The notes beneath the pieces are model-generated. The model worked only from the letters and a program-made list of their open reading frames with translations, ran no database searches and was not told the DNA's origin. A DNA stretch of 32,000 nt from Dickeya solani IPO 2222 (lineage in GTDB: Bacteria > Pseudomonadota > Gammaproteobacteria > Enterobacterales > Enterobacteriaceae): assembly GCF_001644705.1 (NCBI RefSeq), contig NZ_CP015137.1:4440001-4472000 (forward strand), in the 5' to 3' direction. Shown here piece after piece: positions 1 to 32,000 of this stretch. Each line of letters starts with the position of its first letter. Position 1 is the stretch's first letter. The position numbers and the translations under genes were made by a program.

Positions 1-59
1 GCGACTACGATCGCATCACGGTGCTGGCGCGTGAAGCCGTTGCCGGCGCGACAGCCTGA
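1..59 (+). CDS. eda: 3' end of KHG/KDPG aldolase, truncated by the window edge
   Basis: The frame starting at nt 3 reads DYDRITVLAREAVAGATA-stop (TGA 57-59). This matches the remembered C-terminus of enterobacterial Eda (..GDYDRITKLAREAV..). It is convergent with purT as in E. coli and is followed by a terminator hairpin. Confidence 0.65.
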   Translation, partial: DYDRITVLAREAVAGATA

Positions 60-85
60 CCGACGTTTTCCCCTCTTAATTCCCC

Positions 86-110
86 AAGCCCGCTTTCGCG
101 GGCTTTTTTG
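86..110 (+). terminator. Rho-independent terminator after eda
   Basis: Stem AAGCCCGC (86-93), loop TTTC, stem GCGGGCTT (98-105), then a run of six T. Confidence 0.7.
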
Positions 111-253
111 TTTTCAGTCGGCGGGGCGATAAACCGTCTTGCGTTTGTGTAGACGGCATTGCTCGTTACAACAAACCTGTCGTCTGGCGCACGGTTATGG
201 TGTTATCGGGGGGAGGATTCAGGCCCACGCTGGCGCATGGGCCTGGCGTGACC

Positions 254-1432
254 TCAGCCGCTTACCTTAACGGCTGACGCGGTGGCCTTGGCCAGTTGCA
301 CGGCGGCGTCTGCGCTGTCGGCAGCCGCCAGTGCGACGCCCATACGGCGGCGACCGCTGATGTCCGGCTTGCCGAACAGGCGAATCTGGGTAGACGGCCG
401 TAAGGCTTGCTCCAGCCCCTGATAACGCACATCGTTGCTGGTCAGTTCCGGCAGGATAACCGCGGAGGCTGACGGGCCATACTGGCGGATCGCGCCGATC
501 GGCAGACCGAGGAACGCGCGCACATGCAGCGCAAACTCGGACAGATCCTGCGAGATGAGCGTCACCATGCCGGTATCGTGCGGGCGTGGCGAAACTTCAC
601 TGAAGATGACCTCGTCGCCGCAAATAAACAGCTCCACGCCAAACAGGCCAAAACCGCCCAGCGCTTTCACCACGTTACCGGCGATCTCTTTGGCTCGCGT
701 CAGCGCCAGCTCGCTCATCTGCTGCGGCTGCCAGGATTCACGGTAATCACCGTCTTCCTGACGATGGCCGATCGGCTCGCAGAAGTGCAGACCGTCAACC
801 GCATGGATGGTCAACAGCGTGATTTCGAAATCGAATTTCACCAGCCCTTCCACAATCACTTTTCCGCCGCCGGCCCGACCGCCTTCCTGCGCATAGCGCC
901 AGGCGTGGTCCAGCTGTTCCGTCGACCGGATCAGGCTCTGGCCTTTCCCCGATGAGCTCATCACCGGTTTGACGATACAGGGAAAACCCAACTCATGAGC
1001 CGCCTGACGGAACGCGGTTTCGTCAGCGGCAAAACGGTAGCTGGATGTCGGCAGGCTCAGCGTTTCCGCCGCCAGCCGACGGATGCCTTCGCGGTTCATG
1101 GTCAGACGGGTGGCTTCGGCGCACGGCACTACGTGTTGCCCCTGTTGTTCCAGCGCGACCAGCATATCCGTGGCGATAGCTTCGATTTCAGGCACGATGT
1201 AATCTGGGCGTTCCTGCGCCACCAGTTGTTTCAGTGCTTCGCCATCCAGCATATTGATGACGTGACTGCGGTGGGCGACTTGCATGGCCGGCGCGTGGGC
1301 GTAGCGATCGACCGCGATGACCTCAATACCCAGACGTTGACACTCAATCGCCACTTCTTTTCCCAGCTCGCCGGAGCCTAACAGCATAACGCGGGTGGCT
1401 CCGGGACGCAGGGCTGTTCCCATTGTTAACAT
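254..1432 (-). CDS. purT: Formate-dependent phosphoribosylglycinamide formyltransferase (GAR transformylase 2)
   Basis: 392-aa ORF. The N-terminus [35 protein letters not shown] closely matches E. coli PurT, and ATP-grasp motifs run throughout. Neighbours eda and ptrB fit the E. coli locus. Confidence 0.97.
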
Positions 1433-1448
1433 AACCTGATACCTGATG

Positions 1449-1497
1449 GTGTTGTAAAAAAGAGCGTGTTGTAAAAAGAACGTGTAGTAAAAAACGG
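1449..1497 (-). repeat. Three tandem 16-17 bp repeats in the purT leader
   Basis: Plus-strand units are GTGTTGTAAAAAAGAGC (1449-1465), GTGTTGTAAAAAGAAC (1466-1481) and GTGTAGTAAAAAACGG (1482-1497). They lie between the predicted purT -10 and the start codon. Confidence 0.7.
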
Positions 1498-1523
1498 GCA
1501 GACCGGTGCCCGAACGTGCCCGC

Positions 1524-1546
1524 AGTATAAACGAAAACGTTTGCGT
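1524..1546 (-). promoter_or_regulatory. PurR operator (pur box) overlapping the purT promoter
   Basis: ACGAAAACGTTTGCGT (1531-1546) matches the palindromic pur-box ACGCAAACGTTTGCGT at 15 of 16 positions. A minus-strand -10 TATACT (1524-1529) lies immediately downstream. purT is a known PurR regulon member in E. coli. Confidence 0.7.
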
Positions 1547-1731
1547 TTGGCATTGCTCGCGTACCGGTACGCAAAAGCGAGTGAAAAGTCATGCAGATCT
1601 CGGCACAAGCTGGATTCCCCCGATGATTCATGACAGGCTTTGGGCATTTGCTGTCTCACCACCGTTGGCCCGCCGGCGCGGGGCGGGATGGAAGGCAGAG
1701 CCTGATCAATGAATGGAAAGGAGTGACGTGG

Positions 1732-3783
1732 ATGAAAGCGCCGCAAGCCGAAAAACGCCCGCATGCGATGACGATGCATGGCGATACCCGCATCGATAAT
1801 TACTATTGGCTGCGAGATGATGAACGGAGCAACCCGGATGTGTTGGCCTGGCTGCAGGAAGAGAATCTCTATTGCGATCAGATCATGGCGCCCCATGCCG
1901 CGCTGCGTCAGACCTTATATGAGGAAATGGTGGCGCGGATCCCCGGTGAAGACGTCTCCGTGCCCTACGTGAAACGCGGCTATCGTTACCAGAGCCGCTA
2001 TGAGACCGGCAAGGATTACGCTATCTATCAACGTCAGTTGGAGCAGGAGACGGGAAGCGACTCCTGGCAGGTATTGCTGGATGGCAACCAGCGGGCGGAC
2101 GGCAGCGAGTTTTACAATTTGGGCGCGCTGGGCGTCAGTCCTGACAATCGACTGATGAGCGTGGCGGAAGATTTGCTTTCCCGTCGGCAGTATGTGGTGA
2201 CGTTTCGCGACCTCGCCACCGGCGAGTGGCTGGCGGATCGACTGGAAAATGTCTCGGCCGGCAGTGAGTGGGCGGCAGACTCCCGTACTCTCTATTACGT
2301 GCGTAAACATCCGCAGACCCTGCTGCCTTATCAGGTTTATCGTCATCGTCTGGGTGAGGATCCGCAGCAGGACGAACTGGTGTACGAAGAAACGGATGAC
2401 GCGTTCTATCTTAGCCTGGATAAAACCACGTCCGAACGTTATATCCTGATTTACCTTGACAGCACCACCAGCACGGAAATTCTGTTGTTGGACGCCGCCG
2501 ATCCGCAGGCCAAACCGCAGCTGTTTGTGCCTCGGCGGCCGGATCACGAGTATATCGTCGACCATTTCCGCGACGCATTCTATGTCCGCTCCAACAAAGA
2601 CGGCAAAACCTTTGGTTTTTATCGCGCCCACGACGCCAGCGAATCGACATGGGACGCGTTGATCGCCCCGCGCCCAGAACAGGTGCTGGAGGGGTTTTCG
2701 TTGTTTGACGACTGGTACGTGGTCGAAGAGCGCGAACGCGGGCTGACTTACATTCGCTATATTCACTGGCAGACGGAGGAATCCCGCCAGATTGCCTTTA
2801 ACGACCCGGCTTATGTGACCTGGCTGAGCTATAACCCGACGCCGGAGAGCACACAATTACGTTACGGCTACTCCTCCATGACCACGCCGATGACTATCTA
2901 CGAGCTGGATATGAAGACCGGTGTTCAGGTGGAACTTAAGCAATCAGAGGTGAAAAATTTTGATGCCGGAAATTACCGAAGCGAACGGTTGTGGGTAACG
3001 GCCCGCGATGGCGAGTCGGTGCCGGTATCGCTGGTGTATCACAAAGACAGCGAGCTGGGCCAAAGTCCGCTGCTGGTCTATGGCTACGGCGCTTATGGCA
3101 GCAGTATGGATCCGGAGTTCAGCAGCAGTCGTCTTAGCTTGCTGGATCGCGGCTTCGTGTACGTGCTGGCGCATATCCGCGGCGGCGGCGAGTTGGGGCA
3201 GCAATGGCATGATCAGGGGCGCCTGTCCAACAAGATGAATACCTTTACGGATTTCATTGATGTCACACAGGCCCTGCTGGCGCGCGGTTACGGCGATCCG
3301 GCGAAAACCTTCGCGATGGGGGGCAGCGCGGGCGGGTTGTTGATGGGGGCTGTGATTAATATGGCGCCATCGTTGTTCAGTGGCGTGGTGGCGCAGGTGC
3401 CGTTTGTCGACGTGCTCACCACCATGCTGGACGAGTCCATTCCGCTCACTACCGGTGAGTACGACGAGTGGGGCAACCCAAACAACGCGCGGGATTACCA
3501 GTACATCAAACAATACAGCCCTTATGACCGCGTGTCGGCGCAGGCGTATCCGCACCTGCTGGTGACCACCGGTCTGCATGATTCTCAGGTGCAATACTGG
3601 GAACCGGCTAAATGGGTAGCGAAACTGCGTGAACTGAAAACGGATGAGCACCTGCTACTGTTGCACACCGATATGGGGTCAGGGCATGGCGGAAAATCCG
3701 GCCGTCTGGCTCAGTTTGAAGAGATCGCACAGGAGTTTACCTTCCTGCTGATGGTGCTGGAGCACCCGCCGGCGTTGAAATAA
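1732..3783 (+). CDS. ptrB: Oligopeptidase B (protease II), S9 prolyl oligopeptidase family
   Basis: The ORF track starts at 1630, but the ATG at 1732 is preceded by AAAGGAG (1717-1723). It gives [30 protein letters not shown], matching the E. coli PtrB N-terminus. The GGSAGG serine motif and the C-terminal DSGHGG are present. Confidence 0.95.
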
Positions 3784-3875
3784 CGCCCTTACGTCAAGCC
3801 GGTAACCCTCTCAGCATTCTCAAGATGGATTGTCAGGGAATAAGGGGAACAAGAGAGGTTGGTCAGCGTTTGAAA

Positions 3876-3915
3876 CTGCGATCACCGGGTGTCAGGAGGC
3901 AGAGGGTGATCGCAG
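3876..3915. repeat. 11-bp inverted repeat between convergent genes (possible terminator hairpin)
   Basis: CTGCGATCACC (3876-3886) and GGTGATCGCAG (3905-3915) are separated by 18 nt. The repeat lies between the ptrB stop and the stop of the small minus-strand ORF. There is no clear U-run on either strand. Confidence 0.35.
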
Positions 3916-3972
3916 AGCAGAATGTTGCCTTGGCGACAATACCGTTCAACGGAGTAGGAGAACGGCGGCAAC

Positions 3973-4089
3973 TCAGTTGGTTTCAGGCTGTGGTTGAGCC
4001 CGTTTAGCCCGCTTTTCCGCTCGTTTCTGCACGGCGCTTTTCAGCGGTTTTTTCTTGGCGTTTTTCTTGCTGTCCAGTCCTTTACTCAT
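3973..4089 (-). CDS. Unannotated 38-aa lysine/arginine-rich small protein (hypothetical)
   Basis: Below the ORF-track length cut-off. I translated it codon by codon as MSKGLDSKKNAKKKPLKSAVQKRAEKRAKRAQPQPETN-stop. GAGG lies 7 nt upstream of the ATG. A candidate minus-strand promoter has TTGCAT (4156-4151), an 18-nt spacer and TTAATA (4132-4127). Confidence 0.4.
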   Translation of the reverse strand: MSKGLDSKKNAKKKPLKSAVQKRAEKRAKRAQPQPETN

Positions 4090-4237
4090 GTTGAGCCTCG
4101 CTTGGTAAAAGGTTGGTTTGCCTGTTTATTAACTCCCTGTTTGCGAAGGGATGCAAGAAAAAAAGTGTTTTTTTGACCGGTGGGTATCAGTGCCCAGAGC
4201 AGACAAGACAGCATGAAACTGGGATGAGGCAGTAAAC

Positions 4238-4268
4238 AGGCGCTACCCGGTCGTACCGGATAGCGCCT
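4238..4268 (-). terminator. Hairpin downstream of holE
   Basis: AGGCGCTA ... TAGCGCCT outer stem with an inner CCGG/CCGG pairing, located 30 nt after the holE stop. The U-tract on the minus strand is weak (GTTT). Confidence 0.4.
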
Positions 4269-4297
4269 CTCCGAAACCATGTCGGAGAACGGGCTCG

Positions 4298-4528
4298 TTA
4301 TTTACTGTTGGGGTCGTAAGGCAGGGTGGCGAACTGACGAGACATCTCCCGGTAATAACTGACCCTCTCCCGGAAATAGGTGCGCAGGTGCGCGGGCTGC
4401 TGCCGTTCGATTTCATCCGGGATCACCGGCATGTTGTAGCGTTCGCGAAACGCTACGCCAGATGCCGCCAGATCCACATTGACCCTTTCCATTTCTTTAT
4501 AAGGAAGTTCGGCCAGATTGTATCCCAT
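4298..4528 (-). CDS. holE: DNA polymerase III theta subunit
   Basis: The internal ATG at 4528 is preceded by GAGGAGG and gives 76 aa: [49 protein letters not shown]... This matches E. coli HolE (..[24 protein letters not shown]..). It is divergent from yobA as in E. coli. Confidence 0.9.
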   Translation of the reverse strand: [76 protein letters not shown]

Positions 4529-4689
4529 GATTGCCTCCTCTCTATTGCGCCACAAACTTAAAGCAGAAGTGTGAAATTGGCAAATTCTGTTACTGTCCTG
4601 TCCCTCGACAAGGCGAGCGGGGGCTCGTATCCTTGCCGCTGAATCTTGGTCTCCTGAACGCAATGGGGACCGTCAGAAAGGATGACATC

Positions 4690-5070
4690 ATGTTGAAACG
4701 TAAAATTTTTCCGGTCCTGAATGTAGCGATGTTGGTGGGAAGTCTGGTTATTTCCCACGCGGCACTGGCGCATGCGCACCTCAAAAGCCAGACGCCGACA
4801 GCGGATAAGGATATCCCGGCGCAAAACGCGCCTTCTTCTCTGACGCTGCTTTTCTCCGAACAGATCGAGCCGTCTTTCAGCAACGTTGAATTGACGTTGG
4901 CGGGGCAGAGTGTGCCTGTGGGCAAGGCGACAGTGGAAAGCGGCCATCGCAACGTTCTGGTGGTACCGCTTGAGAAGCCGCTGGTCAGCGGCAGTTATCA
5001 GGTTAGCTGGCGCGTGTTATCCGTTGATGGTCACAAAACTGAAGGAAGCTATCGCTTTGGCGTTAAGTAA
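4690..5070 (+). CDS. yobA: CopC-family periplasmic copper-binding protein
   Basis: The ATG at 4690 follows AAAGGA. A signal peptide ends ..AALA|HAHL, so the mature protein starts with His as in CopC/YobA. The C-terminus VDGHKTEGSYRFGVK matches YobA. Confidence 0.9.
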   Translation: MLKRKIFPVLNVAMLVGSLVISHAALAHAHLKSQTPTADKDIPAQNAPSSLTLLFSEQIEPSFSNVELTLAGQSVPVGKATVESGHRNVLVVPLEKPLVSGSYQVSWRVLSVDGHKTEGSYRFGVK

Positions 5071-5073
5071 GCG

Positions 5074-5952
5074 ATGACGCTGGAATGGCTTTATGCGTTA
5101 TCGCGCCTCGGACATTTCTCCAGTCTTATGTTGCTGGTCGGCTCAGCCTGTTACAGCACATTGCTGGCTCCCCGAACGTACCAGGCCCGGCTGGCGTCGC
5201 AGTTGCATGGTCTGATGGTGATCGGCTGTGTGGCGGCGTTATTGACCGCCGTAGCCATACTGGCGGCGCAAGCCGGATTGATGAGTGGCGACTGGCGTAA
5301 TATCGGTGATGCCAGCATCTGGCACGCCGTGCTGGGCACCCGCTTTGGGAACATTTGGCTTTGGCAACCCGTGCTGGCACTGATGACCTGCGTGATGTTT
5401 TTCTGGCGTAGTCGTTATCGGCAAGCGGGCGTGCTGATACTGGGCATACTGCAACTAGGCGGCATGGGATGGGTGGGGCACGCAGCGATGCTGGAAGGGT
5501 GGCCTGGCGTATTGCATTGCATCAATCAGGTCGTGCATTTGTTGTCCGTGACGTTTTGGGTCGGAGGGCTGCCTCCACTGCTGTTTGTGTTACAGGATGC
5601 CCGTCTGGTGCAGACACGAACGGACGCTATCCTGACGATGATGCGTTTTTCCCGTTATGGTCACCTGGCTGTTGCAGTGGCAATCCTGACCGGGCTGGTG
5701 AGCACAAGACTGATTCTCGGCTGGCCATTACCGGGAGCAGGGCTTTATAGCGCGTTGTTGGCAGTGAAAATTCTGTTGGTGACCATTATGGCGCTACTGG
5801 CGTTATTCAATCGCTATTGGGTGGTGCCGCGCTTTCAGCGGGCAAATAGCGCAGCGTATGGCTATTTTTTGCGGCTCACCACAGTGGAACTGGCGTTATC
5901 TGTTCTGATCATCGCGCTGGTCAGTTTTTTTGCCACGCTATCGCCGGTTTGA
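5074..5952 (+). CDS. yebZ: CopD-family inner-membrane copper resistance protein
   Basis: 292-aa polytopic hydrophobic protein starting 3 nt after the yobA stop. This is the same yobA-yebZ pairing as in E. coli. Confidence 0.9.
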   Translation: MTLEWLYALSRLGHFSSLMLLVGSACYSTLLAPRTYQARLASQLHGLMVIGCVAALLTAVAILAAQAGLMSGDWRNIGDASIWHAVLGTRFGNIWLWQPVLALMTCVMFFWRSRYRQAGVLILGILQLGGMGWVGHAAMLEGWPGVLHCINQVVHLLSVTFWVGGLPPLLFVLQDARLVQTRTDAILTMMRFSRYGHLAVAVAILTGLVSTRLILGWPLPGAGLYSALLAVKILLVTIMALLALFNRYWVVPRFQRANSAAYGYFLRLTTVELALSVLIIALVSFFATLSPV

Positions 5953-6043
5953 ATCGTGTAAGAGCGTGAGCGGGGAATATGTCTGTACCCGTGTTGCACG
6001 AGTGAGAGAAATACATCAGGTCTATTTTCTAATAACAAGCATT

Positions 6044-6106
6044 GATAATGAAAATAATTATCAAATCATAATCTGCGATCATTTCCCCATAATGAAAAGC
6101 ATTATC
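6044..6106. promoter_or_regulatory. Two Fur boxes upstream of ftnA
   Basis: GATAATGAAAATAATTATC (6044-6062) matches the Fur consensus GATAATGATAATCATTATC at 17 of 19 positions. CATAATGAAAAGCATTATC (6088-6106) matches at 16 of 19. Both sit in an AT-rich region 130-190 bp upstream of the ftnA start. Confidence 0.7.
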
Positions 6107-6239
6107 ATGGCTAAATGATAATGCTTTGAATTTATAACGAAATCATTCACTGGCTGGTTAATGGAATGTTTTAAATTTTATTATTTGCAGGCATAATGCG
6201 AATCCATCAGTCACCTGCCAGTAAAAATAAGGAATGATC

Positions 6240-6749
6240 ATGTTAAAAAAAGAAATGATTCAAAAGCTGAATGAGCAGCTTAATCTTGAATTTTACTCCG
6301 CCAATTTATACCTGCAGATGAGCGCCTGGTGTGGCGACAAAGGTTTTGAAGGGGCGTCGACTTTCCTGAAATCGCATTCCCGTGAAGAAATGGAGCACAT
6401 GCAGCGCTTGTTCGATTATCTGGGCGATACTGGCAGCATGCCGGTGCTGGGCGCAATTGCCGCGCCGCCGGTTGATTTCAACTCGCTGCAGGATGTGTTC
6501 AAACTGACCTATGAACACGAGCAATTGATCACCAGTAAAATCAATGAGCTGGCTCACGCAGCCATGACGTTGCAGGATTACTCCACCTTCAACTTCCTGC
6601 AGTGGTACGTGTCGGAGCAGCATGAAGAAGAAAAACTGTTCAAGTCGATCCTCGACAAGATGGGCATGGTGAATGCTCAGGAAGGCGGTCTGTTCTTTAT
6701 TGATCAGGATCTGAAGAAAATGGCGGCATCCGTCACGCCGTCTGCCTGA
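6240..6749 (+). CDS. ftnA: Non-haem ferritin
   Basis: [31 protein letters not shown]... and ..[38 protein letters not shown] are near-identical to E. coli FtnA. The start at 6240 (after AAGGAA) is preferred over the track start at 6234. Confidence 0.95.
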
Positions 6750-6756
6750 CGATGGT

Positions 6757-6798
6757 CGGGCAGCTGGATTATCCTGCTGCCCGGTTTATTGTTATTTT
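6757..6798 (+). terminator. ftnA terminator candidate
   Basis: Stem CGGGCAGC (6757-6764) pairs with GCTGCCCG (6776-6783) around an 11-nt loop, followed by the T-rich tract GTTTATTGTTATTTT. Confidence 0.55.
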
Positions 6799-7256
6799 CC
6801 GTCTGTTTCTCTCGAATATAAATATTATAGATATTGCACCACATACGGTATGTTCCTGTTATTTCCCCACTGCTAAACTACTTCCAAAATTTAAACGCCA
6901 TTTCATAACAATATGCTAAATCTTGTCCTGCCGTCATGCATGGTGTCTCGGTGAATGGACGTTGCATTCTCTCCGATTGTGATCATCTTTTCGCCACCTG
7001 AATATAGTGCGTGCATGGTGAAAGACTAATTACCCGTATGTTCATGCGTTATCGTATTCAGTGCTGGTGAACATTGTGGTTTGGTGAACGAGGAACGTAC
7101 CGTACACACACGATTATTTCAGCAGCCAGCGGAATAATAACGGTGTTTCCCGGCAGCTTCCATCTAAGCCGCCGTCGTTTAAGCGGTTGGCATTATACGT
7201 CGATGTCCAACAGGATTAAGCGAATTCACCGTATTTTCGCAAGAGAGAGCAAGCTG

Positions 7257-7946
7257 ATGACATTGGAAAAAATGACGCGTTATTTATCGTCATTGATGCT
7301 GGTGTTGGCGTGTTTCCCGGTAATGGCAGGTCAGTCGTTATGCCCCGGTAAATTTATCCACAATGAAACACCCAATATTCATTATGACGAAGAGATTTGT
7401 TTCACTGAATTTGTCGTGCTTTATAGTTATGCGAATAAAGCGCCATTAATTTCTGCCGAGCGTTTAACCGCCGAACGGGTCAAAGCCGCGGACACCATTT
7501 CCCGGCGTGACTCATTTCATGTTGAGCCATTAATACCCAGAGCGGTGCGATCGGCAACTGACGATTATGAGTACTCCGGATACGATCAGGGACATATGAC
7601 GCCAGCGGGGAATATGCCAAATCCTCTGGCACAGCATGAGTCTTTTTCTATGTCGAATATGACGCCGCAACTGCCGAAACTGAACCGGATATCCTGGCGT
7701 AAAGTCGAAGCGTCGGTTCGCAAACTGGCGTTGCAGGATGGAGAGGTATGGGTGGTGACGGGAGCCATATTCGGAAGCAAAAGAATCGGTAACGGTGTAT
7801 CGGTGCCGACTCTGATTTATAAGGCCATCAGGAGTCAATCAGTCCAGCAGGTTTTTGTGGGTGATAACACCACCGGCGTTGTCTCCAGCCTGTCAGTCAG
7901 TGACTTTTCCACACGGTATTCCATCGACCCATTCCCGGTGCAGTGA
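7257..7946 (+). CDS. Secreted or periplasmic DNA/RNA non-specific endonuclease (Serratia nuclease / EndoG family)
   Basis: Signal peptide (M)TRYLSSLMLVLACFPVMAGQ. Family motifs are YDQGHMTPAGN (the DRGH motif with R replaced by Q), SNMTPQ, and NRISWRKVE. The start could be 7257 or 7272; the 7074 start in the track adds an implausible 61-aa leader. Confidence 0.85.
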   Translation: MTLEKMTRYLSSLMLVLACFPVMAGQSLCPGKFIHNETPNIHYDEEICFTEFVVLYSYANKAPLISAERLTAERVKAADTISRRDSFHVEPLIPRAVRSATDDYEYSGYDQGHMTPAGNMPNPLAQHESFSMSNMTPQLPKLNRISWRKVEASVRKLALQDGEVWVVTGAIFGSKRIGNGVSVPTLIYKAIRSQSVQQVFVGDNTTGVVSSLSVSDFSTRYSIDPFPVQ

Positions 7947-8139
7947 ATAAGTCAAACAGCCCTGAGTGCCGATGGCGAGGACACCGGCAAACGTAGCTAA
8001 TTTGTACGGCGGTGATGGTTGAACCGATCGGTGGTAGCGATCAATTTCAAAAAATTGATCTGTAAAAACGTCTATAAAATAACCGATCATGATGCCATGA
8101 TGTCCATGCTAAACGCTAATTTGAACGCCAGGGAAACGG

Positions 8140-8164
8140 CCCACTGAGCAATCAGTGGGTTTTT
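8140..8164 (+). terminator. Rho-independent terminator about 200 nt after the nuclease stop; the hairpin is shared with the convergent cassette
   Basis: Stem CCCACTGA (8140-8147), loop GCAA, stem TCAGTGGG (8152-8159), then TTTTT (8160-8164). Confidence 0.65.
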
Positions 8165-8239
8165 AGCGAATACTACCCGGTCGGAGATTACCGAACGGTC
8201 AATATCATTATTATTTATCATGGCCGCACCGGCATGATG

Positions 8240-9382
8240 TCACGAAGACGTTGCGGTATCCGGAATTCCACGCACCCTGATCGGCTCCTTCACGGCGTTT
8301 GCGGCGAGGAGGTGTTGAAGGGCGGAGATGGCGGTGTCGGTGAGTTCATGGCCCTTGGTGAGTACCATCAAGTCGTTGGTGGTGCGGATGTCTTCATCCA
8401 CTATCCAACCGGGTTTTAATTCGCAAATGCGCACAGTGCGGGTACCGGCCACGTTAGAGCGGAAATCAACCAACGATTTGATGATGTACTCAGGGATAGC
8501 CGGCCGCGCCACGCGCAGGATTTCCCTGGGATGTTCCAGACTCAGCCCCCGGGCAGCGTGGCGTTCCAGTTCCAGAGCGGCGCGCAAGAGGTGAGCGCCG
8601 CGGATAACCTCTGTGGGGGCGTTGGACGGGGCAACCCCGGCCTGGTGGCGGATGATCTCGGCCACCAGTTCGAGGCGGGGAATGTTCTTCACCAGGCGGC
8701 CGGCGACATCTGGGTGCTCCTGAAGGAGTTTTTTCTCATCCTCCGAGAGGTTACGCTGGGCTGCGTCGGCCTGGACGATATCGGCGGGAATACCAACACA
8801 GCCGATTTGGCTCAATGAGGCGGCGATGGTATATATCCATCCATCAGGCCACTCCAGCTTGGACAGAGCGTGGCGAACACAGGACTGGGCGAAGGCCGCC
8901 CGCTGAAAAGCCCAGGGAGCAACCATAGCGAGCACTTCAGTCAGTGTCTTGACCGAGGCGGTTAGGGTGGTTTCCAGTAACTCCTTTTCCGCACAGATGA
9001 GACGGTACTGACTGACTGCATCGCTAAGCGCCGCAACCAGTTCCTCCTTGGGGCAAGGTTTGCAGAGGTAGCGAAAGATGGCCCCTTTGTTAATGGCCGC
9101 GATGGAGGATTCCACGTCGGCTTGCCCGGTGAGGAGGATACGTACGCTGTCGGGCGAGATTTCCCGCGCTTTGGCGAGGAAGGTGGCGCCGTCCATGCCA
9201 GGCATACGCATGTCGGACATGATCACGGCAAAACGCTGTCCCCAGCGAACGGCGTCCAGGCCGGCTTCACCACTGTGAGCCACCACAACGTCGAATTCGC
9301 CAAAGAGGTTACGTTCCATTGCAGCAAGTACATTGGGCTCGTCGTCTACGCACAGCACCCGGGGCAAGGCAGTTTCAGTCAT
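8240..9382 (-). CDS. Response regulator: REC domain plus degenerate HD-GYP-like domain plus C-terminal ELKPGW-type domain
   Basis: REC residues are present: VDDEP, IMSDMRMPGMDG, YLCKP. The middle region aligns with the HD-GYP layout (..AASLSQIGCVGIP.. LSEDEKKLLQEHPDVAGRLV.. VAEIIRHQAG) but contains no HD dipeptide, no HHE and no GYP. The ATG overlaps the upstream stop by 8 nt, with AGGAA 7-8 nt upstream. Confidence 0.85.
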   Translation of the reverse strand: MTETALPRVLCVDDEPNVLAAMERNLFGEFDVVVAHSGEAGLDAVRWGQRFAVIMSDMRMPGMDGATFLAKAREISPDSVRILLTGQADVESSIAAINKGAIFRYLCKPCPKEELVAALSDAVSQYRLICAEKELLETTLTASVKTLTEVLAMVAPWAFQRAAFAQSCVRHALSKLEWPDGWIYTIAASLSQIGCVGIPADIVQADAAQRNLSEDEKKLLQEHPDVAGRLVKNIPRLELVAEIIRHQAGVAPSNAPTEVIRGAHLLRAALELERHAARGLSLEHPREILRVARPAIPEYIIKSLVDFRSNVAGTRTVRICELKPGWIVDEDIRTTNDLMVLTKGHELTDTAISALQHLLAANAVKEPIRVRGIPDTATSS

Positions 9383-10472
9383 CGAGAGTTTCCTGCGTGT
9401 GGGCGAGCATTTTCTGCCACTGGGGCAGTTTATTCAGCACGCCGGTTTGTTCAAGATAGTCCAGGTCCGGGCCGCTGTTATTGGCGAGAGCGACCGCTAC
9501 ATGCACAGCACCAATCGCGCCAAAGGTTTTATCCGCGGAACGGGAGGGGTGCGTGTGACAGGCTACGGCTTCCACGATGTCCACAGGTAAACCCCACAGC
9601 GCCAGCAGATATGCGCCTACCGCGGCGTGTATTGGGGTGTTGTCGCGAGTCGTGGTTGCCTCGTTGTCAGATTCCCTCAGTTCGGGGATAAGCAGCGCAA
9701 TGTTGGCAAGTAAGGCGGCGGTCGGCTCCAGTCCCTGATGACCGGAGATGCTGGCGGCCAGGGTTGAGGCGAGCAGCGCACGTTGTTGCAGCCGGTCCAC
9801 ATAAGGGTCGAGCTTCGCGTCCGCAAAGACCTGAGACGCCAGAACAAGTAGCTGCACCTGATCCAGACCCAGGTGGATGATGGCATTTCCGATGTCATTA
9901 ATGTGACCGCCTCTGGCAAAATAGGCCGAATTAGCAAGCTGCATAATCTTGGCGCTCAACGCAGGATCACTGCCCAGCAGTTCGGCGATCTGTCGGGTAT
10001 CGCTGCCGGGGTTGGCAATGAGACGGCATACTTCGGTGAACACTTTGGGGGCAGCCGGCAGTCGGCTGGTGCGGCCCACTATCTCGACCACCGCGGGGTC
10101 CTGGAACATGTCGCGCAGGGCCAGAGCGCTTCCTACCATCTCCAGCAGCACCGTGCTGTCACAGGGTTTGGATACAAACCGGTGGGCGACGTCCACCATA
10201 CGCACGGTGGCATCGGGTTCAGAATAGCCGGACAGGATGATGCGTATTGTACCAGGCCAGCGGTCGCGTACCTGAGTAAGTAATTCAGCGCCGTCCATGA
10301 AGGGCATTCGCATGTCGGACACCACCACGTCGGCCGGCTTCTTCTCCAGCATCGCAAGTGCCTCCTGGCCGCTATTGGCAAAGCGGCATTCCCATTCGGT
10401 GTCTTGCATCATGAGGGCCCGCTCAATACCGGAGAGCACCCGACTTTCGTCATCGACGAACATCACTTGCAT
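9375..10472 (-). CDS. Response regulator: REC domain plus HDOD domain
   Basis: REC residues are present: VDDES, VVSDMRMPFMDG, FVSKP. The HDOD signature is LPAAPKVFTEVCRLIANPGSDTRQIAELLGSDPALSAKIMQLANSAYFARGGHINDIGNAIIHLGLD. The ATG overlaps the kinase stop by 10 nt. Confidence 0.85.
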   Translation of the reverse strand: MQVMFVDDESRVLSGIERALMMQDTEWECRFANSGQEALAMLEKKPADVVVSDMRMPFMDGAELLTQVRDRWPGTIRIILSGYSEPDATVRMVDVAHRFVSKPCDSTVLLEMVGSALALRDMFQDPAVVEIVGRTSRLPAAPKVFTEVCRLIANPGSDTRQIAELLGSDPALSAKIMQLANSAYFARGGHINDIGNAIIHLGLDQVQLLVLASQVFADAKLDPYVDRLQQRALLASTLAASISGHQGLEPTAALLANIALLIPELRESDNEATTTRDNTPIHAAVGAYLLALWGLPVDIVEAVACHTHPSRSADKTFGAIGAVHVAVALANNSGPDLDYLEQTGVLNKLPQWQKMLAHTQETLDD

Positions 10473-11578
10473 GCCGGGCCATCCTCTGTGTGGCAGTGAA
10501 GGGGCAGTTGCAGGATGAACGTCGTCCCCACGCCTTCTTCAGACTCGCAACGGATCAGCCCATCATGTTTGTCTACCACGGTCGAGTAGACAATAGCGAG
10601 CCCCTGACCCGTGCCTTTGCCTACGGCTTTGGTCGTGAAGAAGGGATCGAAAATGCGGTCGCGGATCCCTGCAGGAATGCCGCCTCCGTCGTCTTTGACT
10701 CGGATCTCCATATACTCGCCGTCCCGCGCCGCTGATATGATGATGTTGCCTTTTTCCCTGATGCCTTCCTGAATGGTATCTGCGATGGCGTGGGCGGCGT
10801 TCACCACCAGGTTGATAATGGCCTGACCGATCATATCGCGCAGACACGGCAATTGCGGCAAGTCGTCCTCGAAGCAGGTCTCAAGTTCCGCCACGTATTT
10901 CCATTCGTTGCGGGCGACGGTCACCGTCGTGTTGATGACCTCGCGCACATCCACCAATTCCTTCTCGCTATGGGAAGGGTGGGAGAATTCCTTCATGGCA
11001 GCTACGATCTTGGCGATATGACCAAGGCCTTCCAGCGATTCGTCTAAGGCGTTTGGAATCTGGCGGCGCAGAAAATCCAGTTTAGTGCGCTTGAGAACGG
11101 TGTCGAACTCCGCCATCACGGGCTCTTCAGCCATTTTCCCCCGTGTGGCATCGGCCAACGCCAGCGCGGAGTCCAACAGGCTCAGAAGGGAAACGGTGGC
11201 TGTCTTAACGAAACCCACATTGTCGGAAACGTACTGGGTTGGCGTGTTAATTTCATGGGCGATGCCGGCGGCGAGTTGTCCGATGGACTCCATCTTCTGA
11301 GCCTGTAGCAATTGATCCTGGGTGAAGCGCAACTCGGTCAGCGTTTTTTCTAACTCCTGGCGTTCGTTTTCTAACTCCACGGTCTTGCGGGCGACCACCT
11401 TCTCCAGGCCTACGTTTTGTTCCAGGATGGCAAAGGGCGTAGCGTGGCTGTGTCTGGCCTCTTGTGCAATGCGGCGCTTGAGTACTTCAATGGTCTTGTC
11501 CCGGGCGGTGAGCTTGCGCTGGTATTCGGCGGTGGACAAACCACTGGCGGACGCTTCGGAAAATGTTCCTTCAGTCAA
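10463..11578 (-). CDS. Soluble histidine kinase (HisKA + HATPase_c) with only an N-terminal coiled coil
   Basis: H-box is [11 protein letters not shown]. ATPase boxes are [27 protein letters not shown] and [11 protein letters not shown]. No hydrophobic segment and no PAS/GAF-like region precedes the H-box. I prefer the TTG start at 11578, which has GGAGGA 7 nt upstream; the track uses the TTG at 11593, which lies inside that SD. Confidence 0.88.
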
Positions 11579-12695
11579 CGTTCTGTCCTCCAATGGCGAT
11601 GCCCGTGAAGGTTTGGTTCACGTGCAACCCGTTATATTGCTCGCCGTAGGTGGAAAAACCGATTACCCGGTTCTGCGCCATTACGCTGCCGATCTGCTGT
11701 TCAAGCCCTTCCTGTTCGAACTGGAGTCGACGCAGGATGCAATCACAGCCGATGATTACCGCGGGTTCTGGAATCGTCTCGCGGACTTTGTCAAAGGCCT
11801 GTTTGAGGGTTCGGACCGGGTCCTCCGCTTTGCCGATGGCGACGATCAGTCCTTCTTCGATGGCGCAGTAGCAGGTGAGAGAGAGATCGTCGTTCCACTT
11901 CTGTATGGAACGGACGTAGGGTTCATCACCGAAGGAGAGCATCAGCGGATTGCGGGAAAATACCGTCGGCGTCAATTCGTTCACCGTGAGACCTAAGGCT
12001 TCCGCGTAAACCTGAGCGGCAGGTTCGCCGTTTATCTCCAGGATGAGCCGCTTCTCCGGGTCGGCCTCGGTGATGATTAGCTCTACCTCGCTGGGTTCGA
12101 AGTGCTGGACCTTAAAGGTGGTGACGGGCGAATGGGTCTCGATAACAGCGAATACGGCTGCGTCGGAAATGAACCGTCCATTTCCATCATAGACATGAGT
12201 CTTTTCGAAACGTAGGTCATCACCAGCGGAGCCGCCGATTATAGGAACGTTGCCGATCTGCTGATAGAGGTTCGCTACCAGACGTTCTTCGACCATAGAG
12301 AGGCCGTCTACCAGCAGCAGACCGAAACGATGCAGGTTCGGCCTGGCCTCACTATCGCGGCGAATTGCTTCGGCGATATCGGCCACTACCGCGGTATAGT
12401 TGACCAAAGGTTGAATCATGAAGGAGTGGATGCGAAAACCGCCGCCTAATCCGAGACCCAATAGTCCAGAGTGCTGGAAGCCTTCGGTGCCAATCTGTCC
12501 AGAGGACGTGCAACCTATGCAGGGACAGGAGAAGGTGTTCTTCAACTCTCGGCCCAGAACATCCAGGTCGTAGTCTGGGGAGCAGAAGAAAATGACGGCA
12601 TCGATGCCTTCATGACCAATCTGGCTGGCAAACTCGGCGACAGCCTCGACCGGGTTCGGCGATTCGCTACTGGCATATTTGGGTTGGACATTCAT
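11571..12695 (-). CDS. Stand-alone FIST-domain protein (FIST_N + FIST_C)
   Basis: FIST_N pattern: DAVIFFCSPDYDLDVLGRELKNTFSCPCIGCTSSGQIG. FIST_C pattern: VPIIGGSAGDD..., AVIIGCDCILRRLQFEQEG..., VIGFSTYGEQYNGLHVNQTFTG. GGGAGA lies 7 nt upstream of the ATG at 12695. No other domain is present. Confidence 0.85.
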   Translation of the reverse strand: MNVQPKYASSESPNPVEAVAEFASQIGHEGIDAVIFFCSPDYDLDVLGRELKNTFSCPCIGCTSSGQIGTEGFQHSGLLGLGLGGGFRIHSFMIQPLVNYTAVVADIAEAIRRDSEARPNLHRFGLLLVDGLSMVEERLVANLYQQIGNVPIIGGSAGDDLRFEKTHVYDGNGRFISDAAVFAVIETHSPVTTFKVQHFEPSEVELIITEADPEKRLILEINGEPAAQVYAEALGLTVNELTPTVFSRNPLMLSFGDEPYVRSIQKWNDDLSLTCYCAIEEGLIVAIGKAEDPVRTLKQAFDKVRETIPEPAVIIGCDCILRRLQFEQEGLEQQIGSVMAQNRVIGFSTYGEQYNGLHVNQTFTGIAIGGQNVD

Positions 12696-12744
12696 GACGA
12701 GTTCTCCCGATGCTAAGCAGAAACCTTCGCCTGCGCTCCTGCAT

Positions 12745-12785
12745 TCTTCAGTTACCCTCTGTCAGTATCCTTCTGTCAGTTATCC
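12745..12785 (-). repeat. Three tandem 13-15 bp repeats in the cassette leader
   Basis: Plus-strand units are TCTTCAGTTACCC (12745-12757), TCTGTCAGTATCC (12758-12770) and TTCTGTCAGTTATCC (12771-12785). They are followed by the inverted repeat CCTCTC-ca-GAGAGG (12785-12798) and (GGT)x4 (12802-12813). Confidence 0.7.
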
Positions 12786-13381
12786 CTCTCCAGAGAGGTT
12801 AGGTGGTGGTGGTACAAATAGCAAATATGCAGAATTTTATCTTATCTATGTATATCAATAGGACGGCCACCTCCCATTGTTATGCTGCCATTCTCCGAAT
12901 ACGCATTAACAATAAGAAAATGCCGCGTGACCAGGCTGGTGAAAGGCCTACGGGATTTCGGGCTACGGCAAACCCAACGCATTTATCCACCGTCGCGAAA
13001 ATGACGAATGGTCATTTTCTCTGAACTTTCGCCACCTTTGTTGAACAGCAGGGCTGTCTCAGTGGCGGCACTCCCAAGGGGGCCGCCGCCAGATAACTCC
13101 GGAGAGCGTCAGCGTGAGCAGTTCGTCAGGTTGGTGCTGGACAGTCGCCAACGCCTGGAGACTCTCTACACCAGTGGTCAGAGTGAAGCACAGATGGCCG
13201 CCGGAAAAGCCGCTGAGTTCGAACGTTTGCGTCAGCATTATCGACAAATGCGTGACCAGCAATGGAGTGGTGAAGGTCGATACGATGATTAGTTCGCAGG
13301 CGAACGATTGCTTAATGATAACGCTTCTTGGGATAGGTTATTCGAGTCGCTTAGCTTGAACTTTTTGTTACATCCCTGTTA

Positions 13382-13419
13382 TTGAAAGGTCTATCTTGCG
13401 ACAGATAATGATGATTATC
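13382..13419 (+). promoter_or_regulatory. Sigma70-type promoter (candidate RyeA promoter) overlapped by a Fur-like inverted repeat
   Basis: TTGAAA (13382-13387), a 16-nt spacer, then GATAAT (13404-13409). GATAATGATGATTATC (13404-13419) is GATAAT/ATTATC with a 4-nt spacer, so it resembles a Fur box but does not have canonical spacing. Confidence 0.45.
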
Positions 13420-13450
13420 TAACCCGTTGCAATTTACACCGGGTACGGAT

Positions 13451-13480
13451 TTTCGGACAAATTTCGGACATTTTCGGACA
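13451..13480 (+). repeat. Three direct repeats of TTTCGGACA at 10-11 bp spacing
   Basis: TTTCGGACA occurs at 13451-13459, 13462-13470 and 13472-13480. The repeats lie just outside the SdsR terminator and inside the predicted RyeA 5' region. Confidence 0.75.
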
Positions 13481-13512
13481 TTGAAAAATAAATCATTTAA
13501 AATCAATGGCAT

Positions 13513-13618
13513 AAAAAAAGACCGAACACGATTCCTGTGCCCGGTCTAGGGAAATGGCTCTTGGGAGAGAGCCGTGCGCTAAAAGTTGGCATTTGTTGCG
13601 GGCTGCATCACAACCCGC
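13513..13618 (-). ncRNA. sdsR: SdsR (RyeB) small RNA
   Basis: The minus strand reads GCGGGTTGTGATGCAGCCCGCAACAAATGCCAACTTTTAGCGCACGGCTCTCTCCCAAGAGCCATTTCCCTAGACCGGGCACAGGAATCGTGTTCGGTCTTTTTTT. The core ATGCCAACTTTTAGCGCACGGCTCTCTCCCAAGAGCCATTTCCCT is identical to the E. coli SdsR sequence as I remember it. A terminator hairpin GACCG..CGGTC plus U7 follows. A sigma-S-type -10 CTACGCTTAA lies at 13631-13622. The position next to yebY is as in E. coli. Confidence 0.85.
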
Positions 13619-13762
13619 ACTTTAAGCGTAGACGACTCACTTTCGTTTGCCAGTCTGGCCCAGTTTTTGACGGTCAATTCTGAAACAATCTGTACACTTT
13701 GTGACAACCAGCGCAAACCCGCGTATTCGTAATCCACTCTCTCTTCAGGAGTGCTATATGCG

Positions 13763-14101
13763 CTACTGGCAGAGGGCTTTTGCCCGGTCGATAAAGGGTT
13801 GCAGACTCATTTTTTGGCCCGGATTCTGCGGGTCATCCAGAAGAAGGGTTTCCAGCGGACGAGCGTTCATCTTGCCGGAGTTGACCTGCTCACGCGCCAC
13901 GTCATTGAGCGGGTATTGCACCAGCGTACTGGGATTGATCACGTACATGGCATGGCCGGGTCTGCAGATCAACTGAACTTCTTCGCGGTTGAACGCCCAG
14001 CGCGGGCCATATTCCAGCTTGCTCAGGTTAGCCAGTTGCGGCGCGGCTAACGCCTGGGCCGACAACACAGAGACAATAAGCGACAGCACTACTTTTTTCA
14101 T
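13763..14101 (-). CDS. yebY: YebY (DUF2511) periplasmic protein
   Basis: [22 protein letters not shown]... [35 protein letters not shown]... [15 protein letters not shown] closely matches E. coli YebY. Confidence 0.9.
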
Positions 14102-14619
14102 TGTGATATTCCATGTAAAGCTCCCAGGCGGGAGATGACCTCAGGTCTACCGCCGGGCGAGACGATACCTCACCACAACGAGACGGCGAGTGGCAGGCCC
14201 GGAAGGGCGATCATAACGGCCGGGTTTGATGAAGTCGAGTCGGCCAGATCGACATTGATCTTACCTGGGAGCGGGTGAGCTGCCGGGTAAGGACGAAGAA
14301 AACGACGTTATTCATACGGGGAACGGAAACGTGCCGTTGATTTTCTTGCCAGAGGTAAGGTGTAAAAACCGATGAGCCTTCAGGAACCCCTTTGTCTGCA
14401 AGATGATATTGGTTACCTGATTATATGTTCTGGTTTCCTATCAGGACGGCTGGATAATTCCTATATCTTCATCGTTATTACCTATTGAATAAATAATGAT
14501 ATTCAGAATGCACATTTGTTTATCTGACGAATAATTTTCGTATAATTCACAACGAAATTTTCAGAGAGATAATTATTGGTCATCAATGGCTTCAAATTAA
14601 ACAGGGAGTTGAGGTAGTA

Positions 14620-15063
14620 ATGAATAAAGTTAAAATATTTTTATTAATGGCAATAGCATCGTTGATACCGCTGAACGTCATCGCAGGAACGTCAACTAAT
14701 CCTCCGCGCATTCCGGCAATTAAACTCATCACCACACCGGATAGCCATTCGGCTTATCTGAAAGGCAGCATTCCTGTGCTGGAAAAAATACCCGCGCAAA
14801 ATTTCTGGATTAATAACTCGGTGGAGGCGTGGGAGAAAAGCACGCACCCGGCGCCGAGAAAACAATATGTCATTACGCTGAAAGGTAAGCTGAAATTCAA
14901 AGTCAGTGACGGTTCTACATTTATTCTGTCGCCGGGAACGGTTTTGCTGGCTGAGGATACCAATGGCGAAGGGCACAGCTGGGAACTGATGGAAGGCGAC
15001 GAATGGGTCAGGGTTTATATTCCGATGACCGGTGATAATGACTATTTTGTTGCCGATCAATAA
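14620..15063 (+). CDS. Secreted small cupin-like protein (hypothetical)
   Basis: 147 aa with signal peptide MNKVKIFLLMAIASLIPLNVIAG. A beta-rich C-terminal half (..TLKGKLKFKVSDGSTFILSPGTVLLAEDTNGEGHSWELMEGDEWVRVYIP) resembles a single cupin barrel. GGGAG/GAGG lies upstream. The gene and its 200-bp upstream region are markedly AT-rich. Confidence 0.6.
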   Translation: MNKVKIFLLMAIASLIPLNVIAGTSTNPPRIPAIKLITTPDSHSAYLKGSIPVLEKIPAQNFWINNSVEAWEKSTHPAPRKQYVITLKGKLKFKVSDGSTFILSPGTVLLAEDTNGEGHSWELMEGDEWVRVYIPMTGDNDYFVADQ

Positions 15064-15128
15064 TCTTCGCTTGTCTATCGCAGGCAGATAAACATTGCCG
15101 CCGTATCCGTGCCGATACGAACAACGGG

Positions 15129-15160
15129 AGCGCCTGAATGACTGTTCAGGCGCTTTTTAT
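15129..15160 (+). terminator. Rho-independent terminator of the cupin gene
   Basis: Stem AGCGCCTGAA (15129-15138), loop TGACTG, stem TTCAGGCGCT (15145-15154), then TTTTTATTT. Confidence 0.75.
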
Positions 15161-15414
15161 TTCCCGTAAAAGCCGGTTGTTATTCTTCTGTTTGGCGTGA
15201 TTGTCAATTGGCTGTCACTCCCTAGTGGCATTGTCTATTTTGCTGTGCTGCGGTGTTGGGCTATGACCGCCAGAGGTGGCGGAAAAATGTGCATTCACGG
15301 CCGCGGCAAAGTAAGCGATGCATCTTATGCTACGCTTTTATAGGTATAGCCCTTAGCGGTTACACATCATTATTGCGGAACATCGCTTAATGCGCGACTG
15401 ACAGAGAGGACAGG

Positions 15415-15663
15415 ATGGGAATCATTTCATGGGTTATTTTCGGTCTCGTTGCCGGTATTTTGGCAAAGTGGATCATGCCGGGCAGAGATGGCGGTGGTTT
15501 TATCATGACCGTGTTGCTGGGCGTGGTCGGCGCGGTGGTCGGCGGCTGGATCAGCACTTTCTTTGGTTTTGGCAAAGTCGATGGTTTTAATATCGGTAGT
15601 TTTGCGGTGGCGGTGGTCGGCGCCATTGTGGTGTTGTGGGTTTACCGTAAAGTGCGCGACTGA
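15415..15663 (+). CDS. yeaQ: GlsB/YeaQ/YmgE-family stress-induced membrane protein
   Basis: MGIISWVIFGLVAGILAKWIMPGRDGGGFIMTVLLGVVGAVVGGWISTFFGFGKVDGFN... is near-identical to E. coli YeaQ. GAGAGGA lies upstream. Confidence 0.92.
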   Translation: MGIISWVIFGLVAGILAKWIMPGRDGGGFIMTVLLGVVGAVVGGWISTFFGFGKVDGFNIGSFAVAVVGAIVVLWVYRKVRD

Positions 15664-15740
15664 GGCCGGTCGGCCGACAGTCTCTGGACAGATGACCGCG
15701 CTTTTGCCCGCGATGACTGGGCCGGGGCGTTATCCGATGG

Positions 15741-15772
15741 CATCAGGTTGTGCGGTATTGCACAACCTGATG
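15741..15772. terminator. 13-bp hairpin between convergent yeaQ and the ABC permease
   Basis: CATCAGGTTGTGC (15741-15753), loop GGTATT, GCACAACCTGATG (15760-15772). There is no strong U-run on either strand. Confidence 0.45.
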
Positions 15773-15779
15773 TCGCCTT

Positions 15780-17522
15780 TCATCGTCGTGACCATTGGCT
15801 GAGCGAAACAGCCAGTACCGATAGCAGAATCAATGCGAAAACGGGCGGCAACACCGTCCAGACGGCGCGTTCGACATAGGGCATGCCTTCCGCCAGTATG
15901 CGTCCCCATTCCGGTGTCGGCGGTTGTTCGCCTAATCCCAGAAAGCCGAGCGATGCCAGCGCCAGCGCGATGCCGGGCAGGCGCAGCATGGCATGACGGG
16001 TGACCGGTCCTATCAGCGCCGGAATGACGTAGCGTATGACGCAGGTGAAGCGGCTTAGGCCAAATAGCGGCGTGATGCGGATATACGGTTGAGCGGTGAT
16101 TTCGGTCACCAGCGACGCGGTGTGCACCGCCAGCGGCGCCCAGGCCACCAGAGCAACGGCAAGCGCTGCGCCTGATGTAGAGGGACCGTACAATGCGGCG
16201 ACCACCATGCCGGCGATCACCGGCGGCATGGCGTTGGCCACTTCGGCCGGGCCACTGAGCAGGCGAGGAAACAGCCCGAGGAGCAGGCCGAGCAGCAGGC
16301 AGCAGAGCGTCACCGCCAGTGCGGTGAACAGGGTAGATAACGCCCCGTGCGCGACCCGCGCCAGCATGTCGCGGCCTGTGGCGTCAGCGCCGAACGGCAA
16401 TGACCAGTCAGGCGGTTGCAGGCGGGCAAAGTCGGAAGCGAAGGGATCACGCGGCAGGCCGGTGAGCACTATTGCTGTCAGCAACAACGCGATGAACAAC
16501 GGCAAACGGTAATGACGGCGCGTCACTTTAATAGCGCTGGCAGGCGTAGAGAGGGAACCGTTTTCCAGCGCATGACCAAGCAGACCGCTGCGCAACAACG
16601 CCGAGCTCATCCCCGCGAGTGCCGCGATAACCAGCAGAATCAGTACGCCACATTGCAACGCCGGTAGATCCTGAGCCGCCGCTGCTCCTAATGTCGCCCG
16701 CCCCAGTCCGGGAATGGCGAACACCTTTTCCACCGCCACCGCGCCTCCGGTCAGCCCGACCAGCACCAGACTGACCTGCGGCAGAATAGCGGGCAGGGCA
16801 CGACGAATGACGCCCAGCAGGCAGTCACGACGGGAAAAGCCGGCCATATGCCAGGTCAGCAGCCAGGGCTCGCTGAATGTGGTGGTCAATGCATCGCTGA
16901 ACAGTTTACCCAGCAAGCCACCCGCCGGAATACCCAGCGCCAGCGCGGGCAGAGTCAGGTGTTGCCATGATTGCCAGCCATAAGGCGGCAACAGCTTCAA
17001 CCAGACCGCGCCGACAATCAGCAGGAACGACGCCAGCAGAAACTCCGGCATAGCTGTGAAGGCGGTGGCTAGCGCACCGTTACTGCGCCGGTTATCGCCG
17101 GTCAACCCGCGTTGTAGGGTTGGCCAACTCAGCAGCAGAGCCAGCAGGATCGCTACCGCCAATGCCGCCAGCATCAGTGTGAGTGACACGCCTGCGGCGT
17201 CCAGCATACCGGGCAACACCGGCTTGCCGGATACCCAGGACAGGCCGGCATCGCCGTGCAATAAACCGGTTAACCAGTTCCTTAAGAACGCCCACGGTCC
17301 CTGCGCCAGCCCCAGATGCTGACGAATGGCATCCAGCGCTTCCGCCGTGGCCTCCTGCTCGCTGGAACGGGCGCGCAGCAGACTGAGCGCCGGGTCGGCG
17401 TCAGACAACCAGGGCAGCAGTCCGATCAGCACGATGAGGGTCAGGGCAGTCAACAGGCGTGAGGCCATGACCAGCAGCGAGGGTCGTAGTGTTGCAGGCA
17501 ACCGAAACCACGTATCGCTCAT
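15780..17522 (-). CDS. Fused ABC permease (DppB/NikB-like plus DppC/NikC-like halves)
   Basis: 580-aa polytopic protein. The N-terminal half carries a DppB-type segment ..LGLAQGPWAFLRNWLTGLLHGDAGLSWVSGKPV.. The C-terminal half carries a DppC-type ..PFGADATGRDMLARVAHGA.. The start overlaps the SBP stop (ATGA). Confidence 0.85.
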   Translation of the reverse strand: MSDTWFRLPATLRPSLLVMASRLLTALTLIVLIGLLPWLSDADPALSLLRARSSEQEATAEALDAIRQHLGLAQGPWAFLRNWLTGLLHGDAGLSWVSGKPVLPGMLDAAGVSLTLMLAALAVAILLALLLSWPTLQRGLTGDNRRSNGALATAFTAMPEFLLASFLLIVGAVWLKLLPPYGWQSWQHLTLPALALGIPAGGLLGKLFSDALTTTFSEPWLLTWHMAGFSRRDCLLGVIRRALPAILPQVSLVLVGLTGGAVAVEKVFAIPGLGRATLGAAAAQDLPALQCGVLILLVIAALAGMSSALLRSGLLGHALENGSLSTPASAIKVTRRHYRLPLFIALLLTAIVLTGLPRDPFASDFARLQPPDWSLPFGADATGRDMLARVAHGALSTLFTALAVTLCCLLLGLLLGLFPRLLSGPAEVANAMPPVIAGMVVAALYGPSTSGAALAVALVAWAPLAVHTASLVTEITAQPYIRITPLFGLSRFTCVIRYVIPALIGPVTRHAMLRLPGIALALASLGFLGLGEQPPTPEWGRILAEGMPYVERAVWTVLPPVFALILLSVLAVSLSQWSRR

Positions 17523-19039
17523 GGCTTGGCATGTGCTCCATCGATGTGGGTCTGTACATCGATCAGGGCGCGTTCACGCGGGTCCCGGATAGCCTGACGC
17601 AAACGGGCGGATTCGCCCTGAATCACCCGCTCGTGGAGCAATGGAATAGCAGCGTTAGTCGCCAGAATCAGATTTTCGGCGGCCATGATCGCCTGGCGTC
17701 GCGCCTCTCCTGCGGGGGTGGCGGCCGCCTGTTTCAGCGCGTCGTCCACTTCTGGATTACACAGTTGCGAAATATTGAATGAGCCTTTGCAGGAAAAGTC
17801 GCTATACAGGTAAGCCACCGGATCGCCTGAATCCAGCACGGTGGCGCGAGATAAAATAAAGGCATCGAAATGGCCGGCCAGCACATCCGCTTCTATCTGC
17901 GAATATTCGCGTACCTCCTGTTTCACCGTGAAGCCGGCGGCGGTCAACTGTTGGGCCAGATAAACCGCCACTTCCGGCAACTCCGCCCGGTCGCTGAAGG
18001 TCGCCAGCGTGATCGTCGCGCCGTTCGGGGCTCGGGCTGCGGTGGGTGCCACCACCGGTTGACGCAGCGCCGCGGCCCACTGTACCGCTGGGCCAAGTAG
18101 CCCGGCCGCCACGTCAGCCCGGTTTTCATACACGTTTTTGACCAGAATATCGCGGTGGATTGCATCACGCGCTGCGGCCCGCAGACCCGGATCGCTGAAA
18201 ACACCACGCCGGGTGTTGAGGTACAGCGTGTTGGTGCGAGGCATCGGCACTTCATGCACCAGCGCTGGGTCCAGCAGCGGGGCCTGCGAAACCGGGATCG
18301 CCTCCACCAGATCGGCCGTGCCGGTGCGTAATGCGGCGGTACGGGCGGCGCTGTCCGGGACGAAATCGACATCAATGCCCGGTGCCGTGGCTTTGTTGCC
18401 CCAGTAGCCGTCAAAACGATCCAACCGAGCGCTGCTGGTGCCGTTAACCTGCGTCAGAACGAACGGGCCGGTGCCGGTTTTGACCGGGCTGACCACGCCG
18501 TTGGCGCCGTAAGCGGCGGGCGAGAGTAGGGTGAGCTGAGGGCTGGATAACCGTTGCGGCAGCAGTGGGTCGCGGGTGGCGGTTTTAATCTGCACGGTGT
18601 GAGCGTCTTCCTCTACGACACTCAGCGTTACGCCGTCAAGGATGCGTGGTTTCGGCGTGGCGTGTGTGGCGGCGGTCAGCGCATTGACCACGGCACTGGC
18701 GTTGAAATCGCTGCCGTCGTGAAATTTGACGCCGTCGCGCAGGGTAAAGCGCCAGGTGAGCGCATCCAGTTGTTGCCAGTGCGTCGCCAGCGCGGGTTGC
18801 GCATCGCCGTTGGCATCAAGCACCACCAGCGTTTCGCCGGCACGCCAGCGCGACAGCTTGAACGCATCATCGCTGAATGGCGACAATGCTGAACGCGGCG
18901 GCAGCAGCATCGCCAGCCGAATCCGCGACGAGTCTGCGCCGGTGGCGGCGGGCTCCGGTTTGTCAAAACAACCGGCAAGCAACAGGGTGGATGCCAGCGT
19001 AGCAACCACCTTCAGAGAGGGGGAGCGAAACATACGCAT
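17519..19039 (-). CDS. ABC substrate-binding lipoprotein, family 5 (peptide/nickel/opine type)
   Basis: Lipobox LLLAGC. Family-5 SBP features include ..WRFTLRDGVKFHDGSDFNA.. and ..GTGPFVL... The alternative start at 19033 has better SD spacing (AAGGA). Confidence 0.85.
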   Translation of the reverse strand: MRMFRSPSLKVVATLASTLLLAGCFDKPEPAATGADSSRIRLAMLLPPRSALSPFSDDAFKLSRWRAGETLVVLDANGDAQPALATHWQQLDALTWRFTLRDGVKFHDGSDFNASAVVNALTAATHATPKPRILDGVTLSVVEEDAHTVQIKTATRDPLLPQRLSSPQLTLLSPAAYGANGVVSPVKTGTGPFVLTQVNGTSSARLDRFDGYWGNKATAPGIDVDFVPDSAARTAALRTGTADLVEAIPVSQAPLLDPALVHEVPMPRTNTLYLNTRRGVFSDPGLRAAARDAIHRDILVKNVYENRADVAAGLLGPAVQWAAALRQPVVAPTAARAPNGATITLATFSDRAELPEVAVYLAQQLTAAGFTVKQEVREYSQIEADVLAGHFDAFILSRATVLDSGDPVAYLYSDFSCKGSFNISQLCNPEVDDALKQAAATPAGEARRQAIMAAENLILATNAAIPLLHERVIQGESARLRQAIRDPRERALIDVQTHIDGAHAKP

Positions 19040-19059
19040 TCCTTATGGTATTGGAAAGT

Positions 19060-19875
19060 TCAATCAAAAGCCGGCAGCGTCGGCACGGCCGCCAGCAATG
19101 CCTGGGTATGAAAATGGAATGGCTCGGCGAGCAGTTCTGACAGCGGGCGGTCTTCCACCAGACTGCCGTTGTACATCACCAATACCCGCTGGCAGAGTGC
19201 CGCCACGACCGACAGGTCATGGGAAACCAGCAATAATCCCATGCCATGACGGCGCGATAGCGTATCGAGCAGCGTAGTGATTTGCTGGCGCAGCGGCAGG
19301 TCGAGCCCACTCACCGGTTCGTCCGCCAGCAGAAACGCCGGGCGTAGCGCAATGGCTCTGGCAATGGCGACTCGCTGAGCCTGACCGCCGGATAGCGATT
19401 CGGCCCGCTGATGCAGCAGGGTTAACGGCAGGTCGACCTGCTCCAGCACGTCACAGACCGTCTGTTTCAGGTTTTCCGCCATCCCCAGTTGCCGCAGCGG
19501 TTCGGCGATCAGCGCGAATACCGAGGCATGCGGCGCTAACGATCCCGCCGGATCCTGTGGGATGTATTGCACCAGCCGCCGGTACCAGCGTAACCGGGCT
19601 ACGCGATCCGGCCGCACCTCGCGCCCCTGACAATGCACCGTACCCTGAATCGGCGACTCCAGCGCCAGCAAAATTTTCAGCAAGGTGGATTTGCCGCAGC
19701 CGGATGCGCCCACCAGCGCCACGCGTTCTCCCGCATGAAGGTCGAGACTGACGTGCTGCAGCGACGGAGTGGCCGTTGCCCGGCGTGTCAACATACCCGC
19801 TGTTTGATACTGGTGGCTGACCTGATGGAGTTGTAAAAAGGGGGCTTCACTTAGCATGCAAGACGCGTGGTGCAT
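19060..19875 (-). CDS. ABC transporter ATP-binding protein 2
   Basis: Walker A GASGCGKST, signature LSGGQAQR, Walker B LLADEP. The track start at 19974 overlaps the upstream ATPase by 95 nt. I prefer the ATG at 19875, 5 nt after the upstream stop; 19857 is also possible. Confidence 0.85.
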   Translation of the reverse strand: MHHASCMLSEAPFLQLHQVSHQYQTAGMLTRRATATPSLQHVSLDLHAGERVALVGASGCGKSTLLKILLALESPIQGTVHCQGREVRPDRVARLRWYRRLVQYIPQDPAGSLAPHASVFALIAEPLRQLGMAENLKQTVCDVLEQVDLPLTLLHQRAESLSGGQAQRVAIARAIALRPAFLLADEPVSGLDLPLRQQITTLLDTLSRRHGMGLLLVSHDLSVVAALCQRVLVMYNGSLVEDRPLSELLAEPFHFHTQALLAAVPTLPAFD

Positions 19876-19879
19876 AACA

Positions 19880-20683
19880 TTAACTGGCCTGTGAACATGG
19901 TGCGGATGGCGTGCGGTTCTGGCGGGGAAAAGCGGCGCCAGTGGATGCCTGACGCGCCGCCGATACCAGCGCACGGGTATAAGAATGGCGGGGATGCGTC
20001 AGCAACTGACGCATGTCGCCTTGCTCAACCAACCGGCCGTTCTCCATCACCAGCGCACGCTGGCAGATCATGGCCGCTACCGTGATGTCGTGGGTGATGA
20101 ACAGCAGGCTGGTGTGCGGAGATTGGTGCAGCCGAGCCAACAAGGTTTGCAGTACCTGCGCCTGTGTGACCACGTCCAGCGCCGTGGTGGGTTCATCGGC
20201 GATCAATAACGGACGTTCACACAGTAATGCCAGTGCAATACACAGGCGCTGACGTTGGCCGCCGGAGAGTTCGCCGGGGTAGCGCGTGAGCACGGCTTGC
20301 GGATCGGCAAAGCCGACCGCACGCAGCAAATCCGGCTGCGGCCGATGAGTCGGCTGATGTTTTAGCGCCATGCGCAGTTGCGCTTCAACAGTGAATAACG
20401 GGTTGAGCGACGTGGCTGAATCCTGAAAAATGGCCGCCGGGCGTTCATCTGGCGGGCGCTGTGACAACGGCAATCCCGTCACGTCGTGGCCCTGAAGACG
20501 AATGCTGCCGCTGAGTCGACTGCCGATAGGTAACGCGCCCAGCAGGCAACGCGCCGTCAGGGATTTGCCGGAACCGGAACCGCCCAGCAGGCAGACGCGC
20601 TCACCGGGCGCGAGGGAGAAACTGACGTCATGAATCTTGTGGTTCCCATCGATACAAAGTGTTAACTGCCTGACATCCAGCAC
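19880..20683 (-). CDS. ABC transporter ATP-binding protein 1
   Basis: Walker A GGSGSGKS, signature LSGGQRQR, Walker B LIADEP. GTG start at 20683 with GGAG 6 nt upstream. This is the first gene of the operon. Confidence 0.85.
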   Translation of the reverse strand: MLDVRQLTLCIDGNHKIHDVSFSLAPGERVCLLGGSGSGKSLTARCLLGALPIGSRLSGSIRLQGHDVTGLPLSQRPPDERPAAIFQDSATSLNPLFTVEAQLRMALKHQPTHRPQPDLLRAVGFADPQAVLTRYPGELSGGQRQRLCIALALLCERPLLIADEPTTALDVVTQAQVLQTLLARLHQSPHTSLLFITHDITVAAMICQRALVMENGRLVEQGDMRQLLTHPRHSYTRALVSAARQASTGAAFPRQNRTPSAPCSQAS

Positions 20684-20707
20684 ACGGCACTCCGAAAGTG
20701 TGAAAAT

Positions 20708-20738
20708 TTATTGCAATTATGATTATGTTATAACATAA
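20708..20738 (-). promoter_or_regulatory. Operator candidate in the ABC operon promoter: a perfect 16-bp palindrome plus Fur-like hexamers
   Basis: TTATGTTATAACATAA (20723-20738) is a perfect palindrome. On the minus strand it runs into CATAAT-CATAAT-TGCAAT (20726-20708), which resembles Fur GATAAT hexamers. The AT-rich element sits 25-55 nt upstream of the GTG start. Confidence 0.4.
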
Positions 20739-20872
20739 CACTTAAAATAAAAACCCTTATTAAAAAGGGATAAAGCACCCGGTCTTAGGCGGAAAAGTGC
20801 AGTTTGATGGGTGAACTCATGGCGACAATAAACCAGCCACCAGTAAACAGGGGGGAGATACCATTCAGAAGG

Positions 20873-20903
20873 GAAAAACAGCCAGCGCGTGAACGGCTGG
20901 CTG
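20873..20903 (-). terminator. Rho-independent terminator of yeaH
   Basis: On the minus strand, CAGCCAGC pairs with GCTGGCTG around a 9-nt loop, followed by TTTTT (plus-strand A-run 20874-20878). Confidence 0.75.
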
Positions 20904-20910
20904 CGGCAGG

Positions 20911-22185
20911 TTAGTTGTCGACGGTTTGTTTGTGGAAGATTTCTCGGAAGACAGGGTAGATATCGTCCTGATCGCGAATATGTTGCATGGCGAAATTGTC
21001 AAAGCTGTTCTGCAACATCTCATATTCCCGCCACAGCGTCTGGTGTGAACGGCGGGTAATTTCGATGTAGCTGTAGTAACGCACCATCGGCAGCAGGCGA
21101 GTGGCGAGTAATTCACGGCAAAGCGGCGAGTCGTCCGCCCAGTTGTCGCCATCGGAAGCCTGCGCGGCGTAAATATTCCATTGTGCAGGGTCGAAGCGTT
21201 CTTTGACCACGTCCTCCATCAGTTTCAGGGCGCTGGAGACAATCGTGCCGCCGGTTTCCTGAGAGTAGAAGAACTCCTGCTCATCCACTTCCTTGGCCTG
21301 CGTATGGTGGCGGATATACACCACTTCCACGTTTTTGTAAGTGCGGCTCAGGAACAGATACAACAGGATGTAAAACCGTTTGGCGATGTCCTTGGTGGCC
21401 TGATCCATGGAACCGGATACGTCCATCAAACAGAACATCACCGCCTGGCTTGACGGTTCCGGCCGGCGTTCGTAGTTCTTGTAACGCAGGTCGAACGTAT
21501 CAATAAACGGTACGCTGGCGATGCGCTGGCGCAGTTCAGCGATTTCCTGCCGCAGTCGTTCCTCCTCCAGCAACTGGACCGGCTCGGTGTTTTCCAGCAA
21601 CACCAGATCTTCTTCCCGCTGGTGAAGCTCGCGTCGTTTACCCGCGGTCATCGCCATGCGGCGCGCCAACGAGTTCTGCAGCGAACGCACCACGCTGATG
21701 TTGGCGGGGACGCCATTGGCGGTGTACCCCGCACGGTGAGTTTTGTACTCGTTGAGTTGCCGGTGTTCGGTTTTTTTCAGGTTGGGCAGCGCCAGATCCT
21801 CGAACAGCAGGTCAAGATACTCGTCTTTGGATATCTGGAACACGAACTCATCCTGCCCCTCGCCATCCTGACTGGCGTCGCCCTGACCAGATCCGCCGCC
21901 TCCGCCACCCTGAGGCCGCTCGATCTTGTCGTTTTGCACGAAGTGGTCGTTACCGGGATGTACCCGGTGACGAACCCCACCACGGCCCTGATGGAACATC
22001 GGTTCACTGATATCCGAGTTGGAGATCGAGATAGACTCTCCGTTTTCCACGTCGGTAACCGAACGCTTGTTGATGGCCCCGGCAATCGACTGTTTTATTT
22101 GCGACTTGTAGCGGCGCAAAAAGCGCTGGCGGTTAACCGCGCTTTTGTTTTTGCCGTTCAAACGCCGATCAATGAAATAGGCCAT
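20911..22185 (-). CDS. yeaH: YeaH (DUF444, vWA-like) protein
   Basis: The ATG at 22185 (after GGGGGA) gives [27 protein letters not shown]..., matching the E. coli YeaH N-terminus. It lies 36 nt downstream of yeaG. Confidence 0.93.
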
Positions 22186-22221
22186 GTTTCCCCCAAACGA
22201 CATGCCTGTCGATGTACGGCA

Positions 22222-24156
22222 TCAGGATGACTTCCTCACACGCAGGTACCATTCGCACAGCAAACGCACCTGTTTGCGGGTGTAGCCTTTTTCCATCATG
22301 CGATCGACAAAGTCGTCGTGTTTTTTCTGCTCTTCCGTCGACGTTTTGGTGTTGAACGAAATCACCGGCAGCAGCTCTTCGGTATTGGAGAACATCTTCT
22401 TCTCAATGACCGTACGCAGCTTTTCATAGCTGGTCCAGTTCGGATTGCGGCCGCTGTGGCTGGCGCGGGCGCGCAACACGAAGTTGACGATCTCGTTGCG
22501 GAAGTCTTTCGGGTTGCTGATACCCGCCGGTTTTTCGATTTTCTCCAGTTCGGCGTTCAGAGACTCGCGGTCAAACAGCTGGCCGGTGTCCGGATCACGG
22601 TATTCCTGATCCTGAATCCAGAAGTCGGCATAGGTCACGTAGCGATCAAAAATGTTCTGACCGTATTCCGAGTAGGATTCAAGGTAAGCGGTCTGGATTT
22701 CCTTACCGATAAACTCAGCGTATTTCGGAATCAGGTAGCCTTTCAGGTGTTCCAGGTATTTTTCCGCTACATCCTGCGGGAACTGTTCCCGCTCAATCTG
22801 CTGTTCCAGCACGTAAAACAGGTGGACCGGGTTGGCTGCCACTTCGCTGTGATCAAAGTTGAACACGCGGGAGAGGATCTTGAAGGCGAAACGAGTGGAA
22901 AGCCCTTTCATGCCTTCGTCGACGCCGGCGTAATCGCGGTATTCCTGATACGACTTGGCCTTCGGGTCGGTATCTTTCAGGCTTTCACCATCGTATACCC
23001 GCATTTTGGAGTAGATACTGGAATTTTCCGGATCTTTCAGCCGCGACAGAATGGAAAAGCGAGCCAGTGTTTCCAGCGTGCCGGGTGCGCAGGGGGCGCG
23101 GCTCAACTCACTGTTTATCAACAGCTTGTCGTAAATTCTGACCTCTTCGGAAACTCGCAGGCAGTAAGGCACTTTGACGATGTAGACACGGTCAAGGAAC
23201 GCCTCGTTATTCTTGTTGTTACGGAACTGTACCCATTCCGATTCGTTGGAATGCGCAAGAATAATGCCGTTGAACGGCAGGGCGGCGATGCCTTCGGTGC
23301 CGTTGTAGTTGCCTTCCTGAGTCGCGGTCAGTAACGGGTGGAGTACCTTGATCGGCGCCTTGAACATTTCGACAAATTCCATCACGCCCTGGTTGGCCCG
23401 GCACAGCGCGCCAGAGTAGCCATAGGCGTCCGGGTCATTCTGGGCGAAATGCTCCAGCTGACGGATGTCCACTTTCCCGACCAGCGCAGAAATGTCCTGG
23501 TTGTTTTCATCGCCCGGTTCGGTTTTGGCGATCGCCAACTGAGCCAGAATGGACGGCCACACCTTGACGACGCGGAATTTGGTGATGTCGCCGCCGAATT
23601 CCTGCAGCCGTTTGGCCGCCCAGGGCGACATGATCGTGCCCAGATAGCGGCGCGGAATACCGTATTCTTTCTCCAGGATCAACGCGTCTTCCTGCGGGTT
23701 AAACAGGCTGAGCGGATGGTCGTTGACCGGGCTGCGCTCGCCGTTGGCGCTCAGAATGTAGATGGGAACGCGCTGCATCAGCGATTTCAACCGTTCAGCC
23801 AGCGAAGATTTACCGCCGCCCACCGGACCCAACAGATAGAGGATTTGCTTTTTCTCCTCAAGCCCTTGCGCGGCGTGTTTCAGGTAGGCGACGATTTGTT
23901 CGATGGCTTCTTCCATACCATAGAACTCTTCGAACGCAGGGTAGCGGGCAATTACCCGGTTGGAAAATAAACGAGACAGACGCGGTTCCAGAGCGGTGTC
24001 GACCATAACAGGCTCACCGATAGCCATTAACAATCGCTCAGCGGCGTTCACATACGCACTGCGATCCTGCTGGCAGATGGTAAGGAACTCTTGCAGAGTG
24101 AACTCTTCGTCTTTGGCAGCGTCGTAACGCTGGCGATAATGATCAAATATGTTCAT
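22222..24156 (-). CDS. yeaG: PrkA-family serine protein kinase YeaG
   Basis: 644 aa, the same length as E. coli YeaG. MNIFDHYRQRYDAAKDEEFTLQEFL.. and the P-loop LLGPVGGGKSS are present. The yeaG-yeaH pair is conserved. Confidence 0.95.
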   Translation of the reverse strand: MNIFDHYRQRYDAAKDEEFTLQEFLTICQQDRSAYVNAAERLLMAIGEPVMVDTALEPRLSRLFSNRVIARYPAFEEFYGMEEAIEQIVAYLKHAAQGLEEKKQILYLLGPVGGGKSSLAERLKSLMQRVPIYILSANGERSPVNDHPLSLFNPQEDALILEKEYGIPRRYLGTIMSPWAAKRLQEFGGDITKFRVVKVWPSILAQLAIAKTEPGDENNQDISALVGKVDIRQLEHFAQNDPDAYGYSGALCRANQGVMEFVEMFKAPIKVLHPLLTATQEGNYNGTEGIAALPFNGIILAHSNESEWVQFRNNKNNEAFLDRVYIVKVPYCLRVSEEVRIYDKLLINSELSRAPCAPGTLETLARFSILSRLKDPENSSIYSKMRVYDGESLKDTDPKAKSYQEYRDYAGVDEGMKGLSTRFAFKILSRVFNFDHSEVAANPVHLFYVLEQQIEREQFPQDVAEKYLEHLKGYLIPKYAEFIGKEIQTAYLESYSEYGQNIFDRYVTYADFWIQDQEYRDPDTGQLFDRESLNAELEKIEKPAGISNPKDFRNEIVNFVLRARASHSGRNPNWTSYEKLRTVIEKKMFSNTEELLPVISFNTKTSTEEQKKHDDFVDRMMEKGYTRKQVRLLCEWYLRVRKSS

Positions 24157-24606
24157 AGCGTTGCCCGTCCTTCGTCGATTAACACAGAGTAAGAGAGCGA
24201 ATGGTATGTATACAGCCTGTTTAATGGATGGCTCTCTCGGAAGAAGACCGCTTACTGAGATACAGCAACCCTTATGCCAACTTTGGTCGGCGGGAAGGGG
24301 CAGGCAACTGGCGCCCAGCTACACTCAGCGGAAATCCTCATCCTTGTTTAAAGCGTAGTTTGCATCCATAAAATTTCCTCTAATCTTTCGTCGCATTTTT
24401 AAGATATTTCAATGACTCACTTCGGTGAGGCGGCCCACAATCGGCTTTTTTATCTGCCAATGCAGCCCTGATGCGGGGTGCTGGCAGGCAGACGAAATCG
24501 TTATAACTTATGTATCTTTCACATTAATGTGATGTATGTAGGACTCCTGCGCTGCTATTCTGCTGGAAGTGATCAAATACGTAACACTGAATGGGAACCG
24601 ACAATC

Positions 24607-25356
24607 GTGAAAAATTACGTGTTAACTTTCTTAATGGCGGCGCTGGCCGGCACGGCAGCGGCTCCGGCGGCCTTTGCGGACGAGTTCTCACTGGGACTGG
24701 GCGCGGTCGGAGAGACCCCGGTATACCGGGGTGATAACGGTCATGTGTATCCTTTTCCGCTGGTGACTTATGAAAGTGAGAGCTTTTATCTGCGCGGCCT
24801 GCAGGGCGGGTATTACCTGTGGAATGACGCGCAGAACAAGCTGTCGCTGACGGCGTATTACAACCCGTTCGGGTTTAAACCGGGCGATAGCGATGATAAC
24901 CAGATGAAGCAGCTTGAGCGTCGGCGCGGTACGCTGATGGCGGGGTTATCCTATCGTTACGATGCGCAATGGGGCACCTTGCGCACCATGCTGGCCGGCG
25001 ACACGCTGGATTACAGCAACGGCCTGGTGTGGGACTCCGCCTACCTTTACCGCTTCAACGACGGTGACTGGAGCCTGACGCCGGGCGTGGGGATCACCTG
25101 GTCGAGCGAAAATCAGAACCGCTACTATTATGGTGTCACCGGCGACGAATCGGCCCGTTCCGGACTGCGCAATTATCAGCCGGATGATGGCTGGTCGCCG
25201 TATGTCGAACTGAACGCCGGCTACAAGATCAATTCCAGTTGGAGTACCTGGGTCAGCGGGCGTTATATCCGGCTGTCGGATGAGATCAAAAACAGCCCGA
25301 TGGTCGATAAAAACTACAGCCTGATGTTGGGCGGCGGCGTCAGTTATACCTTCTGA
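24607..25356 (+). CDS. mipA: MltA-interacting outer-membrane protein (MipA/OmpV family)
   Basis: ..FYLRGLQGGYYLWNDAQNKLSLTAYYNPF.., ..MLAGDTLDYSNGLVWD.. and ..RLSDEIKNSPMVDK.. match E. coli MipA. The GTG start at 24607 gives a plausible signal peptide VKNYVLTFLMAALAGTAAAPAAFA; the track start at 24478 is too long. Confidence 0.85.
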   Translation: MKNYVLTFLMAALAGTAAAPAAFADEFSLGLGAVGETPVYRGDNGHVYPFPLVTYESESFYLRGLQGGYYLWNDAQNKLSLTAYYNPFGFKPGDSDDNQMKQLERRRGTLMAGLSYRYDAQWGTLRTMLAGDTLDYSNGLVWDSAYLYRFNDGDWSLTPGVGITWSSENQNRYYYGVTGDESARSGLRNYQPDDGWSPYVELNAGYKINSSWSTWVSGRYIRLSDEIKNSPMVDKNYSLMLGGGVSYTF

Positions 25357-25392
25357 AGTAAATTGCGCAGTGATTGTGCATTGATTGCACAA

Positions 25393-25416
25393 AAATGGGG
25401 TGGATTCACCCCATTT
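25393..25416 (+). terminator. Hairpin after mipA
   Basis: AAATGGGGTG (25393-25402), loop GATT, CACCCCATTT (25407-25416). There is no U-run. It is preceded by the inverted repeat TTGTGCA-ttgat-TGCACAA (25374-25392). Confidence 0.4.
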
Positions 25417-25471
25417 GCACATTAATGGAGCGCTCGGGGTTTGTTACCCTAAGTACAGGGGGAGGAATAAC

Positions 25472-26323
25472 ATGACGAAACAGGTAACATTTCCTGATGG
25501 AAACGCGGTTCCCGCTATTGGTCAGGGAACCTGGTTTATGGGAGAAAGCGCCCAACGGCGGAGCAGTGAAGTCAGCGCATTACAGGCCGGCATTGATGTG
25601 GGCATGACACTGATCGATACCGCGGAAATGTACGCTGACGGCGGGGCGGAGGAGGTCGTGGGAGAGGCGATTCGTGGCCGTCGCGACCGTGTCTATCTGG
25701 TCTCCAAGGTGTATCCGCATAATGCGGGCGGCGAGCGGGCCATTGCCGCCTGTGAACGTAGCCTGAAACGCCTGCAAACCGATTATATCGATCTGTATTT
25801 GCTGCACTGGCGCGGCGGCATTCCGCTGGTAGATACCATCGCCGTGATGGAAAAGTTGCAACAGGCGGGCAAAATTGGACGCTGGGGCGTCTCTAATCTG
25901 GATACCGATGACATGGAAGAGTTATGGTCCTGCCGGGGCGGAGAGCAGTGTCAGACCAATCAGGTGCTGTATCATCTGGCGTCGCGGGGCATTGAGTATG
26001 ACCTGCTGCCCTGGTGTCAGCAACGTCGGCTTCCGGTCATGGCTTATTGCCCGCTGGCGCAGGCCGGGGAGTTGCGCCATGACCTGTTTGCTCACCCGGC
26101 GGTGGTGCGCGTAGCGCAGCAACATACGCTGACGCCCGCACAGGTGCTGCTGGCCTGGGTGACGCGCCAGCCTGGCGTCATCGCCATTCCTAAAGCCGCT
26201 ACGCTGGCGCATGTCAAAGAAAATGCCTCCGCGCTTCAAGTGACGTTGTCACCTGAAGAGCTCGCCATACTGGATGAGGCTTATCCCGCCCCGCACCGTA
26301 AACAGCCGCTGGATGTGGTGTAA
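25472..26323 (+). CDS. yeaE: Aldo/keto reductase
   Basis: The ATG at 25472 follows GGGGGAGGA. MTKQVTFPDGNAVPAIGQGTWFMGE.. shows the AKR pattern (..IDTAEMYADGGAEEVVGEA.., ..DLYLLHW..). The position between mipA and yeaD is as in E. coli. Confidence 0.88.
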   Translation: MTKQVTFPDGNAVPAIGQGTWFMGESAQRRSSEVSALQAGIDVGMTLIDTAEMYADGGAEEVVGEAIRGRRDRVYLVSKVYPHNAGGERAIAACERSLKRLQTDYIDLYLLHWRGGIPLVDTIAVMEKLQQAGKIGRWGVSNLDTDDMEELWSCRGGEQCQTNQVLYHLASRGIEYDLLPWCQQRRLPVMAYCPLAQAGELRHDLFAHPAVVRVAQQHTLTPAQVLLAWVTRQPGVIAIPKAATLAHVKENASALQVTLSPEELAILDEAYPAPHRKQPLDVV

Positions 26324-26329
26324 TCGAAG

Positions 26330-26353
26330 CATGGCTGGCAAAAGCCAGCCATG
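26330..26353. terminator. Bidirectional hairpin between convergent yeaE and yeaD
   Basis: CATGGCTGGC (26330-26339), loop AAAA, GCCAGCCATG (26344-26353). Confidence 0.6.
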
Positions 26354-26366
26354 AGCAGAATAGAGA

Positions 26367-27239
26367 TTATTTACGCAGGCGAATGGTGGAGGTAAGACGC
26401 GCCGGTGCTTGCGTGGTTGCCACGAGCGGCTGGGTAACGCATGCAGTTTCAACACACACAAAAGTCTGGTAGCCGTCATCGGTCATGTCGCTGATGGTGC
26501 GAGACAGTTCTGCGCCCGGGTTCCAGGCCACCACGTCGCTGTGGTGAGCATGATGCACTTCAATAGTGCGTTGCAACACCGGGTCCTCAATCAGGCTGAG
26601 TGGCGCTGGCTGGGTATAAATGCGGTCGGTACGGGTAGCAAAGGTCAGGTCGCCCTGTTGGGTATCGGTTTTGCCATCGTTAACTTTGTCGATAAAGGTG
26701 TTGCCCAGGCCGCCAATGCGGACTTTGCTGATATCCCCAATCTGGAAATAGGTGTGCAGCGCGCTGGTGATGCTGTAGTCGCCGTGGCATTCGAGTTCCA
26801 TGCGGCATTCCTGCGCGCTTAAATGGAAGCGAGCCAGTACGGTAAACGCGTGCGGCCAGGCGGCGTGTGTTTGTTCTGAATCACGCAGCGTGAAGGTGAG
26901 GGTAACGCCGTTCGTGTCTTCGCTGTGAGAGGTGAACTCCCACGCCAGCAGACGACCGAAGCCGTGGTTGGGCTGCGCAGCCGGGCCAAACCAAGGGAAA
27001 CAGATAGGCACACCGCCACGAATCGCTACGCCGTGCTCGAATGGTGTATTGTCGCTCAGCCACAGTACCGGTTGTTCACCTTTGGGCTGCCAGCTAATCA
27101 GATGCGCGCCTTGCAGCGCGATGGCGGCACGAACCTGCGGATGATCCACCACGATAATCGGCAGTTGGTCCAGTTGGCGCTGGCTCAGATGCGCAGTGAT
27201 CGCGTTATTGATAGGAAGTGAATAAATTTTATCGTTCAT
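26367..27239 (-). CDS. yeaD: Glucose-6-phosphate 1-epimerase (hexose-6-phosphate mutarotase)
   Basis: 290 aa from MNDKIYSLPINN..., with aldose-epimerase-like motifs (..GGVPICFPWFGP.., ..HGFGR..). It lies downstream of gapA as in E. coli. The track start at 27320 is a non-ATG extension into the ERIC element. Confidence 0.9.
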   Translation of the reverse strand: MNDKIYSLPINNAITAHLSQRQLDQLPIIVVDHPQVRAAIALQGAHLISWQPKGEQPVLWLSDNTPFEHGVAIRGGVPICFPWFGPAAQPNHGFGRLLAWEFTSHSEDTNGVTLTFTLRDSEQTHAAWPHAFTVLARFHLSAQECRMELECHGDYSITSALHTYFQIGDISKVRIGGLGNTFIDKVNDGKTDTQQGDLTFATRTDRIYTQPAPLSLIEDPVLQRTIEVHHAHHSDVVAWNPGAELSRTISDMTDDGYQTFVCVETACVTQPLVATTQAPARLTSTIRLRK

Positions 27240-27270
27240 GGTATTGGTTTTGCCTTGATGGTCTTGTTGT

Positions 27271-27460
27271 ATACCCAAAATAATCCGAGTTGTAGGACAA
27301 CACGCTTGCGTGTTGAACAACGCAGTGCGTTGGCCCGACAGGGCAAGGCTCGTTAAGCGCCTTGTAACGCGGCAACCGAATGAATCCCAGGAGCTTACAT
27401 TAAGTAAGTGACTGTGAGGGTAGCCAACACACCTGCAGTTTGGAGTATGACGGGTATATA
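27271..27460. repeat. ERIC (enterobacterial repetitive intergenic consensus / IRU) element, long variant
   Basis: The core GAATCCCAGGAGCTTACATTAAGTAAGTGACTGTGAGGGTAGCCAACACACCTGCAGTTTGGAGTATGACGGGTATA matches the remembered ERIC consensus (..GAATCCCCAGGAGCTTACATAAGTAAGTGACTGGGGTGAGCG..GTATGACGGGTAT). The imperfect terminal inverted repeats are TATACCC... and ...GGGTATA. Confidence 0.75.
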
Positions 27461-27464
27461 CCCA

Positions 27465-27493
27465 ATAAAAAAGGGCGACTCACGTCGCCCTTT
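27465..27493 (-). terminator. Rho-independent terminator of gapA
   Basis: On the minus strand: AAGGGCGAC, loop GTGA, GTCGCCCTT, then TTTTTTATT. Confidence 0.8.
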
Positions 27494-27514
27494 CATCATC
27501 TGTTCATCGCCACA

Positions 27515-28522
<1,008 letters not shown>

Positions 28523-28859
28523 CTATTGGTTTGTGAATAAAAGGTTGGTTGTAAAATTACAAAAACCTTACTGAGCGTCAAGCGGAATCGTGTCAATCGT
28601 TGCGGTAAGTCAAAAGTCCGTTCAACAGTTGCGCGATAAACAGCTATCAGCCTAATTAAAGTGCATAACCTAATCATATGAGGAATACACAGGCATGGAA
28701 ACACCTGCCATAGGTGTAATTGTGACTGAGATCACAATTAAAAATGCCTTTGCCGCATGGGACTAAGTGTAGGTCAAAATAGGCTGTAGCGGTGTTAACT
28801 TTTTGTTAGAATTATGCTTCATCGCTCTGGCGAAAAAACCGTGTTTCAGAGAGAACCTG

Positions 28860-29276
28860 ATGACCAAGATAACTGTTTCACCACGTAATCTGGACGAGTT
28901 AACCGATCTGCAGCGGCATATCACGCAGCAGCGGGGGACGGAAAGTCCCTACACCGGCAAACTGCTGCACAACAAGCGTACCGGGGTTTACCACTGCCTG
29001 TGCTGTCATCAGCCGCTGTTTTATTCCGACAACAAATATGATTCCGGCTGCGGCTGGCCAAGCTTCGATCGCCCGGTGGCGGAGGATGCCATCCGTTATC
29101 TGGAAGATGACACCCACCATATGCGCCGTATCGAAATTCGCTGTGGTCATTGCGATGCGCATCTGGGGCATGTGTTCCCCGACGGCCCGCAGGACACCAC
29201 CGGCGAGCGTTATTGCGTGAACTCTGCGTCGCTCAGCTTTATCGATACGGAAAGCGGTCAACAGACCGATGGTTAA
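28860..29276 (+). CDS. msrB: Peptide-methionine (R)-S-oxide reductase
   Basis: The ATG at 28860 gives 138 aa. SelR motifs are [37 protein letters not shown] and YCVNS. It is divergent from gapA as in E. coli. Confidence 0.93.
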
Positions 29277-29300
29277 CGTCGCTAATACAATACTTTGACT

Positions 29301-29312
29301 TGAAACGTTTCA
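29301..29312. promoter_or_regulatory. Cra (FruR)-type operator candidate upstream of yeaC
   Basis: The perfect 12-bp palindrome TGAAACGTTTCA equals the symmetric Cra half-site arrangement TGAAAC|GTTTCA. It lies 30 nt upstream of the yeaC ATG and adjoins TTGACT (29295-29300). Confidence 0.4.
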
Positions 29313-29341
29313 GCTAAAATCTGACTTCAGGCAGAAAAAAC

Positions 29342-29653
29342 ATGCAACTGGATGATTTAATAAACAGCATGACCCCGGAAATCTACCAGCGTCTGGTCAC
29401 GGCGGTGGAACTGGGAAAATGGCCGGACGGGGTAACCCTGACGGCGGAGCAAAAGGAAAACGCGTTGCAGATGGTCATGCTGTGGCAGGCGCGTAATAAC
29501 GCCGAGGCGGACCACATGACGATCAACACCCGTGGTGAAATCGAAATGAAAAGCAAGCAGGAGCTCAAGCAGCGTTTTGCCGGCGATATTATCACTCCCC
29601 TGGAGCCTGCCACCGCTCTAAAGCCTATCACTACCCTGAAACCGCAGGACTAA
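29342..29653 (+). CDS. yeaC: YeaC (DUF1315) protein
   Basis: MQLDDLINSMTPEIYQRLVTAVELGKWPDGVTLTAEQKENALQMVMLWQARNN.. matches E. coli YeaC. It carries a proline/threonine-rich C-terminal extension of about 13 aa. Confidence 0.85.
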   Translation: MQLDDLINSMTPEIYQRLVTAVELGKWPDGVTLTAEQKENALQMVMLWQARNNAEADHMTINTRGEIEMKSKQELKQRFAGDIITPLEPATALKPITTLKPQD

Positions 29654-29698
29654 ACCCGGTCGCACCAGCATCGGCAACTGGCGTGATGCGCGCATGAA

Positions 29699-30340
29699 TT
29701 ACTGGCTGAGCGACGCGATAAAAGCGGGCAGGTTCGTCAGCGTGGCGCCGTGTTTCGCCATCACCTCCAGCGCCTGCTGACTATCTTTCGGGTGCAGATT
29801 AACGCCGCGGCAGCCGTCCGTCAGCACCTCGGTCTGATAACCCAACGCCAGCGCATCCAGCGCGGTATATTTAACGCAGTAATCGGTTGCCAGCCCCATA
29901 ATGGTGAGTTGGGTAATGTCTCTGGCTTTCAGCCAGTCATACAGATCGGTGCGGGTGCGGTGGCCGTTGTCGAAAAATGCACTATAGCTGTCGGTAAAGG
30001 GGTGTGTTCCTTTGCGTACCACCCAGTCTATCGCCTGTTGATTCAGCCGGGGATGGAAATCGGCGCCGGGCGAACCCTGTACGCAATGCACCGGCCACCA
30101 AATCTGTGGTAAGCCGTCCAATTCGCCCAGATCACCTACCTGGGTGCCGGAATTGACGGCAAAACTGCGATGATCCGCCGGATGCCAATCCTGGCAGGCA
30201 ATGACCATTACCCCGGCCTGCTGGCAAGCGGCGATAGCCTGATTCGCCACCGCGACCACGCTATCGCCGTCCGAGACGGCCAGGGCGCCGCCCGCACAGA
30301 AGTCGTTCTGGAGATCCACCAGTAAGAGTGCTCTGTTCAT
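29699..30340 (-). CDS. pncA: Nicotinamidase / pyrazinamidase
   Basis: MNRALLLVDLQNDFCAGGALAV.. shows the isochorismatase-fold catalytic pattern (D..K..C: ..GLATDYCVKYT..). It lies downstream of ansA as in E. coli. Confidence 0.9.
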   Translation of the reverse strand: MNRALLLVDLQNDFCAGGALAVSDGDSVVAVANQAIAACQQAGVMVIACQDWHPADHRSFAVNSGTQVGDLGELDGLPQIWWPVHCVQGSPGADFHPRLNQQAIDWVVRKGTHPFTDSYSAFFDNGHRTRTDLYDWLKARDITQLTIMGLATDYCVKYTALDALALGYQTEVLTDGCRGVNLHPKDSQQALEVMAKHGATLTNLPAFIASLSQ

Positions 30341-30400
30341 ATTGTGGTCTTCTTATTACTATTTTTATGTTCTGGATGCTGTGTATTGGTTGCAGGCGAT

Positions 30401-31420
30401 TTAATCTTTATCGCTCAGTTCTCCGCGCAGGTTTTGCTGCATTAACTGGCGAATCTGGTCAGGGGAAAGATCGTTCCTGCTTAACAGATAATGCAGTTTC
30501 GTCAGTGCCGCTTCAACCGTCATATCATACCCGCTGATGACGCCAGCCTGCGCCAGCGCATTACCGGTAGCGTAGCCGTCCATGTTGACCCGCCCGGAAA
30601 TGCATTGCGTCAGGTTAACCACCACGATGCCGCGTTCGGAAGCGCGCCGCAGTTCATCAAGCAGGCCCGAACTTTGGGGCGCGTTGCCGACTCCATACGA
30701 ACGCAGAATCAGCGCTTTTACCGGCTGAAGCAGGAAATTGCTTACCACATCGGCAGAGATGCCGGGATAGATCGTCACCACGCCGATCGGCTGCGGCGTA
30801 ATGGCATGCACGATCAGCGGCCCGCTAATCGGGTCGGGGTTGGCTGGCGTCAGGCGGCGGATGTGGATACCCGCTTCCAGCAGCGGCGGAAAATTCGGCG
30901 AGGCAAAGGCGTCAAAGCCGTCGGCGTGTGCTTTAGTGGTGCGGTTGCCGCGCAGCAGTTTGTTGTTGAAGAACAGGCTGACTTCGTTGACCGGGTGATT
31001 GGCCGCCACGTACAGCGCATTGAGTAGGTTGGTTTGCCCATCTGAGCGCAGTTCCGCCAGCGGAATTTGTGACCCTGTCACAATAACCGGTTTGGACAGA
31101 TCCTCCAGCATGAAAGACAAGGCGGAAGCAGTGAATGCCATGGTGTCGGTGCCATGCAGAATCACGAAACCATCGTACTGGTCATAGTGTTGCTGGATGT
31201 CATCCGCAATCGATTGCCAGTCAGACGGCGTCATATCGGATGAGTCGATCAGCGGCGTATATTCGTGAATAGTGAACGAGGGCATCTCCGGACGATGAAA
31301 TTCCGGCATCTGCGCCAGCTGTTGTTGCAGGTGGCCGGAAACCGGAATGTAACCGTGGGCGGAGCGCTGCATGCCGATAGTACCGCCGGTATAGGCGACA
31401 TAAATGGATTTCTTTTGCAT
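30401..31420 (-). CDS. ansA: Cytoplasmic L-asparaginase I
   Basis: The ATG at 31420 gives MQKKSIYVAYTGGTIGMQRS.., including the TGGTIG active-site motif and HGTDTM, over 339 aa as in E. coli AnsA. Confidence 0.93.
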   Translation of the reverse strand: MQKKSIYVAYTGGTIGMQRSAHGYIPVSGHLQQQLAQMPEFHRPEMPSFTIHEYTPLIDSSDMTPSDWQSIADDIQQHYDQYDGFVILHGTDTMAFTASALSFMLEDLSKPVIVTGSQIPLAELRSDGQTNLLNALYVAANHPVNEVSLFFNNKLLRGNRTTKAHADGFDAFASPNFPPLLEAGIHIRRLTPANPDPISGPLIVHAITPQPIGVVTIYPGISADVVSNFLLQPVKALILRSYGVGNAPQSSGLLDELRRASERGIVVVNLTQCISGRVNMDGYATGNALAQAGVISGYDMTVEAALTKLHYLLSRNDLSPDQIRQLMQQNLRGELSDKD

Positions 31421-31500
31421 GGATAGTCTGGGTCGGGACACTGTTGGTTAGAGAAAAGGTTAGCCGTGAAAGGCAGGGATTATAAAAAGGTTTCGGCGCT

Positions 31501-31528
31501 AAAAACAGCCCGGCTGAGCCGGGCTGTT
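31501..31528 (-). terminator. Rho-independent terminator of sppA
   Basis: On the minus strand: AACAGCCCGGC, loop TCA, GCCGGGCTGTT, then TTTTT. Confidence 0.8.
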
Positions 31529-31538
31529 CAGGGAGACG

Positions 31539-32000
31539 TTAACGCACGTCGCCGCAATTCAGACACAGCGCATAACGGTTTTGAGGATCGTTCAACGCGT
31601 CCAGCACCGACGTTTGCGCGCGAACCGTCTGCGCCAACTGAGCCACCGGTGCCGGCACCATAGCCTGCAACGCGGAAGGCAGCATGGCGTAAACCGAGCT
31701 TCTGACCTGATTGAACATCGCACTGAGCAGGTCCGGCTCTCCGGAATACCAGCTCAATTGATAATGTTCCAGCTTGGCCAGTTCCGCCGCTTTCTTCACG
31801 GCGTCGTCAAAGTCGCCCAGTTGGTCCACCAGTCCGTTGGCTTTGGCATCGCTGCCGACCCAGACATGCCCTTGCGCGATCTCATCCACTTCCTGCGGCG
31901 TTTTCTTGCGAGACTCCGCCACCAGTGAAATAAAGTTCTGATAACCGCGCTCGATATTGAGTTGCATCAGTTGGCTGGCTTCGGTCGGCAAGGCCTTGGT
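31539..32000 (-). CDS. sppA: Signal peptide peptidase A (protease IV), C-terminal part, truncated by the window edge
   Basis: ..FISLVAESRKKTPQEVDEIAQGHVWVGSDAKANGLVDQLGDFDDAVKKAAELAKL.. matches the SppA C-terminus. The reading frame stays open to the window end. It lies upstream of ansA as in E. coli. Confidence 0.85.
   Translation of the reverse strand, partial: TKALPTEASQLMQLNIERGYQNFISLVAESRKKTPQEVDEIAQGHVWVGSDAKANGLVDQLGDFDDAVKKAAELAKLEHYQLSWYSGEPDLLSAMFNQVRSSVYAMLPSALQAMVPAPVAQLAQTVRAQTSVLDALNDPQNRYALCLNCGDVR

Follow-up and report, generated by a model that had tools for sequence, protein, structure and literature searches.

A NosP-like FIST protein, a soluble histidine kinase and two apparently non-catalytic HD-superfamily response regulators in a predicted operon of Dickeya solani

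In a window of 32,000 nucleotides of the plant pathogen Dickeya solani IPO 2222 (contig NZ_CP015137.1), we read four minus-strand open reading frames between positions 12695 and 8240, which encode a stand-alone FIST protein, a soluble histidine kinase, a REC-HDOD response regulator (RR1) and a REC-degenerate HD-GYP response regulator (RR2) (Table 1). We consider it reasonably probable that together they form one operon, whose products make up a two-component system that senses through an accessory protein and branches to two outputs, neither of them transcriptional. Two aspects appear to be new: the order kinase, REC-HDOD, REC-dead-HD-GYP, which is repeated in numerous phyla while the sensor input is exchanged, and the extra REC-HDOD regulator relative to the NosP/NosK/NosR trio. 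A preliminary description of this DNA had known of no characterized system of this composition; that fails for the trio, which is the NosP/NosK/NosR nitric-oxide paradigm of Burkholderia, and stands for the composition with the added REC-HDOD, of which we found no description in the literature searched.

Table 1. Features of the cassette and its flanks, in window coordinates.
Feature	Position	Strand	Remark
FIST protein	12695..11571	-	374 aa
FIST_N	12024-12602	-	within FIST protein
FIST_C	11631-12020	-	within FIST protein
Kinase	start 11593 or 11578, end 10463	-	371 aa from 11578
Kinase N-terminal helical segment	11294-11578	-	
Kinase His108 codon	11257-11255	-	in DHp
Kinase HATPase_c	10499-10834	-	
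RR1 (REC-HDOD)	10472..9375	-	365 aa
RR1 REC	10134-10466	-	
RR1 D53	10316-10314	-	
RR1 HDOD	9546-10061	-	
RR2 (REC-HD_5)	9382..8240	-	380 aa
RR2 REC	9026-9358	-	
RR2 D57	9214-9212	-	
RR2 degenerate HD-GYP	8642-8947	-	
RR2 S191-Q192	8812-8807	-	in place of HD
RR2 C-terminal beta/alpha domain	about 8267-8449	-	small, conserved; no Pfam family
Upstream element ATTTGCTATTTGTACCACCACCACCTAACCT	12796..12826	-	conserved; candidate promoter or operator
Tandem 14-nt direct repeats (families D1, D2)	12748..12785	-	between ATTTGCTATTTGTACCACCACCACCTAACCT element and ribosome-binding site
GC-rich hairpin	8140..8159	.	between convergent RR2 and endonuclease genes

The genes are packed with overlapping stop and start codons, as the preliminary description had noted, and each has its own Shine–Dalgarno site. 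Those of the kinase and RR1 overlap by 10 nt (ATGCAAGTGA), those of RR1 and RR2 by 8 nt (ATGACTGA), and those of the FIST protein and the kinase by 23 or 8 nt, depending on whether the kinase starts at TTG 11593 or TTG 11578. Since inspection of the sequence found no ribosome-binding site upstream of TTG 11593, a kinase of 371 residues with an 8-nt overlap is likely; TTG 11578, where public gene records also place the start, has GGAGG 8 nt upstream. The ATG codons of the FIST protein, RR1 and RR2 follow GGGAGA (7 nt upstream), GAGGA (9 nt) and AGGA (8 nt), respectively. Identical overlaps are retained in the cassettes of Kosakonia, Shewanella, Mangrovibacter, D. parazeae and Xanthomonas, and a consensus scan predicted internal promoters and terminators in no excess over chance. 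From the gene overlaps we infer co-transcription of all four genes as a translationally coupled operon, an earlier proposal that the overlaps and Shine–Dalgarno sites support.

The FIST protein scores 157 bits for FIST and 81 bits for FIST_C in Pfam, and is presumed to be a NosP-like, ligand-sensing partner of the kinase. It matches the NCBIfam NosP model end to end at 397 bits (cut-off 450) and is 41% identical over its full length (E = 3e-100) to a PGAP-annotated NosP whose gene adjoins that of a NahK-type kinase. FIST had been called essentially uncharacterized, which is incorrect: stand-alone FIST proteins beside kinases constitute the NosP (NO-sensing protein) family, with biochemistry in Pseudomonas, Vibrio, Shewanella, Legionella and Burkholderia. 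Binding of NO or haem by FIST itself is still described cautiously in the literature (PMC8846402). The D. solani FIST clade as a whole scores 358–413 bits, below the curated cut-off, so that its ligand need not be that of NosP, and NCBI names none of its members NosP.

This position under the equivalog cut-off favours a reading that keeps the architecture but gives the FIST protein a stimulus other than NO or haem, such as an amino acid, another small metabolite, or redox state or a metal detected by way of the invariant cysteines. Borziak and Zhulin reportedly predicted in 2007 that the ligand of FIST is small, an amino acid for example. The residues invariant across the clade, which include C62, H198, C277 and C317-D318-C319, would also suit metal or redox chemistry, but the same residues are invariant in the annotated NosP. 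At other loci the same kinase core is fused to MHYT, which Galperin et al. are said to have proposed in 2001 as a sensor of diatomic gases. Although little is known of FIST ligand binding, according to a review (PMC8846402), all kinase-paired stand-alone FIST proteins tested responded to NO or haem (PMC12570481), and we regard a different ligand as possible, if somewhat unlikely.

Pfam confirmed the FIST, kinase, HDOD and HD-type assignments made earlier, with only HisKA marginal: the kinase has HATPase_c at 79 bits and HisKA at E = 0.073. Its H-box (AHEINTP, with His108) and its N, G1, F and G2 boxes are all present, and none of the four cassette proteins has a membrane-spanning-like segment. 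By its motifs the kinase is catalytically complete and is predicted to be soluble, in agreement with its first portrayal as a cytoplasmic kinase without a sensor domain of its own, and its HEINT motif would fit bifunctional HisKA kinases. The family of the core is NCBIfam NF038348, at 217 bits. A NahK/ErcS-type identity was rejected, as only the ATPase domain is common with the annotated Azospirillum NahK-type kinase. Matches to the N-terminal segment come mainly from FIST-linked loci (eight, plus locus L063, which has no FIST gene). A Mesoterricola kinase encoded after a FIST gene is 53% identical to that of D. solani over its full length, the two FIST proteins are 51% identical, and the Mesoterricola genes run REC-HD_5, FIST, kinase, which is the nosRPK order.

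Both regulators have intact receivers, in which the acidic pair, the phospho-Asp (D53 and D57), the Ser/Thr and the Lys are all kept. Their outputs had been described as non-catalytic HD-superfamily domains without a helix-turn-helix, and this was borne out by the loss of metal ligands and by Pfam, which finds no DNA-binding domain in either. RR1 matches Response_reg and HDOD (103 bits), and its HDOD-only profile matches 3HC1 (E = 7e-40) and the MmoQ structures 3LJX and 3P3Q (E about 1e-31). The HDOD motifs read HS, LLHD, THAEVG and FHHxP in distant homologues and R, LLAN, IHAAVG and CHTHP in the Dickeya clade, and RR1 lacks about four of the six di-iron ligands of 3HC1 (ligand set from PMC12075610). 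Deletion of a D. zeae REC-HDOD gene, probably the RR1 orthologue by its domain description rather than its sequence, had mild effects, with swarming up and exoenzymes slightly down (PMC5113947).

RR2 matches Response_reg and HD_5 (57 bits), scores 202 bits on the NosR model (cut-off 400) and has an AlphaFold2 model with a mean pLDDT of 84.7. Relative to solved structures its HD has become SQ, its HHE has become RHQ and the GYP loop is deleted. SQ replaces HD in 66 of the 66 RR2 homologues examined, with (Y/H)Q for HHE; the loop deletion is a feature of the Dickeya clade of RR2. The RR2 profile matches V-cGAP3 5z7c (E = 2e-15), DvhD 9rbz (1e-13), PA4781 and PmGH, pairing LHDIGK with LSQIGC and HHE..GYP with yqe..G-P. 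By alignment, both outputs have decayed further in the FIST-linked clade, through loss of the HDOD metal ligands and deletion of the GYP loop.

Public annotation ('HD domain-containing phosphohydrolase', 'RpfG family c-di-GMP phosphodiesterase' and the like), and D. zeae papers that treat the HDOD gene as a phosphodiesterase, would have RR1 and RR2 retain hydrolase activity on c-di-GMP or another nucleotide. We find this highly improbable, with the metal-binding HD and HHE residues replaced in RR2, most HDOD metal ligands gone from RR1, and no such activity in the comparable HnoD, DvhD, GsmR and SadB. RR2 could alternatively be a cyclic-dinucleotide receptor in which the dead HD-GYP binds c-di-GMP and integrates phosphorylation with second-messenger level. 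DvhD, matched by the RR2 profile as above, likewise has SQ for HD and binds c-di-GMP (Kd about 99 nM) without hydrolysis (PMC13090378), and the equivalents of its contacts L577 and K582 are kept in NLSEDEK. However, its Y621 sits in the loop deleted in the Dickeya clade, and its R650/Y652/R653 (RPRSYR) faces unrelated residues throughout the RR2 family in a mapping made by hand from the HMMER alignment, which leaves a receptor role doubtful.

We compared 80 REC-HDOD loci drawn from many phyla. A REC-dead-HD-GYP gene is present in 65 of them, immediately downstream of REC-HDOD in 56 by script and, once corrected by hand, in about 60; 73 have a kinase with this core and 8 have FIST. Elsewhere the inputs of this kinase are HAMP-GAF-PAS, REC-PAS, Amt-PAS, CHASE8 or MHYT, and in Burkholderia pyrrocinia an MHYT kinase of this core family is paired with a true NosR-family regulator. 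The RR1 and RR2 receivers resemble each other (cross-scores 52–79 bits) and have one common kinase, their pair is conserved as a unit, and many related loci hold extra single-domain receivers. These features would also suit an arrangement in which a single regulator carries the output while its partner acts mostly as a sink or rival for phosphate and thereby tunes the kinetics of the first, like paired CheY proteins; the B. pseudomallei authors argue that NosK is mainly a phosphatase in vivo (PMC12570481). But both outputs and the RR2 C-terminal domain are conserved across phyla, which argues for a function of each, and a sink has no need of a 240-residue conserved output domain, so we think such an arrangement improbable.

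In Dickeya, Kosakonia, Mangrovibacter, Shewanella and Xanthomonas the intact cassette is surrounded by unrelated genes and therefore moves as a unit. It has a GGDEF gene for a neighbour in Kosakonia and an EAL gene for one in Mangrovibacter, and in Sedimenticola the module has REC-GGDEF-EAL genes at its side. These neighbours count as links to c-di-GMP, together with the descent of RR2 from HD-GYP and the B. pyrrocinia pairing. The earlier statements that mobility genes are not adjacent and that the equivalent E. coli locus lacks the cassette both held: no integrase or transposase lies within 8 kb, and 5,426 E. coli genomes yielded no DNA match. The E. coli order yobA-copD-yebY is uninterrupted; in D. 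solani, 7.8 kb separate copD from yebY, which is inverted. Because the GC (55–60%) and GC3 (65–69%) of the cassette equal those of the core genes of the window, there is no compositional sign of recent acquisition: RR2 does contain AGG, as claimed, in two codons, but the hint of foreign origin drawn from rare codons found no support.

Upstream, the ATTTGCTATTTGTACCACCACCACCTAACCT element is conserved in an alignment of D. solani, D. parazeae, Kosakonia, Shewanella sp. and Mangrovibacter, in which flanking genes are unrelated. It was not called as a promoter by the consensus scan; it moves together with the cassette and may serve as its promoter or operator. The tandem 14-nt repeats occur in Dickeya only and are missing from the Kosakonia, Shewanella and Mangrovibacter leaders. 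The downstream hairpin, missed by the terminator consensus scan, folds as RNA at −13.3 kcal/mol with a weak U tail (CCGUUU) on the minus strand and at −16.2 kcal/mol with a UUUUU tail on the plus strand (fold z about −3), and is likely to be a shared terminator of the RR2 and endonuclease genes.

In the two-component system that we favour, the cytoplasmic NosP-like protein would bind a small molecule (haem or haem-bound nitric oxide, to judge from its family) and dock on the kinase, probably at the helical N-terminal segment that co-occurs with FIST, shifting its balance between kinase and phosphatase activity. His108 would then donate phosphate to D53 of RR1 and D57 of RR2, and, as neither output can be a metal-dependent hydrolase, phosphorylation would change their binding partners. 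Genes for such partners or targets are absent from the cassette; the precedents of HnoD, RpfG, SadB and GsmR suggest c-di-GMP enzymes or motility or biofilm regulators elsewhere in the genome. The kinase and two regulators would represent an ancient output module of many phyla, in which the Dickeya clade swapped the usual fused sensor domains for a FIST protein and a truncated kinase.

Among known systems, nosRPK of Burkholderia pseudomallei (BPSS1646-1648) and B. thailandensis, compared here through its published description, has the same three kinds of component: a FIST protein that stands alone, a cytoplasmic kinase encoded beside it, and a REC regulator with a degenerate HD-GYP output. There NosP controls NosK autophosphorylation and NosK phosphorylates NosR; the kinase likewise has no recognized sensor domain and an N-terminal extension of about 100–130 residues, and the system is linked to biofilm, motility and NO phenotypes (PMC12570481). 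The D. solani cassette differs in its order (FIST, kinase, regulators), in the inserted REC-HDOD, in an RR2 whose HD position reads SQ instead of HG, with the GYP/GTP loop missing altogether, and in a FIST protein and RR2 under the curated NosP and NosR cut-offs. In the H-NOX–HnoK network of Shewanella oneidensis and Vibrio cholerae (HnoB, HnoC, HnoD; plus NosP/HnoS), an accessory gas sensor also controls a soluble kinase that phosphorylates several regulators, among them the REC-degenerate HD-GYP protein HnoD (HD to SE, HHE to QLE), which inhibits the phosphodiesterase HnoB (10.1101/2021.11.05.467447, PMC8846402); the D. solani cassette has FIST instead of H-NOX, HDOD as its second branch, and neither EAL nor helix-turn-helix regulators. 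NosP-type FIST proteins also share an operon with a kinase in Legionella (NosP-NahK-NarR), Pseudomonas and Azospirillum (NosP-NahK), with a c-di-GMP regulator in Legionella, but their kinases fall into the NahK/ErcS group, with a hybrid kinase/response regulator in the annotated Azospirillum case, and the GGDEF-EAL enzyme NarR is active. RR1 shares its REC-HDOD architecture with MmoQ of Methylococcus, whose structures are labelled only MmoQ response regulator, and with GsmR of Xanthomonas campestris, described as an orphan regulator, which lacks the conserved His and phosphodiesterase activity and controls flagellar genes; neither is described with a FIST protein or a paired dead-HD-GYP regulator. 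The HDOD protein SadB has lost three metal histidines and is a proteolysis adaptor without ligand. DvhD of Desulfovibrio vulgaris (9RBZ / 9RC0) resembles RR2 in its HD-GYP fold with SQ for HD, no metal and no hydrolysis, but is a membrane dCache-PAS receptor that binds c-di-GMP, whereas RR2 is a soluble response regulator without the GYP loop and RxxY(R) contacts.

The four proteins of the cassette are exact matches to D. solani records, where NCBI names them, in cassette order, ‘FIST N-terminal domain-containing protein’, ‘sensor histidine kinase’, ‘HDOD domain-containing protein’ and ‘response regulator’. The packed minus-strand arrangement noted in the preliminary description is real and was accurately described: the positions of the open reading frames (ORFs) bear out its coordinates, and the overlaps read from the sequence are 8 nt (start TTG 11578) or 23 nt (TTG 11593) between the FIST and kinase genes, 10 nt between the kinase gene and that of the REC-HDOD regulator (RR1), and 8 nt between RR1 and the REC-dead-HD-GYP regulator (RR2). 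A purine-rich ribosome-binding site lies 7–9 nt 5′ of every cassette start; because none precedes TTG 11593, we prefer the 371-residue kinase that begins at TTG 11578, a start that independent gene calls also chose. Predicted promoters and terminators inside the cassette are no more frequent than expected by chance (one promoter-like and four terminator-like sites, at or below chance), and neither the leader nor the cassette has an Rfam match to a known RNA or riboswitch at E values up to 1. The hairpin that follows RR2 has a good U tail on the plus strand only and was not called by a consensus terminator scan, probably because a G-U extension of its stem uses up the T run. Taken together, the overlaps, the individual ribosome-binding sites, the chance-level internal signals and this hairpin make co-transcription a well-supported prediction from gene anatomy.

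The leader holds an element of roughly 30 nt, ATTTGCTATTTG..CCACCA..CCTAAyCT, that lies 5′ of the FIST gene and is conserved between genera (comparison loci L087, L088, L089 and L090), although the neighbourhoods of the cassette at these loci are unrelated; it is probably the cassette’s own promoter or operator. The element can be read as TTGCTA-17-TAACCT, with a −10 region that is sigma-S-like by eye. A consensus scan called no sigma-70 promoter 5′ of the FIST gene, and a sigma-54 reading of the element was rejected by eye because spacing and strand are both wrong. Between the element and the ribosome-binding site are tandem direct repeats that occur only in Dickeya, where they could bind a lineage-specific regulator.

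Positions of the cassette genes and associated features in the window
Feature	Position	Strand	Details
AT-rich flanks	~6000-8000 and 12700-15000		43-51% GC (window, 55%)
Hairpin	8140-8159	both	between convergent RR2 and endonuclease genes; -13.3 and -16.2 kcal/mol
RR2 gene	8240-9382	minus	REC-dead-HD-GYP (HD_5); D57
RR1 gene	9375-10472	minus	REC-HDOD; D53
Kinase gene	10463-11578	minus	371 aa; His108
FIST gene	11571-12695	minus	374 aa
Tandem 14-nt direct repeats (leader)	12748-12785		on plus strand: TCAGTTACCCTCTG / TCAGTATCCTTCTG / TCAGTTATCC
Conserved element (leader)	12796-12826	minus	~30 nt, 5′ of FIST gene

The FIST assignment holds, as both Pfam FIST (FIST_N) and FIST_C match the first protein, and its stand-alone FIST_N–FIST_C architecture of roughly 370 residues is that of NosP, which the literature describes as sensing NO through haem and controlling the kinase it is paired with. 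Residues 8–369 align to positions 1–368 of the 368-position NCBIfam NosP model NF041558 with 397 bits, below the curated equivalog cut-off of 450. In the same clade, nine relatives have scores of 358–413 bits, compared to 501 for a PGAP-annotated Azospirillum NosP taken as a control, which argues for a sister subfamily of curated NosP with no certified member; NCBI does not name this clade NosP either. The FIST protein is 41% identical (E = 3e-100) to the Azospirillum NosP, which adjoins a NahK/ErcS kinase. FIST and kinase genes are adjacent in every FIST-linked locus examined and overlap by 8 nt here, and the FIST gene is predicted to be co-transcribed with the histidine kinase gene next to it, as expected of a nosP. 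No residue-level data on the haem ligands of NosP were found in the literature searched, and a single-sequence search with the FIST protein found no FIST structure in the PDB. By analogy, we infer a NosP-like protein, a putative haem/NO sensor.

The kinase carries the H-box AHEINTP, complete N, G1, F and G2 boxes and a Pfam HATPase_c domain. Its DHp domain is preceded by about 95 helical residues that hold neither a membrane segment nor a Pfam sensor domain, and no membrane-like segment was found in any of the four proteins. In architecture it is thus of the NosK type, a soluble DHp-CA kinase with an N-terminal extension and no recognised sensor, encoded beside a nosP-like gene. A NahK/ErcS-type kinase would have a core whose homology extends over DHp and the catalytic domain, and the annotated Azospirillum example is a hybrid kinase with its own receiver; we rejected this assignment, as the window kinase has no receiver domain and resembles the Azospirillum NahK/ErcS in a 93-residue ATPase stretch only (33% identity). 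Its core belongs to NCBIfam NF038348. The N-terminal segment finds matches mainly at FIST-linked loci (eight such loci, plus L063, which has no FIST gene), and it is a plausible, putative docking site for the FIST protein.

In Mesoterricola the genes run REC-HD_5, FIST, kinase; over its full length, N-terminal helical segment included, the kinase shares 53% identity with that of the window, and the regulator is an RR2 homologue (34% identity). On Burkholderia pyrrocinia pBPJTT (L094, 1736-5077), a regulator scoring above the cut-off of the NosR family is followed by an MHYT-domain kinase that takes the place of NosP and NosK. This kinase matches the NCBIfam model ‘T2SS_HK’ (NF038348 family) and shares its core with the window kinase, so that MHYT and FIST look like alternative inputs to one kinase and regulator lineage.

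The HDOD assignment of RR1 is strong, with 102.6 bits on PF08668 against a gathering cut-off of 22.9 and profile matches to the solved HDOD structures 3HC1 (E = 7e-40), 3M1T (2e-37) and MmoQ (~1e-31). Both receivers, RR1 and RR2, keep every phosphorylation residue. The di-iron site of the 3HC1 type is built from five His and one Asp (PMC12075610), ligands that distant RR1 homologues retain in the motifs HS, LLHD, THAEVG and FHHxP. RR1 of the window has R for the first His, LLAN (AN for HD) and CHTHP for FHHxP, with the His of IHAAVG kept, and is not a metal-binding HDOD of this type. Orthology to GsmR, a REC-HDOD regulator of flagellar genes with no enzymatic activity, is not supported, because GsmR is described as an orphan regulator and the cassette was found in other Xanthomonas species (X. 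hyacinthi, X. translucens, X. populi and X. medicagonis). The sole genetic datum that bears on the cassette comes from D. zeae EC1, where deletion of the REC-‘HDOD’ gene W909_14520, a probable RR1 orthologue, increased swarming and slightly decreased protease and cellulase (PMC5113947).

For RR2, Pfam matches to REC and HD_5 with replaced catalytic residues uphold the reading as a degenerate HD-GYP. A single-sequence PDB search with the output domain gave nothing useful, and only its profile reached HD-GYP structures: V-cGAP3 (E = 2e-15), DvhD (1e-13), PA4781 and PmGH. In the profile alignment LHDIGK becomes LSQIGC and HHE..DGxGYP becomes yqe..dgsG-P; compared to these four proteins, RR2 has S191-Q192 for HD and RHQ for HHE, and it has no GYP loop. 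Across 66 aligned RR2 homologues, all phyla show SQ at the HD position; the Dickeya-type clade also lacks the GYP loop of about ten residues, a loss seen in the same FIST-linked clade that lost the HDOD metal ligands. We rejected an active phosphodiesterase of the RpfG family, as RR2 is without the metal HD, the HHE and the GYP motif; together with the ligand losses of RR1, this makes it likely that neither regulator is a hydrolase. The gene inventories in PMC5113947 and PMC7733949 do not list the REC-dead-HD-GYP gene beside the D. zeae HDOD gene, and, judged from sequence, neither of these two products is likely to hydrolyse c-di-GMP.

Two families of HD-GYP-type proteins were compared with RR2. 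On the NosR model NF053512 it scores 202 bits in two stretches, the better being REC plus linker, where the cut-off is 400 and the Burkholderia pyrrocinia regulator, as a control, reaches 562; RR2 is thus not a member of that family. The DvhD type (PDB 9RBZ and 9RC0) is defined by SQ at the HD position and by nucleotide contacts from the GYP tyrosine and an R-x-Y-R motif. RR2 has the SQ and the Leu and Lys contacts, but it has lost the GYP loop and does not conserve the RxYR motif, which makes nucleotide binding possible but unlikely. Its C-terminal beta/alpha domain (roughly 60 residues) is conserved, belongs to no Pfam family and is modelled confidently (pLDDT 80–90). Foldseek with the full RR2 model (pLDDT 84.7) returned receiver-domain matches only and did not find the fold of this domain, and modelling the domain by itself from one sequence gave no usable structure (pLDDT 43).

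Beyond the window, anchoring on REC-HDOD yielded at least 80 loci from Acidobacteriota, Planctomycetota, Myxococcota, Gammaproteobacteria, Chloroflexota and other phyla; the enterobacterial loci come from exact-protein look-ups and stand apart from this genome-collection scan. Among the 80 loci listed, 65 have a REC-dead-HD-GYP gene, directly downstream in 56 as counted by script and in about 60 after correction for overlapping stop-to-stop ORFs. A kinase with the same core is present in 73 of the 80, FIST in only 8, and at the other loci the kinase inputs are HAMP-GAF-PAS, REC-PAS, ammonium-transporter-PAS, CHASE8-HAMP or MHYT-PAS. These counts and varied inputs indicate, from gene content and order, a conserved unit that runs kinase, REC-HDOD, REC-dead-HD-GYP and whose inputs can be exchanged, FIST with a truncated kinase being one of them. 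Additional genes at some loci encode single-domain receivers, hybrid kinases or REC-GGDEF-EAL proteins. An unusual transporter–kinase fusion occurs in a Phycisphaeraceae MAG (L016, 4225-6891), where the kinase 5′ of the regulator pair is joined to a complete Amt and a PAS domain. Genes for c-di-GMP enzymes (dCache-GGDEF, MASE1-EAL and REC-GGDEF-EAL types) adjoin the cassette or module in Kosakonia (L087, 2572-4149), Mangrovibacter (L089, 1252-3504) and Sedimenticola (L024 and L045, ~9400-11270); their support for a c-di-GMP link is anecdotal.

The intact cassette, with unchanged overlaps, is found in other Dickeya species and Musicola; it is also intact in scattered Enterobacterales (Kosakonia, Erwinia, Pantoea, Sodalis, Mangrovibacter and Phytobacter), one Shewanella, Rhodocyclales and Xanthomonadales, including X. 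hyacinthi and X. translucens. The genes around it vary between all genera examined and even within Dickeya. In D. solani and in D. dadantii, where the FIST gene of strain 3937 is Dda3937_03321, it lies between yebY and copD; in D. parazeae Ech586 (L090, CP001836.1, 3778-8230) it is flanked by genes for an MFS transporter and for an MlrA-like regulator of the MerR type. As first described, no mobility genes lie near it in the window. It is in no E. coli genome searched. Plasmid records gave only short matches to nosP and receiver genes, none covering the cassette. In E. coli yobA-copD-yebY are contiguous; in D. solani a ferritin gene, an endonuclease gene, the cassette and a peptidase fragment are inserted and yebY is inverted. 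Judged by composition, recent acquisition was rejected: cassette and core genes have the same GC and GC3, which would fit a long stay in the genus. The AT-rich flanks hold the ferritin gene, an Endonuclease_NS gene, a 76-residue aminopeptidase-like fragment and small unassigned ORFs, and resemble accessory segments that were inserted separately between copD and the inverted yebY.

In the mechanism that is best supported, a cytoplasmic NosP-like sensor would gate the kinase/phosphatase balance of a soluble kinase, which would phosphorylate the receivers of RR1 and RR2, whose dead HD-superfamily domains may then signal through protein contacts. Precedents are Shewanella HnoD, a degenerate HD-GYP regulator that inhibits a phosphodiesterase; SadB, an HDOD adaptor for AmrZ proteolysis that requires no ligand; GsmR; and DvhD, an SQ-type dead HD-GYP that binds c-di-GMP. 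Of this scheme we infer the ligand, the contact between FIST protein and kinase, phosphotransfer to both regulators and the targets. A wider reading, which we regard as doubtful, is that kinase, REC-HDOD and REC-dead-HD-GYP form an ancient, uncharacterised output module of many phyla, in which the two catalytically silent regulators cooperate on a conserved target, for example as a phosphorylation-controlled heteromeric adaptor, and of which the Dickeya cassette is a streamlined, horizontally mobile form with a NosP-like gas or haem sensor in place of fused sensor domains. If true, it would give the first genetically tractable handle on HDOD function.

HDOD is among the commonest bacterial signalling output domains without a known mechanism, and a role of dead HD-GYP domains as adaptors or receptors is only now coming to be recognised. 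In many phyla a single kinase family is followed by the pair of them. Among tractable plant pathogens, Dickeya and Xanthomonas species such as X. translucens and X. hyacinthi have this arrangement in a compact four-gene form with NosP-like input, in which the signal, the receipt of phosphate by both regulators and their binding partners are directly testable. Dickeya encounters a host NO burst, and the cassette nominates a candidate sensor of plant-derived nitric oxide tied to motility and c-di-GMP control. Cassette-type proteins are counted as c-di-GMP phosphodiesterases in public annotation and in two published gene inventories, which the analysis corrects.

One of the closest known systems, nosRPK of B. 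pseudomallei, combines NosP with a kinase that has no recognised sensor and with a REC regulator whose HD-GYP is degenerate (PMC12570481); the Mesoterricola locus mirrors its gene order. With NosP, nosRPK and HnoD in the literature, the earlier statement that nothing comparable had been characterised is out of date, and the preliminary interpretation was right in part and overstated its novelty. Literature searches, provisional as the library is incomplete, found no FIST system described in Dickeya, Xanthomonas or relatives and no paper on the REC-HDOD and REC-dead-HD-GYP pairing. The cassette is a variant of the NosP-type accessory-sensor two-component system, and what appears to be new is the conserved and seemingly uncharacterised pairing, across many phyla, of REC-HDOD with REC-dead-HD-GYP.
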